In this document: positions 1 through 64,000 of the stretch, piece by piece
Position numbering within the stretch: position 1 is the first letter of the stretch
Layout: every line of letters begins with the position of its first letter
Assembly: GCA_951406725.2 (NCBI GenBank)
Contig: OX597822.1
Location: forward strand, 7,626,001-7,690,000
Direction of reading: 5' to 3'
Source: Octopus vulgaris
Lineage: Eukaryota
DNA: 64,000 nucleotides
The notes under the pieces: generated by a model
Seen by the model: only the letters and a program-made list of their open reading frames with translations
What the model was told of the DNA's origin: nothing
The model's database searches: none
Translations under genes and position numbers: made by a program

Positions 1-752
1 TTTCATGTCCGCCTTTATTGGCTAACATACGATTAAGAGTGCTGCAAACTTCATCAATTCATTCTTCTTGAACTTCATTCACAGAATTACATTATGTAAT
101 TTAAATAAATCTTCGCAAGAAATATTGTGTAACCTAATAAAAAATTATCTTGCGTTTTTTAACAAATTGGGCCATATACAAGATTTATATTGCAAATCTC
201 CATCCACTTTGTGGATTATGTTCGCTACTAAACCGTATGTATCGCTAAGACAGTCAATTAAACACGTTACATGAGTCTAAATACCATAGACTGGAACACA
301 ATTTAACAGACACCCTTCATTAATTCCTTGTTTCAAGGAAAGATACATTTTATGGAAAGACGAAATGTCAAAGTTGTATAACTTCTAATTTCGAGATTTC
401 GCATTGAGACATAGCAATATCGCAACGATAATGTAATTAGTTAAAGGAAATCACTTAATGTCAACTATTATCTGTTTTAATTATAAATATATTCTCGGAT
501 ATACGATTGTCTCGTGCATGTAATAAAAGACGTAATGAAGATAAATATGACAATGTAATTACTTTGTCACAAAATGTAATTGTATTTGATACACAAATCA
601 TGATTGATTTCTACGTCCGTTATCATGCGTAAATTAATTATTTCAGAAATGAAAAATGAATGCAATTTTTTAAAGTTATAAACTAACATGATATAGAATC
701 AAAAGACTGCGTAGAAACATTTTATATATGTATATACAATACGTATAAGTAA

Positions 753-791
<39 letters not shown>

Positions 792-799
792 TACATACA

Positions 800-1172
800 T
801 GGTGGCTGCCGACTCGTTATCGAGTATGTCCATTGCACGAAGCTTAATCAATGTTGTTATCATGCAATACCTGTGCAAGAAGAATTTTTAAAAGTGATGA
901 TAGGCTGTGCACTGAGTCAATCCCACTCACTAAGCAATAGCAGCCATAATCCGAAAAGTAGGAAAAGTCAACGTCATCCGTAACCACTGAGTCGCAGTTT
1001 TATGTCGGAGTTATCCCAGTTACCTGAGTAACCTTCTCCTAGAAGGATGCCCCAGCAAAGGCTAGGTGTCCTTCACTCCCAATGGTTTAACCGCGTGATC
1101 GGGTATTTAGTCCGATTATTTCTGTCCCCGCGCATGATACAGCCTTAAGACAATTATTGGATGGCCGTTGAC

Positions 1173-1175
<3 letters not shown>
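800..1175 (-). mobile_element. Unclassified ~375 bp interspersed repeat between TA/CATA microsatellites, with an RTE-5'UTR-like segment
   Basis: GC-richer block bounded by microsatellites. Minus strand GGGGCATCCTTCTAGGAGAAGGTTACTC resembles, from memory, a motif in RTE-clade 5' UTRs and RTE-derived SINEs. Confidence 0.3.
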
Positions 1176-1223
<48 letters not shown>

Positions 1224-1270
1224 TATATATAATATCCACGTGCGGTCAACACATCCCCACTATTTATTGA

Positions 1271-1348
<78 letters not shown>

Positions 1349-2011
1349 CTTTGTATGTATGTATGTATGTATATATGTGAACATATAATTGTTAAAGAGG
1401 ACAACAAACATTAAGGTAAGTCAAATATCTCAAGTCGTATACATTATTATTATTGGAGAAAAATTCAAATTTCTTACGGCTATTTCATAGAAACCCCCGA
1501 TTATGGGATATTCCGTTATAAGAGACAAATAGGAAAAAATAGGAAAAATGAAAACTATATAATAATGAGATGGCGACACAGAGTATGAGAGTAAATGAAT
1601 GAGATGTAGAGAGAGTAGAACAAAGAAGCATAACATTTCATAGTACAATTTTCCCATCATGTAGAAACTGTAAATACATTGATATATAAATATACGTCGT
1701 AAGACACTGTGCAGTCAAGGCAACAGAACAATTGTGGACGGACTGATGTTATCTGGCAGTGATTAGCAAACAGTTTTAGCTTACTAGACGAAGGTAATGG
1801 GAAATGATATGCCCATACAAGCCAGGTTCCCATATGCTACTATATGATCAGAAACACAGCATCTAAAAAGTAGGCCAACTTCTTAGTCTGAAGTAAAATA
1901 CAATGTATTGCATACACAATCTTGCACTGAATACCGGCAACAATATATATATTTCAGTAGAAACACACTACTATGCTAAGCATCTGTAACTATATATATA
2001 TATATAAATAA

Positions 2012-2987
2012 AAGCTTACTTGGAGGAAAAACGACGACCGTTTCCTTGTTTGATTTTATGTTTTCGTTTCTCGTTGTGTTCTATGTTTATTTGTGGTGTC
2101 CTGTACTCATATACGCATGTATATATACATATAGATGTAGGAATGTACATATATGTATGTATGCATATTTTATTTATTAAATTGTTATTATATGATTGAA
2201 CACAACACGTCGTTTCTTCTCCTCCAAGTAAGTTTATATTTCAATAATTATGACGCGCACTCTTAACTCTTTACTTGACCTTTCTTCCCGGCCTGTCTGT
2301 CTTCCTCTCTATCTGTCTCTCTCCTTCTTATTTTTCACCCTTTCTGGTTTCTTTTCCTCTCTCCCTCTCTCTCACCGCTCCTCCTCCTCTCTCTCCTCTC
2401 ACTCCTCCTCATCTCTCTCTGGCCGCTGACCGGAGGGCTACTAACTTTCTTTCTGCACACTGCTTTCAACAAGTCAACATCGGTTTCTTCTGTCTTCCGC
2501 AGGCCGATCTTCAGAATTCGTTCTAACGAAATTTTCCACCGTCTAGGCTGAAAAAAAGCCGTTATTGTTGGTTTCCTTGTCCTGTTTTTATTCTTTATTT
2601 GTATTGTTTTTTTCTTCATTTGTATTGCTTCTACGTCCTGTTCTTGTCACTTTTTACCCCTCTGCAAAATAATGTTATTTAATTCATTTTGCAGGAAGGA
2701 CTGCTTCGACCGGATCGTGTTCTGCCCTTACCTTCGAAACACGCATTGTGTCGAAACAAGGGAACCTGCTGCAGGGGAATATTCCTTGTATTGTTTGTCT
2801 TCTACTCTGTTTTTTTGTCGTTGTTAAAAAAAGCCCATTTCCATGTTTGATGTTATGTTTTTGTTTCTCGTTGTGTTCTACGTTTATTTGTGGTGTCCTG
2901 TACTCATATATGCATGTATATATACATGTAGATGTAGGTATGTAGATATATGTATGCATGCATATGTTTTATTTATTAAATTGTTAT
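2012..2987 (+). mobile_element. Non-autonomous Penelope-like element with pLTR architecture (short inverted copy plus ~150 bp terminal direct repeat)
   Basis: 2012-2036 is an imperfect inverted copy of 2208-2235; 2038-2188 is a direct repeat of 2835-2987; flanked by (TA)n. Confidence 0.6.
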
Positions 2988-3443
2988 ATATATATATATA
3001 TAATTATAAAAAACATAAAAGTCCTACATATTGTTTCGACTTATATATATGTATATATATTTTCGATATACATGATCACAATTCCCTTATATATATATAT
3101 ATATATAGCGAGAGAGAGAGTCACTTCAGGTATTTGATTCAGAAAAGACAAAATTCTGTGTAAAAGAACAGCTGGATTGTAAAAGAATTTACAATATATA
3201 TATATATATATATGTTAAATTTTTATGATATATAAAATATTACGTTATGTTATATATTATATTCATAAATATTATATATAAATTATTTGATTATCAATAG
3301 AATATCTCTATATTTAATTTACCTTTACTACTGAATTATTCCAATATTTATATGGTATCCAACTGAAGTACCAGTGAATTCAATGTTTAACACACTCCTT
3401 TGAAGGATTTATTTTCCTCAGTTTGTTACTTTATATATGTATA

Positions 3444-3509
<66 letters not shown>

Positions 3510-3629
3510 AATAAAAACTTACATATATACATAATACATAGTTACACATACACGCACACACACCTTTTTTATGGTTTAATGTACAAGAAGTAAAAGTTTG
3601 CTATCCACCAATGTTATGTTGAGCACTCA

Positions 3630-4148
3630 TTTCTATTGAATTTTTGCTACCCTATATTGATTAATTGATGATTTTTGGACTAATTCTGAAATTGAATCAG
3701 CAGTTTATATTTGCTGTTGATAAGTTTGGCGCGATTACGGTAGTTTTTGAAAATTTTAGGGCAGACATTCCCGGGGCATAGAAACTACTGCCGCGTGTAT
3801 GTCTGTCTCTCCTGGCTTCTTTACCGATGAGATGTAGCCTTTGGTAGATCGACTTAATTAAATTTAATTAAATTTAATTAGGCTGGTTTGCCATTAAAAA
3901 CATCGAAACAATGCATTGTCTAAAGATGAATAGGGTAAATGTTTTTTTAATTTTCCTGTAATTTCTGAATTACTACTACTTGGCGGATTGAGTCCTGGCT
4001 GCTCTTTCTAGTGGGTCGAACGGCCTATTTGAGGCCGTTCCTCAATTGTTGTTGAATTTATATATATAGTCTCTGACTATTTTCTCTCTCTCACTAGACC
4101 ACTGGTGGCGAAAAATTTTCTATTGAATTTTTTGCTACCCTATATTGA

Positions 4149-4153
<5 letters not shown>
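3630..4153 (+). mobile_element. Hammerhead-bearing non-coding element with 36-37 bp terminal direct repeat
   Basis: TTTCTATTGAATTTTT(T)GCTACCCTATATTGATTAAT at 3630-3665 and 4117-4153; internal hammerhead at 3818-3926; ends in (TA)n. Confidence 0.65.
3818..3926 (+). ncRNA. Type I hammerhead ribozyme motif (U4C variant, long stem II)
   Basis: Stem I TCTTTA/TAAAGA; core CCGATGA 3824-3830; stem II GATGT/ACATC with long internal hairpin; GAAA 3905-3908; palindromic stem III ACAATGCATTGT; GUC site ending 3920. Confidence 0.75.
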
Positions 4154-4205
<52 letters not shown>

Positions 4206-4224
4206 TTATTCGTTTCTTTTTTTT

Positions 4225-4445
4225 TTTCATGTTTCTGTCATTTTACTGCGGCCATGCCGGAGAACCGACTTAAAGAGGTTTAGCCGAAGAAATCGACTCC
4301 ACAACTTATTCTTTGTAAGCCTAGTACTTATTCTATCGGTCTCCTTTACCGAACCGCTAAGTTACGGAGACAGAGACACACCGACATCGCTTGCGAAGCG
4401 ATGATGGTGGGAGAAACACAGACTCAAATACACACACACACACAC

Positions 4446-4448
<3 letters not shown>
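4225..4448 (-). mobile_element. tRNA-derived SINE family A, 3' half
   Basis: Reverse complement matches the 3' part of the full copies at 44686 and 56755 (GACCGATAGAATAAGTACT...GCATGGCCGCAGT). Confidence 0.8.
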
Positions 4449-4507
<59 letters not shown>

Positions 4508-4509
4508 GT

Positions 4510-4550
<41 letters not shown>

Positions 4551-4596
4551 TTTGAGTAAATGAAATTATTAATACTATTATATTTACTTCTGAATG

Positions 4597-5070
4597 TACA
4601 TGGCTCAGTGGTTAAAGCGTCGGGCTTACTATCATGAAGCTGTGAATTAGTTTTGTGGTCTTGAGCAAGACACTTTATTTCACGTTGTTCCAGTTCACGC
4701 AGCTGTAGGAATGAGTTGTGACGTCACTAGTGCGAAGTTGTGAGGGCCTTTGCTTTTCCCTTGGATGACATATTGGTGGTGTGGAAATGGGAGGCTGGTA
4801 TGTATGTGCCACTGCTGGTCTTCCATGAACAACCTTGCCTGGACTTGTGCCTCGGAGGGGACTTTCTACTAGCTATCTGAAGGGGAGAAAGGGATCTTTA
4901 CTCTGCACTCTATATTTACATAAAAGAATGGAATACAGCAACTGTATGTGTGATACTGTGGTGTTCAATGGAGAGTGGAGTGTCAAACATTTCTTACATG
5001 TGACTGCCTGCCTGGAAATTAATAATTTATAAGCTAATCTTGCTTATATACTGTCCCTCGAAAGTTAAAA
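4597..5070 (+). mobile_element. tRNA-derived SINE family B (degenerate)
   Basis: A-box-like TGGCTCAGTGGTTAAAGC followed by CORE-like CTTGAGCAAGACACTTT; the same 5' motif recurs at about 54419-54436. 3' boundary is approximate. Confidence 0.6.
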
Positions 5071-5089
5071 TATACACATACGTATATTT

Positions 5090-5490
5090 ATTTATTTATT
5101 GCCCACAGGGGCAAAACATACAGAGGACAAAGAAGGACTGACAAAGGAATTAAGACGATTACATCAATCCCTGCTGCGTAATTGGTACCTATTTAATCGA
5201 CCCCAAAAGGATGAAAGGGAAAGTCGACCACAGCGGAAATTGAACTCAGAACGTAACGGCAGAAGAAATACCTATTTCTTTACTGCCAAAAGGGGCTACA
5301 CACAGAGGGGACAAACAGATTAAGTCGATTATACCGACCCCAGAGCGTAACTGGTACTTATTTTAATCGACCCCGAAAGGATGAAAGGCAAAGTCAACCT
5401 CGGCGGAATTTGAACTCAGAACGTAGCTGCAGACGAAATACCACTAAGCATTTCGCCCAGTGTACTAACGTTTCTTCCAGCTCGCCGCCC
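5090..5490 (-). mobile_element. SINE family C, two tandem copies (about 5090-5270 partial, about 5275-5490)
   Basis: Repeated AATCGACCCC(G/A)AAAGGATGAAAGG..AAGTC.ACC...GAACTCAGAACGTA, with a tRNA-like head ending at CCAGCTCGCCGCC. Confidence 0.8.
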
Positions 5491-7123
5491 TGGTATACAC
5501 ACGTATATTAATGCCTTCGTAGTCAAGATGCACACATTTACGCTCGTGAGCAGTCTAGTAGACTTCTTAGATAAAGCCAATATAAGTATACAAGAACATA
5601 TGTAGATTGTGCCGAAAGCCATACAAATTAAATATTTATGTTCAGAAAAAGAGGAAACATTATATTGAGTAGAAACTGCCAAGGAAATAGATATGTAACA
5701 AAATGTTTACATAGTTAGTGGGCGTACGATGAGTTTGATATGTACATTTTTAACGCAATACTAAATCCTAAAGTGTTTTCTATCGCGTGACAGAATGAAT
5801 CCTAAAGATATCTGAGAGACATCATTACAATTAGAAGATATGAAATAGAAAATAACAGATGACGTGAACCGAATGTTTTGTTTTTGTCTCTCCCTTTCCT
5901 CAAAAATATTGCAACATAGCGATGTCTTGTTTTGAATATATGACAAAACTGAAGAACTTTTCTACCTGGAGTCAGTAAAGATATTCCAATAAATATAGCA
6001 GTTAAGAGGAATCACAAAAAATGCCACCAGATGGCAATGTGAATAAACAAGAACTCACAATATGAATATTTAATATTAGGAACCAAATTAAGCTCATGAA
6101 TTTTGTAGACATTATCAATTATCATAATATTTTCAACCAAGTTATAATAGAGAACGAAGGACTTCTCTTTAGAAATGTAATCCATCGAAATATATATTAA
6201 TAGTCATATATTAATCTAGTGTAGCGCTGTAAACTGCAGATATTGATTGAATTCGTAGTAATGACACACTCATTTGTAGAGATCGTAAGATTTCAGTGAA
6301 TTGAACATCCTTTCGTATAGGGAATTTGAATTAGTAATTTTGGCCTCAGTGTGGGGTACATTTAATGATGTAGTATTTTTCAACCTAATATGCTTTTTCA
6401 AGCATAGGACCACAAGTCTCTTATCTCATTCCACTTCTTATAGTTATCGTTTCCCTTTATACAAAGATCATTGCTTATAGTACAGAACTATAGAAAAAAA
6501 GTAGCTACTCTCTTATCGGTTTTCAAGACTGAATTTAAGAACCTAATGGACATTTAAAAGAACAAATGAAGTATGAAACTTCTAAGCTTACGTAACAGTT
6601 ACGTTCTCTATTCAGTTCTACTTAAAATTTTGTAGATAATTTTAAAATAATTTAAAGGGGATGACTACCTTCAACGTGGAAAGATCAACAGAATGAAGTT
6701 ACAAATGCAAGTTCGTGACTTGGGAAAATCACTAGAACGGTAATTTATCAGCCACATTTTCGTTTTCAGCAATTGAAACGATGAATATTTTGACGAATTC
6801 AGGCATAAAACTTGGATCTGGATGTTGATCGAACTGTTTGGGATTAGTTGTTCAGCCACGACGTCGAAAGAAGAAAAATGAGAAGAATTGTGGCTGTGGA
6901 ATATATGTTCAGAGAAAAACAATTTCCCTCAAAGAATATGTGACATAGCGGACGGGTTCTATACCCACAATGTTGAAAAAGCATGAAACTGAGTCAAATT
7001 GTTATTAAATATGTGCAACTTTACTAAATGTTTTTCCACAAGCGTACATACCGTGTGTGTGTGTATATATATATATATATATGAGTGTATGTGATGAACG
7101 CTCGAGTGTTTACGTATTAACAG

Positions 7124-7181
<58 letters not shown>

Positions 7182-8344
7182 GTATGTATTCATGATCTAT
7201 TTCTAAATCAGCACCTATGAGTGTTCACTATATTGCGTTTGTCATAATGTTAATATGTATCACACTATATTCTTCAATATTAAACGTTACCTATTCGCCC
7301 TTGCATTGAAGAACGTCCTCATACTCAGGGTAGTGTGTTTGAAGGTGTATCTTCACGCCCCTAACTCCTGCAGAAACAATTTTCTTAGTGCTGTCATGAG
7401 TATGTACAAGTGTGAAAAGAACATGAAGTCATTCTCCTTAAAACGTTTGATCGTGAAGTAGATGAGCTAGAAATAAAATCGTGCAAACATGTTCACAGGC
7501 TGTTTGAAGAATGTTTACACGCTATTTTCATATTTATTTGCTTCAAGATCCAGTGTTCCAAAAAGAATAAAAAAGAAACAAAAGAAAAAAGAGAATTTTT
7601 ATTTCTGTTTTGGCCGTTACATCTCGAAACTGAGATATTATTTCCTAAACTGCATTCAAAATATCCTTCGTTCGTTTTCTGCCAAGATTTCTTCTCTGAT
7701 AACTTTTCTGAAATTTACTTTAACTAATACACATTTTCCTGCGAATTCTCATTCGCTTGTTCTTGTCATGCACTGTGAAAGAATATATTTCTTCCCTAGT
7801 AACTTCTTTCATGAAAATATGTCTCACGCAATTCTCGAACTATGCTTATTTTTTTGTTTTTACCTAGAGAAATAATTGATTAATTCTTTAAATTTATCGT
7901 TAATTATTTTATAGCACTCATAGCAGATTCTCTGATATCTGCTCTTTCCTCTCTAACGCTCAAGATAATAAATAGTTCCTTAAGGATGCCTTATTGATGT
8001 TTGCCTTCCATATGGTTTTGCTAGTTGTGACTTTCATCACAGTTAGTATGTGCCTGTGTGTGATCACGTGTGTATCAATATGTATGCGCGTGCGCGAAAT
8101 AATATATATACATATAAGTTTATCTGACAAAAATATGGAAATATTACTACCCTATTTTTCGCCATATGTAAGTGGAATATATGTTTCTTTTTGCCGATAT
8201 ACAATCGTTTTCATTTCTATTTTCCTAAACATTCATTTAATTGATTGTATTTGATGAATGAGCCTTTTTTATTTTTTTTATTTATTCATTTATCTATTTG
8301 TTTATTTTTGCTGTTACGTTGAATAAGTTCAGAAGGGAATGATT

Positions 8345-8440
8345 AAAGGTATTTCGCCTGTCTTTACGTTCTGAATTCAAATTCCGACGTGGCTGACTTT
8401 ACGTTTGAGCTGTCGTTGACCGATACAATAAGTAACCGTT
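8345..8440 (+). mobile_element. SINE family C fragment
   Basis: TTTACGTTCTGAATTCAAATTCCG...GACTTT matches the other family C copies. Confidence 0.55.
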
Positions 8441-10229
8441 GAGCCTTGTTCTTAGAGCAGAAACATTTATGACAAATGAGAATGTTTCACTCACACTAAT
8501 TCATAGTTGAGAAACAAACATATTGTTAAGTAGTATCACTGTGCTTCATATGTCTCCTGTGTATATTTTAATGCAACCATCAGAATAAAATTAATTTTAA
8601 TATATCAGATAGAGAGAAATAAGTAGTAGATAAAGCTGTGACTCCTTCAACTGCACTTATTTGGAAAGTGGTCAAAACTCAGATTGTTTGCTGGAATTAA
8701 ATATATATTTTGTATCGTGGTAATGCCATGCAACAATTAAAACACGTATACCATTAAATATACTTTCGTTGTATTATGATTTTGACCAGTACATTATATA
8801 TATTTTTGGCACCAAATTCATTCGACAAAATTCACGATATCGACACATGTTCCCTATTTGTGTATCAAAGTAAAGTATAAGAAAGATGTCATGAACTGTT
8901 GAAGTTTTAGGCAAGAAGTGGACCCCGCAAATGTATATACTATAATAGGTATTTCATTATCTTTATTGCGTAATTGTCAGTGTGTTAATTTTCACAAGCT
9001 TTTTCTTCCTGAAAATAATCTGGAATATAGTAAATTTAATGTGTATTTTGACAAAATCTCTCTCCACGAGAGTATTTCATGTTTACACCTCGAAGTGTAT
9101 GGAATCTTTATCCTAGCGAGTTGCAGGAATATCCCCAGAGATATCAATTTCAAGTGTTGTAATTAAGCAGATATTAACATGGAAGAAATCAAACTATCGA
9201 CGTTATAATCACAGGCATTGAACTGTGAATTGCGATCTTCATTCATTTGAAATTTCTGGAGCAGTTTATAGTTTGCGTCTGGTTATTTACTTCTAGGTGA
9301 AATGAATCATTAAATATTTTAGCTGCGGGCAAGATGTCTATGCCATTAACCGAAACGATTTCCTGCAATTCAGAGGAAAACTATCTACCACAACTATTAC
9401 TCAATTTTATTTTCTCTCTAATATATTCCCCAAGCAATATATGCTATTGAAGATATTCGAAATATATTGCAAGTTTCCAACATAAATGTCATTAATGGCC
9501 TATTAACATTGATGTTAGGGAAGGAATTTAATGGTGACAATCGTAATGAATTTAAAGAACATCGTCTCGATAATTAATTCCCGAATGATGTATTTACTCA
9601 TTAATGATATACTTATATTCTGAATAATCATTTGAAAGGTGTTCTTTGAAACAAAATGTTGTAATCGGAAACTATAAATGTGGGCATCGATACAGCTTTT
9701 ACAATTCGTTTCGCATCACTAGTACTGTGTTATCGAGAATAACACCAATCGCTAAATATCTAATGGTGATATCCACGTGCAATCCACGTATCTTCTCTTG
9801 ACAAATAAAATAATCTCTGTTAACCAGTCCGAGCGCTTCATCAACCTAAACTCAGGTGAAGCATGTCACAGTTACGTCGAAAAATAAACAGATCATACAC
9901 GTCTTACTTCGCTGAAACGAGTGAACATGTCTGAATCACTGATGAATCGATCGACCCATTGAAATCCACATCCTACCTCATCTCCACTCAAATTAAAATT
10001 CATTTTGCTAAAGTGATAGAAATATAAACGTTGGATAGTGAAATCGTTGTCAGATGTCAAACTTAAAACCACAGTGTCAGTGCTTTGAATCACAGTCCTA
10101 GTTCAGAATCGTCGATGTCAGAAATATCAATGATAGATTCACTGAGTGAGATAATTGTTTTACGTAATGACTCAGAGATGCTTTCAGGAAACAAAAGAAC
10201 AGAAACATAAGCATATCAGTAAATTATTG

Positions 10230-10380
10230 GCTTCAAAGTTTGACACAAGTCCAGAGGTTAAGTCAATTACAGCCACTCCAATGCTTAAGTGGTACTTATT
10301 TTATCGTCCCTGAAAGGATGAAAGAGAATGTCAACCTCACTAGTATTTGAAATCAGAACGTTGAAATGTCGTTAAGCATA
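10230..10380 (-). mobile_element. SINE family C fragment
   Basis: GGTACTTATTTTATCGTCCCTGAAAGGATGAAAG...GAAATCAGAACG. Confidence 0.65.
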
Positions 10381-11968
10381 TAAGGATTTTCATTTCGCGT
10401 TTTTTTTGTCTAACCAAACACGTTCGATTGTAGACAACCTACGTTGTCCCTATCTGCTGGCGTTCTGGATTTTCTGCCAAAATTTGGGTGATCTTGTTCT
10501 CTCAGCCGGTGCTCACATTGGCATTTTCGAAAAATCCAATCCATACCTCACAGACAGGTGGTAACATTTAAGAAATTTCGCTAAACGTTTGTAAATTTTC
10601 TCTTTTCAGTTAGCCCCACATATTTCAAAAGTGCATTCTAGATAGTTCTTTCATTGCCCTGTAATTATAAAAAATGTGGCGTTCTGAGGAGAACCTTCAG
10701 ACGTCTGAAGACATATTTTCGCTACATTATTAGAATCTCTTCACGACTCTATGACATGTAATCGCATATGATTATATATATTTCCACCCGCTTTGCGTGG
10801 TTGAATTTAACATATTCACTGGTGCATCAAGTTTTTAATAAATTAGCTATTGCTTTAAAATGAATAGCTGGAAATATGAAATCAAATATATATATATATT
10901 TCGAACTTAGAGAATATGAACAAATCACAAGTGCAATCATATTTAGATTTCTTTCCGTTTGTGCTCATAGACTCCACGCAATTTATGTGGAAAATAATTG
11001 TTTCCAGTTTTCCCAGTAACGTCCACATCGAAAATTTAATTAGAACATATATTCTATGACATATTGAGATGTTTGTTTTAATTATTTGGAATATGAACTA
11101 ATCTTGAAGGCATTAACGATGATAATTTCCTTCAAATTGAAAATATATTGTAAGTATCTTGAGATCTTTATGAAATTCAAATAATTATGTGATTCTGATT
11201 TTATCGTTTTGTTAGCAATTTTTATAAAACGTTTTAAGATTTATCTTAAGATAATACATTAGCAGTTTCTCTGAAATAATGCTTTGAAATATGTTGCCAT
11301 TGTGTGTGATACAAGCTTTTGTAGGAAGGAGCGTATATGCAAATTCCAATATCAACGGCTTTGTTTTGAAGTTATTAACAAAATTCAGATATAAAAATTT
11401 GCCTACTCCAATAAATACTGATATGAATTAATGAAGTTATATATAGAACGTCAATAAAAGATATATTTTATGAAAATCTACGAAACTATCAGGAGATTCA
11501 TTCAGGCTGCATTGAACTATGATTTATAGATTTAAAATTGTTGATTTAGATTTCTCGAATCATATTTGAATATTCTAAATCTTGTCTAGGTGAGAAAACA
11601 AAGGAAAATTATTTGAAGAATAAAACTTTAAATATTGTAAAGGATGCTACACAATAAATGGAAGTGCCTCAAGTTTGCTTTTCCGAATGAAGTCTTAATA
11701 GTTATGTAGGTTCATGCTTTGTGTGACTACTTAATACACGTGAAAGATTTACTGAATAGAGAAGAGATTGCATTCATTGAAAGAGAATATAATATGATGC
11801 ATCACTTCTAATCTCATCACACTATATAGGAGGATTCGCCAATCCTAGTGAATCAACAAAACACAATTGTTTAGAAAAGCTTTTCGGTGCAGTTAGACGA
11901 CACAGCAAGAATTTACAACGAGAAACTTATTGATGATGACCATCACGTTTAGTGATGCTAACTAATTA

Positions 11969-12294
11969 TACTCTTTACTCTTTTACTTGTTTCAGTCATT
12001 TGACTTCGGCCATGCTGGAGCACCGCCTTCAGTCGAGCAAATCGACCCCGGGACTTATTCTTTTGTAAGCCCAGTACTCATTCTATCGGTCTCTGTTGCC
12101 GAACCGCTAAGTGACGGGGACGTAAACACAACAGCATCGGTTGTCAAGCAATGCTAGGGGGACAAACACAGACACACAAACACATACATATATATATATA
12201 TATATACATATATACGACAGGCTTCTTTCAGTTTCCGTCTACCAAATCCACTCACAAGGCATTGGTCGGCTCGGGGCTATATCAGAAGACACTT
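11969..12294 (-). mobile_element. 5'-truncated SINE family A with 42 bp flanking direct repeat (putative TSD)
   Basis: Matches family A from AAGTGTCTTCT to the TAAAAGAG tail; identical 42-mer at 11927-11968 and 12304-12345. Confidence 0.85.
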
Positions 12295-12899
12295 CGCTGA
12301 AAATTATTGATGATGACCATCACGTTTAGTGATGCTAACTAATTACACTATGTAAAATGATTTTATAAAATGCTTATATAATGAAATACGAAATAGAAAT
12401 ATGCATAAATATATTCCGTAACATTCGCAACGTTGCTAATGTATAACGAAGAAGCATATTCGTGTGTGCATGTGTGCATTTTACGAGCTTTTTATAAACT
12501 GTATTACTTCCGTCATCTTTCTCTTTTACACATTTTCTCTCTTCATATATGCTCAGCCGTTAAATCTTCCTCTGATTTATGCGTCTCTTTTACATTGTGA
12601 AGAACGACTATACTTTGAATCGTTACAGATCTGCACTGGACTGTTATGTTTAAAGCATTATATTACATTTCGGTGTTATTGTTATATACTACTCCAGTGT
12701 ACTGTACTTAACTGTCTTCTAAATTTAAATGGGATTCTATATTTATAAACAGTGAATTGCATAGATTTTTTTCTTCATATTTTCATGTAACGAAAAAAAA
12801 ATTTTTAATCAAATTTTATGTATATTGTATGTGTTTCATCATTTAGATATGTATGCATCATTGTATGTATGTTTTTATCTTTATTTTTTAGTTTAGAAT

Positions 12900-13900
12900 A
12901 AGTTTGAACAGTGGCCTACATGGTCACGAGGTTATGAAAAAAGAATCTAGCTTTGTTCATCATTCTTTAAATGCTTAAGAAAGTCTTGCCGGTATGTGTA
13001 GGCCAAGATCTCGTGATCCTTTGTAGAGTATGAATTAAGGACTTGGATTATCCGCCAAGTCGGTCTCTTCTGCAGCCTATTGAGCGGTAAATTTTAGCAA
13101 GAATATTTTTGGCTATTTTGGGACCAATTTCTGTGGACGCATTATACTTTCTCCATACAATTGCATGAGATATCTCCAGGGAAAGGTGAACATTTTCAGC
13201 CTGAAGCCTGTCATGACGTCTCTGCCTCGAAATTTCCTCTTTAGGATATTCTATAGAACTGTTTCCATATTTATTTCGCCGTCTATTTTGTATTGCTTTC
13301 AAAAGAAATACTAGCTGTAGTCCAGCTCCATTTCTATTAGCCATTAAGCTTGATTTTTGAATTCATCATTTGTTTTCTATAGAGATTTCCAGTAGCCGAG
13401 GACATTATTTTGTTGGGATATTTTTTAGACAGACTGAGCTTTTCACATTGAAGCTGTGATATACTGACTTGAGATCTTGGGTAATTATTGAGTATTGCTG
13501 TTTATATGCCGTATATTTAGATTTTACTTTTTAATCTGTAGATGTGAGAGGCTGTTTCACTTAGAGGAGCTTGTAATTTAGATTTTTGAATCAGCCATCA
13601 AAAAGTCCGTCCTCATGACTTCTAAAGGTGTTCCGTGTTAATCACTACAACAATCTGTCAGAATGTTTTTTGCAAGAAGGAAAATTCATTTTACACGCCC
13701 ATGTTGGTTCTGGTTTCTGGTTGAGTCACGAGTCCGTAGCTTGACTTCACCTTTACGATACACTAGTAATGTGATAGCTGAGGCATATATCACAAGGTAA
13801 GTGGTTTCCTAGGTGGTTTATATACATCTGCACAGCGTGGTCTTCAAATATTTGCTTGCTATTCCTTTTACTTCCCTGATTAAAATTTCCTATATTCTTC
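12900..13900 (-). pseudogene. Highly decayed R4/Dong-like non-LTR retrotransposon fragment (region upstream of and entering RT)
   Basis: Broken frames give YWKSL..NQA*WL, RKFRGRDVMTGFRLK (KxPGxD..FWxK-like) and KIYRSI (NYRPI-like). Confidence 0.4.
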
Positions 13901-14057
13901 ATTATACTGGAATTATATTGTCTGCACTTCCATTTAATTCTCTGGATCTGTTGAAATAGTTAGTTAGTTAATTTTAAAATTATATCCCACCTCACTGTTC
14001 ATTTGTATATACAACATAGATATGGATTTCCTCTAACGTGTTGCTATACACACACAC

Positions 14058-14115
<58 letters not shown>

Positions 14116-14437
14116 GTTGGTATATAAGTATCAAGACTATTGAAAAGGTTGCAAGACGCAGCGAACATTTTAGGAACATTATAATGAAAAAAAGTGGGAC
14201 TTTAACTATGAGTGTGTTACATTTTAAGGCAAAAAAAGGAAATGACTCTCCCCGGACTAAACAGAATATGCTTCAACACACGAACTCATATAAAGAACCT
14301 TGCAAACGAAATCCCAAAATGAAATGTATATATATAAATATATATAGCATGGCCACAGCTCGTGAGCTGAAACTAGATAAAAAATATATGTATGTATGTC
14401 CATATATAAATATATGTATGCATATATGCATATATGC

Positions 14438-14510
<73 letters not shown>

Positions 14511-14524
14511 CGTGCGTGTGTGTG

Positions 14525-15930
14525 TAAACGGCAAAATGTCTGTGTATCAGTGTATCAGTGTGTTCTTTATACAATTTCCCAGTTTTTCACGTCAAAGGCT
14601 CGCATCTTCTGTGGGATTTAAAAACTATCTTAGGGTGATCATGAAGATATTTTCGCTTCCCAAGTCACCCTAGAAATTCATTTAAAAAATCGGTAAACCG
14701 ACTGCTCATGCCCATAAATCGCTAAAAGATAGACATTTGTACGCGGTGCGCGCATACAGCTACATACACGAATAGACTGCCAGCTGTTTTTTGATTGGAC
14801 GGAGATAATTTTACCCTTGACAGTTGAATGCGGATGCGCATTTGCTGACATTATGTATGACTCAGCGCATTCTTGTGTTTTGCGAAGAGGCTTAATCATG
14901 TATTTTGACTTTCAAACGTGTGCGCTTTTTTGATTTGAGAAATGCAAGGAATAATTAACGAGTTAGGACCTTCAAACCTACATTCTTCAATAGTCCGTAA
15001 TCCAATGCATTGTCCTCCTCTGAAAGAAACCCGCCTTGCACATCTCAGTCTATTTCTTCTACAGCCATGTCATTTAGAACACCTTGGATAGGTTACTGAT
15101 AGATCGGGGTTAGAAGCTGCCTATTAGAGGCTCCCAAGCCCTCTTCCGTAAGGTTATTCTATTTTTTTAGTTTAAGGCTTAATTGTGTGCCGAACGTAAC
15201 CTCCACCGTTTCAGTGGATCGCGAGACCAGTTAGCCTTCCGGCGAAAAGGCTTAACTATTATTTATACCTTAGTTAACATTGATGGCTTACGTGCCTCTA
15301 TACGTCGTGAACTTATAGCTATTGACCTCACTGCGTTACTTGCTTCCATGTGTCATGCTCATAAAATCACTTTGAATGCTGTTTTTTGTGCTCTAACTGT
15401 TCTGCCTTTTCGCCGGAATCAGCACTTTTCGTCCCACTATTGCTATTCACTCATAGGACGATTGAGTTGGGTGAAGTAGGGGTGTCCAAAGGGCAGGCAT
15501 GTGCAACTTGACCACCTCTGTCAGTAAAACTTCCAACGCATGCGTACCTGTCGCGACTCTGATTGCGCAGAACTGGGTTGGGTGTGAAACCAAAACTCAA
15601 CAAACGAGATGTATGTATATTTTCAAAATCATGCTGTTTTGCGGCCCAAGTTTTTCGCTTTCTTCTGCCTGCATTTTTGTGCAACTAATGACATGTGCAC
15701 AGTGCCGATAATTTTCTATCATTATGACATTCCAGCTGTGAAAACCGAAGTCCAATGAATATTAATTACTCTCATAAAAAGCTCCAACTTGCTTATAAAA
15801 AACAAAACTGGGCCGGGCTGAAATATGATAAGAAACCTAGCTCTTGTGTTACTGAGAATTTTTTATTGCGACCCGGCAACGAACAACAAGCACTAGCACT
15901 AGACCGGGCAACGTCGGGTCATAGTGCTAG
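14525..15930 (+). mobile_element. Non-autonomous Helitron-like element
   Basis: 3' hairpin GACCGGGCAACGTCGGGTC (15902-15920) then CTAG (15927-15930) followed by T; 5' region AAACGGCAAAATGTCTGTG after a TA tract, as in animal non-autonomous Helitrons. 5' boundary is uncertain. Confidence 0.55.
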
Positions 15931-15955
15931 TATATACATATATATATATATATTC

Positions 15956-16052
<97 letters not shown>

Positions 16053-16136
16053 TATACACATATATGTATATCTATCCAATCATGCATCTATCTATCTACT
16101 ATGTTATCTATCGAATTATCACTTTCTCTCTCTTTC

Positions 16137-16181
<45 letters not shown>

Positions 16182-16187
16182 CATATC

Positions 16188-16218
<31 letters not shown>

Positions 16219-16365
16219 TGTTCTATATTTAATAGATGAGGAATTATGTACATTATTTACATGAAAGCTGTTGGAAGTTGATCCGGACCTTATTTTGAAG
16301 GTCATCACTATTGGTGCTACAGAATTAGTTGTAGAAGAGGTGAAGAAAAAAATCGTTTAAAAGTA

Positions 16366-17655
16366 CGAGGGGCGTTCAATAAGTAATGCCCCTGACCCAC
16401 TTACCATACCAGTAGAGCAACGGAACTTGGCACAGTTATTGGACTTTTTCTACATAGGAACCACTCAGAGTTAAGCAATTCTCCCATCGTTTGATCCAGC
16501 TCTGGAGACCGTTTTTGTAAAAGACCCCAGCTTGGTCCTCCATCCACGACGTGACTTTAGAAATCAAGGCTGCATCATCTGGGAAATGCTTTCCTTTCAA
16601 AAACAACTTCATGGCTGGGAAGAGGTGAAAATCAGAGGGTGCAAGGTCAGGAGAGTCGGGGGTGGGGGAGGAGTTCATAGCCGCACGCCTGTGCTTCTGA
16701 TCTGGCGACACGTGAGTTGTGGACCGGAGCGTTGTCCTGCAGGAGGAGGATGCCTTCGCTGATCTTGCCCCGCCTCTTGATTTTGATAGCTTCTCTTAAT
16801 TTCCTCAAAAGTGAAGCATAATAGGCTCCTTTAATTGTGGTACCCTTTGCCAGGAAATCTGTCATCACTACTCCGTCCTGGTCCCAGAAGACTGTGAGCA
16901 TGACCTTGCCAGCAGAGGGCTGCACCCTTTCCGTCTTTGGAGGAGGTGAGTCACGGTGCTTCCACTGCATTGACTGGGCTTTGTCTCTGGATCATAGTGA
17001 TGGACCCAGGTTTCATCCTGTGTAATCAGACTTTTGAAAAAGTTTGACTCATCTTCTTGGTACGTCTCCAAATTCATCCTCGAGCACTCGACGCGTTCTT
17101 GCTTCTGGAAAAGTGTGAGCAGCCTGGGAATCCATCTGGCAGACACCTTTTGCATATGCAAATGGTCATGAATGATAGTTTCCACAGACCCGGTACTAAT
17201 CTTGACCTCATGGGCTATTTGGCGAATAGTTATGCGTCGATCTTCCAAAATGGCAGCCTCAACTTGACGGACAGATGCCTCATCAATGGCAGATGGGGGT
17301 CGACCAGATCTGGGAGCTGTTTCCACAGTGTTCCGACCATGTTTGAATTCACGATGCCAGCGTTTTACAAGGTCATATGATGGGGCATCATCACCATAAG
17401 TTACTTTCATTTCATCAAAAGTCTCCCGTGGTGTGCGTCCTTTCAAATACAAAAACCGGATCACTGCTCGACACTCAACAGGCTCCATTTCACACTTGAC
17501 TCAGTTCAAACACCAGTAAATCAGAAGCCATAATAAGTTCAGAGCTGTAATTTGCCGCCTAATCTATAGAGATATACGTAATTGCACATGCAAAATATCA
17601 GCTAGATCAAACACCTGGAAGTGGGTCAGAAGCATTACTTATTGAACGTCCCTCG
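16366..17655 (-). mobile_element. Full-length mariner (DD34D, irritans-like) transposon, 1290 bp
   Basis: 37 bp TIRs CGAGGGGCGTTCAATAAGTAATGCCCCTGACCCACTT vs the 17619-17655 reverse complement (3 mismatches); TA TSD at 16364-16365 and 17656-17657. Confidence 0.95.
16436..17488 (-). pseudogene. Mariner transposase disrupted by two frameshifts
   Basis: Three overlapping ORFs carry the HTH N-terminus, WIPRLL, ITQDETW, YDPETK, LLQDNAPVH and SPDLAPSDFHLF motifs. Confidence 0.95.
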
Positions 17656-17657
17656 TA

Positions 17658-17857
17658 TCACTTCGCAAGAATTACAGCACTACTTTGACAGTGAAATACG
17701 CGTCTGGAATGATGCAGTTCTTTAAATGGATGCATTACTTCAAGTGGTGGTAACTGCGGAGGTCCTAACGGACGTTGAAATGTTCCGGGTGGTGGACTCC
17801 TTTCCGAAAGACCAGTATAGGTTTGCCTTTTGGAGGCGTTACTGTAAACATGTAAAT
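17658..17857 (-). CDS. Candidate host-gene coding exon (Pro-rich; terminal, or ending at a donor after 17739)
   Basis: Acceptor TTATTTTATTTTCTTAG at 17858; open frame LHVYSNASKRQTYTGLSERSPPPGTFQRPLGPPQLPPLEVMHPF...ILAK* in GC-richer non-repetitive sequence. Confidence 0.4.
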
Positions 17858-18719
17858 CTAAGAAAATAAAATAACATTGGAAAATTCGGGGTTTTTTTTG
17901 AGTACCCTTTCGTATTTTACGTACGAATGGGGCAAATGCTTTTAGGTCCTTTATTTTGTTTCTAAATCTTAGAAATGTATTGGCAAACGAAGCTTTTGAA
18001 CCGTGATCATGTGGACTTGACTTTAGAATTATTTTAATTCGCCACGCGATTATATTCTGTCTTGTGCGATTCCTTTTTCTTGTATGTGTTATAAACCTAT
18101 TAATCGTAGCCTTCTAGTGTTATTCTTCCAATAATAATCGTCTACATTTGCTAGGTATTTTATAAATATCCATGAGCTATGTGTTTACGATTTCTTTGAC
18201 AATGAATTTTATCAGCAATATTAAAATGAATTTCATAAATATCATTGCCCATTTGTAAATAGTTTTTGAGGGATCTATATGCATGTTCTTTCTTTTTAAA
18301 TATGAACATTTTGACTTCGGAAATTGTGCATTTCTTTAGTAACATTTCGTATTCATTTAGAAAACAATATCAAGCATATATTCATTTCCTCTACAATTAT
18401 TAATTATTTCATTTATTTTACTTGTGTGGAGAGAACTTGTATGTTTCTTATGTGTAATATCTGATGCCATTTTCCAGTTGGTGTGCTCCTATATTCTGTT
18501 ACGCATTGGTCTCTTTTTACTTTAAGGTATTAATCGCTCGTTAGCGCTCATTATTTTTCTGTCTAATTACTTCTTTGTTATACGTTAGGCCTTGATAAAC
18601 ACTAATGGCACGTTCGTATTATCTTCCGTCAGACCTGTATTTGTGTGGTTAGAGTTTATTACTAGAGTTTATTATGCATTTAATCAACTTTTCAACAATA
18701 TTCAGGGTAACGATCATAA

Positions 18720-18850
18720 AGAGACCGATAGAATAAGTACTGGTCTTACAAGAATAAGTTCTAGGGGCGATTTAATTTGACAAAAAAGCGGTACTCCAGC
18801 ATGGCCGCAGTCAATTGACTGAAACAAGCAAAGGAATAGATGAATAAAAG
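18720..18850 (+). mobile_element. SINE family A, 3' fragment
   Basis: GAGACCGATAGAATAAGTACTGG...CTCCAGCATGGCCGCAGTCAA..GACTGAAACAAG. Confidence 0.8.
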
Positions 18851-18860
18851 AATATATATG

Positions 18861-18917
<57 letters not shown>

Positions 18918-18959
18918 TTGTATGTATATATGTATATTTGTATGTATGTATGTATGTGC

Positions 18960-19926
18960 AGATTTGTATTGTTACATAGCGAGACGTGCACTTATATATT
19001 TAAATGATACACCTCTGGAAAGTTTTACAGATGTTTACACTTCCAGTGATGGATTGTATCTGTAGTCTTCGAATTACCATTCACCTTTACGGTTTTGAGA
19101 AGCCTAATTACTCAAGATTGATATTTATATGGTGTGTTAATTATCCCAGAGCTCCAATATTTACATGTATAAAGATGGACTTGTACTATGAATAGAGTAA
19201 CTGCAGATATTTCAATAGCTCAGTATAGGTGTTTTCTTTTCACTGATCTTCAATTTTATGTTAATATTCGCTGGGTAGCTAATTTCTATAAATGTCCACA
19301 GTTTTTATTCTCTATCCCAAATCATTATATCAATTGTGTTGAGCTTATATTTTATTGAGGTACATTCCACTTGTATTTTCTTTTATTATGAGTGGCTATG
19401 GCTTTTACCATATTGTGAGTTCTTATTTCTTTGTCATTGGAATTATCATTCCGACGGATTTCATTAGAGAGTGTCCGAGCTACAACGTCATGTCGCATCG
19501 GTAGATCTTACCCTGATGACATTTTCGGACACTGCGTATGATGTGGGTGATATCTTCAGTGGGAACACGACACAATTTCCATCGGTTGTCGCACTTCACG
19601 GCTTTACCTGTATCATGTACTTGGTTGATATTTCCTGTTCCTGGATTGTGTGAATGTCTCTAGCTACGAAATTACGTGGTGGTTTTGTATCATTCACGTA
19701 TTCGTTTTAGTTTATAGAGTTTGGAAATTAGTTAATTTTCGATTTCTGAATAAGATTACATTTACTAACCTACTTTCTATGCTCTACAAATGTTACTTGT
19801 TGGCGTAGCTGCTTCGCAGTAAAAGGATTTCATTCTGGATGTAGATCGGCCCAATATTATGTCAATCGTTTCATATATTCAAAACTAGGGTTTTGTTTAG
19901 CGACATTTTCAACAACTTCTCGTACC

Positions 19927-19930
<4 letters not shown>
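18960..19930 (-). pseudogene. Internally deleted R4/Dong-like (RLE) non-LTR retrotransposon remnant
   Basis: N-terminal-like EYMKRLT*YWADLHPE*..TAKQLRQQV joined to IQEQEISTKY; decayed zinc knuckle (KLCRVPTEDITHII...RHDVVARTL); RLE region DIMIWDRE...IGALG...LQIQSITGSVNICKTF; no RT core between them. Confidence 0.7.
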
Positions 19931-19970
<40 letters not shown>

Positions 19971-21344
19971 TACACAACTAATGAGAGAAACAGAAACCGG
20001 GATTAACGAAACACTTTATTTATATTTCATCGGTCCCTTGCGGTTGGGGTATTATACATCTGGTTGTGGTGTATACTTCGGCACACATGTGTCTCTTGAG
20101 GTGCGTCTTTAAGAAGATACTCGCTCAATAGAGTCGGTTTCGCTTAGTTCAATTATACAGCATGATATAATTGCAAGCAGGCTGTGTATACAATGAAAAT
20201 GGATGGATATAGTTTCATGGTTATAAGTAGTTAATGGGTCTACATATGGTTAATAGTTAATAAATGACATTATAAACCTGTCAAGTTCCTTGATAATAAA
20301 CAACGGGTTTAATACAGATTTATTCCTTTAAATCAATGAGTATTCATCAGACGTGGCGACTTCGATGGGCTCAGACATGACTGGTGACATGCGTTTGAGT
20401 GAGTTTACGGCTCTCTAATTGGCAGAAACATAGTTAATTATGTGAGCGCTCCCTTTTGTGTCCTCTTGGGTTTTAGTCAAATACAATTCTACCCGCCGAA
20501 ACATATTCGCGGTTTCGAAGTCATAAGTTAATTGTATAAAATATTATTCACAATACTATTATAATATCAAATAAGCCTATGTGTAATAACTTAACTAACA
20601 ACCTACTGTTACGGTTTATTAAATTGATTCTACGGCTGAAATTAATGTTGCAGTGTCGTAGTAAATTTGGAAATCGTATTTATATGGCTTTAATCAAAGT
20701 AGAACTTTTAACGACGAAACAAATATATTTCTTTCTTTCATCTCGCCACAAATTGCAATTATTTTAGGAATGGTGTATTTGCTTGATTGAATTATCGGCA
20801 TATTCACTGTAGAGTAGAATATAAATTATGATATGCACCAAAACCTGATAAATCCAAATATTTCGTAGGTGGGTTTCAACTCAAAACGCTGTAGTTGAGA
20901 ATACTTACATCGCAATCGTGTGGTTTCTGATTCGGTCAATAATATAAACCGACAATCTTATATATAGCGTTAGAACTAAAGAAAGTCGCTGAATATCCCT
21001 GCCTGAGATGCTAGAAGTACTTAACATATGTCCTTCAAGCTACATATCATGAAACGATGTAATGCATTAGATAATATAAACATCGCGAAGCTTTTCCTAA
21101 AAGTATGATTGCATGATCTTCAACAAATGCAAGAATATCATATTGGCTTAAGTCTATTTCTGTTGGTGCACCCAACCGTTGTTGATTAAATTAATACCGA
21201 GAGCAAATGTTTCTCTTATGTAATAAGATTATAACTATTGATTTGTAACTTGTTACAACCTTCTGGAACAGTGACATTTGTCCAAAAATGAAAAAAAAGT
21301 CAAGTAGCCAATACGAAGTAACATTAAATCGGTGAGTTAGCTTA

Positions 21345-21510
21345 AATGCATTTCGTCCGTCTTTACGTTCTGAGTTCAAATTCCGCTGGGTTCGACTTTG
21401 TCTTTCATCCCTTCAGAGTGAATAAATGGAGGACTATTTCAGCATTGGGGATGTAATCGAAGTATACCGTTCCCCAATATTCCTGGCATTGTGCCAAAAT
21501 TTGAAGACAG
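21345..21510 (+). mobile_element. SINE family C fragment
   Basis: CTTTACGTTCTGAGTTCAAATTCCG...TCGACTTTGTCTTTCATCC. Confidence 0.7.
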
Positions 21511-22106
21511 CATGTTGTAACTTGGCCATCTATAAATTTCTCGCACAAATCGGACACAAAATATTCTTTATATGATCGATATTTCTCAGTAAACGAATCT
21601 CATTGTTTGTCATTCTAAATGATTAAGGCACTGATCGGTTTATTTGTACATGTCACCAGTTTAGCATAAGCAAATGAATTCTCCAAAAGAATGCTTTGCT
21701 CTTTGAAACGAACAACAAATAGAAAATTGCCAAAATTGAAAGACTTAATTTGACTTTTTGGAATATAATGTAGGTCCTAATATTTTGTACAGCAAAAAGT
21801 TGAAAACTTCGAAGCCACACCTCTTATATGTATGAGGTTTAATTATCTCTCCTCTGACATGTCACAATAAGTCAACTTATTGTGTTTTGTTGGGGGACGG
21901 TGGAATGGTCATTAGTTTGACAACAGGCGTCCACCAAACGGCTAAATTCTGCTTTAAGTCCTAGGTCCTAGTAAATGCTTAATTTGAACATGCCATGCTT
22001 TAAATAAGCGTTAAACACACCATCATGCAATGTGTGTACAAAATTAGTTGGTGTCTTCTTGCAAACACACATACACACACGCGCTCATACCATACATCCA
22101 TATATC

Positions 22107-22167
<61 letters not shown>

Positions 22168-22234
22168 GTGTGTGTATATATATATATGTGTGAGAAAGTT
22201 GGTGTGTGAAACCACGTCGTTGGATGTATAAAAG

Positions 22235-22483
22235 ATAGAAAAGAGTGAAAAGAGTGAAACTATAGAAGGCTTGTTTTATAAGGTTAAAGAATATATTGAA
22301 GTCCTTATATTAAAAAAAATGTTATAAAATTTAGTGTATATTAACATAGTTTTTTTTGTATAGCAACATAGTCCAAGAACTATGTTACTAGGCACAACAT
22401 TTTATAAAATTTTTTAACATAATGATTTAAATATATTCTTTAACCATATAAAACAGGCCTTCTGTAGTTTCTTCACTCTTTTC

Positions 22484-22486
<3 letters not shown>
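22235..22486. repeat. ~250 bp imperfect palindrome (foldback)
   Basis: ATAGAAAAGAGTGAA..AAACTATAGAAGGCTTGTTTTATAAGGTTAAAGAATATATT pairs with the reverse complement of the right arm ending 22486. Confidence 0.85.
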
Positions 22487-22547
<61 letters not shown>

Positions 22548-22630
22548 ATGTCCCGGGTTGATTCGGGGTTAACCACAGTAAATAAGGTACTCAATACATA
22601 ACATAGTAAATTAATTTATTTTATAGAAGG

Positions 22631-22681
22631 AGCTTCTACAGGACTAGAACTGTTTCATTCAAATGAAATCTTCAGGAAGCT
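22631..22681 (-). ncRNA. Type I hammerhead ribozyme motif
   Basis: Minus strand AGCTTC-CTGAAGA-TTTCATTTGAAT-GAA-ACAG-TTCTAGTC-CTGT-A-GAAGCT: 6 bp stem I, canonical core, weak stem II, 4 bp stem III, GUA site. Confidence 0.7.
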
Positions 22682-22998
22682 GGCTGTCATGATAAAGTCT
22701 GGTAGTTATACATTTAGACAGATTTAAAGGGGTGGTGGTGGGGGACGTTTTTAGGGTAAGCAGGGCACAAACTATTGTTCTTAGGGGAGTGGTCAAAAGG
22801 CCAGATAGTTTATTGAAATGAGAAGAATTAGTGAGAAAATAAATAAATGAATAAATAGAATAATTAAATAGAGTTTTAGGTAACTTACTTTTAGTCAGTT
22901 TGTTATTGTGAAGTGGAGGGAAGAAGTAGATAAATATACATGAAAAAACATAAAATAAATATACATACAAACCCACATACATACACATGCGAATATCC

Positions 22999-23030
<32 letters not shown>

Positions 23031-23415
23031 GCCCATGCATATACATACAGACACACACACATACATACAAATACACAAGCACATATATATATATATATAT
23101 ATATTTTTGTATGGGTATATATGTATGTGTATATGTGTAGATATGTATATGTATGTACGTGTACGTATGTGTATGTATATGTGTATGTATATGTATATAC
23201 TTGTACGTATGTGTATGTATGTGCATTTATGTATATATGTGTGTATGTATGTATATGCATGTATGCATTTATGTATACATGTGTGCATGCATGTATGCAT
23301 ATATGTATTTATATGCGTATGGATGCGTATATATGCGTATGTATATTTATATGCACATATGGTTTTATATGTGCATATGCGTTTATATATGCGTGCAGAT
23401 ATTTATGTGTGTTTA

Positions 23416-23632
23416 TGTGTACAGAAGTACGTTTATATAGGTGTGTTTATATATGCACAATTATGTATATGTTTATGTGAGCGTGGGTACATTTATGTAT
23501 GCATATGTGTATTTGTGTGTGTGTATATATATATGCTGTGTACAGAAGTACGTTTATATATGTATGTTTATATATGCATAATTATGTATATGTTTATGTG
23601 AACGTGGGTACATTTATGCATGTATGCATATG
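23416..23632. repeat. 121 bp-period tandem duplication in low-complexity DNA
   Basis: TGTGTACAGAAGTACGTTTATATA...CGTGGGTACATTTATG starts at both 23416 and 23537. Confidence 0.8.
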
Positions 23633-24079
23633 CGTACAGCTGTTCTGCTGTATTTTGTTGACTTTAGATTCCATGACCAACCAGCCATTTTACGTATTCC
23701 TCTGTACACAGCGGCACTTAATCAATCGTGTATTCAACACCAATATTAGATGTGATGCGGATATACATGAGACACTGGGTATATGAATTTTCTACAAGAA
23801 TATCGTGGCAGAGTAGTAGTTGTCCTGTTGTGTTTGGGTCTCACTGGTGTTGCACAGCGGAGAGATTTCTGCTAAATGTAAGAAACAAAGAAGTAATGCT
23901 ATATGGTAGTGTGTGATTTATTGAGAAATCCACTGACAGATAGTATAGAATGCGTCCCTTAATAGGGCAAAGGACTGTTTATGTCCCAGCATCTATATAT
24001 CAACCAAACGTCAATCCAACGCCAAATTGAGTTGAATTATGATGAAGATCTCGACGATGCAACACAGAATGCATAGAAC

Positions 24080-24080
<1 letters not shown>

Positions 24081-24165
<85 letters not shown>

Positions 24166-24185
24166 CAAATATCTATCTACCTGTA

Positions 24186-24283
<98 letters not shown>
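24081..24283. repeat. Compound microsatellite (CTAT)n, (CT)n-(AT)n-(AG)n
   Basis: Read directly from the sequence. Confidence 0.95.
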
Positions 24284-24462
24284 CAGCCCAAATATATCCC
24301 TGCAATTCATTTGAAATATTGATCAATTGTATTAAGGCTAATGCAGTATTTGAGAAATATTAGATGACATAAGAATGTGATGCATATGTGTTTAACTGTC
24401 GTATATCTTTATTAATAGAAATAACTATATGGATCACTGCGTCCTTCAATTTCATATATATA

Positions 24463-24890
24463 TTAGGTTGTCAAAAACGTTCTTGCGGAAGTTTAAATTT
24501 TCGTTTTAAATTATGTATTTTCAAATTATTTGACGTTAAAATACTCTGATATTATATATCATTTTAAAGCCCATTTTGCGGTCTATCTAATCTTGTTTTC
24601 TTTTTGACTAATCAGCCCATTTTTTTCCGGTACGTTAAATAAAACATGGACAAAAAGCAAATTCACACAATTTTCTTATTCCAGTTCAAGCTAGACCAAA
24701 AAACTGCTCGCGATATCAGCGTTGCGTTTGGCCCAGGAACCACTAATGAAAGTACAACACAATGGTAGTTCAAGAAATTTCTAGCGATGACGAGAGTCTT
24801 GAAGATGATAAGTGTAGAGGTCAGCCATCGGATATTGACAACAACAACTAAGAACCTTAGTGGAAGCCAATCCACGCACAACTGTTTGAG
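24463..24890 (+). mobile_element. 5' fragment of a cecropia-subfamily (Hsmar1-like) mariner
   Basis: TA then TIR-like TTAGGTTGTCAAAAACG; from ATG 24646 MDKKQIHTIFLFQFKLDQKTARDISVAFGPGTTNESTTQW*FKKF, then DESLEDDKCRGQPSDID after a frameshift. Confidence 0.85.
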
Positions 24891-25001
24891 TGCAAACAAC
24901 TAGCATTTGCTAACTGAGGTCCTTCAAGCCAAGAGACCAAGAAAGTATGTTGACCCTGTGGATAACCTTTGTTATCAGTGTTATTCGAAATAATATGTAT
25001 A

Positions 25002-25842
25002 CAGGCTGCGATAGGTAAAAATCACCATTTTGTATTTTCTATTTGTGTATTGTTTGTTTTTGATTTTGTTGACTACACTGTAGTCGGTTCAGCCTGTGAG
25101 AAAAACAGCACGATGACGCAAATTATTCTGCCAGAATTTTGGAAACCACATGGTGTACTGCCTGGCATTCGCACCGAAAGTTCCAGTACTAACATTTCAT
25201 AGTATTTGGGTGTCAATCTGAGGACAGTGCAATCTCGGAACATGTATCGAGAGTAATGAAAATCAACAATCCAGTTAACATCATGGTGTTTGGAATGATC
25301 ACTACTGATCGCGACGTCATGCTTCCATTCATCTTTCTACGCAGCCTCACTCAGTACAAAGGCCTCCATCAAGTGCCTAGATGAGGTTGTGCTGCCCCCG
25401 GTCAAGAGGGTGGCTGCTGGAAGACCCTGTTTTGCAACAGGACTCTGTACCATGTCACATAAACAAGAGAACCCAGTCATGGCTGTCTGACAATTTCTGC
25501 GACTTCATTTCCTCTAAAATATGACCACCTATCGCCCCAGGTTGCAACCCCACTTCATAATTATGTGAGGGGTGCAGTTGAGCAAGACGCTACCAAACTC
25601 TTTTTAGCAGCATTATGGCAGCATTTACCATCTTAAACAAGGTGGCCGTCCAGAAGAATTGCAGGGGATTCTGAAGTCTTCTGGATGCCGTCGTTAAAGC
25701 CAATGGCGATATTATTGAATAAACTTACTCTTTAGTATTTGAAGATATTTTTATGTAATTTTGATGAAAATATCTGTTAAAATGAGAAGTCAGTTTTATT
25801 GTCATTTTTGCATAATTTAGATACATTATTTACCGCAGCCTG
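25002..25842 (+). mobile_element. Internally deleted DD37D/maT-type Tc1-mariner element
   Basis: TA-flanked termini CAGGCTGCG...CGCAGCCTG; remnants IMVFGMITTDRDVMLPFIF, QQDSVPCH, TQSWLSDNFCDF and a decayed WPPxSPDCNP motif. Confidence 0.8.
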
Positions 25843-27084
25843 TATACATGCATACACACATACGCACACATACATACATACCTACCTACATACATACATA
25901 CATGCTAATATATAAATGTATATACGCACACATATATTTATATAATTGCGTGTTTACATAGGCATATATGCGTGTCTGTTAGAGTGATTATTCTGAGTGT
26001 TGAGGAAAGAATATTCAGCTGCGTGCCAACGCTACTAAATAGACGATGTAATAAATGGGGAGTAAGTTAACAAAATAATACCTTGGGGAAAATCTATTTA
26101 TTGCCAATTTCGGATTACGTTTGGTCAATAATTCATCAAGCCACCCACACGGACGCACGTACTCATATAAGGCGTAAGATACTATAGTACCCGTATGGTT
26201 AATTATATTAAATTTTGAACTAATTACACTTCGGTAATATTTATGTTAGATTAATATTTAGTTTCTGAACATCTACGCTTTTGATAAATTATGTAATAAT
26301 ATTTCACGAGTAATGATGATTGCTGCCTTTATAAATTACATACCATAGGAAGATAAACGTAGAAGATAATTATAACTTAATTAACTGACGCCCCCTTAAG
26401 AGTTTCTCTTCTTTATCATGTTTCTTACAAACTCAATATAGAGTAGAATGATATTTCATCTGTTGTAAAATTATATACAGCGTAATTCTGATTGGATTTG
26501 AATTATTTAATTAATTTCTTGATTAAATAATTAATAATTGAATAATAATAACTACTGTCATTTATAATACATACTTGTGATATACTCAAGCATACGTAAG
26601 ATTTGTTTAAACAAATTTGTATAATCATTTTCAACTTGGCACATAAGTGTGTTTTACTTATTAACATGGTAATTTATCTACATGCACGCAAGCATACAAG
26701 AAACTATTTCCGCATATATGTACACACGCATACACACAGACACATATATACACACACACGCGCATGCACACACGAGCGCACATACACATATATGTATATT
26801 TGTATAAACAAGGCAAATAGATTTTATTACTTTCGATTTAAATAATAAATCAGTTCTGTTAATTGTTTTGCTGTCTTCTTCTCCTCGGCATTTTTCTCCC
26901 AAATATATTGGCGACCGCCAACAATCTTCCACTGACCATAACAAGTTAGTAAGATTTCTTTACCTATTTATCCCTGACTACCTGATGTCAATATTGTTCA
27001 GCCTGTAGTATGAGCCTGTAGTATGAGCCAACAATGGCCTAAGTTTGATGACAAAAAATAGATGACCAAGTTCGGTAATGATTT

Positions 27085-27295
27085 CTACTAAAGACACAAG
27101 GCCTGAAATTTGAAGGAAGGAGACGAGTCGATTATACCGAGCCCAGTGCGTAGATGGTACTTAATTTATCGATCCCCGAAAGGATGAAACGGAAAAGTCG
27201 ACCCCGGCGTCATTTCAACTCAAAACGTGAGTTCAGACAAAATACTGCTAAGCCTTACGCCCAGCGTGCTAACGATTCCGCCAGCTGGACACCTT
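27085..27295 (-). mobile_element. SINE family C copy
   Basis: GGTACTTAATTTATCGATCCCCGAAAGGATGAAA..AAGTCGACC...GCGTGCTAACGATTCCGCCAGCT. Confidence 0.75.
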
Positions 27296-27920
27296 TGTTC
27301 GCTAATAAAGCGACTCTAACCACATTTCTCTATACGCTTTTATTTGGCAGTTGGTTTGTTGCAGTACGGAGGAAGATGTCGTGTTTGTTCCCTGTGTTTT
27401 CAGGCGATCGATTGATACGGTTGAACCAGGAAATCACAAAAAACCCATGTCTGAACTAACTGTAAACTATTAATAAATAAATGTATGTAACCCATTATAT
27501 CTGTTTATTTTCAGTATCAATGTAAAAACACATCTTCTTAAACGTTATCAGAATCATGGGCTTACAATGTTATTTGGTGACGGACTTTGATGTCGGATTA
27601 CTGGGAGTAAAATTCCGATCGCATAACTTCTTTTTTAACCTGGTGTATTTTTATGTACAGAGAGCTTAAGAAGCAGTCTTCCTTCGATACTAATCCCTTA
27701 TTAATCCCTCTTTGATTCGATACATATTTATACATATGTACATATATACACGCACATACATATATACGCGCGCGCATACACACATACACACACATACACA
27801 CACACACGCGCGCGCATAAATGTCTATTTATATGGTCATATATACATTCATGTTGCAATTGATTCCAAGCACATCTGTCTGCTATTTATATCAGGTATAA
27901 ATTCTTGTTAGCTTGTATTA

Positions 27921-30047
27921 CACCGGACAACATAGATTTTGCTGCTGGGGTAAAAGCAGGTGTTTTGGACTAAATCGGGAATGCTGATTCTGAATCCGCT
28001 AGAATTGTTCTATCACGACAGGATCTTGAGTTAAGCTCATGCGCAAGATTATAATTATAATTTCGGCTAGATATAAGCCGTATTATAAAATTTGCTAAAA
28101 TGAAAGCGGTCTTAATTGAAAATTTAAGAAATAACAGCAATAAATCAAACGATAAGAAATGTCATTATTAAGTTTAGATGGCGCTGACGTATTGTTTGCA
28201 AGCGCCAAATACGTCAGTTTGTTCTTGGTAACCCTCAGTCTCGTTTGCCCTGTCATCACATGTGCTATGTATATCTCTCGCTCTGCGTCATCACTGTTTC
28301 AACTGTGTTCATTGCGTTAGATCATGAATAGGAGAGACTGTGTGAATCACCCAGACAACTTTTGTTATGACCGTAGAAAATTGCCCCGCGTGACCAGCGG
28401 GGCAACATAGTCACCAAATTAAAAATTGCTTATAAATATTATTTCGGATGTAAAATGAGGGACCAAGACAAGAAGTGGGAACCTCATATATGCTGCACTG
28501 TATGTTACTCAGGGCTTACACAGTGGATGAATGGAATTCGGAAGGTAATACCTTTTGCTGTAATAATGGTATGGCGTGAGCTAAGCAATCGTGTCTATGA
28601 TTTTTACTTTTGCATGAAAAATAGTAGTGGTTTCTAAAAGAAGACCAAAGCGAAAAAATTGTGCATGCAGTTTGTAAGACGACTCTAAAACCTGTCCCAC
28701 ATGACTTCGAAAATCCTGTCCCAGTTCTCCTCTCACATGCTTCATTTGAAATTCATGAGACGTCGCACTCTCCTATCGAAGAAGAGTACGTAAGTGATTC
28801 TAAGAAAAATGAGCCATGCTAGTTTAATCAAGAAGATTTGAACGATTTAGCAAGAGACCTAGCATTGTCAAAGGAACAATGGAATCTCCTACAGGAAGGT
28901 ACGAACATTTCCATTTTCTGTTCTCGTTATAAAGGCTTATCTCGCTTTTTTCAAGCAAGGAAATAATGCCTGTTCCTGTACTGGCCTTAATGCAATCATG
29001 CAATAACTAGGACACACGCATGCGGCTAACGAATGGAGGTTGCTTATAGTCGCGAGTAAGGTTAGCCTCAAAGCTTTGTTGTCACATAATGGTAAGAAAA
29101 AGCTTAGATTCCTGTGGTACATGTTGTCAGTATACCAGAAACATATGAATCGATAGAACTCTTTCGGAAATGAGTTTATTACTCAGTTCACAAGTGGAAT
29201 ATTTCTGGTGATATAAATGTGATTTACCACATCTTAGGAATGCAGCAAGGATATGTGATTCTTGCGTGTTTGGAACTGCCGCAACGACAGGAATCATTAA
29301 ACTGTAACAGACTGGCCTAAAAGAGATGAGCGCATAGCCACTGGTAGACCCATAAAATATCTTTCTTCCACCCCTTCACATCAAGCTTTGTCTCATGAAA
29401 GGCTTCATTGGACGTGAGATCAGAGAATTGATATCTGATAGCAAATTCAGAGGTAAACTGAATCCAGTTGAGCTGACGGCATGGAATTCATATGTTAGTT
29501 GTACAGAACTTTCTTTAAAATCATAGAGTTGAAAACTACGCTGATTTAATATATAGCATGCTAACAATGTATGAAAGAATGGGATGCCGAATGTCCCTTA
29601 AATGCATTACTTGCATTCTCATCTCGATTTTTTCCCACGAATCTTGTTGCCGTTAGTGATGAGCATGGTAAGAGGTTCGCCAGTTCAATCCACACATGAT
29701 GCTTGACTACTGTTGGTTCCTACAACGCGAGAACAGCACGATGCATGATCGCAAGAGCAAGAGCAAGTGTCTCAAACATTTCTGAACTGAGCATTCCCTT
29801 AACATAAATATACTATGTAACATTGCAGTATAATATTATTTGCCTTGAACATAAATTTACTATATACAGTACTAATGTACTATTATAATAATTATTTAAC
29901 TTGAACTTAACTATTCGTGATTCTAATATAGTGTTAATACATAATTATGCGCATAACTCAAACTCCTGACATGCTACAGCAATTCGAAGTTCAGATTAGG
30001 AATCGGCGTACTCGATTTATTTTGGTACAGCACCATTTGCCTGGGTG
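27921..30047 (+). mobile_element. Chapaev3-like DNA transposon with decayed transposase (about 28324-29785)
   Basis: CAC...GTG termini (CACCGGACAA / TTGCCTGGGTG), preceded by TTA; motifs CVNHPDNFCY, YFGCKMRDQDKKWEPHICCTVC, VWRE..DFYFC, LPPLHIKL, HYLHSHLDFFP, AVSDEHG, MLDYCWFL. Superfamily assignment is from memory of Chapaev3 motifs. Confidence 0.7.
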
Positions 30048-30129
30048 TTTTTAACGTTTACAATCTATTTGGCTAAAATACACTAATGTTTTTTTCCCCC
30101 TTTCTCATATATTTCGTGCTCATAATACT

Positions 30130-30345
30130 TTCAAATTTTGGAACATGGCCAAAAATTTCGGAGGAGCAGGTGAGTTTCTGGGATGAGAGTTAGTCAATTG
30201 CATCAACCTCAGTGTTGAACTGGGACTTATTTTATGGACCCCTGAAAGATGAAAGGCAAAATTGACCTTGATTGAATTGTATCCCTGAACGAAAAGAATG
30301 ACCTATTTTGCCCTGCGTGCTGTAGATTCTGCGATCTCACCGCCT
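30130..30345 (-). mobile_element. SINE family C, degenerate
   Basis: GACTTATTTTATGGACCCCTGAAAGATGAAAGGCAAAATTGACC. Confidence 0.6.
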
Positions 30346-30529
30346 TATTTCGTGTCTATTATTATGAAACACGTTTAACTTGCACCAATTAATCCGCAGG
30401 TAATATATTTTCTATGAAGTATTGAGCGAGAAATTTTATTCATATGTTCATACCCTTGGTACGCTTATTCATCCACACACCTGCAATTAGTAAAACAATA
30501 ATGTTTTTGAATGATATGATAACACATAT

Positions 30530-31745
30530 AACTTAATCTTGGTCCTCCTCCGCCGAGTGACGCATTGGGTGGTAAGGTTTCGGGAGCGGCGATTTCAGCT
30601 TCATCCCATGAAACATCAATGGTTTTGAGGTAATCAATGAAGGTGCGGTACCAAGTCGCTTTTAGCCTCTCTTGTTTACACTTGTCATGTGTGGCATCCA
30701 CAAAATAGCGGTGACGATGTTAAATTGGGGGACGGGGCCTGCGAATCGCAATGACAACCTCATGGAGTGGACGGATATCAGCTCACCGATGTATCTTGTT
30801 GTTGGTGATGTGTTCTGGGTATGATATTAGTAGTATCCGCCGGAGGTATCTTAGCTGAAATGCATTGATCATTCGCGCAATCTTTGCCAATGTTTTCCAT
30901 GTTTCCACCGCGTATATTGCCGATGGTATCATGGTGCTGTTGAAGAGCCGCACTTTGCTCTTGGTGGAGATCGGCCTGCTTGCCCAGATGGGTTTGCGTC
31001 TTTGAAAGACAGCCGATGCCTTCCCAATCCGGCAAGCAACGTCTCGTTCTGAGTCTCCGTTGTTGACCACGTCGCTGCCCATGTAGGTAAACCCATGAAC
31101 TTCATCGAGTTGGTGTTGTCCAATGATGAAGAGGACACGATAATTGTTCCCATCGATATATCCAATCGCCATGATCTCCGTCTTCTTTGCACTTATACAG
31201 AGTCCGGTCATAGCCGCCTCCCGTTCCAATCTCTCTGTCATCGGTGAAGTCGCGGTCAGCCAGGCGCCCCGCCCAACACCACGGAATCTCGAATCTGCAT
31301 AGTCCCGCTTATGACGAAGTCGATTGCCATAATAAATAGGAGAGGGGATACAATGGACCCTTGCCGTACACCGGTCTCAATGACAAAGTAGTCGGTATAG
31401 CCCATGTCCGTTCGAATGCAGCACCGAGACTCGCTGTAAATGCTCTGAAAGACGTCGACAATACGCTCGGGAATGATGAAGTCACGAGCGATGCACCGCA
31501 ATGAACTCCGGTGTTCGCTGTCCAATGCTTTGACAAAATTAATTTTAAATGATTGATTGCCATTGCTGATATTCCAGGCTTTGTTCGATAATTTTGCGCC
31601 ACGTGAAGATTTGTTCATTGCACGACCGCCCGCATCGTGCCTCTTCTCGGAGCCTCTCCTCCACCACTCGTTGCAGCCGTCTTAAGAAGACGATACCGAA
31701 GACCACCTTGGGGACAGATAGAAGCCTAATTCTTCTCCAATTATT
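30530..31745 (-). pseudogene. 5'-truncated RTE-clade LINE, reverse transcriptase remnant
   Basis: NWRRIRLLSVP, FVKALDSEHR, TGVRQGSIVSPLLF, FTYMGS, RIGKASAVF, YAVETW and RYLRRIL motifs across frameshifts; YADD segment missing; GC-rich block. Confidence 0.9.
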
Positions 31746-33046
31746 GCAATTAACACATATAACATTGATGATTATGTATATATATGCATAAATTTCATAA
31801 ATAATAATATTTTTTTACTAAATTCTTAGAATACAGAAAGAAGAAATCTATAATGTTAATATTTCAACTAAGACTGATATTACTGGAAGAACGGGCAGTG
31901 CATTTCTAAAAGAAATTGGGATAAAAACAAATAAGATGTGCATCAGTAATAACTTTTCTACATTTCTGTCTTTCGATGAATATATTTCTAAGAATATTCA
32001 TTGCGGAATTATTTTAGCTATTCGGTGCCTTACATAGTATATTCTGTCTTCTGCTACTTATACTATCAAAAGGAATATATAGTAATACATCAAATTACCA
32101 AAAGAAATGCAAGCTTGTGCATTACATTTGCATCAATGAATCGCCACACTTAACATTTATTTGAGATAAATAACTGGTATAAATGTATGACTAAGGTGAA
32201 CACAGATACATATACACACATGCAGCCAATTAACTTTTTGTACCAGAAATTTACATTGATTGAAGAGACTGTAACCAAGGATGGAACTCTAACATTGTTG
32301 TAACTTATGTTTTTAGCAGACGGCCTAATCCCATATATGATTTGATTATCTTACTATTTGCAACCCTGGAATACAATGAAGTAAGGTTGATATCAGTGAA
32401 ATCGGAATCTACTTTAACAAATTACACACCCTGTCATTCCCATACCCGTGGAAATTAGGTATTCACTCTTTCAAGTGTATTTTAATATTTGTATTTATAT
32501 ACAAATATTAAGGCAGTCCTGTCAACGTGTAAACATGCTATATCCTTACGTGCACCATGCACCGTATACTTTGTCATTTGGTTAATGAACGCAACTCGTA
32601 ATCTGGCATCATATCTGGCACCATGTCTGGCTTATAAAAGATAGTAAATATGATATCAATTAAGCAATACCTGCTCTAGAAAACTTTAATTGTATTAACG
32701 GAAGTATTATTTATGTAACCCATTAACTGCGTAAGTTTTCTCATATATGTACAATCACACACTTTTGAAATATACTTTGTCATAAAATTCTCTCGGAGAA
32801 TACTACGTTGTTCATTCGAAAGTCTATAATCATCATTTACATATATGCGTATGTGCGAATCTATGTATGTATGTATGTATGTATGTATGTATGTATGCAT
32901 GTATGCATGTATGTATGTATGTATGTATGTATGTATGTATGTATGTATGTATGTATGTATGTATGTACGCATGCATGTATGTGTGTATGTACGTATATAT
33001 GTATATATGAATGTATACATATATATGTTTGTATATAATACATCTA

Positions 33047-33442
33047 TATGGTTGCAGCTGTGTGGTAAGAAAATTGCTTCCCAACCAAATGTTTCCGGGT
33101 TGAGTGATTACTACTATAGCCAAAATAGAAATCATAGGTAAATTTTACAAAATAATATTATAATTATATACATAATTATAGCAAGGGATTGGATTTACGA
33201 CTCTCCACGCACTGTAGAAATAGATGCTAAATGTCTTATTAGCACCTTAAAATCTCCGAGAATAACACACGCGGTTAACCGAAAAGTTGTTGATTCATTA
33301 CTTTTCTTTTGCTCGCCTGCACTATATCGTTATTCTCGAAGATTTTAAGGTAGTAATAGGACATTTAGCGTCTATTTCCCATGTGCATGGTGAGGCGTAA
33401 AGCCAATGCCTTGTTATAATTATGTACATAATTATAAAACTA

Positions 33443-33504
<62 letters not shown>

Positions 33505-33505
33505 A

Positions 33506-33572
<67 letters not shown>

Positions 33573-33800
33573 TGTGTGTGTATATGTATGGGTGGATTTG
33601 TGTTTGTCCCCCACCACCACTTGACAACCGGTGTTGGTGTGTTACGTCCCCACAACATAGTGGTTTGAAGAAAGTGACCGATAGAATAAGTACGAAACTT
33701 TTAAAAATATAAAGTTTTCGTGTCGTATTGTTTGAATTAAACCTTTCAAGGCGGTGCTCCGACATGACCGCAGTTGAATGACTGAAGCAAATAAACGGTA
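33047..33800 (+). mobile_element. Degenerate SINE family A pieces (head about 33047-33121, 3' part about 33590-33800) separated by a foldback and microsatellites
   Basis: GCTGTGTGGTAAG..GCTTCCCAACCA..TTCCGGGTT head and GTTTGTCCCC...GACCGATAGAATAAGTAC tail. Confidence 0.65.
33159..33436. repeat. Foldback element: ~108 bp inverted arms, 62 bp spacer
   Basis: 33159-33266 is an imperfect reverse complement of 33329-33436. Confidence 0.85.
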
Positions 33801-36046
33801 ACTGCTAAAGATAACTTTACACATTGTAAGAAGGAACCGATTCTTCTACATTAAATTCATACACATTCGCTTGGTGACACAGATTGCCGCGATTATAAAA
33901 TCTATGCTATAAATATTCGAAGCCTTGTGACAGTGTGAGGAATCAATGATACCACTTTAATGATTTCACATTGCTTTCCCAGCAATGAAAGTATGTTACA
34001 TGCCATAATCCATTAATTTAAAATATAAATGTAGAAATGATATTTTAAATGACATATACGCCATTAGTAATACCGCTGCAGCTGCTTGGAAAGATTTTAT
34101 GGAATACGTATGTTGGAAGTAAATTATTCAAACCAATATCGATTGCGGAATTATTCATAGACTTTCCAAATAATATATTCAAGTCAATTTAAATTTCATT
34201 TTATTGTTATTGAATTTACATGTGCATCATAGATACAATCCTTCAGTAGTATTAATATGTACTCAGTAAATTAGTAAAAATATCTTACTTTGGTAAGATA
34301 TTTTGGTAACACATTTTAGGAGACTGATAACAGGTATTACACTCTGTATCTAATTTTATTGTACTAGGTTTTATTTTATTGAATTAGAGTAGATTAAAAC
34401 AAAATTCGATATAGCGTCATTTGAATGAACAAATGTAAAGGAATTATTATAAACGTATTTAACTGAAGGGTATACAGTATTCGCCCATTTTCTACATTCA
34501 TTAATTAGAAGGATATATGGTTTACAATGCATATATCAATATCAGCAGATTGAACCTTCAAAATCTATCTCCGAAGGTATTCTAGCTGTAAAACACTGTT
34601 AGAAAAAAAAAACAAACCTACAGATACATTGTGCATTAGGATTTAGCATTTATATATAGCAGTATTTACTAACATTTATTAATTGAATTAACACATCGGC
34701 AAAATATCAGAAACTTATAAATGCGAATAGCTCGACCCAATTTATTTAAGCTCTTATCTATAGAAGGTATATCATTAGATTAGATGTAACTCAAGGGAAA
34801 TTTGAAGAATGCAATCAGTTGCTGTGAAGACTATACGCAGTACAGTTATATACTTTAAACATGTTTACAACTGCATATTGCATGCTGTTTGGATAAAAGC
34901 CTATGTATGAACTTTATTATTTATGTAATTACCAGTTTGTTAATTATTGCATCACAACTGAATATAAGGGGTACACATACAGTTATATATGTACAGGACC
35001 TTCTTGTGCGATTTGCAACCTAATATGAATTATGATATTTAAGAAACTGTGCTGCAAATGTGATATTAAATTTACTGCTTACCTTTCGTCAGAATATTGC
35101 GATTTCATAGTCAGTGTTTACATTGGCTCTTTTTCAATGGCCTGTCTATTTTCCTTCAAAGATATTCGTCGCCGAGGATAAATTGCTGGGTTATCGATTG
35201 TCAATTTATGAGCTCATTTACCGTTGTATGTACAAAACTACATCTACAACATGAATATTTATAGACAAAATGAAATATTTCGAAGTAAACTGCATGCGGA
35301 ATAGCATTAAAAGAAAAGTATTTTCAATTTAGTAAGTGTGCAACACGAGATTAATATCCTTTCTGGCACAAAACAATACCTTCCAGGCCGCAACCGGATG
35401 TTGCCGAAACTAAATTCACTAAGTTTGTTAGCTACATATGGAGCTTTGAACACCAACGGCACAGCGCATGCAGTCCAGTAGTGATATATTCTATATGTTA
35501 ACGTGTCAAAGAAATGCAAATTATGAGTAACTGAAAGATTACATATTCCTTCTAGATATAAGAATTCCATCATCTTACTGAATTCGAGATCCGAAATTGT
35601 CAGCAAATGCAAACATATGGACGAAAATATTTTATAGATTTGAAAGGCACCACTCTCTCCCAACTGAGCAGCTGTCTCGCAGAATTTGAATTCTACCGCA
35701 ACTAGCTTAATTATGGCTTTACTGTCAAAGGAGATATAGTTACAATTTTTTCTGAAATTTTCTTATTCTGTTTTTATTCACCCTTCCATATTTTGCATCT
35801 CCATTCTTTTCATTTTTCTCTCGATTTCGCTTGTACCAGTTTCCTGTAAGTTGAATAGACCATTGTCTCTATAACTGAACATTGCTTGGCGATCCGAGGG
35901 GAAGTAGCAATTATCCGCACTTTCGCTATAACATATCTATTGTTATCACACTGTCTTCTGTGCATGCTTATAGTTGATACTATTGTGATCACGAGATCGA
36001 AGTGTGAGCCTGATCGCGCTATTTTTTCTGGATCCCCAGTGTAAGC

Positions 36047-37050
36047 ATGGCCACTCCTCTAGCAAAGTGCACTAAAGAAGTACAAAGAGCAGTGATCCGA
36101 TCTCCTTGGTTGGAAGGTGTGTCAGGTGCGGAAATTCATCGGAGGCTTTTGTACATTACGAAGGCAGTGTACTACCGCGTAGAAGTGTGTATGAGTGGAT
36201 CAAGGCTTTTAAAAATGTCCGGACAAGCGTGATGCACGAAGAGGGTGCACGACGCCCGTCGACATCCACCACTGACAAGAAAATTCAACAAGCTCCAGAG
36301 ATGATAATGGTCAACCGGCGAGTTATCGTCAATGAAGTAACTCGTTTTCTGCGGATTATTCATGGTTCTGTCTATCAAATCATCCACAATGAGATTGGCT
36401 TCCATCACATCTCTATATGATGGTTTTTAAGAGAGCTTACTGCAGAGCACTAGCGTAAACGTTCTGAGGTCTGCCAACTTTTACGCAATTGCTACAACAA
36501 TGAGGCCAAGGAAATATTGAGCAGAATAGTCGCAGGAGATAAAAACATGGGTTCATCATTATGAGATAGACTCCAAAAGAGAGATAATGGAAGATGAAAA
36601 TCTTTGTTTTGCCAGCAACGGAGGCATTCAAGTCTCTGTCTTCAGCCGGAAAGTTGGTGCTAACCGTTTCTTCGCACTCAAAAGTGCCTATATGGAAATG
36701 GGGCGTACGAGGAACAGTGCAGGATACAGTGTTTTGCTGGTCAACAATCTGAAGCCAGCAATTCGCACCAAACGCCGAAGCCTAATGTTGAAGAGAAATT
36801 TGCTGCTGCATGACAATCCACACCTACACACGACCGCACAGACCATTGGAGCCATTAACCAATTGGGTTTTGAGGGGTGCTAGAACACCCTGCATGCAGC
36901 CCAGATCTCACCCTTTCCGACTATCATATCTTTGGACCATTCAAAGATGGTTTACGTGGTCGCCGATTTTCTACAGATGAAGATGTGACTGAAGCGGTGA
37001 ATAATTATTTGCACCCCTAACTGAAAATCATCTTCTTAGAGGGAATACGC
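36047..37050 (+). pseudogene. Decayed mariner transposase (near full length, TIRs not seen)
   Basis: QRAVIR..EGVSGAEIHRRL, VYEWIKAFKN, RIVAGDKNM, LLLHDNPHLHT, HPACSPDLTLSDYHIFGPFK. Confidence 0.9.
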
Positions 37051-37278
37051 AAATGCATCTTTCTACAACTATTTACTATTTATTGTAATTTATTGATTTT
37101 TAGAATAAGTTTTTTTATAGTATAGGTTTTCTATACGGTGTGAATAACATTTCGTCATTCAGTTATTTAATAGTTGTTTTTCTCTAAATTATATATACAT
37201 ATTTTATACATTGTGAAATTTGATTTTAAATTGTTAAACTGAATTTTTCCCTGTAAGTTTTGGAATTATATTCCCTAC

Positions 37279-37404
<126 letters not shown>

Positions 37405-38559
37405 TGATAGCTAAGTGAACTGATTGTATATATCACATTATTATTATATATATTATCCAAATTGCATTATTACAGTGAATTTGTACGAGACCAGTTGGAG
37501 CGAGCATTCGGATGATAGCAAATGTTACATGTATATACCCGCTGTGAATGCACCTAAAGTGAACAGTCATGAATTAGTCATTTACTTTGAACTATTTTTT
37601 GGTGTAAATTTTAATCCTATCAAATAACATTGGCAAACGGAATTATGTTTGTGTAGTAGCATTTCTTTGAATAATGTAGGTCATCGTATCACTTGTTCTT
37701 CTGAATACACAATAAATACGTTGTAGCTAAGATGTAAGGAGGAAGGACCGACATAATTTTGTGCAATGATGATTGTTAATGTACAATTAATGCAAGCAAT
37801 ATTTTATTCTGCACGTTAACACATGAATTTATACTGATTCTAATATATATTTACGTCACAGCATTTCTGCAAAAATTGCGCATATATATTAAAGTGTACA
37901 CAAATAAATATCTAGGTGATTAAATATGTTTCTGTGACGTTTGTATTCCATAATTAACACAAAAGAAAATCTGATGCTCTCAGGGTGCGAACAGGTGGAA
38001 ATATAATTCTATATTGAAATGTTATATACAATACTCCTCATTTATGCATAAGTGGCAAGCAACCTACTTCTTTATAAGTGGGTGTATTACAAAGAGAAAG
38101 ATAAAGATTATTTTTCACAATTTTCGAATATGAAAATTAGTTATGGCTTTATTTAAATATATTTTGATAGATAATGCGTCTTAATTTGTTACAGTCTAAC
38201 ATAGCGAGAAAAAAATATTGCAATATTCAAAACGGAAACGGAATCTGGAATATTTATTTTCTGTTCAATTTAAATGATCACGTGAATGTACATATACAGT
38301 TACAGAGCACGCTGGTACACTACACACATATAAGCGCATATATACTCAAAAATGTTGTGGTAAACATTTACCTAAGTGTACGATTTAACATGTTTGTGCG
38401 TAAATATGGCAGCTTAATTTGATTCTACAGGAAACACTTTTAATTCATGTTTGTTTTCCTACAGACATATACAAAGAGACACTCACATACATTTACATAT
38501 ATATGTGTGTGCATATATACATGTGTGTTCATATATTTACATATGTGTGCATGCATATA

Positions 38560-38626
38560 TATAGATAGGTAGATAGATAGATAGATAGATAACTAGATAG
38601 ATATATATATATAGATAGATAGATAA

Positions 38627-38657
<31 letters not shown>

Positions 38658-38658
38658 T

Positions 38659-38732
<74 letters not shown>
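38560..38732. repeat. (ATAG)n microsatellite
   Basis: Read directly from the sequence. Confidence 0.95.
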
Positions 38733-39266
38733 GTATATGTAACTATATACATACATGGATATATAAATATTCTCTTTCATGATATCAAATTGAGAAGTTA
38801 AATCCAGTTCCCGATAACTTTTCTCTAAACTAAACATTTGATCACCGCACCAAAATGTCATGGTATGACCGCTGGAACCGAATTAAGTATTCAGTACCAA
38901 AGACTGCGTGTGAAACAGTTCTAGTAACATTTATATACATGTGTGTATTTGTATGTGTGTATAAACAAAATTGAACACACACATAGGTTATCTCTATGCA
39001 ACTGGTGTAAAAATGCAGCTGAAAGTAAGTCACAGTCAAACGAGGCTCCTCACATCAAGTCCTTTCTCGGAGCAACAGGCGTCACGGTTTTCACTTCTAT
39101 ACATTACCCTTGCTAAATCGATTGAGCGCCTCTTGCCTTTGTTCACTCGACCGAACACACACACGAAAACACGCAGACTCTATTAGTAGCTGTTAGTAGT
39201 TCTTTCGGCGTTTTTTTCTTAACTGATATTTATCTCTCACTGGATGGAGTACTTCGTTTCTGAATT

Positions 39267-39316
<50 letters not shown>

Positions 39317-39431
39317 ATGTGTGTACATGTGTATGTATATATGTCCGAGTGTGTGTGTAAGTGTGTATATATACATATATATATATATACCTATATGCAT
39401 ATATACACGTGTGTGTGTGAGTATATATATA

Positions 39432-39502
<71 letters not shown>

Positions 39503-40401
39503 ATATATATCAGTAACGATGATTCATTACGGCCGTTTCGAACAACTCCTTTTATTGATCAATGACTATTACATAGAAAACCGTCCACATCAAATGGCCC
39601 CATACACCTTAAGCATAAAGTTCAATATTGAAACATATTCACATCATCAACAGAGAGCAAATATTTACAATGATTCCGCTGCTAAAGTTTTGGGAAGAAT
39701 GAAGAAAGGACAGTGACAGACAACCCATAGATTTGCATAGGTTAGAGCGAGGATGGATTAGAGTAGTGACCCCGTTATTGTCATATCGAACTCAATAGGG
39801 AAAATGTTGTTTTCAAATATCTAAACTTAGATCTTTATAAGTTGTAAATAAATTAATATCATGACAGGCCGTTTTACTATCTAAGAAAATAGAATTCTAT
39901 ATTCGGCTATATCAACACCAAACGGGTAGGTCATGGGGTGGTAAACGGGAACTTCTGATAGAAGAGTGTTGATAATAGAAAGAGAAGAGTGGGTAGGGAT
40001 TGCTGATAAGGTATTTTCTGCTTGTCATCTTAAAGGGAAAGCAAAAATGAACTGCTGTAAGGAATAGCACTTAAGGGACTATAGTTGGTATATAAATTGA
40101 AGGTATAAGTTTTTACATTAGTTTACATACTGTTAAGCAAAATGTAAGTATATAGATATATAGAGGCTAGAACGAAAGTTCATGTATAACTAGATAAGGG
40201 GGAAACGTATAATTTAATATATGATATATCTTTGAAGCTTATAACGAAAATAGCATAAAAGAAATCAGAAATTATAAATTGCCACCAAATTGTAATGTTA
40301 TACAAACTTTAAAGACATAAGGAAATAAAAAAATGTCAATAAAATTAAACTAAATACAAAAATAAAATATAGTATGAGAAAATATTTAAAAAATATAAAG
40401 G

Positions 40402-40464
<63 letters not shown>

Positions 40465-40811
40465 CATAGGCATAAAATATGAACCATATAATATCTAATA
40501 TATATATACAAAATACAATGTGTAGAAGTTGAATATATAATCTAATATAATAAATACGAAACTTAATTTCTGTGTGTCAGTGTGTCACAGAGTAAACCCC
40601 TCTCTCACTATTCAATGACACTTCTACTATTCCTCGTTCTGGGGTGCGTAGGCATAAAGACGGTGAGGGCGATGGCGAACACAAAGATAGAGACAGGCAG
40701 ACAGACACGGAGAAAGAAAGAAAAGTCACTGAGAGAAAGAGGGACAAAGGAATTTAGGGATAGTTGATGTTTTATTAAAGTTGTAGTGTTCATGGTGGGA
40801 GTGGGAGTAAT

Positions 40812-40852
<41 letters not shown>

Positions 40853-41710
40853 GTGGAGGTGAGAAAAAGAGGGAGTGAACATTGAAGCAGCATGCTGAAC
40901 TAACATAACGAACACTGATGGTAATGGAGTGATAGTAATAGTATGAGCTGTAGTTGTGATAGAGGTGGAGGCGTAGATAATAATGGTGGTGGTGGTAGCC
41001 GAACCGGTCAGGTATAACAGAGGGAGTAAGCCATGTGAATGACGGATGGGGATGGTGGTGGAGTGGAAGGTGGTGAAGTCAAAGTTATTGATGGTAGTGG
41101 CGTCAGAAATCTGAATGGTGTATATGGCAGATTTGGTGGCGGGAGTAGTGGTACTGTACTTTGTCACGCAGCTTCGCATTAAGTTCCAAGACTTCAAACT
41201 GTATCACTGTTTTGATGAAAACTGTTCATTGTTTGAAAACAATTGTTTAAGTTTCATGCAACTTAATATGTACTCAATGCATAGGGTGGCATTTAAGCGA
41301 GTACTGTTATAATTTTAGTTTCAAAGTACTCAATACGGTGTATAATAAATAAATTCAAAATCTCAAAGTATTAATAAAACATATAAAAATTACGAAAAAA
41401 TATATAAAATCTTAAGATTTAAGATTTATAAAGTTTACGAGGAAATATAAGTAAATATCTGATAGAAGAATTATACTAAAAGCTATAATAAAATATTATA
41501 AAATGAGGTATACTAAAAACGTTATTACTTAAAAAATATTCTTTAAAGTATGCCAATAAAAGATGATATACTAAGATAGGTAAAAAGGAAATAAGGTAAT
41601 ATAAAATGAAAATGAAGAAAATATAATAAGCCATAATGAGACATCTAGAAATTTGAACAGTACAACGTGTGATGGTAGTATCAATGCGAATAATAGGATT
41701 AGAAATTCTG

Positions 41711-41737
41711 ATAATAATAATAATAATGATAATGATG

Positions 41738-41820
<83 letters not shown>
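41711..41820. repeat. (AAT)n microsatellite
   Basis: Read directly from the sequence. Confidence 0.95.
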
Positions 41821-41821
<1 letters not shown>

Positions 41822-42374
41822 GCCCTGATGCAGTACCAGGCAGTGGCTCTCATGGCTGCTGATCTTAACTGATTGGAAGTGTTATCATGTACATTGTTTT
41901 GTCTTGGTATAAAAGATGGGCTACAGCAAATATTCTGCTCAATACCACAGATTTGCTTGTCAGTTGTTTGACCTTAACCAGTTGAGCATGTCCCTTAGTG
42001 GCTGACGATATGTGCATCTCTGATCACGAGCAGAAGTAGTGGGGGAGCATCATAGCCATGTGTTGAGAAGGATTCTTTGGGGTTTGAATAATTCACCTCT
42101 GGAAACATGGGTGTTTCGTTCAACGTCCTTAAACAACCCTTATTCAGGGACCTTTGAGCGGGATGGGTTACTCGATCTGAAGAAAATTCTAACTGGGCTC
42201 CACCTGCAAGGTCATGTGCTGTTTATCTTGATATGAGATTACCATGTCGCGCACATATGGTTGTGATGCATGTGCCTGGTGTACCCTTATCAGACGGGTA
42301 GTCATGATGGGTATACTGGGCTTCGTATATTTTACCCCAGTGTCACTTTCATTGCATGCTCTGCTCGGTCACTC
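41821..42374 (+). mobile_element. ~555 bp non-coding element embedded in (AAT)n
   Basis: Sharp GC-richer block bounded on both sides by AAT repeats; resembles an abundant octopus repeat as I recall it; no coding motif. Confidence 0.6.
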
Positions 42375-42457
<83 letters not shown>

Positions 42458-42479
42458 TAATTATACTGATGATGATGAT

Positions 42480-45400
42480 GAGCTCCGCGCTGGAAAACAA
42501 CATGGATGTCCTACACCGGGCTATCCGTTCAAAAATATGATCTAATCTAACAGCATCTTTGGAATAGGATAAAGGAACTTGTGGAAGGAATCGGACATTT
42601 AACGAAAGTAATCATTAGAAGGTAATTTTACTGCCATACAAAGCATAGTTTTTCCCAAGCACTATGTTTCAGTGAAACAGGCGCGAGGGGCACATGCGAA
42701 ATCAACAACGGGAAGTTTACAAATTATAAAATATAAGTGGAACAAAACAGTAAGTGCATAAATTGATTAGTTGTGCATACACTGCAATGTCGACAAACTC
42801 ATATATACATTTCAATACCGTTTGCACTACACATACATCTCAATGTTTACACAACTACCTGAAATTTACAGGCCACATATACACACATATGAAAGCACAT
42901 TTCACAAACAAAGCCAAAAAAACAAATAAACGAAACATTTTTTTCGAGCTAACCGCGAGTGAACAATTCATAATTTTAATTACACCACAAAAACTATGCC
43001 CGGAGATAAACCTACTAAAAAAAAAATACAGATGTGGTCACCTTAAGAAGTCACGTCACGAGCAATGCTTTTATTCTGAGAACTCGGAGGGTTTATGTCT
43101 CAGAAAATTAACACTAAACAAATAGATTCATCTTCTAATGTCAACGTCCAAGCGCCAGATACCTGAGTGGGGAACCAGATAGCGTACGAAAAACCAGCTA
43201 CTCTTTCAAATCTTCGCGCAACAAAGGAGCTGAAGTGCCCCGCAACCGGTATATCCCAACAGATGAGCATCCACACTCGTCATCAAATAACCAAAAGAAA
43301 TAGAAAGAAAAATATTCTAGAGGAGATAATAAAGAACTTCTTAAGGCCTTCTATTATGCCATGTATTTCCCCACACATAAATCTAATACTGAACAAACCT
43401 ACCTAAACTGGAGACAGAAGCAGCTAGAAGTAAGACTCAACATAGACAGTAACAAATTTGCCAACGTCAGAAGAAACGTTATGAAAAAGAAATTATTATC
43501 TGAATTAGAGATTGACCAAATTAAACGATCAGTAACGGACAAAAGGAACGAAGTTACAACTAAAGACTAAACTACGCAGGTAATAATTATTTATCAGCCG
43601 AGGTCTGATAAAAATACAGTAATGATAGAATGAGGTAATATAACTGATAAGCAAAGAGAAATATTCTCTAAACCAACCATAAACACCAAGGGAAATGAAA
43701 ATCAAATACATGAAGCAAGTTACACAGATATTGCCCCAAATGTACTACATGATCTAAAAAATCAAGTCATGATTGAATGGTTGAAAATTAAGAAACCAGT
43801 AAGAATGAACGTGACACTCTTCTAAAAATTCGTAGCTCTGAACAAAACCTGAAAGTAACTGGTAAAATCCGCCTTCCACTTAAGGATATAATTTCAGTTA
43901 ATGATGTTGAATTTACAGATCTCACCCACCTGTACTATGCATGCGTGAAAATCTCAACGACTCTATGTGGTGAAAAAGAGGAGAAAACGACTACATTCCT
44001 GGCAAGAGCGAATTCAACAGAAAATTCCGCTACTTAGGCCTGACATAGATGTTTGAAAATATAATATGAAAACCATAATTGACAATGATTTCACCATAGA
44101 AACTATGAAGCAAAATGTATGAGCTAAAGCTACCCGCATAGTAAGATATGAAAGCTTGTTAGATTCTTCAGGGAAAACAACACGTTCAAATATAACGCCA
44201 AAGATTTTTACAAGAAGACGAGGAAAATAACAGTTACAGTAAAGTCTGTCCAAAGAAAATAAATTTTGGAATATAATTTGGGCAGAAGAAAAGTCACGCA
44301 ATAATAAGGCTCCTTAGATTGATAGAATATCTACTGAATTAGATTCCTTAGAAGAGCAAAAGTGGAAGAGCATCAAGGTAGAGAATGTAAAGTATGCTTT
44401 CAGGAAATCAAGCAAAGGGAAATTTACAGGAAAGGAAAAAAAATCCTTACTTCTGTTTGAACGCCTTCCCAGAGAGAGTCATGAACTGCTAATGAAACTT
44501 TACAGCGTATTGCAACAATGTACTATGATTCCCTCTACTTAATGGTTTAAGATTCCTAATTCCAAAAAATGAAGAAAGAAATTAGCCAAACCATTATAGA
44601 TCCATGACCTGATTAACAACACTATAAAATTCTAGCATCTGTCTTGACTGAATGTACCTTTTAATAAAAAGTGGCATATAAAATAGGCGCAGGAGTGGCT
44701 GTGTGGTAAATAGCTTGTTTACCAACCACATGGTTCCGGGTTCAGTCCCATTGCGTGGCATCTTGGGCTAGTGTCTTCTACTATAGCCTCGGGCCGACCA
44801 AAGTCTTGTGAGTGGATTTGGAAGACGAAAACTGAAAGAAGCCCGTCGTATATGTGTATATATATGTGTTTGTGTGTCTGTTTGTCCCCCTAGCATTGCT
44901 TGACAACCGATGCTGGTGTGTTTATGTCCCCGTTACTTAGCGGTTCGGCAAAAGAGACCGATAGAATAAGTACTGGGCTTACAAAAAGAATAAGTCCCGG
45001 GGTCGATTTGCTCGATTAAAGGCGGTGCTCCAGTATGGCCGCAGTCAAATGACTGAAACAAGTAAAAGAGTAAAAGAGTATACCTAATTAGCAAAACGGA
45101 TGTAGACGTGGGTCCTATGGTTGTAAAAATCAGTTACTCATTAGTAAAATGATCATGGAATATTGTCACAAGCGACACAAAAATTCTCAATGCCCTAGGA
45201 AGACTATGAAAAAGCTTTTGATAGTCTACCACATAGCTGGATTAAGAAATGTCTGGAAACGTATAAAATAGCACCTACTCTGAGAAAATTCTTGTCTGTA
45301 AGTATAAGATGGAGGACCACACCAACTTTGAACACTGACAATGAATCTCTCAATGCTGGATATTTAAGTATTTGAAGTGTCACTTCCCAAGATGACTCTA

Positions 45401-45480
45401 TTACCACTCCTCTTTTCTCTAACCTTAATACTACTCTCGAAATTGCTCTATGATGGATACAGCTATAAAATGTCTGTTCG
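42480..45480 (+). pseudogene. Decayed R4/Dong-like non-LTR retrotransposon (5' part through RT), 3'-truncated, interrupted by a SINE
   Basis: Starts at the edge of an (AAT)n/(GAT)n tract; TYLNWRQK..IDSNKFANVRR N-terminal motif, KFWNIIWAEE, QNGCRRGSYGCKNQLLI, DYEKAFDSLPHSWIKKCL. Confidence 0.8.
44686..45080 (+). mobile_element. Full-length tRNA-derived SINE family A
   Basis: Pol III A box TGGCTGTGTGG, B box GGGTTCAGTCCC, internal TA/TG tract, TAAAAGAG tail; inserted in the RT region of the R4-like element. Confidence 0.9.
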
Positions 45481-45989
45481 ATTTTTCTTTCCAGCGTTGA
45501 ACGTTCACCATCCCATTTCCATTTCGCGCGCGCACGCACACACACTCGCATACACACGCACACACAAGCATTCATATCTCCCTTTTACATACACACACAT
45601 ATACTCACACAGATTTGAAATGCTGATTTTTTTTCATCCCGTCTTTCGTTATTCATCTATCACCCCTTCCATTCTCATTCATATGCTGTGACGGAGTAAG
45701 ACGTGCTCTTTGCCACATCCTTTCTCTCATTGATATTACATTCTCCCAATTTCTCCCTCTCACCCTCTGTCTCGGTCGGCACTATTACTTTCACTACTTC
45801 TCCTTCACTGAATTACTATTTTCTCTCCTCTCCCTTGACTTATACTACACGTTCTCCTACTTCGTGATTTTGAACACACTTATAAAAACATTACACTCAT
45901 TATTATACTAGGAGATGTAATAGCCAAACGCTGTGTGCGTGTGTTATTGGTGGTTATAAAAAGATCTGTCTATATATGCCCATATATAT

Positions 45990-47860
45990 AATTCCATACA
46001 AAGCTTCAACAGGTTTTAATTTACAATTTAAATATTTAAATGACATTTGCATATCTTCTTTAACCATGCTCGAATATACAACTTATTAAATCACTAGCAT
46101 TAGGGCTGAAAGCAAAAGAATGTATTATTTATGTAATCTAACGTGGCAATCATATACTGTCCAGTCACTTATAAGATGGTTTTGCACCTTTATGCACAGG
46201 CTTAAGCAGGTATATTTGGGAGCTCAAATATAGTAACACTAGTTTCATATTAAAATGGAAGATCCTCGCCACTGCACCTTCGTATATGGAAAAAATAGGA
46301 AATGTTACCTTTACATTAATGATATTTTTTTCATTCTAACATCACGTAATCCATTAGTGAACTTTAAATATGAACGTAATGCAGCTTGCCTGTACAAAGG
46401 AAGGTATAATTTCGATTAATATAAATAACACTAAGAACACTATATATGCCCACAATTGTACAAATAAACCTACATCATACAAATAGTAGTACCTAATTGT
46501 AAACTGTAGGCTGCACTTCCCACTCCTTAATTATAGTCTGGCTTGTTAGGAATTACCGAGGTTCTCGTAGGTATTTAAATATACAATCCCATCTCTTACC
46601 CTATTCCTGAGTTTAAGTGTTACCCCCCACCTATATCTACTACCTACTTCCTATACTAATTTGCCTTTCCCCCATATTATTTCTATCATAGGTTTTACGG
46701 GAACACATCGGTCTCAGGCTTTCTTCCATACAGGCTGTTACCCCTAATAACTACTTCAAATCCTATATTTTATTTAAATTTCAACTTTAGCTTTTCCTAT
46801 CTTGTTCGCTTTCCTTATCCTCTAGCACCTTTTATGCCATGAATATATTTGTCGGCGTTTGCTGGAATTTGGACTTATTTCGCTAATAACTTATTGTTCT
46901 TTCCTCCAATCACTGTCTTTCCCCCACTTTAAATGGACATTCATAGCCCTACATATTTGGGAATACTATTACCCCATGTTCGATTTAATCGTCTTATTTC
47001 ATTTCAGCTTTTTTTATTATTTGTGATTTTTCCTTTATTTTATTGTACTCTTTGTCCACCCTCTCCCACCATACATTGCATGTGTTTGCTTGTTTTTGAT
47101 ACAACGTTTGTTGGGCTTACCAGGAGATATTTGCAAAAATTGGATGTGCTATGTAGAACTGTAATTGTAGCCCGTTGACTGTAATTGTATGTCTACACCC
47201 TCTTAGAGTTAATATGTTATTAGATTATAATTTTAAATCATTAGATTTATTGATAGGATTAATCTAATTTTGGCGTAATGTAATATAAGCACAACCTATT
47301 GATTAAGCAGCATTTTTTGCACTTTCTTTGAATTAATAAACCATCAGCTTATAATTTGTTAATTATTAGATTTAATTCGTATTTCATTCTAATATTAGGG
47401 TATTTAGTGTTGCTTTCTAAGTATGTTTAGTAAATTGTTTGAATTAAGGAAATTTTAACGCTCAATACTAATTTGCCAATAGACCCGGTATTAATAGTAC
47501 CCATCTAGTGGCAATATATTATTTTAAATTGTTTATGTAATGATATGAATTATATAACTTGAACGATGATGTAATGCTTATTAAGCACATTTAGTATACT
47601 GTGGCAACTTGTGAGTTTTATTAATTATTTTAACATGTGATTTGGTCTTAACTGCTTAATTGTAAGTGGCTTTTTAGTTGTGCATTGTAGTTTACCTATG
47701 AAATGTCTTTTTTCTTGCGTACTGTATATATCTATTTATTACCACAATTCGCTATATATGACGTTAAGTCGAAACTCATTTCTTAGTAGGCTTAATGAAT
47801 CGCTGAATTACCTTACTAGTTGCCTCCCCTTAACTACCACCCGAGGCTGCTTAGTTTTAT
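45990..47860 (+). mobile_element. Penelope-like remnant: GIY-YIG C-terminus (about 46190-46420) plus putative 3' UTR
   Basis: TGLSRYIWELKYSNTSFILKWKILATAPSY...RKCYL...LVNFKYERNAACLYKGRY fits the Penelope endonuclease C-terminal pattern; boundaries approximate. Confidence 0.65.
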
Positions 47861-47956
47861 ATATATATGAAATTTCATATATATATATATGATTTTTGTT
47901 TCAGAATGAGATAAAAACAACCAAGGCTGTGAATATTTTAGAACATTTATAAATAG

Positions 47957-48004
47957 GTCTTACAGCTGTTTCCAGCATATTTATTATATCCCTTCATCAG
48001 AGAC
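47957..48004 (-). ncRNA. Minimal type I hammerhead motif in a Penelope pLTR-like fragment (about 47895-48460)
   Basis: Minus strand GTCT-CTGATGA-AGGGATAT AATAA ATATGCTG-GAA-ACAGCTGT-A-AGAC: canonical core, palindromic stem III, GUA site. Confidence 0.75.
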
Positions 48005-48516
48005 GGTGTGATAAAATGGTTAAGCAATAGATAATTTAGATAAGATACGAAATTGAGAGTGAAGTGGAGGAATGAAAATAGATGTGAGATATGCAGAGAT
48101 ATTGCATTTGTCGATCCATTATGTAGGCAGAATGGTATACATATAAGATTCCAAAACCTTGTGAGTAAAATCCAATGACATTTAAAATTGGTCAATCCAA
48201 GAATAGAGTTTGTACAGTGCTATTGAGTTAAGGGTTTTATTTAATGTGACCTAAAAGTAGGGAATGTATTTGTAAGGTCAAATCGAAAACAGGAAGAGAG
48301 GAATGAAGAAAATAAAAAATAAAACAAGAAAAAACAAGGAGAGAGATAATAATGGAAAGTGTACCAGTTAGTGGTCAGTCAAGATAATTTGAAAGTAGGA
48401 AGGGGGAAATGAGGGCAATAGAGAGAGAAAGGTATTAGAGTGTAAAACGATAGAAGGAATACGTATATATGCATATACATATGAACAAATACATATATAA
48501 ACATTAATGACTATAT

Positions 48517-48564
<48 letters not shown>

Positions 48565-48570
<6 letters not shown>

Positions 48571-48995
48571 AATCTCTGAACGAGATATAAACAGTAACCG
48601 CTCGAGGCTAGCCACATTCAGATGGCTGAGTACACCTTACGTTGTCGAGCGGTTACTGTTTATATCTCGTTCAGATATTTATTATTGCTTTCAGACAGTT
48701 TTTCTAAATCAGCGACAGTGGTTGCTGTGAAAAACGTTAAATATTATTTGCAAGGGTCTCCTTCATCGAAAACCGGTGTTTACCATGCGTTGACGAGAGG
48801 CAATTACCTTGAAACTATAGTCCGTATGTAGCACTTAGGGTTTCGAGGAAGGATGACCTCCTTTTGCAAATAACACAAGGGCACTGAGATTGTGTCTGAA
48901 GTCCATCTGGTGACGTTGATCGCCTGGGGATAAAAGCATCAGTAACACCCCACCCCCAGTGGCTAGCCCCATTCAGATGGCTAGTACACTTTACG

Positions 48996-48997
<2 letters not shown>
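48565..48997 (+). mobile_element. ~430 bp hammerhead-bearing non-autonomous element with inverted 5' copy and terminal direct repeat
   Basis: Inverted repeat 48565-48605/48645-48685; direct repeat 48606-48644/48961-48997; both ends in (TA)n. Confidence 0.8.
48784..48828 (+). ncRNA. Minimal type I hammerhead motif (C3U variant)
   Basis: CATGCG-TTGACGA-GAGG CAATTA CCTT-GAA-ACTATAGT-C-CGTATG; GUC site ending 48822. Confidence 0.75.
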
Positions 48998-49030
<33 letters not shown>

Positions 49031-51116
49031 TGTTTAGATAGAGAAACATAGAAAGATAGATAGATAGAGAGATAAATATATAGATCGATAGACAGGGCGA
49101 GAGAGATTCTCAAGAAATAAATAGAGAGAAAGACATATTGCGAATTAAACCACGACATAGGTCATAATGATAATCAATAAATTGCCTTGTCTGCCATGTA
49201 TAAAAGAAACATCTACACATGATGTCAGTAAAATGGAACAAAACATAAAAGGAAGTTGTCCATCAAAAATAGCGTTGAATGATAACAAATAAAAAAAAAA
49301 CAACCATCATTAATTCATATTCAGTCAAATGACTGCAATCAGTAGTGATTGTAGATATTGGAATAAAACAATAATTTCTGACTAGACACAAATAAGCATG
49401 ATACAATTAATCGTGAGAAATTAACTAGTCTGGCAATATTAACTTTGTACTAAAAATAACAGCGCATCAGCAATATGAAATAAATACAAAGAATTTAACT
49501 ATCTAATATATGATGCAGTCTAGGCTATAACAAACGGATATAATATTCATCTCCTACGACACAAACAGAAATAACAATAAAGAAAATCATAATAAACTGT
49601 CTGAAAAATACCCAATTACCCAATGCAAAGCAGACACATCAAAGATACAAAAGCAGTAAAGGAAATTATCAACGAGAATATTGTTAAGTCCCGTAAGCTA
49701 TTGAAATGAAACATACAGGAACCAGTGTAGACTGATTTCAATAAATCTACCTGTGCAAAAACAATCGGCATGTGACGTCATTTTCTCTCGCGATATATAT
49801 AACCTGAGCACTTAATATTCAAATACCAAAACACAAACAACCTGTTTCAATTTTGAATTCTTTTTTACCATATATATAACACAGCTATTAACCACTGATT
49901 GAAATCTAGACACTTTTCAATGAAAACCTAACACAAAACAATTTCCCTTAATACGACTTAAGAAGAAATTATTCAGCGAATACGTGGGATCTGAAATTAA
50001 GTTTGACACTATTAAGAGAGGGACGGAGTCAAAGATAATTAAGAGAATTAATAAAATGCAACAAAGGAACCAACAATTATAGAAATTATATGCGTTACCA
50101 TGACTTAGTAATTCTCTTAAGATTCCCTAAACACGTTTACCTCGTATTAATCTTTGTCCTCCCTTCTCTCCATTTCAAGTAGTCCATTTCTAATAATTTC
50201 CGCCATTCTCTTGTCATTAGCGTAACTTATATAAACCCACTTATCAGTTCGACTTCTTCAAACACACCGATACCTAGTCCTACGCTTATTTTGTCTTCTG
50301 AAACCTAAACACAAATTTACATCACTTCTTCTCTTAGATGCTCCGTCTCCACATTTTCTGTCACCGTATCCATTATATTGAGACTCGGAAACAACGTAAG
50401 GCACTCATATTTGCAGATTAACTTTTAAAAACCCAGCATTATTGCGTAACTGACTGCACTTCTGCCCTTACACTGTTCAAACCAAAGTATACAATTCTTC
50501 TAACTAATCATTCCACAAAACCCTATCTGAACTTCCTACCTCTCAATTCCCTTTCTCTCTCTCGTCTTTTTCTTCTTTAAACCTCGGAGGAAAACGGCAA
50601 GAGCTCGAACGTAGTTCCTCCTCTTCCACACTTCATCCTCGTCATCAATCCTTTCTCTTCTTTCGTAATATATACCGCCACGCTCTTTCCTTTCTGAAGC
50701 TATAGCATTGTTTTCAGTCAACTAAACAGAACTTACTAGCAATTATTTCCGTTCTAACTCCACCAAAACCCGTACACATATGAATCCATTTTTTGTAATT
50801 TGATGTGTATTTGGCAAAATGTCATCAAAATTGTGATACTTGGTGAACTTTACACAGAAGCGTAGAACATTACTTTCTGTTCTGTCCAAAGATTCAAGAC
50901 ATCCATGAATCACCAACTTTGGTAAATTAGGGACATTAAGATTTGTTACGTGTGGGAGACAGGAACAGCATGACGAAAACAGTGACCGGTTGTTGCTGAC
51001 GGATTAGGAGTTGAGGGTGACAACAATTCGTCTCTGCATCCGAGTATGTATGTATGTATACACACACACACAAAAATACATATATACATATATACACACA
51101 TACGCACCTACACAGA

Positions 51117-51176
<60 letters not shown>

Positions 51177-51182
51177 TCCTAT

Positions 51183-51217
51183 GTTTCCGACGAAGGGCTC
51201 CGCTCGAAACGTCAAAC
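51183..51217 (+). ncRNA. Ultra-minimal hammerhead motif in a ~145 bp pLTR-like fragment (about 51175-51320)
   Basis: GTTT-CCGACGA-A-GGGC TCC GCTC-GAA-ACGT-C-AAAC. Confidence 0.65.
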
Positions 51218-51662
51218 CCTCCTTCTACCCTACTTTCCTGAGCGTCCAATAATACTTTATTTGTTCCACGTCCTTGCGTTGTTGTTTTTTTGTTTTTGTT
51301 TTCTTGTTTGGATTAACTATATATATATATATATGTATATACATGTATGTATCCATATTGCATGTAAAGCAATCATCTAAAATGTTCTCATGGTTTCAAC
51401 GAAGGCTGATGAGAGCAAGAAAACAAGCAAAGAAATTTGTGGAATGAAGAAGATGAGTATTTGCGACACAGAAGATGCAATTGATTAGTGTTAATAGGGT
51501 AATTAAGAGGGACTATATAGCTGTCAAAAGCACCGAGACCAGCTTAGATGTGTGCGTAGGAGTGTATGTATGCGTGTGTCTAACAGAGAGAGAGAGAGGG
51601 AGAGGGAGGGAGAGAGAGAAAGAGAACAAGATAGATAGACAAAATAAGTATGTACGCGTGCC

Positions 51663-51716
<54 letters not shown>

Positions 51717-51969
51717 GAACAATCGTCTTCATAGGTCTGTGTGGAAATACTCAATATTTCCTAACACAGCAGCGTATTCATATTACCTATCTTTTCCTTC
51801 TCTTCTTCACACTCTCTCTTTCTCTCTGTTTATGATATACATACATACATAATACTTACATATATATATATACACATACACGCACATATATATATATTGG
51901 TGTATGTATATGTTTATCCACACGTCAGTGTATCTTTTGTGGCCGTATATATATATATGCATGTAATGC

Positions 51970-52003
<34 letters not shown>

Positions 52004-54441
52004 ACTCGCGCATGTGTACATATATATATATATATATATATGCTTCTATTCATATGTGTAAAGACATATAAATACATAGCCGGTATTCGGCGTAGAGTGA
52101 ATTAGAGTATTTACTGTGCTATAGACCATTGCTGGCTGCGTGAGAAGGTTAGAAAATCTTATGCAATTATCTAAACGTATCGTCTTGCCATGAAATTCAA
52201 TACTCAATGTAATCCGAGCTGGTTTTCATGAAAATATGTTACTTACGATTACCAGAATAAGATGTTATTCATTGGGATTGACTTTCCGTGATTGGAAAAC
52301 ATTATTTTTGCAGAAAAGTTGCTGTGTTGATTTTATTTTCTTATTTCCTTGTGGTAGTAAGAATAACACAGCTACTAAGTTTACGTAATCATTTAGTACT
52401 CATGGATATTGTATTTTGTTTCTAAGGAGACGAGCCGTTACAGAAGCAATATTGTGATAAATAACTTTATTGATCTACGTTCTTTTAAGACAAAAAGCAC
52501 TGGTAATTGAGAGGTATGAATTCCTGCTATTACGTGTGTGTGTGTGTGTGACTCTGTGTGTATCTATGTATGTGTGGGTGTATATCTGCGTGTCTGTGTG
52601 TTCGTGAGTGTCTGTGTATTTTGGACTCGTTAAAGATGTTTGAATGAATTTTCGAGTAGTGAGGAAGTGTTGATGTGGCTACATAAATATACACACGTGC
52701 ACATATCAACCATGGAACGTTTTATCTCTCTTAGAAACGGGTTCCTTTTTCGGAGGAAGAATTTAAACAATTAAAAAGAAGAGAAACACATCTGTCTCCA
52801 GAAGGATTTGAACTGAAATTTTGCAATCTAAGTTAACTGAGAAAAATGCGTAGTTCCTAAGAAAAGTTAGAAGGATTGAAAGCAACAAATAATAATAAAA
52901 AGTCACATGTTACTTCGTTTTTATTTTATTTTATTTTATTTTGTATAGAAAATGTTTTCAGTATATGCATTTCTGGGTTTAGCGGCTGAGAGTGTGCTTT
53001 ATGTAGTATATGAAAAAATGTCTTATTTCTCTGTCCCGTACCTGTTTTCGGTGAATTCCACAACCACATTTTGTGTAATATATTGCTCTTGGTTTATCAT
53101 TATCAACTGTTAATTTTAGAATCAGCTATTGTAACTGGACTGAAACATATGTGGAAGGATGCAAAACACCCATAATTTGGATGGCAATCCCTCGTGTTAA
53201 CAACGCTAGTATCAGTAGTTCTGGAAAAGTGGTTATTATTCACCAAACATTAAAGATGTAAGTTGTCCGGCACTTGATAAAATCCAAAGCACGTTTGATA
53301 TTCACAATAGTTCCAAGATCACAAACGACAGTCTGCAGGAGCTGGCCACATCATTTACCCGATTAAATATAGCATAAATTCTGGACATAATTAAGCACAG
53401 ATGTAAATAAAATGAGCGAAAGTGCTATTTATCTCCCAATATTTTACACAAATAGTGAATGTTAATTTTGTTGTGAAGAACAATTCGGAAATCGATTGGA
53501 AAAATCAACTATAGTGATATTAGTTTTGGTAATGACGATGACATCTGAGTTGAGATGGAAACATAATGGTAACGACAAAATATAGACCTATAGAAAGCTA
53601 AACAAAAAAAGAAAACAATTGAACATTAATATTTATGATGTCTGATATTAGTTTAACTCTACACATTTTACGTTTCATTTGCTAAGGTTGCTTATAAATT
53701 TCTGTGTTACATTTATTTATATAAACTGTCGTCTCTGTTACTCGTCGTTTTACTTGTAATATTTTTCCTTTGCCTGTATTTTCGGTTAGACATTTGATTT
53801 AAATATTCATTAGTTTCCGATTGCTAATAGAACAATAAAACTTCCCTTTCCTGTGTAATTTCTGTCGCCTCTATCTGCGATTTTGGTATCGTAAAATCGT
53901 TAGAAATTTATATGATTTATGATTGAAGATCACAATTTTATATTCTGTTATCTCATATTCTTTTAACACAGTGTATAATATCACACCCCGGTACACTGAA
54001 ATATAAGCAAAACGAAAGTACTCTATTGTTATGAATGTCCCCAGTGTCTATCAGGTTAAGTAAAAATGCGAGTAATTATTTCAAACTCTGTGATTTAGGA
54101 TACGGATGACAAATCATCGGCTTAGAAGTTACAAGTGTCCAGTGGATGTTGTGACAAAAGGGTTCCACCGATAATTAAAAGACCAGCATTCCACAGGCTT
54201 ATAGGAATATTGATGTATACATCAGTTTTATTGCTAAAAGGAGACTTGAATGATTTTTGCTCCCTCATAGCAAAAAATGAGAAGCTACGATGAATATTAA
54301 AATTATTACATCCTCTACCAATACCCCTCACTTTTTCTCTTCTAAGGAGTTGTTGAGTATTGTTGTATATATTGTTGTATATATATATATATACGACATA
54401 TATATATATATATACGAAGGCGCATGGCTCAGTGGGATTAT

Positions 54442-56125
<1,684 letters not shown>

Positions 56126-56754
56126 AAAAATGCACATTTCTAATGCTAAATCTGATCAGGATCTGAAGCTGTGCAACGTATCGAATTTAGTGAAAGAATC
56201 ACACAAGGATAGACTTTTGTCATCCGTAGTATGCATTAGGGTATGAAAATTATCAGCTGAATATTTCTTGATAGTTGAAAATTGAAACATGTTTTACATC
56301 TAATTTCGACTCGTTACTTACTTTGACCGCTTGTAAGGGAATTAGAAAAAAGTGTAATTAATATGTTACCATATTCGTTTAAATTTTATCAACTATTAAT
56401 ACATATGAAGAATGATCAAACTATTAACGGTTCATTACTTGATTGATGAGAATACAACAAATTCTCACAGTTTGCCGTTTTAAGATAACGAAATTAATAA
56501 CCAGTTTGTGAGTTATTAGTTTATTTAGCAAGTGTCTAAACTAACAGGTTTTATCCAGGTTTTAATTAGAAATGGGATGATGAGAAAATGGAAGAAACAA
56601 ATTAAAAAATTCGATAGTATAAATAATCAGTTGGCTATAATATTAAAAACATATTAATTTTACTGTTATTATCTAAAGATACAATATCTAGATGTATTCA
56701 TCCACGCGTTTCTCAATGTGGAGCCTGTATTTGCTTTGTTTTTTTCAACAAGTA

Positions 56755-56925
56755 GGAACAGGAGTGGCTGTGTGGTAAGTAGCTTGCTAACCAACTACAT
56801 GGTTCCGGGTTCAGTCCCACTGCGTGGCATCTTGGGCAAGTGTCTTCTGCTATAGCCCCGGGCCGATCAATGCCTTGTGAGTGGATTTGGTAGACGGAAA
56901 CTGAAAGAAGCCTGTCGTATATATG

Positions 56926-56962
<37 letters not shown>

Positions 56963-57185
56963 GTTTGTGTGTCTGTGTTTGTCCCCCTAGTATTGCTTGA
57001 CAACCGATGCTGGTGTGTTTACGTGCCCGTCACTTAGCGCTTCGGCAAAAGTGACCGATAGAATAAGTACTGGGCTTACAAAATAATAAGTCCCGGGGTC
57101 GATTTGCTCGGCTAAAGGCGGTGCTCCAGCATGGCCGCAGTCAAATGACTGAACGAAGTATAAGAGTAAAAGAGAGTAAAGAGTA
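56755..57185 (+). mobile_element. Full-length SINE family A
   Basis: A and B boxes, internal microsatellite, TAAAAGAG tail; possible short TSD AAGTAG. Confidence 0.9.
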
Positions 57186-57809
57186 AGTAGCAGAGAAACA
57201 AAAACTGGAGGAGAGTATGCAGAAACATTCTATCACTGGATGTAATGCATTGCAGGATCGTTTCCTACGTTTTAAAGCGTTCACACACTGCTTCATGATG
57301 GTCACTGCTTTCTCTCACAGCGCACACAGCCGTGTACTGACATAATATTCCAGTTTAGTTCAAACTTCTCCCTATTGTTTTATGGCCAGGACAGTCTAGT
57401 ACTAATCTAGCAATAGTTGCTGTCAATGTTGATATGCTGAAAAATGTCTAATGTTTAATAACATTTCTTATGATAGATTTTCAACTTTCAATAACTGTAA
57501 TTATTGACTGTGTAAAGAGGCACCACGCATTCAAATATTTGGTGTTATTCAGAACAGTTTATTTCATCGAACCGGCAAGAATGTAAAACAAGATAGTGAC
57601 GCCTGTACATATGCACACTCGCACACACACACATACACACACGCACACACAGACACACACACAGACACACACACACACATACACACATATGTATGCATAC
57701 ATACATACACACATTCACGTATAGATATATGCATATACACACATCGATGCACACACTCACATACATATACATATATACATATACGTATACGGATCTAGGC
57801 TGCATTATC

Positions 57810-58960
57810 ATTTGTCAAATACAATTTATTCGAATATAGTTTCTCAAGTTCAGGTATCTTAAGAGTTGTTGGCGCCATGTATACAGCGAGTTTTGTATGG
57901 TCAGGATTGTAATATGTGAATATATTTTTGGCTGCGTGTAGGCATCTGGGTAACTGTTCATTGAATTTATTTAAAATGCGCTCCTTTGCTAATATCATCG
58001 GGAGTGAGTCCTCGGAGCATAACGGGGATTTCCACGATATAGTATTGTAGGGACTCGCATGTCTGTGTATGGACTATGGAATGTCGTATTTTGTCTTCGC
58101 TTCCTTAAGCCTCCAGATAAAATCGGCCAGCGATATTACATGTCGTTTAAGGATATTTCGAAAGCTGTGGTTGCAGTATCGATTTCTGCAAAAGCAGCCG
58201 ATGCACCGATATATACAGAGTAGCCTACTGTAGTGTTTATAGTGCACTTGTATATCACGTTCTTAATCATACATTGGTTTTCCATCGGACAATTGGATAT
58301 GTTATATCCCTTCATGAGCATAACTGCTCGATTTTGATGGCTTGTATACATCGGACGCTAGAGGGATTGGTTCTCTTCGGTATTTAGGTAGTCAGTATTA
58401 TCGTTTTATTATCGCTAGGTTTTCTCAGTTTATTTGGTGGTGTCATTTTTTGTTTGGTATCGTGGATATTATAGCTATGGCTCTGTTGGTTGGTAATATA
58501 ATTCGAGTTATAAACGTTGTCTTTAGGTTAATCATTTGAGTTATGGTTGATGTTGAGAAGATTATTTTGAGTGCTGACTAAACTTCGTCTCAGTTTACGT
58601 TTGTTAATCCTGTGAATATGGTGCTCAAAGCTTGATGAATTTGCATAAAATAGTTTTGTAGTCTCACTGTTGAATATTTTGCTGTACACTCCATTTTTAG
58701 GGAAGCAGCGATCAAGTGCGGTGAAGAAATGTTTCGGGATCTCAGATAAAATGTTGGAGCTCCAGATTAGGTTATATCAAAGGACGTCATGGTTTTTATA
58801 TTTACGGTCAGGTCTGTTTGCCCGGGTGCTCGAAGCGGCAATTGGATTTGTAGCGTTAGGTTTTTAATTTCTTGTCTGTAACAAGTTTTTTCTAATTCCT
58901 GACGGATTCTAATGTATCTGGGTTTGATTAGTCTTAAGGTTTGGGTTTCTATTATCTAGG
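57810..58960 (-). pseudogene. Penelope-like element remnant (RT C-terminus, linker, GIY-YIG endonuclease)
   Basis: FTALDRCFPKNGVYSKIFN, NCPMENQCMIKNVIYKCTINT..VYIGA, LNKFNEQLPRCLHAAK. Confidence 0.8.
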
Positions 58961-59075
58961 TTTTGGATTTTGTGTGTGTATTTATTGTTGTGTTTGGTAA
59001 AGTTGATTTATAAGAGTTGTTATTATTATTACAACTACTACTGGCATATATATATATATATATACACACACACGC

Positions 59076-59154
<79 letters not shown>

Positions 59155-62100
59155 TAGAGAGAGAGAGAGAGAGAGAGCGATGTGTGTGTGTGTGTATGTC
59201 TGTGTGTCTGTGCCCTCATGTTTGAATATGAAAATATAGATATTTAAAGTTAAACCGATATTCAAGTAACCGGACAAAGAGGCACGTCATTTTTACCGCC
59301 AACAAAACAGCTCTTTAAGACCTATTTTTATGACCAGCGTATTGATTTTTTTGCATTAACTTATGATTCAGTAATATGTTAGAAGGGAATCTTGTAGCAA
59401 CATATTTTCCTGCGACATATTTTTGGAAACAAGGTAACATATTGAGATTGAATGCTGTAACAATTTTACATAGAATGCAAAACGAATTATATATGCTGTA
59501 GTAAAGCTCACATTCTTCCTATTAGCATCCTCATTGAAATACATTATGCTAAGAGAAATAGTGATTTCTAACATAAACATACTGCAATATGTTTAGGAGA
59601 TGATAAACTATTTATCGTCTTCAATGTGTACGTAGCACTTATTTTATCTAAAGCAAGACATCAGGATGAAAGGAAGTATTCTGGAGGATTACCGATCCAG
59701 ATATGAATGATGAAACTTAAATATAGGAAGCTAATAACGCTGACACAATTATGCAATCGGCTGACAGTTATACAAAACTCTACTGAAAAATGTGTTCCCT
59801 GACAAAGTATTAGAAAGAATTTACTCTGAACTCAGAATGTACATTCCGGGCACTTGCTTCACCCTTATATCTACATATTCAGGTTCACTTTTAGTTTTGG
59901 AACTTTGGAAATCTAACATAGAACTTGATATGAAATATCACAGGGAAAAGTTTTTCTTTTATCATATGCTGGTTGATGACACCCATTATACTTTCAGTAA
60001 GCGAATCGCATTTGCCTCTGAATTTTTTCTGGGTTATTCTCCACTAAAGATGCTGTATATTTGTGAGATGCACCTAGTACTCTTCAGATATCAGATACAT
60101 ACAACTTAAATTGATAAATAGCAAAGTCTGCATTCTTATTGACCTTTAAAGTTAGCATTGTCAAGTATATTAAATCCGCTTCCTCAATGAATGACCATGC
60201 TTAACTTCTTGTCATCGCAATACCAGTACACCCAAAACGGAACTTTATACACTTCGCTGGAGTTTTCAGTATTTGTTAAATATCCCCTGGGTCGTCGACG
60301 CATTATGGATTAATGATAAGCTGTTACTGGAGCAATGCATCATAGCTAAATGTTTTTTAAAAATTTGATGAGGTACTTTGCCCAATCCCCTTTGTTAAAG
60401 ATATTAACCTTGATAGCCAGATGTTAATTTCCAACCAACTTTTACATTGGATAATAGCCAGCTTCAATAATATTAATCAAGCAGACCTTCCATCAATGAA
60501 CGTGACTTGGGAATTTTCCAGTTGGCGAGGCGCAAACAAATCAACTTCCTTTGTCAATTCCCTGTCTTCTTACTACTACTTGGTCCTCCAGTTCGATGAT
60601 GATTGATTGATATTCTACAATATTCGGCAACATGAGGTGAGTGATGATTATTTAGACACGCTAACATCTATGAGAGATGAGATGTAACTCAATTATGTTT
60701 TGAATTAAAATGCTTTCGATATGTTCCTTTTTATAATGACCTACAATCAAATATCGATATATGAATCAGTGATGGAAACTATGAAGAATGACGATGGCAA
60801 CAAGCGTGGCCGAACAAAAATTAAACCACACGATAGACAATTGAAATCGATTCCAAAATTTCGGATGGTATACGTACAAATCAACACAATGAAGATGAGG
60901 GTGTATATTGTAACTTGGAGCACTTGTGATTCATGAAAATAGATAGACATTTAATATACCCTGGAAATTATCTGACTGCCCAGTTTTAGAAAAACATTAA
61001 ATATCCAGTGTATACTGCTCGGAAATTAGCCGCGGAGAGGTATGCATTATTCATATCTCAAATCCTTCTCAGAAAGTTATATATAGTTTCGAAGTAGATA
61101 AACATATCGCAAATTATTTACAACTATAGATTTGACCCAGTAACATATTTCTAAGACAAAAAGATATCGTTGAATTTGGCGGTTTGATTAGTGTATGATT
61201 TACTCTTACTCAGATATGTCAATGTAAATATTTTGGGAAATTTATGGACATCATTTTAACTAGTTAACTGCGAACTCATTTCAGTAAGTTTAAAATATTG
61301 TAATCTATGAATTCATTTCATTGAGAGAACATATAAATATACTACTAAGCGCAATACATTATATTCATTTCTTGTTATATGATATTCTAAAATAATTTTA
61401 GTTTGATAATACTTTCTTTCATTGGAGAAAAGAAAACGAATATGTGTTAGTTGCACGAAGATATATTAATTAGATGCTCCTGGACTTAATGAAAGTAATG
61501 TAGATAATATCGTACTAATAATTCCGGGTAATTATTAATATATCAAAAGAAAATTAAAAATACGTCAAATATATAATTTCTAATATAAAGATATTGTTGC
61601 GACAACCTGAAGATATTCGTGAACATTTTAATCAATAGATGCCAGTAAGAAGTAAACTCCTAATTTAATCAATCATTTTATAAAATACTAGATATCAGTT
61701 TCAAAATATTTATATCAAAAATACCAAGATGCGAGTCTGATTTGATTCTTGAAAGTCATTTCCAATTAAATTCAACAAATACGAATTTATAATTTAACTC
61801 TCCAGACGCCAAGCTAATTGAGAATATTGGATATTCATTACCAATGAAACTTAGGATACTCTGTGAACATAATTCAAAGTGACTTATATTATATTAATTC
61901 CAGTATAACTGGAAGTGACGTAGTAAATACTGTAGAACTGGGGATTAATTTGCTGACAATATTATATTAAACTGAATACACTCATTTAAGCTACGAATAT
62001 TGTTCTGAGTGTAACGTACTTTTTTATCTTTCAGTATTAGTGCCACACGTTAAACCACTCATATATATTTGTGCATATGTAAACGTACACAAACACAGAC

Positions 62101-62667
62101 ACACACGACACATACACATATACATATAACTATGTGTATGTATATGTGTGTGTACTTGGAAATGGCTGCGTAGCGTTCAATTAAATAATTAAAAAAAAAT
62201 AAATATGTATATGCATATATGGGTACGAGACATTACTAACTGTGTAAACAACACGAAGTAAGAAAAAAAAGAGTTAAATAGGTAAACGGCGAGAGAAAAA
62301 AATGGAAAACAGGACAGGTAAACGCAGAGAAAGACACTCCATCAGTTGTGGTCTGTGTATCTACTCCTCATTTCGTGCATGCAACGACAAAATGAGTCTC
62401 AAAAACAGTTGCTCCCATAAGTTCCAAAAAGAAATCTTGGATTTATGGAGGGCTAAAGTTGGGAACGAAAACAGGTCGGTGGAGATATACAAGGGCACTG
62501 AACGAAAACAAACATGGAGAGTCATTGGACCAGAAGGAGAGGAAACTAGTGAACGCACGGAGTAAATACTAGAGTATAGAGTAGCATGAAAAAGAGTAAG
62601 ATAAACTTGTAAATGCGTGCGGGACATTCAATTAAATAATAATATGAAGTATATATATATATATATA

Positions 62668-62740
<73 letters not shown>

Positions 62741-63074
62741 GAGAGAGAGAGAGAGAGCGAGAGAGAGAGAGAGAGAAGAAGCAAGAATACTGCAGATTCA
62801 GTATAATCCGCGTGGCAAACTTATGACTTGAAAATATGCGGAAAACATAAAAAGTGGAAGAGAAATGACTTCGTTTCACATAGTTTAATATCTTTTTATA
62901 AAGAAGTTTTTAAAAATGTATCCGTATTTTATGGATGTAATGATAACCAACGACTTTTCGCAATTTCACAAAGGTACCTTACAGTTCCCTGTCCAGTCAC
63001 GCAGTGTAAAGACATTCTTTTCTTTTTCTAATACATCTTATTTCACTGAACGTCGAACTCGCTTCGGACAAAAC

Positions 63075-63260
63075 TAGTTTCTCCTTGAAGATTTTTTACT
63101 CCAATGAATCGCCTCCAGCGATAATTTTGATTTCAATCCTGGTAGTCATTCTAAACTCTTTGGCAGACTGCTTTGTTTCGGTTATATAAACATAGCGATA
63201 CCAGTTGTCAACTGGTGGTGGAAGACTAACACAGACATAAAGACACACACATACACACAC
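63075..63260 (-). mobile_element. Highly degenerate SINE family A 3' fragment
   Basis: Minus strand CCACCACCAGTTGACAACTGGT...TTTATATAACCGAAAC resembles the family A 3' half. Confidence 0.4.
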
Positions 63261-63840
63261 ACACACACATGCACACGCATATACGTGCATGCACACACAC
63301 ACATATCTACACACACACTCATGTAAAGATGTCTAAAGAAAATTAAGGAAATATGTAGTAGTCATATAAAATATTTTCATTATATTGCATGTAAGTACTA
63401 CACTTAGCAGTACAGTGTGCCGATGACCCTGGAGATATTCCAGCAGAATTTCTCGGGATTGGTGACCAGAGAAGAGCGTGATAGATAGGAGCGCTTAGGG
63501 CGAGCATAAAGAAGGTTTCAATGAGGCGACGAGACAACGTGAGACGAAGTATTAAAATGGGAGTTTGCTGAATTATTACGGAGCGCTGGAATCAGATTTG
63601 AGAAGGTATGGTGATGGTAATACATACCCACATGTAAATACAGGCACATGCACACATACGCGCATGCGCCTAGAGACAGAGAATCACTTAAAGATACTAG
63701 TTGAGTTTTAAAACCTCCCTAGTTTGTCTTCAATGTATGGAACTGTTAGTACTTATACCTACAACAAACTCCATATATTATAGAATATTGTTTTCTCTCA
63801 CCAGATGGAGGAGTTGATCTTATCATAACGGAAAGTAAAC

Positions 63841-63871
<31 letters not shown>

Positions 63872-64000
63872 ATGTATATGTGTGTGACATTGTGTGTATA
63901 TATATATATAAAACTCAACTTGTGTGTCTGTGTGTGTATATGTGTGTTTAACTTCCCGGCACATCTTCTCCTAGCAAACAAAACGTAGAACCACCAAAAA

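Follow-up and report, generated by a model that had tools for sequence, protein, structure and literature searches.

The question raised by this locus is what kind of element occupies positions 48565-48997 of the window, the 64,000-nucleotide stretch of Octopus vulgaris DNA analysed here, and whether the hammerhead motif that it carries has a part in its spread. The element is most likely a non-LTR retrozyme, a known kind, and very probably a non-autonomous element of the Penelope-like (PLE) type. The best explanation overall, which we regard as probable without being secure, is a Penelope-type non-LTR retrozyme with a self-cleaving and probably circular RNA that is copied by a borrowed PLE enzyme. 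The parts of this explanation do not all have the same strength. That the hammerhead cuts in cells has, judged from the sequence, a good probability; the circular template is favoured more modestly. What is new here is not the class of element but a set of chimeras joined at the predicted ribozyme cut site and a pairing of two fixed 3' ends.

The element is one insertion with (TA)n on both flanks (48520..48564 on the left, a target assigned from the sequence and the (TA)4 bias of the family, and 48998..49027 on the right, assigned from the sequence). The preliminary description had placed it in (TA)n and had read it as a 41 bp inverted copy of the unit start, a 39 bp copy of the unit end and a unit of about 350 bp, and each of these parts is found. 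The first 41 nt (48565-48605, minus strand) are an inverted copy of 48645-48685 with 98% complementarity. They correspond to unit positions 1-41, and their outer end is the one called E2 below (unit 40-50). The inverted head is thus real, but it does not stand as a private feature of this element, being equal to the known PLE tail arm. The next 39 nt (48606-48644, plus strand) repeat the unit end 48961-48997 and the 2-nt unit link, from which they differ by three substitutions and one inserted base. They form a partial upstream unit (positions 317-354), the 5'-truncated start of the long arm (pseudo-LTR). The full unit of about 354 nt follows on the plus strand (48645..48997), with unit position 1 at 48645, and ends at the main fixed 3' end, E1 (unit 349-354/1-2). 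The window copy, whose E2 and E1 arms measure 41 and 390 nt, respectively, is an unexceptional member of the family. Its target duplication is unreadable, the insertion being inside (TA)n.

That the unit has no meaningful coding motif was correctly noted at the outset. When the unit is circularised, its longest frame from an ATG has 45 aa, and the GC content is 43.8%, i.e., below 50%. No open reading frame (ORF) for a reverse transcriptase (RT) plus GIY-YIG endonuclease lies inside the element or near it in the window. Elsewhere in the window, a mariner-like transposase fragment (16868-17500, minus strand) and broken LINE RT-like frames (30783-31681, minus strand) were recognised by eye.

The unit folds at -111 kcal/mol (z = -4.1), and 0 of 100 shuffles were equally stable. 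Hammerhead stem I had been proposed to extend into a long helix, and the fold agrees. A long imperfect rod (48744..48873, plus strand) contains the four proposed helices (48744-53/48864-73, 48755-58/48855-58, 48759-64/48848-53, and 48766-71/48841-46). The rod is accompanied by one compensatory pair between subfamilies, unit 127/197, which is A-U or G-C (phi 0.79). Linkage among the subfamily sites in general was rejected as covariation, since it is mostly phylogenetic and only pair 127/197 is two-sided. A terminal hairpin is predicted just upstream of the main 3' end (48959..48992, plus strand). It may be a candidate RT binding or start signal. A similar hairpin-plus-tail end, judged by eye, is present in sister families at 64-80% identity.

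The motif itself is a type I hammerhead (48784..48828, plus strand). Its parts are stem I (48784-89/48823-28), the core TTGACGA (48790-96), stem II (48797-48810), GAAA (48811-14), stem III (48814-21) and GUC (48820-22), and the cut is predicted to fall after GUC on the plus strand, at 48822|48823. The core departs from the canonical one in the consensus of Perreault et al. (C3 U4 G5 A6 N7 G8 A9, G12 A13 A14 A15, U16 H17) in having U3, which makes a U3-G8 wobble. A second consensus departure, absent from the preliminary description, is that the 4-bp stem II is closed by G-U, not G-C. Stem III has 2 bp within the palindrome ACTATAGT. The minimum-energy fold of the monomer is without stem III, and reaching the active form takes 5.3 kcal/mol. 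Two copies can pair with each other through the palindrome at -8.6 kcal/mol, and a dimer mode is described for metazoan type I hammerhead motifs (PMC4209133). No Rfam hammerhead model matched, either at gathering score across the whole window or in a local search at E up to 10, which returned 29 weak matches to unrelated families, most of them on TA runs. Across 27 sequences of related families, 94.8% of the cells in the 12 hammerhead pairs are paired, against 10-52% in slid controls. Two-sided changes are seen in 5 of the 12 pairs, although these are few events on a tree.

Does the unusual core mean that this copy is impaired? The preliminary description suggested that it might, from the C3U change, but this change does not mark the copy as decayed. 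U3 is fixed in the family: all 39 cores have it (with two duplicate loci excluded), as do 95 of 96 insertions of a pattern-chosen and biased sample, whose pattern left position 3 free; the remaining core positions match the consensus. The reading of C3U as decay of this copy is therefore rejected. In an older sister family (~64% identical) the core reads CTGATGA in 16 of 19 cores parsed from 30 loci. The lower divergence of the core (0.86% vs. 1.49%) was also rejected as evidence, a figure made unusable because an exact core pattern had been used to select most loci. Sister retrozyme-like families at 64-80% identity (L132:337-569, L201:2497-2751, L222-L250; L149:4011-4275, L137:3547-3699) share the end-and-tail layout, and the oldest of them keep canonical CUGAUGA cores. 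One instance of a further hammerhead unit, with an inverted head, a partial tandem and the core TTGATAA (U3-A8), was seen at L020:295-824.

The possibility of a single-copy sequence, raised in the preliminary description, falls away in the 2.8 Gb genome. An exact 32-nt core pattern has 242 matches genome-wide (0 for the reversed-pattern control), a DNA search gave 3190 first-look candidates (the best 40 were scored), and the copies are dispersed across many contigs. From 125 parsed loci, 104 insertions were kept after dropping exact duplicates, insertions less than 80 nt from a locus edge and any with a segment below 84% identity. They comprise 47 with two inverted arms, 46 with single arms and 11 that are more complex. 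The tandem and permuted copies that had been anticipated exist, as permuted tandem and inverted arms reaching 1099 nt, or 3.1 units, and the arrays seen are short. Two or three hammerheads lie in tandem at L020, L043, and L077. In contrast, the window copy has one, and so falls outside the definition of an 'active' retrozyme in Li et al. 2026 (two consecutive units with complete hammerheads).

The ends of these insertions are informative about how they were made. After removal of 8 loci fetched by end-specific patterns and 2 duplicates, 94 insertions were used for end statistics. E1 accounts for 71 of 139 outer 3' ends and E2 for 49, together 120 of 139, and the two ends are ~45 nt apart. The 5' ends, unlike the clustered 3' ends, are scattered. 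Where an insertion has two outer 3' ends (45 cases), both fall in a cluster in 31, and in 29 of these 31 two-armed insertions E1 is paired with E2 (p = 5e-7 vs. 0.5). In 45 of 94 insertions, (TA)4 lies no more than 20 nt away from an end, compared with 89 of 1537 background windows, and duplications of 8-18 nt occur at 18 of 49 non-TA sites, compared with 30 of 2352 mismatched flank pairs. Partial tandem, inverted arm, one-end tail, 5' truncation and microsatellite bias make up a Penelope-type footprint. For PLEs, the partial tandem, the inverted arm and a tail often at one end are described as hallmarks (PMC8557442), and the tail is said to be defined by two RT start sites between which it lies (PMC11167929).

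An RNA template, circular or multimeric, had been proposed from the partial tandem, and the permuted tandem and inverted arms together with the PLE footprint uphold it; that the RNA is a circle rather than a linear multimer is something that we infer. This is where the strongest rival enters. It holds that the same PLE-type element is copied from uncleaved linear multimers of small arrays, that the U3 ribozyme is slow or vestigial, and that the chimeras described below are rare RT template jumps at a structured site. We consider it unlikely, but it has points in its favour. The two core departures and the inactive lowest-energy fold suit it, as does the report that uncleaved RNA is the main substrate of anole Poseidon in vitro (PMC11167929). 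Against it, the hammerhead stems covary across families and arms of 3.1 units are found despite short arrays.

What do the arms say about their template? At 25 subfamily-diagnostic sites, differences number 31 in 659 comparisons of units within one arm and 63 in 1085 between opposite arms, compared with 42051 in 102923 between insertions; non-diagnostic sites differ by 2-3%. Therefore, both arms come from one RNA or one source locus. Homogeneous linear multimers would yield the same concordance as a circle. Some discordance is present in 27 of 71 insertions, three of which have four discordant sites, and it is often at unit positions 113, 278, 308, or 346. These discordant insertions tell against a pure single-circle template and count in favour of linear multimers.

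Among 119 arms, 95 cross the cut site (87 once, 6 twice and 2 three times), counts that are biased in that most loci were sampled for holding the core. The 3' product without the upstream C has 5 genome-wide matches, against 242 read-through cores. Two of them are point changes, one truly starts at the cut, and two fold back inside the palindrome ACTATAGT. These matches are too few for a pile-up of run-off ends at the cut. A circle is a simple explanation, although uncleaved homogeneous multimers could account for it too. One start and two fold-backs are at chance level, and 5' ends at the cut site were rejected as evidence of cleavage. Nor is there a pile-up of 5' ends at unit 125-131, the putative transcript start (2 stops vs. 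1.84 expected), which speaks against linear multimers.

Two further observations concern the arms. Nine arms stop at unit 143-150 (window 48787-48794), at the stem I/core junction, where 2.3 are expected (P 7e-4 before correction for the choice of window), and these stops are possibly an RT pause. A 5.5-kb LINE-like element sits at unit 118-137 in both inverted arms of L062/L063 (G000:C4 124.12-124.14 Mb). The locus was set aside as proof of a linear template: an assembly gap is adjacent, the arms are 99.6% identical and the arrangement may be an assembly artefact.

Indirect evidence for cleavage in cells comes from joints in the DNA. A genome-wide pattern was used to catch cores whose sequence departs from the unit immediately after GUC. 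Its 5 matches fall at 3 loci, one segmentally duplicated, one with two inverted arms and one single. All 5 continue into one foreign sequence of ~108 nt and then into (TA)n. It forms the 3' end of a second PLE-type family, which is abundant (1132 candidates), has two-armed insertions and adjoins only these 3 of the 104 insertions. The three loci carry different subfamily combinations; one has a partner-subfamily insertion common to 11 native loci and one differs at diagnostic site 135. From their sequences, the chimeras look like three separate events.

In native copies of the second family, the ~108-nt end is preceded by a hammerhead-like motif with U3-A8, a 4-bp stem II, the palindromic ACCGGT and the triplet GTA. 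The joint lies directly after this GTA, to within one base given a run of A. This register has support from L172, where a related motif that keeps its GAAA intact lies downstream of a frame resembling a PLE endonuclease. Nevertheless, the partner's half of the joint is weaker evidence, because many partner copies start near there without being chimeric (of 29 selected matches, about a dozen begin at the joint site or close to it, a count with no control). In addition, 49 of 50 partner motif reads (not deduplicated) have C at position 13, which should cripple the motif. As a separate observation, the second family (L151:1525-1632, L159-L220) lies in (TA)n, appears by eye to have two 3' ends ~30 nt apart, and carries its motif (U3-A8, C13 GCAA) ~108 nt from its end.

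A second genome-wide pattern allowed joints anywhere at unit 178-180. It added a fourth segment ending at GUC, joined in this case to unit 281, and gave no segments ending one or two bases past GUC; both patterns have blind spots. Thus 4 of 4 joints at unit 178-180 are exactly at GUC. Elsewhere, 33 internal 3' ends are spread over 334 positions, and the genome-wide expectation per position is 0.19-0.37, compared with 4 at GUC (P for 4 or more of 4e-5 to 6e-4). A free 3' end is the easiest explanation, and this is a difficulty for uncleaved multimers. However, RT jumps do occur, because unit 281 is not a cut site, and this point belongs to the other side. What if the joints were made by such jumps? 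A jump onto a cut end and ligation by RtcB have one thing in common, which is that either implies cleavage of the unit family. Self-ligation is unlikely because the partner 3' strand cannot pair with stem I of the unit family. No reciprocal chimera, with a foreign 5' part and the octopus unit's 3' product, is among the 5 matches without the upstream C. Taken as sequence evidence, the chimera joints are likely a DNA record of hammerhead cutting in living cells, and the cut ends of different elements likely become joined.

The fused segment is ~50 nt (48769..48822, plus strand; unit 125-131 to 178 at the three loci fused to the second family) and is predicted to be a 5' cleavage product or leader. 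The chimeras begin at unit 125-131, which is 30-37 nt past a TATA-like stretch (48737..48744, plus strand), as a lead only a possible promoter element. A sister family has a TATATATA run at the matching place. Perhaps the fused piece is a leader released from the primary transcript.

A second rival is that the unit is the terminal repeat of an autonomous Penelope-like element, of which the copies are 5'-truncated remains. The footprint is that of PLEs, the comparison covered only two autonomous families, and Xenopus retrozymes are reported to be homologous to PLE pLTRs (Li et al., 10.64898/2026.07.22.740005). Nevertheless, we hold this to be very improbable. Long arms always cycle back into the unit and enter no shared upstream sequence in any of the 104 insertions. 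The preliminary description had named constant attachment to a Penelope ORF as the observation that would count against it, and no PLE-like ORF is attached to the unit in the scanned loci L001-L100. The full 6-bp and 4-bp helices are also retrozyme-like and not of the minimal PLE type (PMC4209133). Neither of the two PLE-like families compared as possible autonomous partners shares sequence with the unit. The first has an intact 781-aa RT plus GIY-YIG with a CxxxxCxxC linker and is, by the description in PMC8557442, of the Neptune/Nematis type. The four copies viewed stop at (TA)n or close to it, and the family is a plausible enzyme donor, though without sequence common to the unit.

Some features of these families are recorded here in their own right. 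A young element with the intact 781-aa RT plus GIY-YIG, of which there are many copies, is found at L131:1826-4168 (G000:C6 near 133.35 Mb). A search with the C-terminal part of this family gave 20137 first-look candidates, of which the best 150 were scored. About 100 nt from the 3' end of the element there is a degenerate hammerhead-like motif with U3-A8. In the second autonomous-looking PLE-like family (L251-L286), the 3' UTR exceeds 2 kb, many of the copies form inverted pairs, and the hammerhead-like motif has a long stem II.

The remaining alternative, a satellite or miniature DNA transposon spread at the DNA level with an incidental hammerhead, would suit the copies, some in number, that lie within segmental duplications but is extremely improbable, being largely refuted by the truncation polarity (fixed 3' and ragged 5' ends) and opposed by the asymmetric arms, the 8-18-nt duplications, the dispersal over many contigs and the covarying hammerhead stems.

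Returning to the Penelope-type retrozyme with a self-cleaving RNA, a sequence of events can be proposed. RNA would be transcribed from the unit and would probably cleave itself at GUC 48820-22. The chimeras suggest germ-line cutting by the U3 hammerhead, which likely acts as a dimer held together by the palindromic stem III. The cleaved RNA would then probably be closed into a circle, perhaps by an RtcB-type ligase, and a borrowed Penelope-like reverse transcriptase/GIY-YIG endonuclease likely copies it into (TA)-rich DNA. The enzyme would nick both target strands and start once at E1 and once at the tail end E2, and the two starts would write two outward-facing arms. For the window copy, the E1 arm would have run 390 nt, beyond one full turn, and the E2 arm would have stopped after 41 nt. 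Sometimes the cyclic-phosphate end might be joined to the 5' end of another element, either by an RtcB-type ligase or by an end-to-end RT jump.

A bolder version of this last step is that hammerhead products of unrelated retroelements are ligated together in the germ line, probably by RtcB, and that the hybrids are retrotransposed. We offer it tentatively, as a possibility that we would not bet on. If true, a ribozyme cut site acts as a natural RNA recombination joint, which attaches a ~50-nt leader that includes the 5' half of one ribozyme to the 3' end by which another element binds its enzyme. Modules could be shuffled in this way, and new retrozyme families could be founded. It would also mean that cores dismissed as defective (U3-G8, perhaps even C13) cut in cells. 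Two wider questions are at stake: do the hammerheads of PLEs and animal retrozymes cleave in living cells, and does a PLE enzyme use a circle to mobilise retrozymes? For both, the family leaves genomic footprints that can be counted (joints exactly at the cut and strict start-site pairing), and it provides a small substrate for direct tests. A search for papers on chimeras between hammerhead cleavage products found none, supplements and subscription papers being outside its scope. Assembled contigs from runs presumed to be RNA cover the unit and have no ends or joints at the cut; they were given no weight either way.

How does the octopus family compare with known systems? The class was described as metazoan non-LTR retrozymes (Cervera and de la Pena 2020, PMC7229834), and such retrozymes have since been argued to be non-autonomous PLE sequences (Li, Clavereau and Pollet 2026, 10.64898/2026.07.22.740005). 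The octopus family shares with them a non-coding unit within 150-450 nt in full or partial tandem, a type I hammerhead with a short palindromic helix III, GC below 50%, target duplications longer than 4 nt and co-occurrence with PLEs, although its hammerhead is a variant core without an Rfam match. Its unit size is similar to the ~350 nt of axolotl and mussel retrozymes. It differs in that its copies are mostly dispersed two-armed inverted insertions of one to three units and not long arrays, in its family-wide U3-G8, and in that no homologous autonomous pLTR was found among the families compared. The cross-family cut-site chimeras are also a difference, with no mention of such joints found in PMC7229834 or Li et al. 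RtcB-type circularisation has been shown in vitro for other retrozymes (PMC7229834), and cleavage in vitro was reported for only 1 of 9 predicted frog retrozymes (10.64898/2026.07.22.740005).

The U3 departure also occurs in natural hammerheads elsewhere. U3-A8 cores are known, including in schistosome PLEs (Perreault et al. 2011, PMC3088659; Cervera and de la Pena 2014, PMC4209133), and one natural core combining U3 with G8, from a halophile, is cited in PMC7151607. What sets the octopus family apart is that both U3-G8 and the G-U base of stem II are fixed across subfamilies of a high-copy animal element, whereas its older sister family retains C3-G8.

PLEs with GIY-YIG (Craig et al. 2021, PMC8557442; Frangieh et al. 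2024, PMC11167929) are alike in the partial tandem, the inverted 5'-truncated arm, the two RT start sites, the AT-rich and (TA)n targets and a hammerhead within the repeat. However, the octopus unit has no ORF for RT and GIY-YIG and so is not itself an autonomous PLE. The PLE tail is 30-40 nt, often at one end only, and the octopus tail is 40-50 nt. Frangieh et al. report no strand preference of the start sites in vitro, whereas the octopus arms differ in their start in 29 of 31 cases. Similarly, for anole Poseidon no RNA-seq reads are reported to begin or end at the cut (PMC11167929), whereas the octopus DNA joints sit on it.

The closest parallel to the chimeras themselves is provided by the U6/LINE-1 chimeric pseudogenes (Moldovan et al. 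2019, PMC6789731). There, too, one RNA is predicted to end in a 2',3'-cyclic phosphate; it becomes attached to the 3' portion of a retroelement RNA, and the product is retrotransposed. RtcB ligation makes the join, with template switching remaining a rival there as well. In the octopus, by contrast, a ribozyme would generate the donor end, the two partners would be mobile-element RNAs, and the joint on the acceptor lies at a hammerhead-like site of its own.
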